A program made the translations under genes and the position numbers. From assembly GCF_006345805.1 (NCBI RefSeq), contig NC_043001.1, forward strand, positions 92,504,001 to 92,568,000: a DNA stretch of 64,000 bases. The letters are read 5' to 3'. The notes below the pieces were generated by a model. It was not told the origin of the DNA and made no database searches. It saw nothing but the letters and a program-made list of their open reading frames with translations. Position 1 is the stretch's first letter. Every line of letters begins with the position of its first letter. This document shows, piece by piece, positions 1-64,000 of the stretch. This DNA is from Octopus sinensis. Lineage: Eukaryota.

Positions 1-261
1 TGAAAACAGAAACAATTCCTATCATAGTAGGTGCATTAGGCATGATAAAAAATATTCAGACAAATACATAACAAAAACACCAGGACTTACAAACACATAT
101 AACATACAGAAAATTGCACTACTAGGCACTGCACACATCCTACGCAGAACACTTTCCATAAAATAACCATCAGAGCATCACAACAAATCACAGCACATAT
201 CCAAGGCACACAGAGCTGCGCTCGGTAGTGAAGTGAAAGCACGCTATAAAAATAAAACTAC
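1..261 (+). mobile_element. 3' end of an RLE-type (R4/Dong-like) non-LTR retrotransposon
   Basis: Encodes KTETIPIIVGALG and closely matches 18480-18729. It ends directly in (TAA)n followed by (GAA)n. Confidence 0.85.
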
Positions 262-368
262 ATAATAATAATAATAATAATAATGAAGAAGAAGAAGAAG
301 AAGAAGAAGAAGAAGAAGAAGAAGAAGAAGAAGAAGAAGAAGAAGAAGAAGAAGAAGAAGAAGAAGAA
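262..368. repeat. (TAA)n/(GAA)n microsatellite
   Basis: Seen directly in the sequence. Confidence 0.95.
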
Positions 369-389
369 AGAGCAACAGCAACAACAAAT

Positions 390-1385
390 AGGAGAGTGAA
401 AGGAACATCTGGGGGAAAAGAACCACTCAGCCCGTATCTCGGACAAATGCAAGACCTTGGTTATGGCTGAAGAATAGGGTATTTAAGAAAGAAACAGAAG
501 GATTCACAATGGCTTAAAGCCTATCATTGCGACCAGATATGCAGAGTATGTGATGAGAAAGAATAATCCGTTTTGCACTTATCAAATTCCTGTTGTCCTT
601 TGTCACAGAATTTAGACACAGACGCCCCAGTGTGGCCATGGCACTACACTGAGATATATTACGGCAAAAATTTTGAAGTAGGAAGAAAATAGTACCAGCA
701 TCAACGAAAAAGTGTAATTGAGAATGATAAGTATAAGGTCTTATGAACTTTAATATCACCTTGATCACCTTGACCGACCAGTACGTCGGGCGTCCATTTG
801 ACACCGCTGGTCACAGCACGCTGTCCACTCCTCTCTGGATCTCGCCTTTCTCATCCACGTGATCCCAATCGTCCTCCTGAAATCGTAACTCCACCGTCGT
901 GGAGGCCTTCCGGATGGTCGTTTCCGCTCGCGCGGGTACCACTCGATAGCTACGCGGGTCCACCGATTATCGGTGAGCCGGGCGACGTGTCCAGCCCATC
1001 TAAACTTGCTGCGTGTATACTCTGCGATGACATCCCTCACGCCGGACTTCTTTCTGATGATCTCGCTACTGATGTGCCCTCTCAACGAGATACCAAGCAT
1101 TGACCTTTCCATGGCTCTTTGGTAGTGAAACATGGGCTACCACAAAGAGAGAAGATGAACTTTAATATACTACGGCAAAAATTTTGAAGTAGGAAGAAAA
1201 TGGTACCAGCATCAACGAGAAAGTGTAATTGAGAATGATAAGTATAAGGTCTTATGTACTTTAATATACGGACTGAATACGAACTTCATGCAAGGCGACC
1301 AGATATCATCGTTCTGGACAAGGGGAAAAAGTAGTGCATAAGAAAATATCAGGATTTGGTTAGGGAAATTCGGCGACTCTGGCGG
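390..1385 (+). mobile_element. Degenerate second RLE-type LINE family, interrupted by an RTE insertion
   Basis: Broken frames give WLWLKNRVFKKETEGF, CRVCDEKE (zinc knuckle), ARRPDIIVLD and KYQDLVREIRRLW (RLE domain). Confidence 0.7.
757..1154 (-). mobile_element. 5'-truncated RTE-clade LINE with 14-bp TSD
   Basis: MERSMLGISL...KFRWAGHVARLTDNRWT...KRPSGRPPRRW is an RTE C-terminus. TSD ATGAACTTTAATAT at 743-756 and 1155-1168. Confidence 0.9.
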
Positions 1386-1389
1386 GATT

Positions 1390-3290
1390 TCCCAAAACTA
1401 ATAGGTGCTCTAGAAACCGATACCATCCACACCAGACTCATCCACCTTTCAACAAAAATACCGGAACTTGAAAAGTCGATGCCGGCTTTCAACCTCGTCC
1501 ACCATACTACTACCGGTTTCACCACAGCCACCAATCTGCTTTCCTTTCAACCTCATCCTCCACATTACCTCTTTCGCTATAGCCACCAAACTGGAAAGCT
1601 GCTTTCCCTTACCGGCCGAAAGAAGGCGACAAGGCGATCTTCACAATGGACTCAGCTGATAACCGAATCCGTCCGGCACGCCTCAACAGCAGTACGACAA
1701 AGCTCCCCACGCCAGCAATGTCAGGAGCCTGGATGAGTGCATACAGGACGGTTTGATCATCCTGTGGGTCCGTCTTACAGTACAACCGGGCCTATAGAGC
1801 TTGTGTTGATCTGGTAAAGCTCGCCGGTAACACTGTCATGCCAGAGATTTCTGGAAATTATCTATGGGTCTCGGCCCGAAAGGGCTCTCTAAAAGACCAG
1901 CTAATTGTTCTCTTCGACGCCCAGAATTTCCCCGAGGACGTCGTCGCTCTTGCTCGCCATTAATCCCCTATAGAACTCCAATGTGGAACATCCACCGACC
2001 ACATTGCTCGACTGGTAGAGGGCTGTGAGCGCTTGGCGACACTTCAGGTGCCAGGCACCATTTCTCGACCTGTACTCAATCAAGAACTATTTCTCCGTCA
2101 ATGAGCTGCGAAAAAATCTGTCTGACAAACGGCGACCACACTTGGAAAAGTTGGAGATGTCACAACCTCCAGGCATATCTGCACGTATTAGCCACAGCAT
2201 ATTCAATCCTCCATTTAGCGGCTGCTGACGTCATACGAATAGAACACGTCCCTTCTACACAAAACGGAAGAGCAAGCGCTCCAGCTTGATCAGCCGCGAA
2301 GCAGAAGAAACGATGGCCAGGCGGTAATAGACAAGGGAAGCAGCATATGCATTTGCCAACTCCCACCGACCTTTCAGGAACAGCTTCCACTCTTCCGCTT
2401 TCCGAATGAGACTAATCCTACAGGTCAACTCCCCCCACCGACACGCACCAGTTCTTGTCTACCTGGAGGTCTGGCCTCGATCATCACCGATCATCCTACA
2501 TCCCTTCCATTCAGCGCCCTGCAACACTGTAGGATGACATAGACTTTCCTCGCCAAGTGCCAAGCTGCAGGCCAACCGACTTCTCTTGGTTAATCTTTGC
2601 TCCTTTCACTGCTTCATATTACCATAAAGTAGAGCCGATCACCTCGATTTTTGAGAGGTCCGACACTATTACAGTGACGTCATCCACATAAGCTGACACG
2701 AGCCTTCCGCATCCAAGTTCACGTAGGATGCTCTTGAAACATCCAGTTCCTTAGTAATGGCTCGAAAGCTAGTACGTATATAAGGAGTGATAACGGGTAT
2801 CCTTGACGGACCGAACGTACGATGCTAAACTATTCCGATAGGTGACCATTTACTTTAACCACCGAACAGATATCCCTGTATATTGTAGCGATCCATCCAC
2901 TGAAAACGAGCCCGAAATCGACCGACGCGAGTACAGCCTCCAAGTACAAGTGGTCGACACTATCAAAAGTTTTCGGTCCAAATTGATCAGGTCCACATCC
3001 ATGCCAAGTTCCTTACCTCTCTATGGTGCAGCGCCTGAGGTGCACGTTGTCGTTCATATATGTATTTGGAATAGCGCATATGTGCAAATTACTGACCAGC
3101 TTAACGACAAGTACCAATCTCTTAGCTTGGCCAAAATCTTATAATCTGCACCCGACAACTTCCGATAGACTAACTTGCAAACCCGGTCTCTGAAAGCTTG
3201 ACGCATCAGAAAAGGCACATTCAGCTTCCAGTTTCCGGGGCCTTGCCTATGGATTCTATCTTGGTCGAGCATACGGCATGAAAATTTGTG
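1390..3290 (-). mobile_element. Degenerate Tx1/L1-clade LINE ORF2
   Basis: GPGNWKLN after the endonuclease region (about 3240), SAYVDDVTV RT motif (about 2690) and DNFQKSLAWQCYRR C-terminal region (about 1850). Many stops and deletions. Confidence 0.75.
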
Positions 3291-3889
3291 GTCTCTGCAG
3301 TCGAGGACGTTAAATTGTGGACAACTTATGCTACTTTAAGATGCGTGAAAGAATAGCCGGATAGCTTAATGCACTGATCAGCAGGAATGAAGGGATACTT
3401 GAGTGGGCAAATATTAGATGAACAGTACTGTGTTTGAAGGATTCTCGGGTCTTGCAAATAAAACTAAAGAACAAATGGACACGAGGGGAATGTTTCTATA
3501 CTACAAGCTTTTCTTACAGCGGTTCTCTACCGACAAAGTAGAGTGAAATTTCCGTGGGTGGTGCAGTAACCAACGTTTCAGACATGCTCCACATTCTTCA
3601 GGGTAAAAAAAAAGACAGGAGTGAGCTAAAAGAGTCTTACATCCTATATATTTGAGAAAATGGTTGCTACTGATGAGCAGTGCAGGACACCATGAGCTTC
3701 ATACGTAGACAGAAAATAGCAAGCAACATAAACTGGATGAGAGAGGGAAAAGGCAGGAGAAATGGAAAATCAGCCAAATTGTCAAAACATTAATGCTTAC
3801 AACGTCTTATATTACGAATAATATGTGACAATAGGAAAAAAATAAGTCAACCGGGCCTTATATTTTCATAGATCTATAGTGATTCTTGT

Positions 3890-4085
3890 GGAGGCACGTG
3901 GCTTAGTGGTAAGGGTGTCAGCACCATGATCGTAAGATTGTGGTTTCGATTCCTGGACCGGGCGACGCGTTGTGTTCTTGAGCAAAACACTTCATTTCAC
4001 GTTGCTCCAGTCCACTCAGCTGGCAAAAATGAGTAACGCTGCGAGGGACTGGCGTCCCGTCTAGCTGGGGAACACATACGCCATA
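3890..4085 (+). mobile_element. tRNA-derived SINE (family C)
   Basis: A/B-box-like head (TGGCTTAGTGG, GGTTTCGATTCC) plus TTGTGTTCTTGAGCAAAACACTT core. Related copies at about 10445-10570 and 30590-30880. Confidence 0.75.
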
Positions 4086-5041
4086 GGCTTTAAAAGGGCG
4101 CATTTATTTTTATTTTTATAGTGATGCTTGAAATGGAACGGTTCTTGTTAATGTGTCGATCAGCATGATGGCAATAAAAAAAAATCCAAATGTTTCTCTG
4201 AGGATTTGCAATCTTACCCTCAAAATCGTCTGAAACTCTTTTGGGGAGGTTATATGCCGCTGGTTATATGAAATTAAAGATCTCCTGCCCTCGTGTATCG
4301 CTTCGAAAAGCCAAAATCTTTCAATACTTCAGCAAAGTATAATCTACATCGTATTGCACGACTTTTTAATGAATAATTTTAATACATTAAATTGATTGTG
4401 CCGTGTGTTTGTTGTCGTTGTTTTCGGGGGGGGGGGGTTCGAAAATATCGATCTGAGCGGCTTATCACATAACATGAAAATCATTCGGAGATTTATTTCG
4501 CGTCACGGGATTTCACATTAGATTGGGTTAATGAACACGTTGCTTCTGTAACGCGGAGAATCTTGTATTGCTAGATGGCTAAAATGCTCTTCCAGAATGT
4601 AATTGGTATGCATGTATCCATGTGTGTATATGTATATATGTATATATATATATGTGTGTGTGTGTGTGTATGTACACACATACATATATTTACACAAATT
4701 CGTGCATACATGAAAACAGATCCATTTATATATATATACATACATATATATCTCCACATACATACAAACATACACATATCTATATATAAACGGCAAAATG
4801 TCTGTGTGTGTGTAGCCTTTATACAAATCCACAATTTTTTAGATTGAGGGATCGCACTTTCTATGGTCATTCAAACCCGTCCAAGGGTGGTCGTGCATAT
4901 CTTTACATTTCCCCAGTCGCCCCGCAAAGCCATTAAAAAATCAATTGAAGTGACTTTTTTGTGAATTTTCTATCCAAATCCCAATCAAAATGCCCGAAAC
5001 TTGATATGCCAATTGAATGCTAGCTAGCTGTATATGCATGC

Positions 5042-5082
5042 ACTAGCACTATGACCCGGCGTTGCCGGGTCATAGTGCTAGT
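5042..5082 (+). mobile_element. Probable Helitron/Helentron-type terminus (perfect hairpin ending CTAG|T)
   Basis: ACTAGCACTATGACCCGGC-GTT-GCCGGGTCATAGTGCTAGT is a perfect 19-bp stem with a 3-nt loop. Confidence 0.55.
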
Positions 5083-5647
5083 ATATATATATATATATAT
5101 ATATATATGTTAATAAAATAGAACATATGCATATATATAAACATATATGTACGTACCTACCTCTACATGTACATATACACGCATATATGTGTACAGGACA
5201 CCAAAAAGACGTCGAACACATAGAGAGACGAAGCACATAGACACAAACCAAGGAACAAGACAAGCAAAAAAAAGAGAGAGATACAGGACAATAAGCACAA
5301 CGAAAAAACCCTTTCTTCAGTCGCTAAGATTTCATCTACTAAACGTTTCGAAGGATAAAAGCGAGACGTATACTTCGAAGAAAAATTCCTTCCCGCGAAA
5401 AGCAAATCAATTAAAATTCTGAGATCTTTTCGCAGAGGGGTAAAAAAAAAAAAGCAAGACGGTAACGACAGTACAAACATATAAACAGTAAAAAATATAT
5501 ATATAAACAGTGGAAAAATAAATATATAACAGTGAGAGACAGGACAAGGAGATATACATACTCTTATTTTTAGCAATACTGGTACTAATTAGTAACCTCT
5601 GTCACTTTAGTAACCTTTATTAATGCCTGTAAATATATATATATATA

Positions 5648-6233
5648 TCTTTACTCTTTTACTTGTTTCAGTCATTTTGCCTGCGGCCATTCTGGAGCAC
5701 CGACTTTAGTCGAGCAAATCGACCCCAGGACTTATTCTCTGTAAGCCTAGTACTTATTCTATCGGTCTCTTTTTGCCGAACCGCTAAGTTACGGGGACGT
5801 AAACACACTAGCATCGGTTGTCAAGCGATATTGGGGACACACACACAAACATATGCACACATGCATATATATAAATATATATAAATATATATATATATTA
5901 TATATATATATATTATATATATATATATATATCACGTGATCACGTGACCGACCAGGCTATCAGATGTTGCTACACAACGCTGATCACAATGCGCTTCGCA
6001 TTGTTTTAGCCTTCAAATGACGCCACCCCGCTGGCTAAGCGAGCAGGCCAATATATATTATATATATACGCGACGGACTTCTTTCAGTTTCCGTCTACCA
6101 AATCCACTCAGAAGGCTTTGGTCGGCTCGAGGCTATATTAGAAGACTCTTGCCCAAGGTGCCACGCAGTGGGACTGAACTCGGAACCATGTGGTTGGTAA
6201 GCAAGCTACTTACCACACACCCACTCCTGCGCC
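5648..6233 (-). mobile_element. tRNA-derived SINE (family B) with nested microsatellite and RTE-tailed insert
   Basis: Head GGCGCAGGAGTGG...GGTTCCGAGTTCAGTCCCACTGCGTGGCACCTTGGGCAAG on -. A similar copy lies at about 36050-36430 and a fragment at about 43880-44110. Confidence 0.8.
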
Positions 6234-6281
6234 TATATATATATATATATATGTATGTATATATATATATATACATGTATT

Positions 6282-6686
6282 TTCAAACACTTTGTCTTGT
6301 TTGTAAAACTAGAAATTATTTTACCCAATTAATTTTAAAATAAAGTCATATGTTATTTCCAACAATATAATACATTAGTGGTTTATCGTTTCTAAGTAAC
6401 TATGTAATTGGTGTTATATAAGAAGTTTATAGTTATATTTTTTCACTAGGATAGGTTTTTCTCATAAATGCTATTCATATATATATTCAAACACTTTGTC
6501 TTGTATAAAACTGGAAATTATCCCAATTAATTTTATGATAAAGTCATATGTTATTTCCAACAATATTATACAATAGTGGTTTATCGTTTGTAAGTAACTA
6601 TGTAGTTGGTGTTTTATAAGAAGCTTGTAGTTATATTTTTCAGAAAATATCTCACTAGGATAGGTTTTTCTTGCAAATGCTATTCA
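6282..6686. repeat. Tandem duplication of a unit of about 200 bp
   Basis: 6282-6477 and 6486-6686 both run TTCAAACACTTTGTCTTGT...AAATGCTATTCA. Confidence 0.85.
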
Positions 6687-7549
6687 AATAGCAGTCATAT
6701 TGGCGACATTGACATCATTGATAATACAGCGTCGTGTTAGAGTAGGACTGAACAAAACACGGTCATGAAAGGCCACCCTAATTTATTAGCATGTTTACTT
6801 TCTTAATACGTTACTATTCAATTATAGGAGTTAAATATGTCTTAAATTTATTTTTGCATCATTAACTCATTTTCTGCATTAACCAAACAAATCATACTAT
6901 AACTAGTGTAAGAGATTTAACTGTTCCACTTCACATGAAAAGCGATCAAAAAGTCAAGGCAAGTTAGTCAGGCGCCGATTTGACGGAGATTTTCGAGTTT
7001 CTGTTCGAATGTAATGCATTATTTGCTTACGGTTTTCTAGTTTCTGAGTTCAAATCACGCAATGGTCACCTTTCTTCAATTTGACCTTGATTAATAAAAC
7101 AGCGACCCAAGGTAGTTGGTTGGTATTGGTAATTCAGACAATTGTTTTAATATCTGCTGAGGTACCTTGTTGTATCGAGTTTTGGTCTCTGCATTCTAAT
7201 TTTGAAAGCTCGCTTTTCTATCACCAGCCATTTAATGTCGATAAAAAGGGCTTTTCAGGATTCGGATAACAGTACAAAGCATCTGGAGTCAGACGGAACG
7301 AAGCATCGTTTAGAATAGCACACCAGTTACATGAATAAAAGGAAGCTAGACCTTGCATAGAGTGATATAAACAACGCTGGAAGATGAGCAACAACAAATA
7401 ATTAGTCTATCGTTTCATCATTATGCTGGATCACATTTTATAATTAGGTATTGGTTAATAAATTAATCTCACGTATAGTAATACAATAATGAAGCTGACC
7501 TTTTAAATTACACACTATTTCAATCAACCAATTTCACTCACAAGCGTAT

Positions 7550-7585
<36 letters not shown>

Positions 7586-7839
7586 CAATAATTACAACGA
7601 TATAGATATGGACACTTGATCATCTTCAACCTTTATTTCCTTTTATTTTATAATTTTATGCAGCTTATTTTTATTCGTGTTACACATCGGAGGAATGTAC
7701 ACCGTGAATAACAGCTATAAGTAGTTAGATATGCTAAATACTAATCCATGCGGTTAGACGTAACCTGCAACATAACTGAGAGCCACCACACCATCCGGCC
7801 GGATAACATATCCCTCCAACCTCACACTATAATGCATCG

Positions 7840-8990
7840 TCACCACAGTTCAATCGTGCTGGATGATCATGAATTGTGACTCGTTTTTCCGCATGATTCA
7901 ACTCGTCACTTGCTGGAGATTCGTGTCAGTGGTTACAACCAATGGTCTCTCGTTACATGGATTTTTCTTCAATGCCAGATTCCTTTACTTTAATTTCCTT
8001 CATCCAACTGTGCACATTACTGTTGTCAGTTGTGTCATCTCCTGAAAGAAACATAATCCTTTTCCCGATGTCAGACAGCTTGCATCCCTTCCATCGCCAA
8101 AAGCTCAATGATGGCACGTTGCTTCTTCTTGGAAACCATTATTTTCCTGCAGCGAAGAACAAGAAGAAGAGTTGGTATAAAGTAAGAATTAAATTATTGT
8201 TGTGTTGTTTAAACGATTTGTGTTAATTGATAAAGACGTTACATATATTTTGCACCAGATTTGAATAAGAGAAGGACGAAAGGTTCTTTCTGAAAACTTT
8301 TGAAGCCAATGAAGACACATTCTTTACCTATTTGGCAATAGGAGATGAATTGCGGTGGTGAGGGGCGTATGTATGAGCTAGAAACAAAGATTCAGTCCAT
8401 GGAATGGCGATCCACTTCTATTTTCAACAGCAGTGGTGTTGAAAATATCCACAAAATTAAATATATCAACAAAGGATTCTTTCAAACCACTTCTATCAAC
8501 AACAACAACAACGTATACGAAGTTTAAGAGCCAACGATCAGCAATGGACTGGGGTCAGAAGGATGTCATTCTCTTTGATTTCCTAGAACGTGGATGTATT
8601 ATGGCCAACGAACCTTACATTCATTAAGGGGTCCTTGTACTGGCTTTTCTAACCCTTTGGTTAGAAAAGCCATTACAAGGACGAGAACGAATAATAATCT
8701 AAAAACAATCCTCATTCACCATGATAACATATAACAACACCTACCTTTAGTACCAAATCAGACAATCGGTAAATTGAATTGGTCAGTGGGTTCCCCGCAC
8801 CATACCTCCTGGCTCTGGCAACATGCAACTTCCACCTTTTCAATCCAACGATTTAATGACACAGACAAAGTGGATGAAGAGCGTACGACTATGCATACCT
8901 GGATTCCTTCAAAGCAGATTCGTGACCTTGCTCCGAGGTCGGTGCAAATACATCGCTTACGATGAAAACTAAAGTAAGCTGTACCCTTGT
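7840..8990. mobile_element. Rearranged mariner transposase remnant
   Basis: N-terminus MVSKKKQRAIIELLAMEG on - from 8139. The catalytic part is on +: AIGDE, YELETKIQSMEWR, KFKSQRSA, VILFDFLERG and a decayed HPPYSPDLAP region near 8790-8830. Confidence 0.7.
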
Positions 8991-9919
8991 ATAAAGAAAA
9001 GGACACCCTACCTACAATGGTAATGTGAACGACCAATGTCAGTTAATAAAAAAAGTTATACTAAATCTTGAAAGGGTTGTGGGACAAAGCCCTTGAATAG
9101 AAATAGAGAAACATATTCTTGGACATATCAGGTACATGAACTGATATAAATAGAACTTCTTCAAATAATCACAATCTTTGCCTCACAAGATGTTTTTATT
9201 CTTATAACGATATTATAAAATCTAAAATTTGGGGAAGGAAATATGTGAATATTTCTTTTCTCTGACTCAGTTTATACCTATGAGGCATCATATAGAGAAA
9301 TATATGTGTGTGTGTACATATATATATATATATATAAATATATATATTAGAAAAAATGAGGTACTCCGAAATCTGGATGGTTTTACATTTACAGATATTT
9401 ATTAGTATGTTACATGTTTTTATAAATCATATGTAATATATAGCGCTTTCGTCCACTCTAGTGGAGTTTACAAATTGAAATATATATATATATATATTTT
9501 AGTGGGATCCGTAATGCTGCTACTATAGCTACTTGTTGCAGAGTTGTTACTGCTGCTATCGCTTTTAGTGGTAGGCTGATGCCAATATTATAATATCTAC
9601 TAACTGATATTATAATATCTACTAACTATTGCAATAGCGATAGCAAAGATATCTAACCTAGAAGTAGCAGCCTGCACACCTTGCTCACTGATGGTATTGT
9701 TGCGTACAGTATTAGTGTCGGTTGAGATAGTAGTGATAGGAGGAATATTAATATTATTATTAATGTTTTTCCTACTGCCATTTTTATTAGAAGCGGTGCC
9801 AACATTCCCCGAGCCTGAGCTCGGCAACTAATTATAATAGTCAGCAACATTTTGACTGGTACTTTTCGTTTTACAAACCAACTGCAAATTTACAAATTAC
9901 GTATTGGTATCTAATATTG

Positions 9920-10136
9920 ATTTCAAAGTGTGGCAGAAAGCCAGCAATTTCGGGAATGAAGTAAGTGGATTACATCGATAAAAATCAGTTCAGCTGGTAC
10001 TTATTTTATCGATCTTGAAAGGATGAAAGGCAAAGTCGGCTTCGGCAGAATTTGAACTTACGCAGACTGTAATGACGGACGAAATGCCGATAAGCATTTT
10101 TCCCCGGGGTGCCCACGATTCTGTCAACTCGCCGCC
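9920..10136 (-). mobile_element. tRNA-derived SINE (family A, core GCCTTTCATCCTTTCGGGGTCGATAAA)
   Basis: The most abundant SINE in the window. Other copies at about 16862-17026(-), 17045-17251(-), 20744-20972(+), 35830-36030(-), 39590-39775(-), 40210-40420(-), 40770-40900(+), 48320-48460(-), 55440-55580(-), 59830-60027(-) and 62560-62750(-). Confidence 0.8.
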
Positions 10137-10140
10137 TTAA

Positions 10141-10340
10141 ATATTGATATCTTATTGATATCTTATTGATATCATATTAATATCATATTGATATCTTATT
10201 GATACCTTAAATATTGATATCTTAATGATATCTTTTTGATATCTTATTGATATCATATTGATATCCTATTGATATCTTATTGATATCATATTGATATCTT
10301 ATTGATATCTTATTGATATCCTAAATATTGATATCTTATA
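10141..10340. repeat. Minisatellite with an 11-bp unit (ATTGATATCTT and variants)
   Basis: Seen directly; each unit contains the GATATC palindrome. Confidence 0.9.
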
Positions 10341-11569
10341 TTGACAAAGATCTAGAAATGTGTTGAGGATAATCATGAAACGATGAAAATAAAGGTGACA
10401 TGATACATTATGGGATTTTAATACAGAGTCTAATGAAGGTAACTAAATCTTGCAGTTAGTTTGACAATATGTCATACTCGTAGGTTTGATTCCTTCGACT
10501 GGTGGTGCCTTGTTCCATTGAGCAAAGTACATCCTAACACGTTGCTCCAGTCTACTCAGCTGAAAAGTAGTATCAATATGACTGCTGGTGCAGTCCTCCC
10601 TTCGAACAGTTGTTACATCCTCAATGTACCACTGGTCCAAGAACAAGAGGACTGAGAGGTGTGTCTATGTCTGTTCACGTCTATATAAGTACTAAAACAA
10701 CTTGCAAAAGCGTGGTACAAACTATCAGGTCATATTCGCTTAGAAGTGACGGCTAAGATATATCATGGCCACCATTCTGCTGAGTTTTATAGCAAAACAT
10801 TGATAGCAGATTAGTTGTGTTCTTTAATCGAAATGTCTACTCGAGCTGTAAAATTCATGACTGTACTTTGCTATCTACCTAGATTACATGCAGAAGATAT
10901 CTCAAATGATGCCGGAAAAATTAGGTGCCGGAAAAATTAGATGCCGAAAAAAATAGTTGTCTGGATAGAATAATAAATATTAAATAACATAACTCATTAA
11001 GTATTAGCAAAAAGTATAGCAGATTTTCCCATCATATTCTTTGTCTAGGGCGTGTAGAGTATGTCGAAATTCTTTACTTACCGTAGATGACATAACTGAA
11101 ATAAAAAAACTACTCTGTATATTCAAATTTAATCTTGCTTCATACACGCCATCGCCACCACCACTTCACATTACAGTCCCTTTCTTAGCTCTTGGTATTT
11201 TTAGTACCACACGAATTAAAAGTTTTTGAAAGGCAGTTAACTCTGTTACTTAATCATTACCACCAAATAATTCAGCTACCCTGAATAGTTTATTGTCGAG
11301 TAAATCATTATTACGAAGGAAATCGCAAACTCTTTCAAGTGTATAAGAAGAGAAAAGCGTATTCATTCGAAGGCAGTCACGCACTTTGAGCAGACACAAA
11401 ACAGAGGTTTAGATATAACTGGATATGAACCGAGAACTTTGTCAACAAATGTAACAATACTTATTTAATCACTTCAAAGTATAATGAGTATTCTAGATAT
11501 ATGAATGAATTGCGTGCCATTATCCTGAAGGCGTATGTGCATATGAATGCATGCCTATAAATATATATA

Positions 11570-11596
11570 TACGTACGTACATACCTACCCACCTAC

Positions 11597-11632
<36 letters not shown>

Positions 11633-11677
11633 GCACACGCGCACATACATACATACATACATACATACATACATACA

Positions 11678-11711
<34 letters not shown>

Positions 11712-11715
11712 CATA
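11570..11715. repeat. (ACAT)n microsatellite
   Basis: Seen directly in the sequence. Confidence 0.9.
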
Positions 11716-12312
11716 TGCATGTGTGTCAATATATGCATATATATATAAGACCTTTTTCTTAGAATAGATACAGTTACAAGAGTATCTTCTTCAGATAACC
11801 TTTCTGCCTCTCCTGAGAAAATATTCGAAGATAAAAATGTGAGTACAACAAATTTTTTGACAATTTTCTCTTAGAGATTTTTTTAATATTGCATTAAAAC
11901 ATACTTAATTGATTTAAATTTAATTTTTCTCACCTAGTTTGCATTCAAGTCCTAACCAATTATATTTGTTTTAAAAGTTGCTTTAAAATTTATCTGAATA
12001 TTCATCAGTTCATTTCTTCTTTGCAAGTTTTCCTCTCTTCCTTTCGCCCACTATTAAGCAATCACAAACATAATTATATACATACATATTAAATTATACT
12101 GTGTTTTATTAATTATATTGTATTATATATATATATAATATATATATGTGTGTGTGTGTGTGTGGTGTGTGTGTGTGTGTGTATGTGTGTGTGTATTAGA
12201 ATAATGTAAATATATGTAATTCGTTATTATATTTATACAATTAAAGACAGTACGTATATATAGATACATTCATATATGTATGTGTGTGTACACATTCATA
12301 CATATATATATG

Positions 12313-12349
<37 letters not shown>

Positions 12350-12673
12350 ATATTAGAAGAAATGAGGTAATCAGAAGATCGGATGGTTTATATTTACAGA
12401 TATTTATTTATATATTACATTTTTTTACATATATATCATATCACTGAGATCATTAGCGCTTTCTCCCATTCTAGTGGGGTTTTCAGCTATATGATATATA
12501 TATATAAGCTACATATATAATTTATGCATAATATACGTATCATTTTTAAACGGCAGAATTTACAAAGTGATTCAAGCGTCGAGAGGTTTCGTATATGTCA
12601 TTTATCAAACTTTGAGAAGATCCGCGCAGAAACGTTCGGCCTTTTGTAACTTCTGCAGATTAATAATAATAAG

Positions 12674-12766
<93 letters not shown>

Positions 12767-13665
12767 CGTATTGATTTATAGTCACTAGCGGTGTTCTCCG
12801 ATGGATTTCGTTGATCCCTCTCTTCTTTTTAGTGTACATAAAAATTCATCAGAATAAAACTATTTGCAGATGATTTTAAGCTTCAGAAGATTATCAAAAA
12901 AGATGATTGAATAAGATTCAAGTGCTAGTTTTATGTTGTAAGCCATCGGGTAGGAAAGTAAAGTATACTTTGCTAAATAAGGAAATTTTTTGAATACACT
13001 TTTGTCTATCTGTTTGATTTTCATATCTCATAGCCACTTTAAGTGATTGTTTCCAAGGACATGTTCTATTTCATGGTCATATCATTTTTCTTGCTTGTTC
13101 AAATGCAAATATGTTGATTAGTGAATAATACGATTGGAGCAAGTTTGTGCCAATTATTTGCAAACTATCTGAGCAAGCATTTACAGTCAGAGACTACATC
13201 GCAAACGTTTCTTCACTTTCGCCACACATTCTAAATAGGGTTTGGTTGGCTTCTGATTGCTTGATCCTTGCTGCTCAGGATCAAGCACTCGGAATAAGAT
13301 TCATCAGAAACACAATATGCCTGAAAGGTCGATGTATTCAAATAAATAACTAAAATTTAAAATAATGAATACATACAAATATTTTCTTTCACATACATCC
13401 GTATTTATAGATAGTATATGATGTATAGAAACATTATGCATACACTTTAAGGCTTTTCTACCGTAAATTATCCAGTCGTTTAGGATTCTTTTTCAAACGA
13501 TTATCACAATTATAACAGATTTTCTTTTATTTTTTGTCAAACAATTGTATTTATAAAATAGAATTGGTCGGTTCAAATATTTAATTATCAATGTCATTTA
13601 ATTCTGATCAACAGCTTACCATACAAAATTAAATTTGTCCTTGGAAAATTCAAACCTTAATTGAA

Positions 13666-13811
13666 ATGGCAAGTTACTGTCACACACCCTCCAGGCACCC
13701 GCTCAACTTTGCCACTATTCCAGAAAAACTACATCAGCTTGCTATCGAAGATCCAGAAAAAGATGCAATAGTTATCTATGACAGCAAACTCCAAAGGACA
13801 AGTTTCACAAG
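13666..13811 (+). CDS. Exon 1 of an ANL-superfamily adenylate-forming enzyme (acyl-CoA synthetase/AMP-binding, ACSF2- or luciferase-like)
   Basis: ATG at 13666 opens MASYCHTPSRHPLNFATIPEKLHQLAIEDPEKDAIVIYDSKLQRTSFT, a typical ANL N-terminus. The donor AAG|GTATGT at 13811/13812 is phase 2 and joins exon 2 in frame. Confidence 0.85.
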
Positions 13812-14719
13812 GTATGTGTCATTTTCCCGATTTCGACAATCTCTGTCTTTTTCTTATTCTTTTCTTCAAAGACTGATTTCTTTCTCTACTTTCGACTGGA
13901 AAGAATTTGCGTGTGTTGGAGCTATCACAGGTTACATAATTTAGAGACATATTTCTACCAGTTAAGACGTCACTGTATTTCATTTTGACCATGGGAAAAT
14001 TTGAATAAACAAAGCTTAGAGATATTAGTCAATTTGAGTTCGGTATTTCATCGGGAACAGCGTTCGGTACAATTTGCAAGAATAAACATTCTATTGAAAC
14101 ACTAACTCAGTCTTCTGCATCGTGGTTTTCAATTTCTATGTTAGTCCAAGCTAAAAATCCTGTAACACACTCTGTTCAGCTACATCCTTCCTTGGACAAA
14201 CCTCCTACCATAGTATGAATTAAGTTGCTTTTTACTTGATGGAAACCAATAGTTTAGGTGAGATGTTATTGCAATATAGATCGATTACATACAATGATAA
14301 TATTAATTGGTGCCAAATGATTTAAAATAAGTCAAAATTTGCAAGTTACTTTAGAATTATTTAAATAATATTTTAGGGTGAAGTATGATTCGCTTATTTC
14401 TTACTACTAGAAAATGCACCCTTCACCAAAAATTAGTAGTTCTTAGAAAGCAAATACTGTAGATAAAAAAGTAGATCCCACTGCGAATCGCCTGCTAAAC
14501 TTATCACTTTTGCATGCAATCCCCCTCGGATTTGTTTCATTCCATTTGCTTAAGGCATAACCATCACATCAAAATAATTCCACACTCGATTAATATTTAT
14601 TACGCAAATATTCATTCGATATCTAACAGCTAAATCATTTTTGATAGAATTTGTAAACTGTATTTACATAAAATTTCATGATGGATTATATTATATTACT
14701 TTTTTCTTTTCTTGTAAAG

Positions 14720-16223
14720 GAAACAACTCTATGATGAAACGGAGAGTGTTGCTAGAGCCCTTGTCAAACAAGGAATCAAGAAAGGTGATCGAATTGCCCT
14801 CTGTGTATCGAACTGTGTGGAGTGGATTGCATATGACAGCGGCATTATGATGGCAGGAGGGTGTTCAGTGAGGCTGTTTGCTGGACAAGCCGATTTTTTA
14901 CCCATGTTAGAAGATTGTGTGGCAGTAATTTTTGACTCAGAGCCAACATTTTACAACAAATTACTTAAAGTAGCAAATATCTTAGAAGATGGCACTGTAA
15001 TCAGTGAAACGTACTCAAAACTGCGTCTTGCTATTACTGTTGCAAACACAAATTCAGATATTAAAGGTTTATCTTTAGATGAGATGAAAGAAACGGCAAA
15101 GAACGATCTGAACATAATTCTTCCTCGAGTGGACCCCGAAGATATCACAATTATTGCACAAACATCTGGATCAACAGGAAAACCTAAGCGGGTTACTCAT
15201 AGTAGTTTTGATATTGTTAATTGTTCCGAGATGTTTTGTGATCTTTATAATTTAACTGGCGACGATGCAGTTTTCATATCCCGTTATTTTGGCTTTGGAG
15301 GAGGGTACCCTTTCCCGTTTATCGGAAATGGATCTAAATTTGTCGACGCAGAATTACGTAGCATAAACTACCCAAAAGATTTTTCTAAATATAGAGATCT
15401 CGCGAAAATAGAGGGCTGTACTTGGTTGAATATGCTTCCGTCAGATTTACGTTACTGCACGGAAGGAAAAAATGTTGCACCTAACATAATGACAGGAGGT
15501 GATATAGCTTCTTTTGACGCGGTGAAACAAGGTTTAAATTGGGCATCGACGATTGATTACCATTTAGCAAGTGCTGAGACTCTTTTAATTGGATCAATGA
15601 CGATAACCAAGCATAATATAGGAGATTATGTTCCTGGAATAATTGGTCGACCATTTCCTAATACTGAAGCTAAAATTGTGGATGATAAAAACTGCATTGT
15701 CGACATCGGTCAAGAAGGTTATTTATGTGTTCGAAGTAAATGGTGCACAAAAGTAACTACTAATGGAGAATCTGTTCAACAAAATGGATGGTTTAAGACA
15801 AGAGACATATGTAAAATGAATGAAAAGAAGGAAATATTTCTGGTTAGCAGAGATGATCTGTTCATTCAGAAAGAAACTAGAAAAATAGGAATTACATTTG
15901 TTGAGCAGCATATGAAACGTCACCCAGATATTGATGACGTCATTCTTGTCCCTGTGCCAGATGAAGATCTTCAATTAAAAGCCTGTGCTTGTGTCATTAT
16001 GAAATCTGGAAAAAAATTTGATCAGAAAAATATTCTTCAATTCTGCATGGAAAACCTTCCTCAGCCAAAGGATTTTGACTATATATCATCAAACCCTGAT
16101 TATATTATACAGTTCGACAAATTTTCCAAATTGATAAATGGCAAGGTTGACAGAATCTCAATAAAGGACATGGCAATTAAATCTCTCGTTCAATCACATT
16201 CTTTGTGTGCGAAAACAAAATAA
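14720..16223 (+). CDS. Exon 2 of the ANL adenylate-forming enzyme (spliced product 549 aa)
   Basis: A polypyrimidine tract plus AAAG| acceptor ends at 14719. The frame continues R-KQLYDETESVARALVKQGIKKGDRIALCVSNCVEW into ORF 14817-16223. Motifs: KGDRIA (A2), QTSGSTGKPK (P-loop, A3), SAE (A5), WFKTRD (A7), SRDD (A8), NGKVDR (A10 Lys). Stop TAA at 16221-16223. Confidence 0.93.
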
Positions 16224-16567
16224 TCTAATCCAGGGAATAAGGATTGCTTCCACTTTTAAATTTGTTAACCAGTTTTGTTATTTTAGAAATATTAAAATGC
16301 AATTTTGTTGAAAATATAGAGACCATTAACCAGAAGTTAGCTTAATACCAGGCGATTCATATTCAATTGTTCTTTATATTACTGCATTAAAATCATTGTT
16401 GTATCGATTTGACCAATACGAATCCTTTTGCATTATAAAATGACTATTCTACTACATAATACTGTAACTTAAATTCTATTTTTTTCTAATGATTTTGAAT
16501 TCATATTCGTGACACGTATCAGTCACATTTATAACAACTGCTATATTATACCCTTTTTGTGTTCTTT

Positions 16568-16612
16568 AATAAAACTATTGAACCATATCATGTCTCTGTG
16601 TTTTATGCTGTG
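16568..16612 (+). promoter_or_regulatory. Probable polyadenylation signal of the ANL gene
   Basis: AATAAA at 16568-16573 followed by a GT/T-rich downstream element (tgtctctgtgttttatgctgtg), about 350 nt after the stop codon. Confidence 0.5.
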
Positions 16613-17267
16613 AAATATTAACGTTGAAACTCATCACAAACACGTTTGTAGATAGATAGTGACCAATAAAATATAGATTATGTAGTGTTAATTTCTATAA
16701 TTACAATATTATGACATAATTTTCATTAACTTGGAGCAATGCGATGATTTAAATAGAAATTATACCAAGGAGAAATAAAGTCAGTGACAAAAAGAATCAA
16801 AATAAAGTCTAAACGCTGTGTCATTGATAAATAGAGAATCATGTTTTGTAATTTTGGTCTCAAATTTTGGCACAAGACTGCAATTTCGGGGGAAGGGATA
16901 AGTCAATTGTATCGGCCTCATTGCGCAACTGGAACCCCAGCGGAATTTGAACTCAGAACGTAAAGACGAACGAAATGCCGCTAAGCATATCGCCCGGTGT
17001 GCTAACGATTATGCTAGCTCGCCACCTTAAAATGCTTTGTAATTTTTACAGAAGGCCTGAAATATTTTTGGGGGGAGGAGGGTACTAGTGAATTACAACG
17101 ACTCAGTGTTTTACTGGTATTTGATTTATCAACCCCGAAAGGATATAAGACGAAGTCGACCTCGGCGGCACTTGTACTCAACACACTAAGGAGGATGAAA
17201 TGCCGTTATGCATTTTTCCCGGTGTGCTAACGATTCTGCCAGCTCGCCGCCTTAGTAATAATAATAA

Positions 17268-18725
17268 ACACACACAAATGAAAGAGAAAAATAAAGAAAG
17301 AATACTATAGACGAGTTAGATCAATACTAAAAACAGAGTTCAATGCTAAAAACAAGATAATAGGTATTAACACTTTAGCCGTCCCAGTTACAAGTTACAG
17401 CTACAATATCCTTAACTGGACACTAAATGAACTAACCAAAATAGATAGGAAAACAAGATAAATAATGACAGGATCTAAGATGCACCACCCAAATTTGACA
17501 TAGAAAGGTTATACATACAACGTATAGAAACTGGTAGAGACCTTATACAACTGGAAAACTATTATAAAATAACCACCATAGGACTGCAAAATATCTACTT
17601 CAGAAGCAAGGAAAACTGATACGAAAAACGGCAAAACACGGCCAAAACAAAAAACTGTTCTCAATATTTACGCTGACAAATGCAAAGAAATCATACTACC
17701 TAACAAATATGAAGAAGAAGAAGAAGAAGAAGAAGAAGAAGAAGAAGAAGAAGAAGAAGAAGAAGAAGAAGAAGAAGAAGAAGAAGAAGAAGAAGAAGAA
17801 GAAGAAGAAGAAGAAGAAGAAGAAACAACAAAAGTTATAAAACAAATGTAATCCAAAGTAAAACTAGAACAGCAACGATGGCAAGAAAAGCCCCTTCATA
17901 GCAAATACTGGACTAAACTAAATGCAAAAGAAATAGACAGAGAAAAATCCAAGCAATGGTTGAGAATCTCAGGACTCAAAGCAGAGACAGAGGGGTTTTT
18001 AATTGCAGCACAAGACCAAAGCCTCCCCACCAGAAATTACCAAAAACATATAATGAAAAGAAAAATAACAAGTAACTGCAGAATATGTGGAGATGGACAA
18101 GAAACAGTAAATCACATTATCTCTGGCTGCCCAGTCCTGGCTAAGAAGGAATATATTCACAGACACGACAGAGTTGGGACCTATATACACTGGAAGCTAT
18201 GTCAACACTATGGAATAACAACAGAAAAAAGATGGTATAGGCACACACCAGAAAAGGTCACAGAAAACGAGAAAGCAACCATACTCTGGGATATGCCGAT
18301 ACACACAGATAAAGAAATTAAGGCCAATAGACCAGATATAGTTGTCAGAGATCATGAAGAAAAAAAATGCTTTCTAATTGATGTATCAATACCAGCAGAT
18401 GACAACGTGTCTCTAAAAGGAATGGAGAAACTTTCAAAATACAAAGACCTGGAAATAGAGGTAACTAGAATGTGGAATCTAAAAACAGAAACAATTCCTA
18501 TCATAGTAGGTGCATTAGGCATGATAAAAAAATTTCAAATACATAACAAAAACACCAGGACTTACGAACACCTATAACATACAGAAAATTTCACTACTAG
18601 GCACTGCACACATCCAACGCAGAACACTTTCCATACAGTAACCATCAGAGCATCACAGCACATACCCAAGGCATACAGAGCTGCGCTCGGTAGTGAAGTG
18701 AAAGTACTATATAAAAATAAAACTA

Positions 18726-18729
<4 letters not shown>
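17268..18729 (+). mobile_element. 5'-truncated RLE-type (R4/Dong-like) LINE inserted in (TAA)n
   Basis: RT-thumb remnant KEYYRRVRSILKTEFNAKNK. ORF 17960-18577 has a CRIC...HIISGC zinc knuckle and an RPDIVV...CFLIDVSIP...KYKDL restriction-like endonuclease. (TAA)4 lies at 17256-17267 and (TAA)n follows 18729. Confidence 0.9.
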
Positions 18730-18765
<36 letters not shown>

Positions 18766-18786
18766 TAATAATATAATAATAATAAT

Positions 18787-18853
<67 letters not shown>

Positions 18854-19071
18854 GCAGCAGCAACAGCAACAACAACAACACAACAACAACAACAACAACA
18901 ACAATAATAATAACAATAATAATAATAATAATAACAATAACAATAATAATAATAATAATAATAACAATAACAATAATAATAATAATAACAACAACAACAA
19001 CAAACAACAACAACAACAACAACAGCAACAACAACAATAACAATAACAATAACAATAACAATAATAATAAC

Positions 19072-19135
<64 letters not shown>
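18730..19135. repeat. Compound (TAA)/(CAA)/(CAG) microsatellite
   Basis: Seen directly in the sequence. Confidence 0.95.
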
Positions 19136-19429
19136 TTACCCTATTAAAATGAAAATAATTTTTGAAAAAACTTTTTAAAAAATCTATGAATAACTCTTGG
19201 AAGGGGAAATTACTCCCATTAGGCGATTGGTCGGTTTTTTTTGGAAGCAAACGCTGGAATTATATATACCCTTATGATTCTTTGACGATGTTAATTTTTA
19301 GACAAGCAGGCCTAGACGAACACACGAACACAGAATTTTTTCAGCCGCCTGACAGGTTTTTTCAGCAGTGATCATTATCTAGCGCCCCTTGCCAACAAAC
19401 GGCCGCGCACACATAGGCTAGTATACACA

Positions 19430-19900
19430 TACATGCTTTTAGGTAGGTTTTGTCTCGCCCCTAAAATACACCCTGTATTCTTAAAATATTCAGAACATTA
19501 GTTTTGGTCACACAGAACATCTCCACACCCCTTGTTCTCATTAATTCCTCACCTACCAGATTTGACCGCGGCCTGACCTGTAATTATTCCAACGGACCTT
19601 TTGTCGGCCCCCACCAACCCCCCGATTTCAACGTACATTGATAAACAGTTTAACCATGGGCTCTTAAGGAGCGTCCTCGTTCGAATTGCTTTGCTGCGCC
19701 TCTGTTTTGTTTTGTTCTGTCAACGTAATTCCTGCTTTTTCCTGAAGAGAAAGCAGCAATATGGTATCCTTATTTAATCAGAATTTGGAAAATTGTGGCC
19801 TTTGAAACATGTGTAGAATGTAATAAAAGAATGTAATAAAAGGAATTCTGTACAATCTTCGTTCAACTCCATTTCTTCCATTCACTAATTATATTAAACT
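19430..19900 (+). mobile_element. Possible Penelope-like terminal remnant
   Basis: CCTGAAGAG...GAAACATGTG plus AATAAAAG resembles a Penelope pseudo-LTR. No coding motif was recognised. Confidence 0.35.
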
Positions 19901-20032
19901 TCAATTATCCGCACCAACGCACATGGTCTTATCTCCAACAGTGTTTTTTTCTGCTGTGATTTTTGCTACCCAGGTATCGGTTAAACTTTTGAATAATCTG
20001 TAACAAGAAAATTCATCTTTCCATTTCAACAA

Positions 20033-20039
<7 letters not shown>

Positions 20040-20074
<35 letters not shown>

Positions 20075-20311
20075 TATATATATATTATATATATATATAT
20101 GCATATATATATATGCATATATATATATGCATATATATATATGCATATATATATATGCATATATATATATGCATATGCATATATATATATATACATATAT
20201 GCATATATATATATATAGCATATATATATATATTATATATATATGCATATATATATATATATGCATATATGTATATATATACATATGCATATATATATAT
20301 ATATATATATT

Positions 20312-20345
<34 letters not shown>

Positions 20346-20419
20346 TATATATATATGCATATATATATGCATATATATATATATGCATATATATATATAT
20401 GCACATATATATATATATA

Positions 20420-20463
<44 letters not shown>

Positions 20464-20600
20464 ATATATATATATATATATATATACATATATGTATTGG
20501 GTTGAAATATATACATATATGTAGAGGGTTGAAATACATAACTATATATATATATATATAATATATATATATATTATATATATATATATACATATATGTA
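20040..20600. repeat. (TA)n microsatellite with periodic TGC interruptions
   Basis: Seen directly; source of the Y/I-rich spurious ORFs. Confidence 0.95.
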
Positions 20601-21610
20601 TTACAAAGGGAAGTTGTAAGGTACCGCACGAGTGGAAATATATATGAAAGAAGGTTTGAAAATGCAATTTTAAAATGTGTTTATTCACTTGACCGGTTTC
20701 ACTTTTTTAGAAAAAGATTGTCAAAAGTAATATATATACATATGCGGCGAGCTGGCAGACACGTTAGCGCGCCAGGCGAGATGCTTAGCGGTATTTCATC
20801 TGCCACTACGTTCTGAGTTCAAATTCCACCGAGATCGACTTTGCCTTTCATCTTTTCGGGGTCGATAAATAACGTACCAGTTTCGCACTGGGGTCGATGT
20901 AATCGACTTAATCCGTTTGTCTGTCCTTGTTTGTTCCCTCTGTGTGTAGCCTCTTGTGGACAGTAAAGAAATACATATATCTTTTATTTATTTCAGTGAT
21001 TTGACTGCGGCCATGCTAGCACCCCCCCCCACCTTTAAGAAAAGTGGTGGGAGGAACAAGCACTAACACAAACACATACATGCGTACACACACACATACA
21101 GACAAACGCACACGCATACGTGTATGTATGTATATATGTGTGTGTGTGTGTGTGTAAATATTTCCACTCTCTCCCTTTCTCTCTCTCTATCTCTTTCTCA
21201 TTCACCCACACACACACACCCACACACACACCCACACACACACTCACACACACTGTATTTCTCTCTAAACAACTTTTAATCTTCCCCATTTCTTTCCTTT
21301 CTCTATAGAGATAGTGTTACGGACAGCGATAAGTTGACGGTCAAAGGGAAATAACTCATCTCAGTAGCTACAAGAAACTGAAGACATGCATGAAGATGAG
21401 TTGTTTCCCTTAGACCATAAACTCACCGTTTTTGTAGAAGTACGTTTGTTAAATAAGAGTAACCTCACTTCGCACACATGTGTACTCGCGCACGCACACA
21501 TACACACATTCGTGCACACGCGCGCGTGTGCGCATGCGTATGCAGGATGTCCCAGAATGATTTATCTATGTTTGAGACTCTTCCTGAAGAATATCGATTC
21601 CGGCAATATC

Positions 21611-21836
21611 TATTTCTTTACTACCCACAAGGGGCTAAACACAGAAGGAACAAACAAGGACAGACATAGGTATTAAGCCGATTACATCGACCCCAGTGCG
21701 TAACTGGTACTTAATTTATCGACCCCGAAAGGATGAAAGGCAAAGTCGACCTCGGCGGAATTTGAACTCACAACGTAACGCAACGAAATATCGCTAAGCA
21801 TTTCGCCCGGAGTGCTAACGTTTCTGCCAGCTCGCC
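21611..21836 (-). mobile_element. Family A SINE inserted in the maT element
   Basis: TSD GCAATATC at 21603-21610 and 21837-21844. Confidence 0.85.
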
Positions 21837-22192
21837 GCAATATCGTCTACATTTTACATTAAGATATGCTTATGTCTTTTGTTCTTGTGTCTGTTGCTTC
21901 GTTCGTCTATATCAGATTTCTAAACAAACATGGCGTCCAAAGCAAAGCACGACCAGATTGTCGCTTTGAAAACAGCTGGATTGAGTAACAAGAACGTAAC
22001 AAAACGGTTGAATGTGTACCGTAAAACAGTATTCAATCACTGGAAACGATATACGGAGTCCACTATTACCTCTAGCAAGCCAATTCTTCGTAGGAAACGA
22101 CTAATTCGTATCAAACTGCTGAGGATGTGGAGCGAATGAGCCGAAATCCCAGCTGGAGTGCAAGAAAACCTGTAAAAGCACTTGGTATTTCG

Positions 22193-22402
22193 GCTGGCAG
22201 AAACGTTAGCACGCCGGGCTATTTCGTCTGCCGTTTCGTTCTGAGTTCAAATTCCGCCGAGGTCGACTTTGCCTTTCATCCTTTCGGGGTCGATAAATTA
22301 AGTACCAGTTATGCACTGGAGTCGATGTAATCGACTTAATCCGTCTGTCTGTCCTTGTTTGTCCCTTCTGTGTTTAGCCCCTTGTGGGTAGTAAAAGAAA
22401 TA
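22193..22402 (+). mobile_element. Family A SINE inserted in the transposase ORF
   Basis: TSD GGTATTTCG at 22184-22192 and 22403-22411. Removing the SINE restores KALGISKSSLHRIL. Confidence 0.85.
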
Positions 22403-23324
22403 GGTATTTCGAAATCGTCATTGCACAGAATTTTAAAAGAGGATTTAAAGTTAACTGCATACAAGAAACAAACGCGGCAGCTAATTTCAGCAGCTTCCAA
22501 GAAGGAACGGCTCGACAAGGGTAAAAATCATGTTAGCTGAGGTGATGCGCGCCACTAACACAGTGTTGGTCTGGTCTGATGAAAAGATCTTCAGCGTGGA
22601 GGCAGTTTCCAACAGGCAGAATGACAGGCTTTATGCACGTAATATAGGTGACCTAACCGAAGGTAGCAGGAATCATCTGCGCCATCAGAAGCCAGCTTCA
22701 CTCATGGTGTGGGCCAAGTCTCCTTTGATCTTCATCGATGCTGGTATCAAGATCAACAGTGAAGTTTGTGTGGAAATATTGGATGAGAAAGTACTGCCCT
22801 GGGTCACAAAAATTTTTGGTGACTGTTACGTCTTCACTCAGACGAGGCTCCGGCCCATGCATTCAATTTTATATGGAGATGGTGCAAAGAGCATCTCACC
22901 AGTTTTGGGGACACGATGATATGACCTCCCTCAAGTCTAGACATCAATCCCATGGACTTTGCTACCTGGTCCATCTTAGAGAGTAATGCTCAGTCCTATT
23001 CAAATGTGTCAGATCTGAAGAAAGCGCTTCTGTCTTCATGAGTCAGGTTGGATGAAGAGGTGGTACGGCGCGCATGCATCTCAGTAACCACTCGTTTGTC
23101 GGCGATGATCAAGGCGAAAGGTGGTCATTTTGAAATGTAATTATTGCAATGGATTGATAATTTACGTAAGAACGAGTGTGCCAATTGGATAAATAAAAAA
23201 TATCAATAGGTAAATCATTCTGGGACACCCTGGACAAACTGAAATGAAAATACATATTAACGCTGTGTGACTCAATAAAATTTTGTGTAATGAAGCAAAA
23301 TATTGTTTATTGAACTGTCCCGAA

Positions 23325-23849
23325 ATATACGTGTGTGGTGATGCGTTTACTACCATAAATCTCTAACAATCCTTCACATACATTTCAACAGCAACAAGGA
23401 CAATCACCAGCACCACAACAACAACAACTGACCCAGTATCAGGCACTCCTTAATTCAACCCACAGTTGATGACCAGATGAGCAGCCAGTTCTGAGACAAC
23501 ATGATGAGTTATTTATTTCCCTTAGACCATAAAACTGACTCCTCGCATTTCTCATAAGCAATATCTGAAGTCGCTAAACATGCAATAAATTGAATTTCTT
23601 TTGATTTAGTAGTTAGTGATATGAAAATGTGAGTAAATTAGAGCTGGTCAAAGTGTTTGTTGTAGCTGTAATTGTTGTCTCAGAATTGGCTGCTCATCTG
23701 GTCATCAACTGTGGGTTGAATTAAGGAGTGCCTGATACTGGGTCAGTTGTTGTTGTTGTGGTGCTGGTGATTGTCCTTGTTGCTGTTGAAAAGTATGTGA
23801 AGGATTGTTAGAGATTTATGGTAGTAAACGCAACACCATACACGTATAT
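23325..23849. repeat. Foldback: 177-bp inverted arms with a 171-bp spacer
   Basis: 23325-23501 versus 23673-23849, with 4 mismatches by hand alignment. Confidence 0.92.
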
Positions 23850-24216
23850 ATATGAACAGAGACAGACATTAAAAAGTCATTTTATTTCTACTCGTCAGAG
23901 ACGATTTATTATTTGCGAAAAAGGAAAGAAAATTTTTGAAATTTCCAAAATATACATTCAGAAAGTGAGAACTTTCACTGAATAATTTTTCTTACTCTTT
24001 GAACAAAGTTTATACTAAAATTATTTTGTGTTTAACCAAAAAAGCATAACTTGGTAGAAATTGAAAAAAAATTGCTTGAACCGAAATCTCTTTCGAGTTT
24101 AATTTTAAAATACATAAATTTTAAGAAATTGTTACTCTTAACAACGAATTAATTATTGCGAATATCGGTGCCCAAAAATAATGAATCAATACCGAAAAAG
24201 CAAACTGTAGCAACCA

Positions 24217-25128
24217 TTGCTCAATTTCCAATCTGATTCATCTAATAATGCTAAACAGAAGAGAATTGCAAAGGAAGTGTCGCAGCTCAAGGGCGGTCTT
24301 GCAAAGTCTTTGATACCTTCATTGGATGATCTAGGACAGGTCGACTGCCAACCAGTGCAGCCAGTTCTAGCAAAGTTTGATCCAAAAATTTATGGAAATC
24401 AGAGACGTGACTTCTCGTCAAGCTGGTATACTGGTCGTTTATGGTTAGAGTATTCTCTTTCAAAGAAAGCCTTGTTTTGTTTTGCTTGTTGGCACTTTTA
24501 TACTTCTGCTCCAGCTGATACTTGCTTTATCAAAAATGGATATTCTAATTGGCATCATGCAAAAGAAAAACAAAGGTTCAAATAAGCACGCAAACTCTGC
24601 ATCCCATATCCAAGCTATGGTAACATGGAAGGAACGCTCACAGCATTTATCCACAACAACATCCGTGTCTTCAATCTTGCAAAATGATCAGTTGAGCAAA
24701 AACTGTTACTATATCAGTTGATATTGTTCATTTTCTTTGTGCAAACGAATTGCCTTTATTCAGAAGATGATACGCAGCCTTGTGGTCTTTTTATGAAATT
24801 ATTCCTGTACACATTAGAGAAAGAATGTCACAACACGATTCCAAAAAATGCGACCTACACCTCAGCAGCAATGCAAAACGAAATCATTGAATTGTTGAGA
24901 AGACACACTGTCAGACTCATGATCGATGTTTATTTGAAATTATATAAAGATAATGTTTACAGATTTGGCTGCTATCTCAAGCATGTAGAATGACCTTTTA
25001 GGCTTAACTATGTGCTTGTTGAAAATCATTAAAAAAATATTGGAGGTGATGATAAAAATTCTTCGAGGAGTTTTTGTCCGTACCCCTTTTCAGCACCCCC
25101 AGCTGCAATCGGCTGGCTATGTGGCTGA
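24217..25128 (+). mobile_element. hAT (Tip100/ZMYM-type) transposase remnant with right-end TIR-like sequence
   Basis: TTF-type zinc finger WLEYSLSKKALFCFACWHF...GYSNW...H and DUF4371-like NATYTSAAMQNEIIELL. CAGCACCCCCAGC...GGCTATGTGGCTG at about 25090-25128. Confidence 0.75.
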
Positions 25129-27486
25129 TATACACGTGTGCTCGTACGCATGCACATACACCTGCTGACAGCAAATACATCCTAATCGAAACATATAAGT
25201 CTGCACACATACGTGTACTGGCATATACATACATATGTAGTGGATCTTGCATGAATGAAGTGGATTTGATCCACCACAGCCAAATTTAAATTAACACTGC
25301 AACAGAACTTTTCCCACGGTGGAACAATGGTTTTTCCCTGACGCACTTTCATTTGTTTACAAGTTACACATTCTGCGATGCACACATTCTGCGACGACTC
25401 GTTTTACTAAAACAGCTAAATTCATGTGCATATCTTTTTGAATGTTCCTTATTTATTATTCAGATTTTGGATGTACTTTTTTTGGTTCACTTTGAAATTG
25501 TTTGTATTGTTGCATATACACATGCATGCAACTTTCCTCACTTCCTGGCCTTGCGCATGCATCTGCACACATGGTTTATACACACACAAATGCTATCTCT
25601 GTCACATTCAAGCACCACACATGCCTTTCTCGCTTGTTTTCCATACTCAATGTACCCTTGTAGACACAACTCATCTCTGTAAGACCCTTGGTCAGTCACG
25701 CATATATAGAGAAAGTTGTTTGTCCCTTACAATGCACCAGCATGCCACACTTTCACTCCTGCACGATCGAGGCATATAATACCTCATGCACCGGCTGGCG
25801 GCCTCAGCCTTACTGCATTAATCACTGGCATATTCAATACTGCACACTGTATTTGTAATCAATGCACTAGCCTTCCCTTGCAAGCCCTATTGCACACATG
25901 CACATACAACCCTATTATGCATCTACAGCCTTATTTTGCAACACGTCTGCATCAGCTCAATTCTTCTCCTGACTCGAAGCACGTCGGATGACCACATGCT
26001 CTGCGCCCCCTTTTTTAGACATAATTTCCCCTCGTTAGACTCCTCTTTAGTCACGTAATTAACAGAGAAAATTATCTGTCTCACGTATCACTCCAGCATG
26101 CTTACCCTGTCGCCCTTGCTAACTCAGCAATTAACTATGAGAACAGCACCAGACGCATTTCACTGCTGAAAAAAATTCCAAGGCATTTACCATGCATTTC
26201 TTTGTCTCCTTCGATTGTTCATTTACATTCCAGGAATCACACTGGCGAGGGGAGTGATGTAGTGGATTTTGCATGCATGAAGTGGATTCGATTCACCACA
26301 GCCAAATTTAAATTAACACTGCAACAGAATTTTTCCCACAGTTTTACATTTTCCAGATGCCTTTAGCTAGGCTGAAATAATGTCTTCACCACTTGAAACT
26401 TTCTAACCTCTCCTACTTCACCAAAAGCTAGAATAGAGATAACAAGACCACCAACTAAATCTATTGTTCCCAATGATATATCTATCCTTCTGGATAGTTA
26501 TAAAAGTAAGCACACCCCAAGCAAAAATCAGTTACTCACAATCGGTGACGACTCAACCAAGTAGTCACTGCAGTGACGACGAAGTCTGGCTGACCAGCTA
26601 GAACCTTGGTCAGAGGGAGAAATGAAGTTTACTGTCAGCAACTATGAGACAACACCCTACTACTCTCACTAGCTCTAATTCTGTTCTCTTACAACATCAT
26701 TCTATCTCTCTCTGTATTTACTACTAAGCAATGAAGAGGACACAAACGCAAACTTTACTTTGCATGCTTTAACATAATAGTAAATAAATATTTTCTTAAA
26801 ACTCCATGCATTCTTCATCTTTCACATCTTACAACTTGCCGTCCTAACAACAAATTTTTATTGTCACAATTGCTGACTCCGAAATTAATCATTATATTGT
26901 ATATCTAATCAATATCTCCCATTACAATTGGTGACTCTCGACAATCAACATAAAAAATTTATCATTACACATATATGTATCCGTAAACATGCACACATGT
27001 GTGTGTAGTATGCATCTTTTAGTTTTCTTATACTTAATGCAATTACAAGGTTTTGGTCAGCCCAAGACTTAACTTCAATTCTTAACACTTTTCTGCATAA
27101 AATTGTGTGCAGCATCTGCCCCAGAGTCTTTTTTTTTTTTATGAATCCGCATTTGCTAATCATATTACATCTCACACTAATTGAAGAGATGGCCCTCTAT
27201 AGGTGTGACGATCACCATGTGTGTATGTAATGTCAGGTTACTTATAAGGTCTGACGTAGGTACTGTGAGTAACATGGAATCCAGTACAACCTGATACTTG
27301 GTCAGGTTGTCGGTGACTAAATCAGCGCCCCCACGCTTTATAACCTTAAACTTTAGTAATAAGAATCTTGAATTATCTTTATGCTTTATAGGATACCTTA
27401 ATATCATTATCGTTGTAATATAACTCAATCAGACTACCTTTGCACCTACTTAAGCTGACAATAGTTAATGGTGACTATGGTATATA

Positions 27487-27680
27487 TAGTTGAAATTTAC
27501 AGAAAGACAAAAGACGAAGACAGGTGTATAAATAACAAGTAGGTGTATTAGTTTGATGCTCGAGAAGGTGAGAAAGTCTTTTACATTTCAAGCCTGTGCT
27601 CTTCAACAGAAAGGAATGTGAGGAAATAAACAGAGAGAGAATAAAAAAACTTCAGGAGTTAGCGGTCAATCATGGTGACT
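27487..27680 (-). mobile_element. Penelope-like pseudo-LTR fragment
   Basis: Reverse complement of the segment that follows the GIY-YIG remnant at 60780-60980. Confidence 0.6.
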
Positions 27681-28759
27681 GGTGTCGGCTTCATCAAACA
27701 GCCTCACACTTTCCATCATGTTCTATAGTTGATTTCCTGTTATATTACAGGTCTTTACACAGACCAAATTTACTTATACATAAAGTCAATGAATTTTATT
27801 TACTAAGCAATTAAATAAACCATGCAATGAAACTAAAAAAATTTATGCTAGAAAAATACTGCAAAAGTAGCTCACATACCGAAACTCTGAACTATTAACT
27901 CCATAACAGTAAAATTTTAAGTATATATTAAAGTATATATAACATTAAAGTACATATAACATTAAAATATATATAAAAATAAGTACAAAACATAAAAAGT
28001 TCAATCAAATCAATAACTTTATTTACTATATCAGTATAAATGTATTATTTCTTTTATACAAATTTTAAAATATTCTAGAGCCGTTAACATTTTTCTAATC
28101 CTCTTAAAAATTTTTTGGTCTTTCTAAAAGGATTTCTGCTCTTGAAGAAATTCGTGTTTATAAAAATATCTGAACCCCACTAAAAAATTTTATGAATCTC
28201 CTGAAAAATTCTGTGCCCCACTGTAAATAGGACAGCTACATGGTTATTAATTGTTATTAAATTTTAAAAAAATATCATCAAGTAACATATCAAATTTCAT
28301 GTCATTATCTTGAATAATTAAAAACTTTAAGGGGCCTCAATGGACGTAAAGGGGTGTTTGTCTTTATTTACTTTTTTCCAGCTGATTCCGGATTTGGACT
28401 AAGTTTTTCATACATACATACAAACACACGCACATATATGCATGCGTTTACACACGCGCATGTGTGCGTGTGCAAATGATTTGCAATGTTTAACATAGAT
28501 TAGCCCTTTGATAAATATAGATAAAATAAACACCAGACTGGTATTGATATGATCAACTAAAATCCTTGATGGATGATCTCCCAGTATGGCTGCAGTCATG
28601 TTAAAAGCCAGAAGTATTAGCAGGTCACTACACTTAGCAAGGCCATTGCCTCTGACTTTAAATGTTATGATTTAATATACAGATATTTAATACAGATATT
28701 TAAACAGATCATTTTCACTTGTATTTGTATACAGTGTTAATAGTGTTTATTATTTTCTA

Positions 28760-29990
28760 ATTTATGATGAAACATAAACAGTGTTTTTTGGCAAGAGTGT
28801 TAGTCAAGCAAAGAACAAAGGAAGATTATCGAATTTCCATCTCTAATTGAACCTTGAATTGATGACATTATGACAACGATATCACAATGACTATAGGATA
28901 TTGAATAGCTGATTACTTTTCCATGCTTGAGGATTATGTTGCAATAAATTTTGACTCAGACATCTCTGTTTGCAACAAATTGTTTAAGGTGGCAAATATT
29001 TTAGGAGATGGTGTTGTAGTCAGTAGAACTTCCCTGAAATTATGTCTTACTATTAATGCTTCATAATCAAAACCAATAATTAAATATTCATCTTTAATTA
29101 CTGAAAATATTGTGAATGTAACTGTCCCACTGGTCATTATACTCATGCAATTAGATGCCATAAATGTGCTGACATTTATTTTCAATAAATAAATAAAATT
29201 GCAAAGGGCAAACTTTTCAATGGCTGTTATTCTGTTTTGGTGGAATATATCTGTAAAAAATAATAATAATGAAATTATTGTATACAGTGCTCAGATGCAC
29301 TGTAACTGAGCAACTGAGTTGAAATCTTCTGTTGTAGCAGATATATGTAGTTTACTCAAAAGGATTTTCAAAAGGGATATTCTGATAAAGGAAGGTTGTA
29401 ATATACCATGTATTCTGCCATTGGATTTATGTTTCTCTACTGAAAAAGAAAAGGTTTTGGATCACATAAGATGGTATTGCTTTCTTTGATGCCATAGAAA
29501 GTGGTTTATATATGACACTTTTATCATAAATCAACTTTTTTTTCTAACTGCCAAAACTTGGAAAATAGACACCCTCCAAGGACAATTTCAGAGAATATGT
29601 TACTGGAATAATTGGTCAACCACTTCCAGATGTTGAAATTAAAATTGTGGATGATAAAAACTGTGTTGCCGATATTGGTAAAGAAGGTTATTTATGTGTG
29701 TAAAATAGATGGTGCACAAACATAAATACTGACAGAGAATCACTTCTAGACAATGGATGGTTTTAAGACATGAGACATTTGTAAAATGATAGAGAATACG
29801 GAAATAATTATGCTTGGCAGAAATGTTAACTTCATTCAGAAGTCTGCAAGAAAATTATCAGATCTGCAGAACAACAGTGCATTGTTAACCAGATAATGAT
29901 GACATCGTTATCGTCTGTACCAGCTGAATTACAAAATGAATTGTAAAGAACTGTTGAAAAAAAATTATTCAATTCTGCATTGAAAATATA
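28760..29990 (+). pseudogene. Degenerate tandem paralog of ANL exon 2
   Basis: Colinear with 14720-16050. Example: DNFREYVTGIIGQPLPDVEIKIVDDKNCVADIGKEGYLCV*NRWCT versus HNIGDYVPGIIGRPFPNTEAKIVDDKNCIVDIGQEGYLCVRSKWCT. It has TAA at 29701, TGA at 29771, a +1 frameshift near 29761 and an eroded P-loop. The 3' end runs into a Tc1 remnant and no exon-1 copy is visible. Confidence 0.88.
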
Positions 29991-30290
29991 AAATACATTG
30001 ACACAGCTAATGTTCGAAATTGGCTTGAATAGTACAAAAGTGATATAGAGTACTTGGAGTGGCCCTCTCAATCACCAGATCTTAATAAAATTGAATGATG
30101 CATTTTGGAGCAGCCAGTGGGAAGCCACTTCCCTTAGCTATTGTTGCTCTAAGAGCTAAAACAGAATGGCTCAAAATTGCTCTAACCACCTTTCAGAACC
30201 AGTACGAGTCTATTGCTTGATGCATTAAAACTAATTGATTCCAAAGGTGGTCCAACTCGATATTAAACAATTTCCATTTAGTCCACCCTG
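29990..30290 (+). mobile_element. Tc1 transposase C-terminal remnant
   Basis: HTANVRNWLE...IEYLEWPSQSPDLNKIE...KGGPTRY*, ending in a TIR-like CCACCCTGT. Confidence 0.7.
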
Positions 30291-31145
30291 TGTGTGTGCG
30301 TAGATATATATATATATCAAAATAAGCAACAAGTATATGTTGGGTAATTTGGTACAATCGCTTCATGCTACTTCATTTTATTAAACATTGTAAGTATTAC
30401 ATCAGTTTTAAAATGTTGAGCAATCTTCAGCCATTTATAGAAGTCTTCCATCAAACAGACAATACATATTCTTATTTCCATTTCTGGTGCCTCTGACTTA
30501 AGTACCATATTCATCTGAATCTAAATTTTGCTGAACATATATATATATATACATTTATATACATATATATATGTACGTACATATGTATGCATGGCCTAGC
30601 GGTTAGGGTGTTGCTCTCATGATCGCGAGATTGTGATTTCAATTCCTAGACCAGATAGTGTATTGTGTTCTTGAGCAAAACACTTCATCTCATGTTGCTC
30701 TGCAATCACTTCAACACCTGATACATGGCACACCATGTGCCTCTTCAGGCAATGTCAATTTGATAGTGGGAGTAAGCAAATGTACATATAAACAAATCAT
30801 TTGTGCTGGTCATTTGGCAAAAGCTGAATGCTCATACGTCATCTTCAATGGGAGACTCCATCATATCTATAAATTTAAATGGTAGAGATCACAGAAATTG
30901 TGGTGTTATTGGATTAGTAGATTCCAGCATATGATTGTCTAATAAGGCACTCCGATGGAACAATTTAGACCAATCAGTCAATAGATAGACTGATTAATAA
31001 CATTTCAAGCTTCTGTTACAAAACTGGAACAAATTAAGAGATAAACTAGATAGTTCACAACTCTAATCCCCAAAATAACATAGGTTACTCGTGGTGGGTG
31101 ATAAATTTAATAAGTTAAAAGAATAGAACAAAGATAGTTCATTTC

Positions 31146-31478
31146 GAGCTACATGTGTTTCCATAGGAACTCATTCACTATGTGCAAATGCATGCAGTTG
31201 CATTTGTTATAATGTGCACCACTTCTTCAGGTTCACGAACTGTATCCGACATATCGATTGTGCTAACACATCCAAAAACCAGCAGAAATACATTAGTAGA
31301 AACAAGAAGGAAGCTCCACCCCTGCTAATGTTGAGTCTTCGCTGGTGTCTCGGATCAAATTATCAGCACAACTGATAGGCTGCCAGGTGCAGTTTGAGGG
31401 TTTGACAAAGTGGTGCACATTATAACGTAATTGCATGCATTTACATGTAATGAGTTACTATGGAAACACATGTACCTC
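31146..31478. mobile_element. MITE-like inverted-repeat element
   Basis: Arms of about 70-80 bp: GAGCTACATGTGTTTCCATAG...GTTATAATGTGCACCACTT and its imperfect reverse complement at 31408-31478. Confidence 0.65.
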
Positions 31479-31700
31479 TGAAGGAACTGCACTTATACCA
31501 TCCTTTCTACTTTATATATATATATGTGTGTGTGTGTGTGATATATATATATATATATATATACTTACTTGGAAATGGATGCATGGCGTTCAATTATATA
31601 ATAATAATAATATACATATATATATATATATATATATACATACATATTTATACTTACTTGGAAATGGATGCATGGCGTTCAATTATATATAATAATAATA

Positions 31701-31742
<42 letters not shown>

Positions 31743-31772
31743 TAGTGACAGAAGTAGTATTAATATTAAAGA

Positions 31773-32252
31773 GCAATCTTCATGTCCAACTTAAAGTGCA
31801 AAGTTTTGTTAGAACACAGAATACTGCACTATTTATCTTGAGAGGACCTCTCATAAGGATGCATGGTGCATAATAGCATTCATATTTATATCGGTGGTAC
31901 ATGAAAACCATCTGCTACGGGCGCTGTAACTGCTAGGTCATGTGATTTCGACCTGCCCAGTCTCCTCTTGCGACATCAGTGCCTGAAAAGAAATTGAAAT
32001 TCTATATATCATTGACAGTGAGAAACTACTGTTATACCCCTACTGGGCGTCTGCCACTGCTGAGTTCGGGCAGGTTGAAATCACCTGATCTGGCAGATCT
32101 GGTGCCTATAGCAAACGATTCTTGTCTGCCAAGGCTATAAATATGAGTGTTTTTGTGTATCATGCGTCTATATGAGAGGTCCTCTCAAGGTGAAAAATAC
32201 AGTAATCAGTGATCTAATAAAACATTCACATTAAGTTGGACATAAAGATTGC
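31773..32252. mobile_element. MITE-like long foldback element
   Basis: GCAATCTTCATGTCCAACTTAA...TTGAGAGGACCTCTCATA...GATTTCGACCTGCCC pairs with the right half; spacer about 100 bp. Confidence 0.7.
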
Positions 32253-32949
32253 CTTACATATATTTAATTATAATTCGTCTAAACTCTGACGATTTTCTTC
32301 AATTAGAGAATGCAAAAGCTAATAGATTAAAAGAAAAAGCAATGCATGCATTTACTTCAAAATTTTTCTTCTTTGTAGTCTGAAGTAAAAATAATGTAAT
32401 CCACAGAAATATTATATAGATTCGAACATCAACAAACTGATTTTAGTGATGAGAAATTCTAAAAGTTGATTCAAAATCATGTAAATTATACAGACATAAA
32501 ACATAACCAAGTAATCGTAACTCATATTATTTTTCTATAAGACTTAGTTGTATACATATATTTAAAAAAATATTTGCATTGTGATTCATGGCATAAACAG
32601 AATATTGCTGTGATCCAGACATGATAGGCTGCCAAAGTCTACAATATATATCTCGTACATATCATCAACAATCATAAATGTTTACAAAATAGGTGTTTGT
32701 TTTGTCCAGGTAAATGTAACAGAGTGTTTGTTTCTATTGAATTTTATCGAACTTCACCAGATTAATGAAATTATTTTATTAATAAAATTATCTATCTACA
32801 TACAGCATTATATTTCTTTCCTTTATATGCTGTAAAATGCAATAGCAATCTTTTCAATTTTCATAAGAGTTTTATAACCTCCTATATTGGATCGACAAAG
32901 TGAAAGAGAAAATCTTCCGAAATACTAAAGTGATATTGAAAATATGCGT

Positions 32950-34000
32950 GAAATAACATCAGTATTCTGCCACAGTGGAAATACTGCCATTATACAATAT
33001 AGTTGTATCTATCATAATAAATCAATGCTTAGATCAAAAGCCAGGCAGATCAGAGAGCCATTCAAATGTTTAATGGATATGACTTTGTATTGTTGCTTGT
33101 TCGAGATAATACAATTGATATTCATTAAACTGCGAAGAAAATCAATGCAACATAATTCTTTTAAATATCATTTATGTATATCCATCGTCTGTATCCAGTT
33201 TCTTCATCTCCTCAACAATAGTGTCGGTTATTTCATATATGTTGTATGAAATCCTCATTTTGTGTATGGCACAAATTGCCAGTATTGTGCATTGCAGTAA
33301 CTGAAATAATATATTGTTGCATTCCCAAATTGCTTGATTAAATCTTGTGGTGATTTGAGCCACAATTCCGTAGAGAGAGCAACACAATGTATTTGTGTAG
33401 TGTCTGCTGTCGTGATGAATGTATTACTGCTTCTCTTTATTCACTTCTGATGTGCCTTTCTAGTAGAGCTACTTTTACAACTGTGTTTGCTGCTTTCATT
33501 GTAGCTTGCCTGTTATTCTTGGTGTTTACGTATTCATTTGAATCAACTCTACATAAATGCAAAACACCATTTTTGAAGGTCTAAACAAAATTCTCTTATA
33601 AATAGCACCTGGTTTAACAGGCGATAAATATTACTGTTATTGTTATTTCCAGAGTTTCGATATCTAATGTCAGATGGATTTGCAGTCAGAGACATACAGG
33701 TCTGTGAGAACTGTTCCTTTTGTGGCTACTTTCATACCTTCAGTCTTCTGCTACATAAGCCACATTTACTTGTGACCCTTTTTATTGCATATGCTCCAGT
33801 CGTATTTCTTATCATTCCCACCCATTGCTATAATCTCAAGCATTGTTCCTAAAGCATCATTTGAATAGTAATCACTGGCATTAGCAATGATGGCAATACT
33901 CAGGGAACCCTTATTTGAAATATTATTTGTCATTGTGCACATTTGGATCATTACAATTCATTGGCTTCCACTTCTTTTCCTGTTTTACTACTATTACTAC
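32950..34000 (-). mobile_element. Heavily decayed Tc1-like transposase
   Basis: FEWLSDLPG...FIM near 33070 resembles LEWPSNSPDLNPIE, and GNATIYY...NAQY lies upstream. The match is weak. Confidence 0.35.
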
Positions 34001-37000
34001 TGCTGGAAATTTGGGTTCCTCAGCAGTGTAACAGAAAAATGAAACTTAGGAGTGAACCTTTTGGAGTGGTGATATTTCTACAACACAAGAAATCAGTGGT
34101 AACTGTAGTGTATGAGCACCCCCGACAAAGACACTTTAATATTTCTTAGCAGCAGCAGACACAGAAGCAGTAGCATGATAAAAGTTTATGAAGAAATAGG
34201 ACCTACATGAAACAGAAGCTGGTATTGAAATTAACTATAACAACATTCTGTGCCATTTCACCATGAGAGAAGAAAAGAAAAAAGTAACATTTGCAGCATC
34301 ATGAATTTTGCAGTCATAGCATAGCATGTTCAAAACAAAGGAAATGTACAAAGACTGATAAATACCTGTTGTATCCAAAGAACTGACAAAACTATGAGGC
34401 ATTTAGGAGAAATTATTCCTGTTCTCATAGGAGTTCTAGTAACTAAATAAAACCGATGATCAAGTCACAGAGAGATATTAAATATGAAACTAAAAAAAAA
34501 AAAAAAAAAAAAAGGAAATCGTAGAGACCAGCCATCTTTTATACTTCAGAATCTTTAAAAGACAGACTTACTGCTGAAATCTCAAAACATTACTTTTAAC
34601 ATAATCAATATTGTATTCTTTTTTTTTTTATGATTCCTAACTTTGGCAGAATGGTCCATCATTGAATATAAATATCATTCTCATTCCATGATATGAAGAT
34701 AAGTTTCTGAATATATGAATGACTCATTCTGAACCTTTTCTAATAAATAAACTGAATCAACAAACCTCTGATATACAAATGTTTGAAATGTTACTTGGCA
34801 TATTGAATTAAATATCCAACATAACATAAGCACCATTTGATTATAATTCATATATATTAAAAATCATATGAAAACTCCTATATTGAATACTGAAGTTATA
34901 CATTCCTTCATGGTTTTCAATTATTATTGAAGACAATGATCTGTCGTTTTTGTCCATGTGAATAACAATGTAACTGTTGATGAGATATAGGAGAAAGTGT
35001 ACAATTCTGAGTGGATTATATCGTCTGCCTCAAATTAATATAACTCCAGTCTCGGAACAAAGCCATGAGGTGTCCTCAAGATATCCATAATAAAGTTTCA
35101 ACATCATCCAAAATATTTGTTATGAATGGTACTTGTGTGAATGTTACATTAAATGAAAGTGCAATTGGAACAAATTACTGCATTTAAACACATCAGATCA
35201 TATGTAAAATAAAACAAGATATCAATAGAATTGCTTAGCACCACTATTGGGCTTAGGGCTCTTTATCTGGAGTGTTTGCAAACAACAGAACATCTCAAAA
35301 CAAAATTCACATTTACTTATCATTTGTATTGGCTGTGGTCTATCGTCTTGAATTTTGAATGCTTTGTCAGAGCGATTTAGACTTAGCTTCACTGATTCCT
35401 TGGTGTATCCTGTATTAACCTTCAGTATAGACATCATATTTAATGAACAAACTTTTGCCAACTCACCATTTCTGGATTAATTGAGGGAGTGCACTGGTAT
35501 GGATATATGAATGAAACTGATCATTCAAGGTTGGCACAGAAACTACCTTAGACTTCTCCAGCCATGACAATAGAAAATATTTAAAAGCACACTGAAAAAT
35601 ATCTGACTGAAAATTAAGAATTGTTGTAAAGGATCTGAAGAAATTCAAAACAGCAAATGTAGAAGAAAATTATCCATGACAGGAAGTGCAGCATGAGTAG
35701 ATTTTAAGATCACAATCATAGTAATTAGCATGTTGCAGCTATATTCATAAAAAATGGGAATTGTAGACAGAAATAATTTATTCAATATCTTGTTATATTC
35801 CTAATCAAGTCCTCTGCATCATATTGGTTTCAAATTTTGGCATAAGGTCAGCAATTTTGCAGGAGGGGCTAAGTTGATTAGATTGATCCCAATGCTCAAC
35901 TGTACTTATTTTGAAAGGATAAAAGGTAAAGTCAACCCTGATGGCATTTGAACTCAGAACATAAAGATGGACAAAATGTCTCAATACATTTTGCTTGGTG
36001 TGCTAATAATTCTGCTAGCTTGCTGCCTTTCTCTACATCATAATACTCTTTACTCTTTTACTTGTTTCAGTCATTTGACTGCGGCCATGCTGGAGCACCG
36101 CCTTTTAGTCGAGCAAATCGACCCCGGGACTTATTCTTTGTAAGCCCAGTACTTATTCTATCGGTCTCTTTTGCCGAACTGCTAAGTGACAGGGACGTAA
36201 ACACACCAGCATCAGTTGTCAAGCAATGCTAGGGGGACAAACACAGACACACACACATATATATACATATATACGACAGGCTTCTTTCAGTTTCCGTCTA
36301 CCAAATCCACTCACAAGGCATTGGTCGGCCCAGGGCTATAGCAGAAGACACTTGCCCAAGATGCCACGCAGTGGGACTGAACCCGGAACCATGTGGTTGG
36401 TTAGCAAGCTACTTACCACACTCCTGCACCTATAATAGTGATTTCAAAATTTGGAATAAGGCCAGCAATATCAGGGAAGGGGAATAAGTCAATTCATTGA
36501 CCCCACTGTTCAACTGATACTTATTTTATCAACTGCAAAAGGATGAAAGGCAAAGTTGACTGGCAACATTGGAACTGCCTCTAATTATAATATCGAATAA
36601 AATAATACTATCTACACTTTCCATTGTTAGGTAACCTTTGACATTTACTTGCCTCTGTTTAGTTTTATAACGTGACTATCTGTAATTTTTGTTTAAATTA
36701 TTGGTTATTATAACTGTCAATGCAGCTGCATATTCCCATGTATGGTAGTTGAAATTGTGATTGATATTTCTGCCGTCATTGTTAGTAGCTACTTTGCAAA
36801 GATCATTACATATTCACAGTTAATAAAAACAAAGCACTTTGGTCTTCTGCTTCCAACATAAAATCACAAAGCTTGCTTGCAAAACTGATGCAAGGCTCTT
36901 CTTCTGAATGTTGCAACATTTTCAGGTGATGTTGAACCAAAAGTTTTCACTGCTAAAAAAGGAAACAATGAAAATAAGATAAAAACAATAAAACTACCAT

Positions 37001-37749
37001 TTTTAATAGATATTTTTTTTATTTTTAAAATTTCCATAATTTTATTTCTTTCATTAAAACATGTCCTTTTGTTGTTTTTTAATATGTTTATGTTTTTTGT
37101 TATTGTCCTTTTGTTATTTCTTTTTTTTTTTCCTTTTCCTCTTTCACTCATTCTTTTACTCATTGCCTTTCTCTCTCACAGCCATTTTCTCAATCCAAAC
37201 AATCAAGGAATAAAATTTTCAAAGAAATACCAATATTTGTAGAGTCCAGAGGAACGGGAGGGGAGAACAACAGAAAAACAACAAAAGTTTAAAAAAAAAT
37301 TTGGTATTTTTCCACCCACCATTACTTAAATTTTTTTTATCCAAATAACATTGTATTTATGTATAACCATATGCAGACATACAAAATGTGTGCATAACAA
37401 CTATACATATGCATGTGTGTTTGTGTGTGTGTATATATGTATATATATATAAACACACACACTTATATACATGTATGTACACACACACACATATATATCA
37501 AGAAGTATATATATATGTGTATATATAAGTATATAAATAAGTACATATATATATAAGTATATATCCTCATCGTTTAACATCGATCTTTCATGCTTATATA
37601 TAAATATATAAGTACATATATATCTATATACACACACATATACATAGACACAAATATATACATATATATATATGCACATATTCATACATGTGTATAAATG
37701 CATATGCATATATACATTCATATATATACACACACACATATGCATATAA

Positions 37750-37795
<46 letters not shown>

Positions 37796-40700
37796 ATATA
37801 TATATATATAATATATATATATATATAATATATATATATATGCACACACAACACATACATATGTGTGTACATTTGCTCTTATATTTGTGACTTTGTACGA
37901 GTTTGAAATGTTGTTCATATTTTTTTTTTCCTTTCATACATTGCAACAAACTAAGGTGACACTACAGCAAACAATGCAACTTAACAAAAACAGAGTAGAT
38001 GTTAGTAAACCACCAGCTGTTGTTGTTTTGTTGTTGCTTCATTCTCATTAGAGACAAATCAGCAAGCACACTGTTCACACTAACCAATGTCCTATAAAGA
38101 CATGTTGATGAATGTATAATGATAATCACTTTATTGTTTTCGTTTATTTTATTTTTCAGTTGATTGTGTCTTTTTTCATTAAATATGTTTCATGATTCAT
38201 TTAATTGAAGTTTTCTTGATGCATTTACTTATGATTTTTTTCTGTAATTTTTCAAATAATTTTACAAATAACCATTATTACTAAATTGTATTAGTGGTAA
38301 GGTAACAAAAACATTTACGATAAAAACAAAACTAAAAATGCCATATATGTGTTTATATATGTATATATATATATTTATATATATATATATATATATATAA
38401 AAGTAAGTATATGAAAATGATTTTTAATGCATTTTGAAAACGGAAATAAGAATGAGTTTTGTTCATGATTTGAAATAAAACTTCTCTTAAACAAGAGAGA
38501 TGGGGAGGCCGGATGAGAGTGAAATCAATCAGAAACAAAAAATAAATAAATTAAACACGTTTGTAATGTAGCACTTAGAAAACGCATGGCATATTTGAAA
38601 ACTTTTTTTTTTAAATTTTATTCATTTATTCAAACAAGTTAACAAGGGAGGCAACCTGATATAGTTAACAATGGGGTGGATAGTAACTCAATGGAGTTAC
38701 CTAAGGGAAGATAACCCAATTATGAGTTAAGGATGACAACCATTAACAGAAATAACGCATGAACATCAACTCCCACCGACTTAAATATCAAAGTATATCA
38801 GAGGTTGGAGTTTTAAGGGAAGGTGAGGTGTGGGTATTAGCAATGGTAGAAAGAGAAAGGAAAATAATTGATAAATAAAATGGGTATAAGGTGATAGACT
38901 AGGATAGAGAAAGAAAACTTTAGGACAGGGGTAGTAAATATTTACCCAGTTTTGAGTAAACAATTATAGAAACCTCGTTGATCACATATCGTCTAAATTT
39001 ATTGATGAAATTGATTTTTTTTTCTTTTAGAACTTTTTTTCTTTTTCTCCCACCAGTACAAAGAAAAATATGATGGACTGGTTTACATATGAAAACGTTT
39101 GTCACTTTTAATTAATAACAGTATGTTATTTATTATTACTGATGTTCTTGTTTTTGTTTTAGATTATTATTTGTCTATCCTCTACACAAATAAGCAATGA
39201 GCATCATCTGAAAACCATTTGCAGCAGTTTTTTTTTTCTTATTCAGCATATTTCTGTGCATTTCCAACTCTTAAGCACCATTGTTTAAGATTTCAATATT
39301 CTCTGAGGTGAGAAAATAGGAAAAAAAAAAGAGAAAAATAATAATTATAATATTAATTACAAAAATCATCAGAGGAGCAACTGGAATTTGTGATGTTCAT
39401 GCCTTTTCTTTTTGTGGCATTAGCAACGTAAGTGAAGCAGGTATAACTTAGGCAAAGTGAACTATGTTGTAAATCTATGTCAAGTAAAAATCTTAACAAA
39501 CCATGGCACCCATCAATGATGCTAAAATTAACACAACTTATATCACTGGTATCCTGAAGATAAGTATGATCATGTTCATAATGATAATAATTCTTACTAA
39601 ATTTGGCACAAGGCCAGTAATTTTGAGGAGGGGATGCAAATTACATCGATACTAGTACTTGACTGATAGTTTATCAACCCCAAAAGGATGAGAAGTAAAG
39701 TCAACCTCAATGGAATTTGAACTCAAAATGTTGAGCTGGGAGCATTGCTGCTAAGCATTTTATCCAATGCACTAAGAGGATGAATATTATTATCATTCAT
39801 AATATAATTTCTAATTAGATAAAATATTTATTTTAATACACAAAAGAACACTTAAGGCATTGTTTTCTTCACAGGACAAACAACTTAACTCTGTTATACC
39901 TAAACCTTTGAGGTGGCTTAAGCAAACCCACAATTTGATTGGTATTATATTTTATTGACCCTAGAAAGATGAAAGACAAAGTTAACCTTGACAGGATTTG
40001 AACTTAAACACTTTAATGATTCTACTTATCCACAATCAACAATAATAGTTGATCTAAATTTTGGCACAAGGCCACCTATTTCAAGGAGAGGAAGTTAGTT
40101 GATTACTTTGGTGAGATTTGATCTCAAAATGTAAAAACTGTGATGAATGCAGCAAGGTATTTTTCTTCTAGTGTTCTACTGCCTGTGCTAGCTCAAGGCG
40201 TAATAATAATCCTTTCTACTGGAGGCACAAGGCCTCAAATTTGTGGGGAGGGGACTAGTTGATTACATCGATTCTAGTGTTTTACTGATACTTAATCTAT
40301 TAACCCCGAAAGGATGAAAGGCAAAGTTGACCTTGGAGGAATTTGAACACAGAATGTAGCAATGGGCGAAAACAGTTAAGCATTTCGTCCACTGTGTTAA
40401 CAATTCTGCCAGCTTGCCAACTTTATAATAATAGTAATAAATTAATGATTTTGGCACTAAGGCCACAAACTGACAGATCATGTTGATTCCAATGGCATTA
40501 GCAACAGAATTTGAATTAGTTTCAAACAAGAAAAACAAAAACAAAAAAAAACAACAAAACAGCTAACAGAGCCAATATGACGAGAACCTAATTCCCATAT
40601 TGTGACTACTAGCTAATATTATTAGCTAAAATTAAAATATTGTCTAATCTGCTTCTCGATCTAACAATTGTTTAGACAATCTGATATGCTTCAATTATTA

Positions 40701-42526
40701 TTATAAGTGTGGAGGACTCACAGAATCAACAGATCAGTAGAAAAATGCTTCACAATATTTATTATCACTTTTACATTCTGCATTCAAATCTCGCCAAGGT
40801 CAACTCTGCATTTCAGCCTTCTAGGGTTGATAAAAGGAAGTTCCAGTCAAGGACTGTTTCCATCAGCGTCAATCTACCCAGTCTCCTCAAAATTACTGGC
40901 TTGTGTCTAATTCATCATCATCATCAATAACATATTAATCATAAAATTATATTTTTCTGTTCATTCGGAACAGCCCTGCTAAACTAATATTCTTTTGTAC
41001 ATCTAATGTTTCTTCTTTAAATTTCTTGTCAATACAAAATCTAGTAAAGAATATGAGCTTTATTTATGGAATAACTTCATTGAGCCAAATATTAATAAAA
41101 TGACAAAGAACTGCAATTATAAAATGCATAAGGATATATAAATAATATTACTTATTATGGATGATAAACCAAAAAATGGTAAAGAAGGAAACTTTCAATA
41201 TAAAATTAAATAAAATTTAATTTTTTGCTGTTGTTGTTGTCATGAAAAGATAACCAGAACTGATTTATTTTTAAAGACTGAAGATAAAACAGCATGGATA
41301 CCAAAATATCACTGGAAGTGAGTGAGTTGCAGAATACACTCATAAGTACTGTCACCCAACAGAGACCCACATTTATATACAAACACACACACCCACACCT
41401 GCATGTATTCATCTAACATGGAAAACAGACATAAAACAAATGAGCAAATGTCTGTTTGTGTATGTATGTAAATATATGCACATGTGTGTGTAAATATATG
41501 CACATAAACATGGAATTATGTATAAGGATGTGTGTGTATATATATGTATGAATTTATCTGTTGTGTGTGGGTCAAACAGTGGACTTGACCAGATGGTCAA
41601 GTTGCTGCTGAGATGCCGACTTGAGGTTGGTGTAGAATGAGTTGTGAGTCCCTTGCAGGCCTTAGAGGAATTATGAGATATCATCAGCAATAAGGAGATC
41701 TAACTTTAGATGTTTCTGAGACTGAAATGGGTATAGGAAGTGGTTTTACTCAGTCACAAGTTCACTTCCACCATGTATGTATATAATGAAGGTCAGGTTA
41801 AATAAATCACCAACTAAGCTGGAAGAGAGAAAGGAAATAATGTTTTTGATCTAACTTTCAAGGAGCCCTAAATTATAGCCAAATCAGAAGGGATCTTTTG
41901 TATAAAAGTTATAAGTGACTGCACACTGTGGAGAGTGCTATGATTTAATGAACATTAGACTGAGCTTCCGTAATGGAGGTGTCATATATAACTGATAGTA
42001 GAAACAGATATTTTATCCCTTAGTCGGTTATTATAACCACTAACTCTGTTTACACTATATGTATGTTTGTTTGTTTCTAGTTGATTAATGGTAGATCTAA
42101 TAATTTGCACTGGATGTTTAGATGAGAGCACAAAAATGTTGTGGTGTGAGTCATGTGAGTGAGCAGCAAAATTTTGAGTGTGTTCACAAGTGACTTTTAA
42201 CATTTGCTGGTGTATGTGTATATGTAATTATATATATATGTACACATATACACAAACAGAGAAAATTGTTGATTGGACAAAACAGTGATGGAAGATCGTT
42301 GTAGTTGTGTTCTTTTTTTCTTGACTTTCAATGCAGGTATGTAACTAAAGACTCTTTGTGGCCTGTGAATTTCCAAATGCCACTGCAGCTTTCATTAGTA
42401 CCTTATTTGAAAAACTGGTAAGGGTTCATGGCAGGAAAAGCATTTGGCTGTAATATATGTATACACACACACATATATATAGATACATACATACATATAT
42501 ACATATACATACATACATATATACAT

Positions 42527-42559
<33 letters not shown>

Positions 42560-42613
42560 CACATACACACACATACATACATATATACATATACATACAT
42601 ACATATATATATA

Positions 42614-42646
<33 letters not shown>

Positions 42647-42959
42647 CCTACATATATATAGATATATATATATACACATACACACACATACATACATATA
42701 TACATATACATACATACATATACATATATATTAATGTCTGATTTTATTTGAGCTATAATAAAAACAAATTTGAATTAAACTGAATGATTATTCAATACTA
42801 TTCAGTACTTTTCATAGAGTACATATTTACTTTACTTCAACAAGAACAGTGTTGACAGTGCCATCAAAAATACATCCTGCTTAGCCTCTGCTGGACAGTC
42901 TGATGAAGACTAAGCAAGCCAAAACTTCAAAGTCACTATCAATGTGATTCTTGGTGAAG

Positions 42960-42998
<39 letters not shown>

Positions 42999-44229
42999 CA
43001 CGTATATATAGAGAGAGTGAGAGAAGGAAAGAGATAATATATGAACATATATATTAGTAAATTTGAGAATCAGCTCTTTATATACATATGTGTTTAAGTA
43101 TAAAACTGGAAAGTCTTTAATCCAGTTTGATACTAATTTACTTGTATTTCCTAAAGAATTATTGAGGAGAGGAATTTACTCTTTGGAAGATAACTTTGGT
43201 TATGTGATTCAAGGGTTATCCAAGCTAGTTTTGTGTAAGTGGGGAAAGCAATATTTTTGGTAAAAGAAACCTCCTTGGTGGCCCATATAGTAACTGTCTT
43301 GGTGTTGCAAACACCAACGTTCTTTACATATTTGGTATATGGGAGGAAGTTATGAATAAGATTCCTGAGGTGTATGATCTAGTAATCTATAAGAAAAGAT
43401 CTGATTTTAGAGATGAAAAACTTTTCACTTTTTATAAAGAATTTTAAGTCATGTTAATCAATGTTGAAGAAAGGATGAAATTACTTTTTAAACTAAATAT
43501 GTGTAACAGATTTTTAAAGATTATTTTGTCTATGGTTCCTCGCAGTAGATGTTTGTTCAATCTATATTTCATTAACACTTAGCTTTTGGACATTAATACA
43601 TCCCTGTTTCCTCACTAACCCAATTCAGATGAAATTTGCTAGAAGGCTTCTAGCTTTGTATTGTACCAGATATGTATATAACTATGTAAGTTTATATGTC
43701 TTCATCAACTCCTTGTTTAACATCCAGCATCATGATGGCATCAGTTGAGCAAAACTAACTGAGAGATTCTATGGTCAGATGCCCATTCTGTCACCAACAC
43801 TCACTTGTTTTGCAAGTAAAATATTTTTATTCGTCTATTCTTCTCATGTCAGAACTGCCAAACCACTGAAAATATTGTCTATGAGAGACAAACAAACGTC
43901 ACTGTTGCTCAAGCAATGTCAGTATGAAGGCACACAGAAACAAACTCACATATACGCCCCCTCTCCATATAGGAAGGGCTTCCATACAATTTCTGTTAAC
44001 CAAATTTTGCTCACAAGGCATTGATCAGCTTAAGGCTATAGTAGAAGACACATACCCAAGTGGAACCTAACATCATGTGGTCGGGAAGTAGAGTTTTTAA
44101 CCATACAACCATATTTGTGCTTCACATACACATATAAACTTACATAAATATATGTGAAATGGGCACAGTATACAACTGGAAATCTTCTAACATGCATATA
44201 TATATATATATGTGTGTGTGTATGTGTAT

Positions 44230-44480
44230 CGGTGGCACGTAAAAAGCACCATCCGACCATGGCCGTTTGCCAGCTCCGTCTGGCACCTGTGCGGGTGGCA
44301 CGTAAAAAGCACCCACTACACTCACAGAGTGGTTGGCGTTAGGAAGGGTATCCAGCCGTAGAAACACTGCCAGATCAGACTGGTCCTGATGCAGCCTTCT
44401 GGCTTCACAGACCCCAGTTGAACCGTCCAACCCATGCTAGCATGGAAAGCGGACGCTAAATGATGATGATGATGATGATG
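44230..44480 (+). mobile_element. SINE/LINE 3' portion with (TGA)n tail
   Basis: TTGGCGTTAGGAAGGGTATCCAGCCGTAGAAAC...CCATGCTAGCATGGAAAGCGGACGCTAAA(TGA)n, with an internal duplicated GGTGGCACGTAAAAAGCACC. Confidence 0.6.
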
Positions 44481-44492
44481 ATATATATATAA

Positions 44493-44544
<52 letters not shown>

Positions 44545-47500
44545 TATATATATATAGATAGATAGATAATTAGATAGATAGGTAGATACATTCATACATA
44601 CATGTACAAATGTATACATGCTTATGCAGTCACAATATAAAAAGATTAAACCATCAGAGAAATATGTTGTTTTGTAAATTATGAAAAAAAAATCTGTCAG
44701 ATGGATTATAGTACAATGAATACAATGTACACAGCTTTCTATTGTAGAACCAAACCTTCATAGTAATAACTAAACGCCATATATTAACTTTTATCACTGT
44801 TTTTCACCCCTATTCCTAGACTAATATGGCTTGGGCAACAAAATCTCACAACTTGCTATATATGCAATTAATGTTACTAGAGTTGCAGTAACTATTCTGC
44901 AGCTACTAATGTTAATATTACAGCTCTGTTGTCAGGTTGTTTCAGTACAAAGATTAGAGATTATTACAGCATTTTAGAAGATATGATTTAAAAGAGATGA
45001 ATAATTAGTAGAAGTTAAAATACAAGACAAGTAATGTATTAGAAGTTAGGATAAGTGTGGGAATGGCTAATAATATGTTAATGTCTGGTTTAGTAACATT
45101 GTAAGTCAACCCAAATGAGTGGCAGTTAAAATAATCAGTTAGACTCAGTCAACCAAAGTAGTGGAAGAGTAAACATTTGCAGTAATTGCCTCAGTCAATA
45201 TTGATTTCTTTTAACTAGGTAGAAGATCAATATTTTCAGGAGAAAATACCTCATTATAATACTGATAACTATTTAATCAACCTAGGGTTACTTGATGTTC
45301 AACCATTTCAGTTACTCTATCACCTACAGCACTGGAGGTTGTAAACTTACAAGCAAACACTTACATGCAAGTTTTCACTTTATATTCATCTACTTTTGAA
45401 GAAATGTTACTTACATACATATAAAGAATTACATAAGTAGAGCAGTAAGCCTAGCTATCAGCAGTCTAACCATTTATATCATTTGATCATCAGGCTTATA
45501 TTCATAATTAAAATTATATGTGAATCAAAGCTGAAACTAGACTAATGTAGGTTTTGGTTCATTCATTTCTCTCTCTGATTGGAAAACACGTTAAGAAGGA
45601 TGAAGAGGGCATATGAAGACTATAAAAGCTCTATAAAAATTAACCTGATATAAACTAGTATACTGAAATCTAAGAGAGGACTTTGTTGCTAAGGAGTATG
45701 ATAATCTTACTTAAATTTAAATGTTATTAAGGTTTTATGGGTGTGGTCAAAACTGCTATGGGTATGAAAGTGATAAGTCTTAACATGAATATGTAAGTAT
45801 ATTTCACAAATGTTGTAAATTGAATGTATTTATGTTTAGTGATAAAGTACTGTATGGTTCATAATACAAAATAAATGGACTGATATGTACAATATTTGGA
45901 AATATTATCAATGCATTCCGAAAATGTTTTGTATATGTATGTTATGCTAGTGGGTACATTTGTTTTTTTAGCTCAAGCTGATATACAATTTTTACATTTT
46001 CATTTATGTTCATAGTAGTCGAGAAAGTATTATCAATAGAGGAATTTTGATGAATCTTCTATTAAATTTGATTGATGTAGGGATATCAATATAATTTCAA
46101 AAGGTATATTTTTTAAGCACATACATCTTGGATCAGTACTAGAGTATGCAAATATTAACAGTATCTACCTGTAACCACATATACAGGTAGTACAAGCAGC
46201 ATAAATACTACCTGAGCAAATAATATAATGTGTAAATAAAAATGATCTATAAGTTCTTTTTAATTGTCATCGCTCTGTACTGTTACTTTTAAGTATGCAC
46301 ACACATACTGAATGTGGATATTTACTTGTACAATACTTTTCTCTAGTCATTGCAATGAATGCATCAATGACCTAAAGTTGTTTCTTTAATTGCTGTAACA
46401 CTAAATCACCAAAACATTGTTCTGGCAATTATAATGTACTGAACTAATAGAAAACATTCATAAGAAAGTCATTTATTTTTTTTAATTGAAAATTATAGAA
46501 ATTTGATTTTTTTTTTCATAAAGCTTCACTGTTATCTGCAGATTTAAAAGAGTAAAGTGGGAGAAAGATTAAATCTTACCTCCCTGATAGTATGACAGTC
46601 TATCACAAGTTAACTTTCATAAGATAAATGATTTCTTGTTTAATCAATCAGCATAAGTTGGCTGAATCAAGTCAAGTAAACTGTGTTGTAAAAGAAAACA
46701 GCATGCATGTGACCATATATATAAACACACACACACATGTATGTATACATACATGTAACTTGTGATACAATACACACTCACAACCCGACAGGACTAAAAT
46801 CTAGCACCTCCAGTGATTACTTTATCAGTGAACATTTCATATGGAATAATTGTGTGTATTGACAGCAGTGATGATGATAAGGATGATATGGATGACAATG
46901 ATAATGGCGCTGATGATGTTGATGATTTCTTCTGACTACAAAGACATCATTGTTTAATTATAGAAAGAAAGATGTTAACAGCGGAATCAGTTTCAGTTTA
47001 TAACTAATACTTTTATCAAGGCTCCTGAAGACATGAAAGACAAAGTGTATCTGAATGGGAATTGATGGTAAAACACCAAGCTTACTTAACTATAAAACAT
47101 CACACATATGACACATAAGTATTTCAACTTCACTACCCTAAAGACTTTTAATATTGTACAAAAGAACAGGTTTTGAAAGCGATTGGGTTCAATAGATTTA
47201 ACTGACTCTAGTATTTTTCTAAACTGAAAGCTGTATTAGATTTTCAAACAAATTCATAATGATAGTGTAATTTTTGCTTAAAAGTATCAGCCCTAAATTT
47301 TAGTAAATGGAGATGAAAAAAATGTCTGATTTTCACAAGGACATTATTGACTTAAATGAAGATGTCTGTATTAGTAATTTCTTTTTGAATAAGTTGCTAT
47401 ACTGATGTTTGTTTTCAGACTATTTTCCACATCTTGAATGGCCATTCAAGGAATATTCCTAAATTAGGTTCAATAACTAAGCTTAGCTCAGAAACATCCC

Positions 47501-50500
47501 TTCAAAGGGATGAATGATTGGAATGAAAAACGTCCTCAATCTATGGTGCTAAACATCCAAAAAGAGAGGAATGGTCCAAAAACAAACTTTAATATAAACA
47601 ACTCATCAAAAATGTGAGAACCAACAAGAGAGCCATTGAACCTGCTGAAAATAGCAGCAAAATTCCTCTGAATATATCCTACTGTTTCAGCAAAAACATG
47701 GAATGATTGTGGTTGGAATGCTTTGGATCACTAGTCTATGCAATCAAAGTAAACCTATGCCATAACAGGCCCAAAATATTTTACCTGTTTTATGTTCAAA
47801 ATGGCCAGATACAGCCTCTCACCTACACTACAATATCAGTCTAAAAATATGCAGTCACATCCTTGAAATCTTGAAGCTACAAGGTAATGCATGATTAATT
47901 CAAAACAATATGAATAAATAAGCATTACATTTGACAGAGTAATTTCAATGCTGAAAGGTTAAAATAACGTAATTGCTTCTCAGTATCTGATCAGAAAAGC
48001 AGACACAGTATTCAAATAATAGTAGTTATTGGTTCAATGCTTGGCCTAACACAGAAATATCACCTAAATTTAATTGCTAAGAATAATGAGTGAAATATTG
48101 TGAAGTATTTATGAGGATGAACAGTCAAATAAAGGAAAATAGACCCCTATATAAAGTGAAAATGTTTCAACTGGAAATCAAACCAGAATTATAATTTTGA
48201 TTGATTAAGACGTTACTACCCACCACAATGACAATAATGACGGCTTCTAGCAGAGGCATTAGGAATGAAATTTGTATGTGTGCATGTGTATGTGTGGGTG
48301 GGAGTGCTTGGTCAATATCAGTGATTCAGTACTTAATTATATTGGTCCTGAAAGGGTGAAAGACAAAGTTGACCTCAGTGGAATTTGAACTCAAAATGTA
48401 AAGAGCTGGAAAAAATATGGCAAGGCATTTTTTTAATATTCTAACAATTCTGTTAATCCACTGTCCTAACACACACACACACACACACATACAATGACAA
48501 TAACTATTTTAATTTAGGTAAATACCAGTAATTTTGAGGGAATGGCTAGCTGATTACATCAACCTCAGTGCTTGACAGCTACATTATGTCATCATTCTCA
48601 GGGGGAATAAAAGGCAAAGTTAATCTCAGTGGAATTTCAACTCAGAATATAAATAACCAGAGCAAATACCACAAAGCATTTTTCTGACTGGCATTCTAAA
48701 GATTCTTCTGACTCACTGCCCTAACACACACACACAGTAATAATTTCTGATTTTGGAACAAGGTCACAGACTTTTAGGTGAGGGACATATCAAATTAAAT
48801 AGTATATGCCTGGTATATATTTTAATTTTTATATATTTCATTTAGTTTCCCAAATCCAGTAAATATTTTATCAAATGAGGAAAAATGGAAATCAAAATTA
48901 AAATAAAATTGTAAATAAGTAAAACATATAAATCTGAATTACTACTGTTTCAGCCAATTCACAGCATAATAATAATGATTTCCAACATAAGTACAAAACT
49001 ACAGTTTTACTTAATTTATACTTATTTTATAAACCACCAGAATGATGAAAGGTTAAGTCAACCATAACACGACTTGACTGAAGAATATTTTGTCCACCAT
49101 TCTAGCAATTCTGCCATCCAACACCCTGCTACAACCCTATGATGAAGATGATAAAGATGATGATGATGATGATGAAGATGATACAGATGATGATGATATT
49201 GATTTTCTACATTGGCACAAGACTACAAATCTGCAGGGGAAGGTATCCAACTGAGTTTATCTCTGTATATGACTAAGACTTATTTCATCAACGCTGGTGG
49301 GATTTGAATCAGGACAAAAAAGACATAATTATAGACCACAAGGAATTGACCTGACACATTGATATTTCTGCTGACCACTTTAGTTTCTAACTTTGGCTAC
49401 AAATTTTAGAGTATATAATTTTCTTCAATGATCCCAGAGAGATGAAAGGCATGATTAACTTTCATATTAAAATGTAAAGGAACTAACTAAATGCTTCAAG
49501 ATATTTAGTTAATGGCACTATCATTTCTGCCGTGATGTCTCACATTGCCATAAGTTCAGAGACTTTTAAATAAGAGGCATACTTAATTGTATTGATTCTA
49601 GTATGATTCAGGTACTTATTTTATTTATTCCAGAGTGGGGAAAGCAATATGAAATACTGTGAGGCATTTAGTTTTGTACTCAACTATTATTATTATTATT
49701 TTTTAGGGGAGGGAATTAGCTGATACCACTGACCCAAAATACTTGACTGGTTCTTTATTTTATCAACCGCCAAATGGATTCAGGCACAAGGCCAGCAATT
49801 TTAAGGGGAGGAGTCAGACAATGCCATTGTTCCCAGTAATTGACTGATACTTTATTTTATCAACCCTGAAAGGAAGAAAGGTAAAGTTGACCATGGTGAG
49901 ATTTGAACATCAAGTAAAGAGACAGAACAAATACCATAATGTATTTTGCACTATACTCAAATGATTCTACCATTCCACAGCACTTTATAATAACAATCAA
50001 CAGAATGATACACGTGATAACCAAGGTAATAACAAATAACAAATATTACTATCATTGTTAATTATTATCACAATTGATTAGCCTTAAGATTATACAATAT
50101 TATTATGCACAAAATTATATAAACTATATAAAAAGTGGTTTGATATATTCTCTTTTGTATTTTCTATAATCTTTTCCTTCTTAGTTTTATATATTTAAAA
50201 AAATTTAAATAAAAATTAAACGTAGAAATAATATTCTCTCTCCTCCTCATCAAAGATTATTTTTGTACAGATATATATGCATGTGTTTGAAAAAAATGAT
50301 CCAATATGCACAGTATAGCTGTACTTTTACGTATAGTTGGACACACATTTAGTTAGAGGCATGAGTTCACACAAAACTATATATGTTTGTGTGTGACATA
50401 AAAACACAAAGACAAGCACACACTCAAATATTTTCATGAAGATGAAAAGAATGAGTCAAGATTGGATGGGATTAAATTTACAAAAGAAAAGAAAATTATG

Positions 50501-50959
50501 ACTTTTAAAAATCTTCCTTACACATGACGGCAAATTTAGAAAACATACATAACAAAAAGTGACACTGAAATTTAGTTACCTATTTGCTTTATGTTCCCTG
50601 TGCGAATATCTAAAAAAAAAAAAAACTTAAGTTACCTTCTTTAAAGATTTACAACCTGACCATCACAGAATAGGTGCCAGGTAAATTTACTCCTAAGATA
50701 CTGAAACTCATGACAGCACCTGCAAAATTATATATGAAAACTTTACGTTGTTTTGCTTCCTTCTTTTATTGTTTCATTCTTGAATTCTAAATACTTTCTT
50801 TCCTTCACACACACAAAGAAAAAAAAATTTCAAAAATCTTCATATTTTCCAATTCACTTTCAATTCACCCAAAATTATGCATTTACTTTCAAAATGCTTA
50901 TTCTTTAGTTTAGGTTCTGTTTTTTTCTTTTTTCTTTTCAATAATTGCTGTTATTATTA

Positions 50960-53225
50960 TTACAACATTTCACTGTCCATTGATTTAAAATATTGCTGCT
51001 GCAAATGAGTAAGTTGCTTGCGTCGATATTCATAGTATTCTTCGCGCAGCCGTTCAAAACGTTTTTCAGAGTTGCTATAGCGACTCGGCTTACGTGGCTT
51101 TGGGTAGAGACTTTTATACAAATCATTAGCATTTAACAAAATTTCTGGTGGTGAAGCTGTGCTCCGGGTGGAAGGCTCTCGGCGTGTTGAGTGTCTTTCA
51201 TCCAGTTTACACTCAACAATACCTGGAGCATTGTGAGATATTAATGTTGAGTCAAAATCGTAGTGTTCATCTCCTGAGAAGTCCCGTCGGTTGGAATTAG
51301 AAGCATCTATAATCAGGGAAGAGTCCAAACTGACATCATAGTCTTGAGGGGAAGTAAGAGAACTCGCTGAAGTACTGTCCATGGGTGCTGCAGCCCTCGT
51401 GTGAGTGTAAAACGAAGACGATGGACCACTGTGGTGACTACCAAGTCCACTGCTATAGGAGTCTGGAAATGTATCCATTTTACTACTAGTACGGCTGATG
51501 CCATCGGGGTAGTTAACCCTGCCAAATATACTTCCCCGACCTGAGCTACTCATACTAGTTCGAATCTCTTCTGGGACTCCACCATCAAAATGATGACTAA
51601 GTACAGTGTCGATGTTTGGAGTTTTATTCCTATAGCATGGCATGGTCGTAGAATAGTCACTTGGCTGATCCTTAGCAGGGTATGTGCTATTTGTGTGGGG
51701 TATGTTTTCAATGCAGTTATAGGGGTCAAATTCTTTTTGTCTAAAAGTAGAGTTAGTCTGTGATGGTATTGGTGACATCTGATGAGGTTGGTTGACAGCA
51801 AGAGTACAGTTGGAGTTCAGCTGATGTTTAGGGGCCAGTTGACCACATTTAACCATCTCTTGACAATTATTTGAATATCCAAATAACTGGTTGTTGTTGT
51901 CCTTGCACTCTCCACCTTCTGAATTGTTGTAAAGTGAGTGTGAATGTGTATAGCTTACATGGGGCACGAAATTGTGGTTGTGTGTTGCAACAGCTGCTGC
52001 TTGCGTCTGGAGTTGGTGAGGGTTAGAAAAATTTTTTCTTACATTATCAAGGTGAAACTGAGGCTGAGGTTGAGGCTGGTAGTAATTAGGCCCTTGGCCA
52101 GTATGAAAATAAGCTGAAGAATTTCGTTGCTGGGGGTGAATGCTTCGAGTTTTAAATGGCACTGTACCAGAATAAGTGAGCTGTTGGTTTTCTTTCAAAT
52201 GTCTTTTCAAATAGACTGGCTCATTTTCAGAAAGGCTGGAAGGAAGAAAGCTTCCTTGAGGGCTACTGAATAGTGACTGTGGCAGATCTTGGTCACGTGA
52301 CCGCTCTGAAAATGATGAAGGCTGTACAGAACTGATATCGCTTATCTGGAATGGGCGAAGACTGTTAGCATCATCAGGGCTACTTGTCAAGTAGGTTTTG
52401 TTCATAGAGTGATGTTGTGAGTTAGGTGAGAATATAGAGCTATGAGCATAACATGACTTAAGAGATGCTATAGATGAAGATGACTTGAGATGTTGAGCAT
52501 GATGGTAAATAGCAGCAGCAGCAGCAGGGGCAGCAGACATACCAGGTGAAGTTCTAGTCCAAACTGGTGACGTCATATGATTTCTAAGAGTATTAGTGCC
52601 AGGAGAATGTCCAGAGTCCAGAGTGAGAGTAGTAGTAGAAACAACTATGCTAGAAGCATGTTTATACTTCTGTGTATTGTCTGGAACACTGACACCATTT
52701 GGCCTATGAATTTGTGCTCTTGTAATATGCAAATTAACAGGGGAGTGCGACTGTAGCAAACAGGGTGAAACAGGGTTATAAACATTACTGCGGTGAACAC
52801 TTGTACAGGCAATCCCGTGCCCAATGGGGGACATAGGACCAGGAGAGGATAACTGTTGTTGTCTTAGTGATGTTACAATGTCTGTGTCTGGACATTGCTG
52901 AACCAGTTTGTTGGGAGGTCTTACATTAGCAAGTTTTGTGTCCTGTTGTTGGGTTTTGGCCCCATTGTTGAGGGATGTACTTTTTGGAAGGGCACTGCGC
53001 TGAACAGACTTCTGTTGGTCCTGAAAAATATAAGGTCGCAATGATGATGGTGGCAAATGTCGTTTGGAAGGCAGTGGTTGGGCAACGGGATTGCATTTTA
53101 ATATGTCCGAAGGGGAGTGGCAGGACATCACAAAAGTTTGGTTTAGCATACCCATAGGGTTGACAGCTTTCACAATGTTTCTTCTTCCATCTTGGTCCCC
53201 ATAATTCCATTCTGACGAAGTTTCA
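50960..53225 (-). CDS. tutl: Terminal 2266-nt coding exon: S/Q/P/H-rich cytoplasmic tail of the turtle/IGSF9-like receptor
   Basis: TTTACAG| acceptor at 53227-53226, in frame with the 737-aa ORF. It ends SEKRFERLREEYYEYRRKQLTHLQQQYFKSMDSEML*, resembling the R-x-x-x-L-R-E-E-[FY]-x-x-[FY]-R-R C-terminal box of turtle/IGSF9, with a possible PDZ-binding end. Confidence 0.8.
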
Positions 53226-56200
53226 CTGTAAATGAATACAAGAACAATATTACTTATATGAAAAAAAAAATTATATTTGCTTCAGTGTATTCCCTAACTT
53301 TTAATGATTGCTTTAAACATATGCTAAAACACAAAAAGAAATGTCAAATGAAACCAAATTTGTAATCTTTAACCAACTAGAAGAATAATCTAATTTTTAA
53401 ATATGTAATGGGGATAAAGGAGCTTAATCAAAGTAACAAATGCTGTTTGTTAAAGAATTATGAACAAACATGGGAAATAACAATGACAATTGCATTATTC
53501 AATGTCACATACTGGATGTATATAGTATGAACTGAAGATGAGAAATACAAAAGCTTTTGATGACTTTGGGTGAGATGATATAGTGTCAACAGTTATTAAA
53601 TTCTGTAATCATTGCTAATTTTCACTTAACTACAAATGGCTCAAGTCATCTACTTTCAGATGGGTAGTGGAGAAACATTGCTTTTGCTGCAAAACTCAAG
53701 AGAAACATAATTCCTAAATGATTTGTAGTACTTGGGTCACATATTTCCATGAGCTACTGGAGAGCAGTCCAATTCTTCTTGGCATTAAGGAATAGTTTTT
53801 TAATCAATTATCAGCAATGGAAGAAAAAGAAAAGCATTCATGACCTTATTGCTTCATGTCACAGACTGATAAGAGGAGGGTAGGAATAACTGATGGATCA
53901 TTTTCATAATAAACACCTGGTCCAAATGCTTGCAATAGAATGATCACTGCTAAAAGAACCCCCAGACAATAGTTGTAGGTTTTACATTCTATTAAATGTA
54001 GTAGTTGAGAAAGTTTGAGACATAACATTTAGGATTAATAGAGTGGAAATAATGAGGACAAACATTAAAGATTTTCTTGAAGTAACTTTCACAGATGCAA
54101 AGTTAGGCATAAAGATCAACTTTTATTATAAGAAATATATAGCCTATTAAGTTTACTTCAGTAAATCAGTAATGAGACCTGCAGCAGACTGACATATATG
54201 TTATTTTACTACAATCCAAATAGTGTCAGCATTAAAAATCTTACATGGAGCTGTATACTGCATATTTAGAAAAGCTGTACAACTTTTAATAGATTATTGC
54301 ACTCAAGGTAAAGGTCAACCATTACAATGGTAAATAACATGTGCACTGTAGGGAGGACGAGTATTTCAATAATTTCTAAGTCAAAGCTTAAATTATCTAA
54401 TGTACATTGATAATAAGTTTTACCAGGTAGAATTTTTTTAATAGCACCACATGAAAGCAAACTATTCATAATCCTTTGGTTAATTCCAATGAACTAATAG
54501 ATTATGAGATATACTGTCACCATACTAACAATGTTTATTGAAGTTTCACAGCCTTGGTAATTTTCACTAATATTTTAATGATTATACACTAAAATTTTTA
54601 ACCAACATAATCATCAACATGACTACCTAATACACTGACACAGCAAAATAAATACATGTGTAAACAACTAAACAATCTTTGCTTTTCATGTAAAAACGTT
54701 TCCAAATATATATTTATATTTTAATGCATAAATTAATATTTGCATGCAAATTACATGCGTAAAACATTACTGCATAATCACACCATGACAAATAGCAACA
54801 ACATGCTGAAGGTATTTTGAGTAATAGCAGGGTGTGTGAAAAGAGAAAATGAGTGTGTGGTTAATGTCTTTCTCAATGCAAGTAAAACAAAACTGGAATT
54901 GGAAATCAAATTATACCACAAATAACATTTATCCCGAATTTGTCAATACCATGCATTTAATACAACTGCTAATAATGATGATGATGATGAAAGAGGTGAA
55001 AAAGAAAGATGAAGTTGATTTCTTGCTACAATTTACACGACCCAATTTTCAAGAGTAATGTAAGAGGTATTAAAATATTTATACCCAGACATATCTACCA
55101 AAACTATTGTTTTCACATTAATGTTAGGGATGGTATAATGATAATGAAGATGACAAGATTTTCTATGGTGAATATACAATAAATATTTTAGAACTTCGTT
55201 TCAAAATAAACGAAGATGATGAAAGAAAGATGAAATGACATATTTCTGTATGGAGAACATATACAATAAGAATTTTTAGTGTTTAGTGCTGCTGTATATG
55301 ATAAACATAAAATGAAGTTATAATGATAATAGTGAAGAGTGGTACATGGATGATGATGGCAAAAATGTTAATGACATCCATGATGCTAGTAAGTACGAAA
55401 ATAATGTTAATGATGGTGGTAGTAATAATAACATATTTTTTCTACTCTAGGTATAAGGCCTGAAATTTTGGGAGTGGGTCCAGTCGATTAGATCGACCCC
55501 AGTATGCAACTGGTACTTAATTTATTGACCCCCAAAAGGTTGAAAGGCAAAGTCAACCTTGGTGAAATTTGAACTTGATAATATATTGCTACTGAAATGA
55601 TATTAGAAAAGAAATAGCAATTATACTGAAGATGATACTAAATGATGGGATGACTGTTTTAAGTCCAGTATTGAAAGCAAATGAGTTGCAAAAATAAATA
55701 ACATATAACACAAAAACTGCTAATATACAACAAAAAAGCTCATTCACTAGATATCTTAAATGTGCAATGATAAAAAGAAGAAAAGATGATTTCAGAAGAG
55801 TATGTGTGTGTATGTATTCCTCAACTGAATATTCATGGATTAAATGCAATCAGTTCTCACAAAGGATAGATATTTATTATAAAGATATTACAAAGGATAA
55901 ATATTTATTTATGCCTCATACTGTATAATAAAGTCAATTACTTGTTCTTTTATGACAAAAGGACTCCGTCAATGAATGATCAAATGTATTGACTTTGAAG
56001 GAAAGATTGAAATAGGAATCATAAAAGTCACTGTTTGCTCAAGGATCTTCATGGCTTAAATGAAGTGAACAGGGAATTGAAAGAGAGTTGGAGCAATGAC
56101 TAATCAGGAACTTGATTCCTATTGAATAATGTTCAGAAATTAGTTCTTACACATATAAAAACCTTACAATTAAGTTAATAAATGGTTTGTATAATAATCA

Positions 56201-57532
56201 AAGCAATGATTATCATACATTCATTAGGAGTATGTGTGAGAAACTAGTGCAGAATTTTATCTTCGTTTAAAAATCAGTTGTTTTAATATAATGCATTGAC
56301 AAATTATTACAAACCAATGTGAGAGCCACCATGCAGTAGCACAATCTACTAAAAACATCCAATCTTCAAAGAGAAAAAAAACTATGTATTGGATAATGAA
56401 GTCTGAGATAAACTATGTCTGAAATAATTGGATGGTCACAAGTAGAATGTTCACAGATAGGATGCAAAATGATACAGAACTGTCAGTAAATATCTCACTT
56501 CATCTTCCTTCTAACTGCTAAAGTGGCAACAGATGTTGAAAACGTTTCTAGTATGGATAATAGCTGATAGCTCTATCTCTTCAGATCATAATCAGTCTCC
56601 TTCATATCAATAATGGTTTCCTACTAGCTTTAGCATACCTCAAATGCATCTCACTATATATAATACTACCACTTCAGTAATATTCTTTATCACAATAATT
56701 GACCATTAGATTTGTCTGAGATCTGTGGTATAGTAGTCAACACCTGCAGTAATCTATACTTATTATAATCTATGGTGGTTAAATGGTAATCTACATACTT
56801 GTCAAGAGAAGGTAATACAAAGATCTATTCTGCAATGCGACATTTCCAATAACACCAACTATCCTGTTACCTTAGAAACAGTTTTAATTGTAACTTGTTA
56901 AACTTCCCATTAAAACCAACAAAAGGACATATAACAATTTCATTACCAACAACACCACATACACCAAGAAAACAATAAACCACAAACATAAATTGTGTTC
57001 AATCCATCCATAATAGCAACAGTTAATATATGAAAGTATTTCAGTGAATATGAGTGGAGAAAACACTGTGAACAACAACAGCCATAACAATATAAACAAC
57101 AATGGCAGATAAGAAAAAAAAATCACCTTTTCTATTTTTCCTGGAAAGCATTGAAAATAAAAGTGAAAATTAAATTTTAAAAGAAAACATTTGATATATC
57201 ACCGTAAATATTATTAATAGTTTTCACTAGTCTTATGTTTTTCCTTTTGTTTTGGTGGTCATTTATTATCAAGTGCAGCTCTATTTACTTTGGATAAGTG
57301 AAGTGTTTTGTTTTGGATGGTGTTTCTGATTGAATTGAAGTACTCTATATAAAATTGTGCAGTAACTAGTAGTGAGATGTTTTGATTGCTTTGTATATTT
57401 GTTTAGGTATGTGTTAGCTTACTTTCTTTTTTATCTTTCTCACTGTACCCATTATTATAGAATTTATTTCTGCTTTCTGTCATCATACTAGTTATTTCAT
57501 TTTCCAGATCTTTATTGTTATTATTATTATTA

Positions 57533-57572
<40 letters not shown>

Positions 57573-58514
57573 AAACTTCCTCCTAACCTACATCATACAC
57601 ATATTTTCATTTCTTGTCACCAACATTCTCCTACCTAGCATCTTCAAGATAAAAAAAATTATTGTATAATGTACTTATAGATACATAGTCTGAAAATAAG
57701 AAGTGTGTTCATGGTTCGCATGCTTTGAGTTTAGATTAGCCTAATCAGTACAGTCCTGGAGCTGAGCAACAATATCAATTTCCTAAACAGTTTTCTACAA
57801 AAATAATATATAAATCCAATGATGATTTTAATTAATGTGTGTGTGCATATACTTTAACAATTCAGCTGTACAGAAGATGGAATATAAATACCACAAAAAA
57901 GTCAGCCAAAAGGTTTTGATAAACCCATACCAAAAGATGCAAAATTCTACTTCATTTCAGCACAAAATGAAATAAAATGGCTTTTATTTCATTATTATAT
58001 CACTTTTAAAATCTGGCTTGTTATCAATATAATATCACTGGTGTTATAAATCATATTAAAAATTAAAATAATAATAAAATGAACATTAATACCAGTGAAA
58101 CTCAAGCATCTATTTTATTATGAGGATTTAATTCTAAACTTTTAAAAATGATCTAAGTTACTAGATTAATGTAATTTCAAGTGAATGAGGATATACAGAG
58201 TATACACTATAATCCTAATTATTAATAATGACAAGCAATATGAAGAGAAAAATAGTTCAAATAAATATCTAAATTAAATATGTGGCACAAGAACCATAAA
58301 TTTAAAGTGTAGGATACCTAGTCTTTTAAATTCAGTTTTTACTAGATAAAATATTTTCAGAGATATTAACAATCTTTTCACTTGAGTTTTATGGTTGACT
58401 ACTAGTCTAAGCATAAAAACTAATTATTCTCACAAAATATAAAAACCAACAATTTGAAATGAAGTAGAAAAATATGTCATCAATGCTAACAATTAAAAAA
58501 TATAAAATACTTAC

Positions 58515-58560
58515 TTCCTAGAAGAGTCTACTTGGTCCGGCTCAAAGTATTTCACATTTC
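58515..58560 (-). CDS. tutl: 46-nt juxtamembrane exon of the same receptor
   Basis: TTTTGTATTGCAG| acceptor and |GTAAGT donor. Phases match both neighbours and give (G)NVKYFEPDQVDSSR(N). Confidence 0.75.
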
Positions 58561-60289
58561 CTGCAATACAAAATGAGAGCTGTGAGTGAGCATATCATCG
58601 AGTAAATCAGAGATAGTGGGTTAAGAATTATTTAAAATTTTATTTGGTTATCTAAGAAAGAAGGAGAGTGCTGATATTTTGTAATCCAAAGGAAGAAGGA
58701 CAATGTGTATGCATTTTGGACCATAATAGTTTTAAAGGGATTAGAATAAATGCATGTTACTGTTATGGTTGAGTTAATTTAAGTATGTCTCAGATTTTAA
58801 GATGTGTAGGATGCTGTCTAAGGTTAAGTATGTCTACCAGAATGTGTCTGATATGTTCAAATCTGCTGCAGGCATTTTATTATGCCTTTGAACAGAATAT
58901 TTAATTCTGCCTGCCTGCATCAATTCACCTTGGTTTTATGAACAGGGACTTGCAATAATTATTGTTTATTGGCTTAAAGTCCTGAAATCAGAGCAAGGTT
59001 CAAGTGCTTGTGATTCTTATAGGGCTTTTGACAAATTTACATTTTATTTCCAACAACAACAACAACAACAAAAAAACGTTTCAGGATGAGTAGGTTACTA
59101 AGTGTCATGTCATATGTTATGAAAGAAGCTTTTGAATATATGTGTACGAGAAAAATGAAGAAAAGATAAAATGTGTAAGAAAAATATTTGTACCTGAATA
59201 TTGTCTTACATGAAGTGGAGAAAGAGAAATATACACATAGTAAAAATACATAATATAAAATGTCAGAATTCAAGTGAAAGTTATACTGAAATTACTGGTT
59301 AAATAACACATCTTACAGTTTGAAAGAGGAAGACAGTAAAGCACCAAAATTAGTAAAGGATAACATGAATTTGGCTGAAAGGATACATATTTACAGGAAT
59401 ATTTTACAAAATAATTTGATTGAAATAGTTAGAGATAAAATAATCATAAAATACTACCTGTGATATATTTCAAATATTGAACCCACAAAACTAAACTTGG
59501 GTAGGTGTATATAAGTGGAGATGTTAGATGAACATGTGTAAAAACCAGTGGACCTGGTTGCATGCAAGTATATGTTTGTATTCATAATTTAATAGTAATG
59601 TGCCATAGCATAACATTTCACCATCACAAGACCAGTCAACTTTGCTGAAAATAGAACTGTTACAGTACCACCAGAAAAATTAAATGTGTTTCATTGCTGT
59701 TTAATGATAGAAGTGAATCTTATAGAATCTCTCCCAATTAACAGACTGAATTCCCCATTGATTGAGGTATCTGATTACAAAAACAAAGTAGCAATCAAAC
59801 AAGCAGTAACTGTTTCAAACTCCTTAGAAAATGTTGGCACAAGGCCAGGAGTTTTACATCAATTACATCAATCCCAGTACTTGACTGGTACTTATTTTAT
59901 CAACCAGGTAAGGATGAAAGGCAAAGCTGACCTTGGCAGAATTTGAACTTAGAGCATAAGGAAGGCTGAAATGCCATTAAATGTTTTGTCTGGCATGCTA
60001 ATGGTTCTGCCAGCTTGCTACCTTAAATTATTTTGAAAATAATAACAGTGAAGTTTGATTTAAGTTACTAAACTGATTTCCTATTTCCCTTCTCAACTGG
60101 TCCACAGTTTCTTCCTTAACCCCACCTACCAACCTAGCTTGTTCCCCTGCTCCTGCCCATGCTGATGCACTTGCCCCTACCCCTCCAACACCACCATCTG
60201 AACAGGCACCCATCATCATCCCTATCATATCACTGACTCCTTTACCTGCACTTCTAGCAATGTCATTTACTGCATCTCCTGCTCTTTCT

Positions 60290-60974
60290 TGCCCTTCTCT
60301 GTACATCAATCAAATGGGACGCCGCTTGGTTGACTGGTTCACGGAGCACCTCTGAGACATTAGACTTGGCAATGACACCCTGGTTTCATGCCATTTCCAC
60401 TCTACCAGTCATTCATTACAACACCTGTCTGTGTTCGGATTACCTTTATACAGGAGCCATCTGGACTCCCACCTTTGCCGTGAACATGAATTAATCTTCT
60501 CTCTTCGTGCCACATGGGCTCAACTTCCCTCCTCTCCTCTCTTGCTCTGATATCTACTTGCTCTCTTCACTCCTACCCCCTCCATCCACCCCACCCCACA
60601 CACACTAGCACTGACCACTTCCCAGCACCCACATCACACCATCATCTGCACACCCACACATCCACATGTAAAAATCACAAGTCCCTATCCATACACACAC
60701 ACCTGCATCTTCATTTTGTGATCATCAGTACTTTATTATCTCGCCTTCTTCCTAGCTCTCCCGTTCAACTACCATTTTCCAACTAGTCGCCATGATTGAC
60801 TGCTAAATCCACAAGTTCTTTTTAATTCTCTCTCTGTATATTTCCTTGCGTTCCTTTCTCTTGAAGACCGTAGGCTCGAAACGTAGAAGTCTTTCTCATC
60901 TTCCTGAGTGTCAAACTAATACATCTGCTTGTAGTTTATACACATGTCTTTGTCTTTTGTTTTTCTGTAAATTT

Positions 60975-60980
<6 letters not shown>
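60290..60980 (+). mobile_element. Penelope-like element remnant (GIY-YIG endonuclease end plus pseudo-LTR)
   Basis: LYINQMGRRLVDWFTEHL*DIRLGNDTLVSCHF...EHELIFSL, followed by TTGAAGACCGTAGGCTCGAAACGT. Confidence 0.75.
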
Positions 60981-61011
<31 letters not shown>

Positions 61012-61412
61012 TTGCAGGAGTGTATAGTATGCTTGTTTGTAAGTTTAATTGCTATTTTTGTAATGAAAATATGTAGAATCTGATGTAAATAAGTGTACAA
61101 ACTATTATTTATACCTGTATCACAGGTATAAATTTAAATCCTAAGAGTATTTATTGTGTGCACATGTAGTTATTTGTAAACACAATTTGTAATGGATTAT
61201 CATAATCAGAAAATGAAATATCAATGTTTGAGCAAATCTATGAATGAACTCACACACACAGACAGACCTCATGTGCTCATATATTTACATATAATGCTGA
61301 GTGTGTAAGAAAACTTGAATTTTAAATTGTTTTGTTCTTACAAATAGTTCTCAATATTTATTTTAAACTTGTAAGATTTCTTGCAGCACACAATACTGTG
61401 CAAATATCTTAC

Positions 61413-61544
61413 CATATTTTTTGGCTTTCTTTTTCTGTTTTCTCTTGCTTATGATGACAGCTATAATGGCGAGAATGACAGCAATAAGTAGGAAAGCCAA
61501 GCCACCAACAATGCCACCAATGGCTGGCACTGGTAATGCTGAAA
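61413..61544 (-). CDS. tutl: Transmembrane exon of a single-pass receptor, probably protein turtle / IGSF9-like
   Basis: TTCTAG| acceptor and |GTAAG donor. Encodes SALPVPAIGGIVGGLAFLLIAVILAIIAVIISKRKQKKKAKKY, a TM helix plus basic stop-transfer. It resembles turtle/IGSF9 TM regions (from memory, not searched). Confidence 0.75.
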
Positions 61545-62484
61545 CTAGAATAAAAATAAAAATATATGGAAGACAGAAAATGAATTATTTTGTTAAAAGA
61601 AATAATAACTTTCTTTACTTTCTGGCTTTATTTCTTTTATCCAAAATGAGAATTTTGTAATTACAAGCCTTTGACTAATCTATAAAATTTTAAAACCTAT
61701 TCGAACTAAACTTTAAACAACTTTAAACCAGTCTCAGTGAGTTTAGAAGGATATAAACAAAGAATATGAATACTAAATCATTTTAAGTGTGAGTCTTCGA
61801 GTGGATACAACTATAGATAATAGCATGTAATATATTGGGTTAAAAACTCTTGGATAGAGAAAAGGGTGATGGCTTCCTGCACAAATTCACCTCTTCTGTA
61901 CACTACCTTCTCTCTTGAAATTAATAACTGAACACATTCAACAAGAAGAGACACATATTTCAATTTTCTATCTAAACTATCTAGTGCAGATAAAAACATT
62001 AAAACACAAAGTTATATGCAAATTACTCTATTCATAGTAACATAATCATGAACTAGAAATAAATAGCTTTGACTATATTTCCAGTCTCTTCTCTGGCATG
62101 CATGCATGCACACACACACACACACACATAAATACAGATAAACAGACTCTACTATTTTGTGTGATAAAGACAACCTTCTCTAGTGTGCTGGAACAAAGAA
62201 AATTTTGATAGTTACTTATAAATACTAACATATGATAAATCAAATAACCCATCATAATCACACTCAGACAAATACACAAAAGGAAATAATAGTAAAAAGT
62301 TATTAATTAACAAATGTCCAGCTGTCATTTGCAATCAGGATTTAAGAAATGAAACAATATTGGGAAGCATAAAACAATTATGACAATAACAGTTCTAATT
62401 AGAAATAGTTACAAAGTCACCAGCAGAAAATTCACTGATTTTCAAGAACACAAAAAATAGCATAATAATAATAATAATAATAAC

Positions 62485-62534
<50 letters not shown>

Positions 62535-62939
62535 CAATGACAATAATAATAATTCTTTCTACTATAGGCACAAGGCCTGAAATTTTGGGGGAGGGGATAA
62601 GTCAAGTACATCAACCCCAGAGTGTAACTTATTTCAATGACCCCAAAAGGGTGGAAGACAAAGTTGACCTCGGCGGAATTTGAACTCAGAACATAAGAAA
62701 TGGAGCTAAGCATCTCACTTGGATTGCTAACAATTCTGCCAGTTTACAACCCTAATAATAACAATAATGATGGTGAGGATGATGACTTCATATACTTTCC
62801 ACAGAGGCACCTGATGAGAGTGACAACAGAAGGACAAGTTACAATTTATGTGGGGATTTACATAATAGGAAAGATGAAAAAGGAAGGGAAGGAAGAGAAA
62901 TTAGATAAAATATTTACATAGCATACAAACTATGTGAAA

Positions 62940-64000
62940 ACATGAACAATGCAGTCCTTCTAAAGAGAGAGGTGTCTGCACTCAAATCCTTTCAGCCTCA
63001 TCCATCAGTCTCTTTTGCCAAAACCACCAGACAGAGGCACCCTGCTTTGTTGAATGAGGGTGGTAGGCAATCTTCATGATGGACTCAGCTGATAGCTGGA
63101 TCTGTCCTACACATGACAATAGATGTTCAACATAACTCCACAAGCCAATAATGTTCAGACACTGCACGAGTGCTTGCAGTATATTTTCATTTCAGCCGAT
63201 CTTGCCTGATGGTACATCTATGCCTGTAAAGGTTATCTTGGAATAGTAGTGCTTCTCAATAGCATTGTAAGGCCAAGGATTTCTGTAAGCTATCCACAAT
63301 TCTCCAGAACAGAGCAATCAGTTTGCCCTTGTTAACACCTACAGTTTCCTCATGAATTTCATTGCTCTTACCCACTATTAATTCTTTAAATATTGCTAAA
63401 GTAGAATTTCTACTGACTGCATTGTCAGATACTCAGTCTTGGCCTCTTCTTGATCCAGGACTGCAGCTCTGTCAAAGTGATGAGTGGTGGAAAAGCATGC
63501 CTTATAATGGGGACAACACCTGCTCCCTGTCTAGGAAATTCTGCAGGTGGTTCAACCACTATGTGTATCTGTGCATCAGCTAAGCCCACCTTCCAGAGGA
63601 GGCTGGTAACAGTGAAAATGGTGACCCTTTCACAAGAAGTGGAAGAGATGATCTAATGCGGTCAAACACAGAAATTAGGCAAATTCAGGCATTCACCACC
63701 TCAGCTCAACCTTTCAGGGATAACTTCTCTCAGTCCATTTCTGAATGAGGCTAACCATCCTGCTCATAACCTCATCCCAGTTCCTGTTCACCTGTAGGTC
63801 CAGACTGAACTAAACCTCGAGCAGTTTAACCAGATTATCTGTCCAGTGATCTACAACACAGATGGCATAGACATACCCCTTCAAATACAATGCTGCAAAT
63901 CCATCAACTTATCTGGATTCAATTTTTGTTCCTGCTATCATGGAGTATTCTTTAGAAAGATGTTATTTCAATGTCTGTGATGTCTGACATTACAGTGATA
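62940..64000 (-). mobile_element. Second, more decayed Tx1/L1-clade LINE fragment (intronic to the receptor gene)
   Basis: VKLLEV*FSLDLQVNRNWDEVMSRMV..W is a Tx1-like post-RT region, comparable to the 1390-3290 element. Confidence 0.6.

What the first reader, a model, noticed from the sequence alone, without database searches (positions are those of the whole stretch)
13666..16223. Intact but motif-remodelled stand-alone adenylating enzyme of the acyl-CoA synthetase/luciferase fold
Seen: an open 549-aa frame retains the P-loop (TSGSTGKPK), A5 Glu, A7 Asp, A8 Arg and A10 Lys. It deviates at positions that are normally near-invariant: PKG>PKR, YGxTE>LASAE, TGD>TRD and GRxxD>SRDD. The glycine-containing hairpin after A8 (usually xGGxN or KGxQ) reads IQKETRK. 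Established: in ANL enzymes that hairpin lines the pantetheine/CoA tunnel of the second half-reaction, and the Watasenia firefly-squid photophore proteins (wsluc1-3) are ANL-family members. Inference: this may be an adenylation-competent enzyme that has lost or changed CoA ligation. It could represent a cephalopod branch with a new chemistry, such as amide or other small-molecule conjugation, or oxidation, possibly related to the lineage that gave squid luciferase. This is the best candidate for an undescribed system in this window.
Basis: partly seen in the sequence, partly recalled or inferred. Interest (0 to 1): 0.8.

Follow-up and report, generated by a model that had tools for sequence, protein, structure and literature searches.

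The report
Octopus relative of firefly-squid luciferase-like enzymes
This is an intact, already annotated octopus gene for an ATP-using "adenylating" enzyme; its closest relatives outside octopods are the crystal proteins thought to make light in the firefly squid, it has lost several sequence hallmarks of ordinary acyl-CoA synthetases, and its chemistry in a non-luminous animal is unknown.

Summary
The frame is real. It has two exons (13666-13811 and 14720-16223) split by a 908-nt GT..AG intron, giving 549 aa. The protein is identical to Octopus sinensis XP_029636918.1 ("putative acyl-CoA synthetase YngI").

Three changes hit truly near-invariant glycines: A5, A7 and the A8 hairpin. The "PKG" and "GRxxD" glycines are variable in relatives, and the A8 hinge Asp is still present.

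The gene lies in a same-strand tandem array of 4-5 paralogs plus a shattered pseudogene at about 28770-29990.

A profile search of the whole library, direct comparison with published wsluc sequences and an NJ tree (300/300) place it in a cephalopod-only clade with the Watasenia luciferase-like proteins wsluc1-4. That clade sits inside an uncharacterised molluscan ANL expansion.

The motif losses came in layers: hairpin Gly in many molluscs, PK[R/K] and A7 Gly in cephalopods, A5 only in this Octopus array.

dN/dS against O. bimaculoides is 0.37, with no indels in the CDS. The adenylation residues are kept.

An altered or lost CoA step is plausible but untested. The octopus-wsluc link was published in 2016.

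The parts
13666..13811 (+). Exon 1 (146 nt; codons 1-48 plus 2 nt of codon 49), starting at the ATG
   Evidence: The same 146-nt first exon followed by GT is present in O. bimaculoides, in O. vulgaris paralogs and in both Argonauta genes.
13812..14719 (+). Intron, 908 nt, GTATGT...TGTAAAG, phase 2
   Evidence: It is 91.3% identical to the O. bimaculoides intron.
14720..16223 (+). Exon 2 (1504 nt including the TAA stop); holds all catalytic motifs
15162..15191 (+). A3 P-loop, TSGSTGKPKR (residues 197-206)
   Evidence: PK followed by R or K is confined to the cephalopod sequences compared, though not universal there (clade B has PKC/PKG, wsluc1 FKW).
15279..15311 (+). Remodelled A4, SRYFGFGGGYP (236-246). 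Aromatic F241 sits at the usual His/Phe position.
   Evidence: The [DE]R.[FM]..xGG.P form is shared by the whole molluscan clade.
15564..15578 (+). A5, LASAE (331-335). The Glu is kept; the Tyr-Gly and Thr are lost.
   Evidence: Among the cephalopod sequences compared, Y and G are both lost only in this Octopus array (wsluc2-4 keep Y but not G).
15798..15806 (+). A7, TRD (409-411). The Asp is kept; Gly is replaced by Arg.
15846..15884 (+). A8 hinge plus hairpin, SRDDLFIQKETRK (425-437). R426 and D428 are kept; the terminal Gly is Thr435; the hairpin is basic (K433, R436, K437).
16125..16154 (+). A10, SKLINGKVDR (518-527). The catalytic Lys524 is kept; Pro is replaced by Ser.
28770..29990 (+). 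Decayed paralog (pseudogene) of the same family and same orientation. It has many stops and frameshifts and no P-loop region.

Best explanation
Identity (shown). The locus is an intact two-exon gene that selection is maintaining. It is one of 4-5 same-strand tandem paralogs ('clade A', found only in the genus Octopus). These belong to a cephalopod-specific branch of the ANL adenylating-enzyme superfamily that also contains the Watasenia scintillans photophore-crystal proteins wsluc1-4.

Likely mechanism (inferred).
- It lacks the roughly 40-90-residue N-terminal extension of ACSF2 proteins, so it is probably cytosolic.
- It binds Mg-ATP and adenylates a small-molecule substrate, using the conserved P-loop, E335, D411, R426 and K524.
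- The C-terminal domain then probably still rotates about the retained A8 hinge (R426, D428).
- The face it presents in that second state is altered. The universal hairpin Gly is replaced by Thr, flanked by K433, R436 and K437. The A5 and A7 glycines around the nucleotide are also replaced.
- The second half-reaction is therefore probably not a canonical CoA thioesterification. Candidates are reaction of the adenylate with another nucleophile or with O2, as proposed for the squid proteins, or a much-modified CoA step.

The substrate is unknown.
For: - Gene model and identity to XP_029636918.1.
- Tandem array on O. vulgaris OX597818.1, with genes at 98.81, 98.85-98.86 and 98.877 Mb, four consecutive protein accessions, plus the pseudogene in the window.
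- ANL fold.
- wsluc link.
- Motif layers.
- Constraint: NG86 dN/dS is 0.37 against O. bimaculoides (Fisher p = 3.7e-8) and 0.29-0.45 among paralogs. The 0-fold/4-fold divergence ratio is 0.36. There are no internal indels in 1650 nt of CDS, against 15 gap openings in about 2.4 kb of non-coding sequence in the same alignment. The frame is also open in a fourth octopod genome (L005).
- No curated CoA-ligase family is matched: the best NCBIfam score is 153 bits against a cutoff of 832.
- In acetyl-CoA synthetase, the A8 Gly and the Arg two residues after it contact the adenylate only in the thioester-forming conformation (PMC8383264). An A4 aromatic residue gates the pantetheine tunnel (PMC8905533).
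Against: - No biochemical data exist for this protein, for any molluscan relative, or, in the papers held, for recombinant wsluc.
- Loss of the hairpin Gly also occurs in many bivalve, chiton and Lingula relatives that could be ordinary CoA ligases.
- The hairpin Gly is conserved in ANL enzymes that do not use CoA, such as luciferase and NRPS A domains. Its loss is therefore not specific evidence about CoA.
- The A4 aromatic gate is retained.
- AF2 gave only the adenylate-forming conformation, so the tunnel could not be examined.
- Transcription was not tested.
- Overall CDS identity to O. bimaculoides (91.0%) is no higher than intron identity (91.3%). Constraint is therefore moderate.
Confidence: 0.6

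Rival explanations
1. It is an ordinary medium- or long-chain acyl-CoA synthetase, as annotated ('YngI'/'ACSF2-like'). On this view the motif changes are tolerated drift within a molluscan subfamily, and CoA thioesterification proceeds normally.
For: - The best sequence matches among solved structures are CoA ligases: oxalyl-CoA synthetase 6qjz at 4e-22.
- All adenylation residues and the A8 hinge Arg/Asp are kept.
- The A4 aromatic gate is kept.
- Three of 98 ordinary homologs also have Ala at the hairpin Gly position.
- Many bivalve relatives share T or A there.
Against: - Three near-invariant glycines and the A5 Thr are replaced together, and the A4 and A10 Pro residues as well.
- Scores are far below every curated CoA-ligase family cutoff.
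- There is no N-terminal presequence of the kind ACSF2 has.
- The nearest relatives with any functional context are the Watasenia photophore proteins.
Confidence: 0.3
2. It is a non-catalytic derivative of an enzyme, either a structural or crystallin-like protein or a ligand-binding pseudoenzyme. This would be comparable to other enzyme-derived cephalopod crystallins and to the crystal-forming habit of wsluc proteins.
For: - wsluc1-3 are the bulk constituents of photophore crystals (PMC4899746).
- Several catalytic-site motifs are degraded.
- Constraint is only moderate.
Against: - The P-loop, E335, D411, R426 and K524 are kept in the window protein. In the other clade A proteins compared all are kept except that two have Lys at the A8 Arg and one older, C-terminally divergent model lacks A10. 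In Argonauta, clade B and the wsluc sequences where the region is available they are kept except for changed P-loops in wsluc1 (FKW) and one clade B protein.
- Octopus vulgaris/sinensis has no photophores (my own knowledge).
Confidence: 0.07
3. It is a recently inactivated or untranscribed duplicate drifting towards pseudogene status, like its neighbour at about 28.8-30 kb.
For: - The tandem array shows birth and death of copies.
- The CDS is no more conserved than the intron at the nucleotide level.
- Short windows around A7/A8 give dN/dS near 1 (counts are small).
Against: - dN/dS of 0.37 is significantly below 1.
- There are no indels or stops in four octopod genomes.
- Splice sites are conserved.
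- The true pseudogene next door is shattered.
Confidence: 0.03

Closest known systems
Watasenia scintillans luciferase-like proteins wsluc1-4 (Gimenez et al. 2016, PMC4899746; AXM90650.1 'luciferase-like protein 4')
   Same: - Same cephalopod-only clade (300/300).
- 32-35% identity, collinear from the first residues (MxSY.H...), except that wsluc1 has a 105-residue N-terminal extension.
- No mitochondrial presequence.
- Shared derived states: PK[R/K] after the P-loop, a non-Gly residue in A7, no Gly in the A8 hairpin, and a retained A10 Lys.
   Different: - wsluc proteins keep Tyr in A5 (Y[A/S]S.E), have TDD in A7 and a hairpin of IIK[ST]DCCI.
- They come from a luminous squid and form photophore crystals.
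- The window gene belongs to a separate Octopus-only subclade (A). Octopus clade B is closer to wsluc (38-40% identity).
- Luciferase activity of wsluc itself has not been shown with recombinant protein in the papers held.
Molluscan/brachiopod 'ACSF2-like / YngI-like / FadD3-like' ANL expansion (Pecten, Crassostrea, Mytilus, Mya, Sinanodonta, Liolophura, Lingula); uncharacterised
   Same: - About 550 aa, with an A4 of the form [DE]R.[FM]..xGG.P.
- Frequent TDD in A7 and frequent loss of the hairpin Gly (ISRGTRKI, IKRSTIKI).
- Intron-poor and tandemly duplicated: Pecten has an intronless CDS with a twin 9 kb away.
   Different: - About 25% identity.
- They keep YG.TE in A5 and lack the Arg or Lys after PK.
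ACSF2 (medium-chain acyl-CoA ligase, mitochondrial), the closest relative with experimental function according to PMC4899746
   Same: ANL fold and adenylation motifs.
   Different: - 20-25% identity (20-21% to the arthropod ACSF2 here; 24-26% human ACSF2 to wsluc per PMC4899746).
- ACSF2 has canonical A4 (PLFH.FG), A5 (YG.TE), A7 (TGD) and A8 (GR.KE.I.RGGEN) motifs and an N-terminal presequence.
- Arthropod ACSF2 falls outside the molluscan clade in the NJ tree.
Beetle (firefly) luciferase
   Same: Best structural match of the AF2 model (TM 0.80, adenylate-forming conformers). It is an ANL enzyme whose second step is oxygenation.
   Different: - Only 16-18% identity.
- Luciferase keeps the A8 Gly.
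- The position of its Lys443 aligns with E434 here (my alignment of the A8 strings).
- Any similarity in function would have arisen independently.

Membership tests
ANL superfamily (Pfam PF00501 AMP-binding) | Profile score above the curated cutoff for the N-terminal domain | tested here: met
   122.9 bits against a cutoff of 29.9, residues 30-392.
ANL superfamily | Two-domain ANL fold | tested here: met
   AF2 pLDDT 87.5, pTM 0.82. Foldseek E about 1e-36 and TM 0.73-0.80 to luciferases, PheA, McbA and CoA ligases.
ANL superfamily | A3 motif (S/T)(S/T)G(S/T)TGxPK | tested here: met
   TSGSTGKPK, residues 197-205.
ANL superfamily | A7 motif (S/T)GD | tested here: not met
   The sequence is TRD. 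The Asp is kept; the Gly (95/98 in relatives) is Arg.
ANL superfamily | A8 hinge motif Rx(D/K)xxxxxxG | tested here: not met
   R426-D-D428-L-F-I-Q-K-E-T435. The Arg and the hinge Asp are present; the terminal Gly is Thr.
ANL superfamily | A10 motif PxxxxGK with the catalytic Lys | tested here: inconclusive
   SKLINGK. The Gly-Lys is present; the Pro (98/98 in relatives) is Ser.
ANL superfamily | C-terminal domain profile (PF13193) | tested here: inconclusive
   21.0 bits, below the 24.5-bit cutoff, although the fold is predicted.
Acyl-CoA synthetase (functional class; ACSF2/YngI/FadD as annotated) | Forms an acyl-CoA thioester | not testable with these tools
   Needs an enzyme assay.
Acyl-CoA synthetase (functional class) | Reaches the cutoff of a curated CoA-ligase family model | tested here: not met
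   Best NCBIfam score is 152.9 bits against a cutoff of 832. No family is passed.
ACSF2 orthologs | Groups with ACSF2 and has an N-terminal mitochondrial presequence | tested here: not met
   The arthropod ACSF2 sequences fall outside the molluscan clade. The protein starts at the conserved core, with no extension. No vertebrate ACSF2 was included in the tree.
Cephalopod wsluc-like clade | Monophyly with Watasenia wsluc1-4 to the exclusion of other molluscan ANL proteins | tested here: met
   Bootstrap support of 200/200 and 300/300 in NJ trees. wsluc4 is the top non-octopod hit in the whole-library profile search. NJ only; wsluc1 and wsluc3 were available only as their first 400 residues.
Cephalopod wsluc-like clade | Shared derived motif states (PK[R/K], non-Gly in A7, no Gly in the A8 hairpin) | tested here: met
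Cephalopod wsluc-like clade | ATP-dependent light emission with coelenterazine disulfate; crystal formation in photophores | not testable with these tools
   Not shown even for recombinant wsluc in the papers held.
Fatty acyl-AMP ligases (FAAL) | About 20-residue insertion in the N-terminal domain that blocks domain rotation | tested here: not met
   No such insertion relative to CoA-ligase homologs in the alignments. The defining feature is from my own knowledge.

The most novel reading that the evidence does not exclude
The Octopus clade A enzymes may be CoA-independent adenylating enzymes that keep something close to the pre-luminous function of the squid luciferase family. Examples would be ATP-dependent activation followed by oxygenation, or transfer to a non-thiol acceptor, of a cephalopod metabolite. 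They might then show latent ATP-dependent luminescence with coelenterazine-type substrates.
Probability: 0.12. Interest if true: 0.8.

Novelty: new member of a known kind. Interest (0 to 1): 0.42.

Why it matters
The firefly-squid light reaction is one of the few ATP-dependent bioluminescence systems. Its enzyme has still not been demonstrated with recombinant protein.

Non-luminous octopuses keep two groups of close relatives of the candidate luciferases. One is a tandem array under purifying selection with a further remodelled active site. This gives a concrete comparative set for three questions:
- What did the family do before light production?
- Which motif changes go with loss of CoA chemistry?
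- Is luciferase activity latent in these proteins?

This parallels the work that linked insect acyl-CoA synthetases to beetle luciferase.

For genome annotation, names such as 'YngI', 'ACSF2-like' and 'oxalate--CoA ligase-like' on these genes are similarity labels with no functional support.

Tried and rejected
1. Bacterial horizontal transfer or a retrogene as an explanation for the nearly intronless gene and the 'YngI' name. Not pursued. The gene sits inside a large molluscan/brachiopod clade. The Pecten relative has an intronless CDS. The origin of the whole clade could not be resolved with NJ.
2. The Logan contig for P0003 as evidence of a transcript. It carries the intron, so it is genomic. 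No expression evidence was obtained.
3. Literature on expression or function of octopus 'YngI'/luciferase-like genes. Nothing was found beyond PMC4899746 and PMC7708342.
4. 'Clade A evolves faster than its relatives'. Tajima relative-rate tests were not significant.
5. 'The C-terminal domain is relaxed'. dN/dS is 0.45 against 0.36 for the N-terminal domain, on small counts, so this is not conclusive.
6. Inspection of the CoA tunnel.
8. Gulick's 2009 review was not held. The motif definitions were taken from PMC10510592 instead.
9. An Rfam scan of the window found no RNA family.
Full report
**What is at the locus**

The span 13666-16223 is not one open frame. The ORF list shows a 92-aa ORF from the ATG at 13666 and a 468-aa ORF ending at 16223. 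Reading the DNA gives a canonical intron, GTATGT...TTCTTGTAAAG, at 13812-14719. Joining 13666-13811 to 14720-16223 yields 1650 nt, which is 549 codons plus a stop.

The protein is identical over 549/549 residues to XP_029636918.1, 'putative acyl-CoA synthetase YngI [Octopus sinensis]'. It differs at one residue (G308A) from O. vulgaris CAI9723267.1. The window is about 99% identical in DNA to the O. vulgaris locus, so it most likely comes from O. sinensis. The gene is therefore already annotated, under a similarity-derived name.

**Motif check**

I measured how unusual each change is against 98 non-octopus homologs.

| Position | State in 98 homologs | State here |
|---|---|---|
| A5 Gly | G in 94 | Ala |
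| A5 Thr | T or S in 94 | Ala |
| A7 Gly | G in 95 | Arg |
| A8-hairpin Gly | G in 95 | Thr |
| G of 'PKG' | G in only 30 (A 32, M 22, P 13); Arg in none | Arg |
| G of 'GRxxD' | G in only 28 | Ser |

With the published A8 definition Rx(D/K)xxxxxxG (PMC10510592), the window protein keeps R426 and the hinge D428 and lacks only the terminal Gly.

A4 is rebuilt as SRYFGFGGGYP, although an aromatic residue remains at the usual His/Phe position. The A10 Pro (98/98 in relatives) is Ser. E335, D411, R426 and K524 are retained.

**Family and relatives**

Pfam places the protein in AMP-binding (1.9e-35). The C-terminal domain model falls just under its cutoff. No curated NCBIfam CoA-ligase family is approached: the best score is 153 bits against a cutoff of 832.

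The first homology search found only Octopus proteins at 59-100% identity. It then dropped to Lingula 'ACSF2-like' at 25% and bacterial ligases at about 24%.

Gimenez et al. 2016 reported that the only database hits above 30% identity to the Watasenia crystal proteins wsluc1-4 were O. bimaculoides proteins. I took the wsluc sequences from their supplement. Only the first 400 residues of wsluc1-3 are stored; wsluc2 and wsluc4 are available in full from Supplementary Fig. S1. The window protein is 35%, 32% and 35% identical to wsluc1, wsluc2 and wsluc3, with E-values of 5e-57 to 3e-76. The alignment is collinear from the first residues, apart from wsluc1's 105-residue N-terminal extension.

I then ran a profile of the Octopus array against 1.84 billion representative proteins. 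This search is independent of the paper.
- After the Octopus cluster itself came Argonauta hians (503 bits).
- Next was 'Luciferase-like protein 4 [Watasenia scintillans]' (371 bits, E = 7.5e-106).
- Single-domain hits then dropped to about 257 bits or less. Those looked up were bivalve and chiton proteins and unnamed metagenome or read-assembly contigs (Sinanodonta, Potamilus, Liolophura, Mya, Mytilus, Ruditapes, Mizuhopecten, Pecten, Crassostrea). Multi-domain NRPS hits in that range sum scores over several stretches and were ignored.

Searching with wsluc4 exposed a second Octopus group ('clade B') on another chromosome. It is 38-40% identical to wsluc4. The same search found a further squid sequence from a read-archive assembly.

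NJ trees with bootstrap gave the following support:
- All cephalopod sequences together: 200/200 and 300/300.
- The window's array ('clade A', genus Octopus only): 300/300.
- Clade B plus both Argonauta genes: 296/300.
- The squid group: 295/300.

The order of these three groups is not resolved. Squid plus clade B gets 168/300, and all octopods together get 118/300.

**The motif losses are layered**

| Change | Where it is found |
|---|---|
| A4 of the form [DE]R.[FM]..xGG.P | The whole molluscan/brachiopod clade |
| Hairpin Gly replaced by T or A | Many of those relatives (ISRGTRKI, IKRSTIKI, IKRAAVLI) and every cephalopod member |
| Arg or Lys after PK | Only in cephalopod sequences, though not all (clade B has PKC/PKG, wsluc1 FKW) |
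| A7 Gly replaced (D in wsluc, S in clade B and Argonauta, R/T/S in clade A) | Cephalopods; D also in many bivalve relatives |
| A5 loses both Y and G | Clade A only (clade B, Argonauta par2 and squid P0300 read YGSTE; Argonauta P0121 YGSSE; wsluc Y[A/S]S.E) |
| Ser425 | O. sinensis/O. vulgaris only |

The residue after the hinge is Asp in six of eight Octopus sequences aligned. It is Leu in the window protein and Gln in its O. bimaculoides ortholog.

It is met in part: for the hairpin Gly and A4, and partly for A7 (TDD is common in bivalve relatives), but not for A5 or PKR. None of those molluscan proteins has been characterised, so 'ordinary' is itself unproven.

**Genomic setting**

In O. 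vulgaris the paralogs lie on one strand of OX597818.1, with genes at 98.81, 98.85-98.86 and 98.877 Mb. They carry four consecutive protein accessions. O. bimaculoides has at least five paralogs.

All of them share the 146-nt first exon and the phase-2 intron. The annotated 462-aa P0008 simply lacks its first exon, which I found 2.9 kb upstream. Both Argonauta genes have the same structure. A Pecten relative has an intronless CDS with a tandem twin.

About 12.5 kb downstream in the window there is another copy on the same strand, broken by many stops and frameshifts. The array therefore evolves by birth and death of copies. This copy also shows what an unconstrained family member looks like.

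**Constraint**

- Against the O. bimaculoides ortholog (86% amino-acid identity), dN = 0.072, dS = 0.193 and dN/dS = 0.37 (Fisher p = 3.7e-8). Paralog pairs give 0.29-0.45.
- Divergence is 0.051 at 0-fold sites and 0.142 at 4-fold sites.
- The CDS has no internal indel. The non-coding part of the same blastn alignment has 15 gap openings in about 2.4 kb. At that rate I would expect about ten in the CDS.
- The frame is also open in a fourth, unidentified octopod genome.

There is one caveat that I cannot fully explain. Overall nucleotide identity of the CDS (91.0%) is no higher than that of the intron (91.3%) or the flanks. Relative to alignable non-coding DNA, amino-acid sites are only mildly constrained (a ratio of about 0.6). 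Purifying selection is real but moderate.

Short windows across A7/A8 give ratios near 1, on very small counts. Relative-rate tests show no overall acceleration of clade A.

**Structure**

AF2 with a 106-sequence alignment gives a confident ANL fold (pLDDT 87.5, pTM 0.82). Foldseek matches firefly luciferases in the adenylate-forming state best (TM 0.77-0.80). Thioester-state structures match at TM about 0.64. The model is therefore in the first conformation and says nothing about a CoA tunnel.

**How it most likely works**

Shown:
- It is an intact ANL-fold protein with every residue used for adenylation.
- It lacks the N-terminal extension of ACSF2.
- It has no fused carrier or condensation domain, and no other called gene lies within about 10 kb in the orthologous and paralogous loci.

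Inferred:
- It adenylates a small substrate with Mg-ATP in the cytosol.
- The retained hinge suggests the C-terminal domain still rotates.
- In acetyl-CoA synthetase, the A8 Gly and the Arg two residues later contact the adenylate only in the rotated state (PMC8383264). An A4 aromatic residue gates the pantetheine tunnel (PMC8905533).
- Here the Gly is Thr and is followed by an invariant Arg436 and then Lys/Arg437. The second state is therefore probably still used, but with a different geometry.
- Whether the acceptor is still CoA cannot be decided from sequence. I put about 0.6 on an altered, non-canonical second step and 0.3 on an ordinary CoA ligase.
- From memory, mutating this Gly in Salmonella acetyl-CoA synthetase impairs the thioester step and spares adenylation. 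I could not retrieve that paper here.

For Watasenia, the proposal is adenylation of coelenterazine disulfate followed by oxygenation (PMC4899746). This is not demonstrated with recombinant protein in any paper held.

**Novelty**

The family link between octopus proteins and wsluc was published in 2016, and the gene is annotated. The following appear to be new:
- the split into two Octopus groups;
- the tandem-array structure with a pseudogene;
- the layered history of motif loss, with the A5 loss specific to this array;
- the measured constraint.

I class it as a new member of a known, functionally unresolved kind.

**Limits**

- Trees are NJ on Kimura distances.
- wsluc1 and wsluc3 are partial.
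- Cephalopod sampling in the databases is thin.
- There are no expression data and no biochemistry.

Noticed in passing
window 28770-29990 (+): A decayed copy of the same ANL gene family. It has 40-70% amino-acid identity in pieces spread over three frames, many stops, and no P-loop segment. It lies in the same orientation as the intact gene.
   Followed up: yes
window 13666-16223 vs L001 10001-12530: CDS identity to O. bimaculoides (91.0%) is no higher than that of the intron (91.3%) or the 500-nt upstream flank (94.3%). Four-fold sites (p = 0.142) diverge faster than alignable non-coding DNA (about 0.08). The cause is unexplained. Possibilities are conserved non-coding sequence, alignment bias, or an elevated synonymous rate.
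   Followed up: partly
window 50960-53173 (-): A 737-aa open frame rich in Ser, Pro and Gln with no Pfam match. It coincides with a local GC rise (0.385) and strong GC skew (+0.21). It is probably a large coding exon of a neighbouring gene.
   Followed up: partly
window 17960-18577 (+) and 765-1133 (-): Remnants of non-LTR retrotransposon ORFs. The first has a weak zf-RVT match (3.4e-5, below cutoff). The second was recognised by eye as a reverse-transcriptase-tail-like sequence, in a GC-rich stretch (1-4000, GC 0.45).
   Followed up: partly
window 17711-17824, 18729-19134, 20043-20601: Long microsatellites just downstream of the gene: (GAA)38, an array of about 400 nt of (AAT/AAC)n, and about 280 copies of (AT)n.
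   Followed up: no
L004 6817-6962 and 9895-11389: The O. vulgaris annotation CAI9723266.1 (462 aa) is truncated. A conserved 146-nt first exon lies 2.9 kb upstream, which gives a full-length paralog.
   Followed up: yes
L007 10001-11662 and 19204-20865: The Pecten maximus relatives have intronless coding sequences (1662 nt for 553 aa) and are in tandem. The molluscan clade as a whole is intron-poor. Its origin (retroposition or something else) is open.
   Followed up: partly
L006 10001-13799 (+) and 16459-19640 (-): Argonauta hians has two neighbouring family members in opposite (convergent) orientation. Both group with Octopus clade B and not with the window's array.
   Followed up: yes
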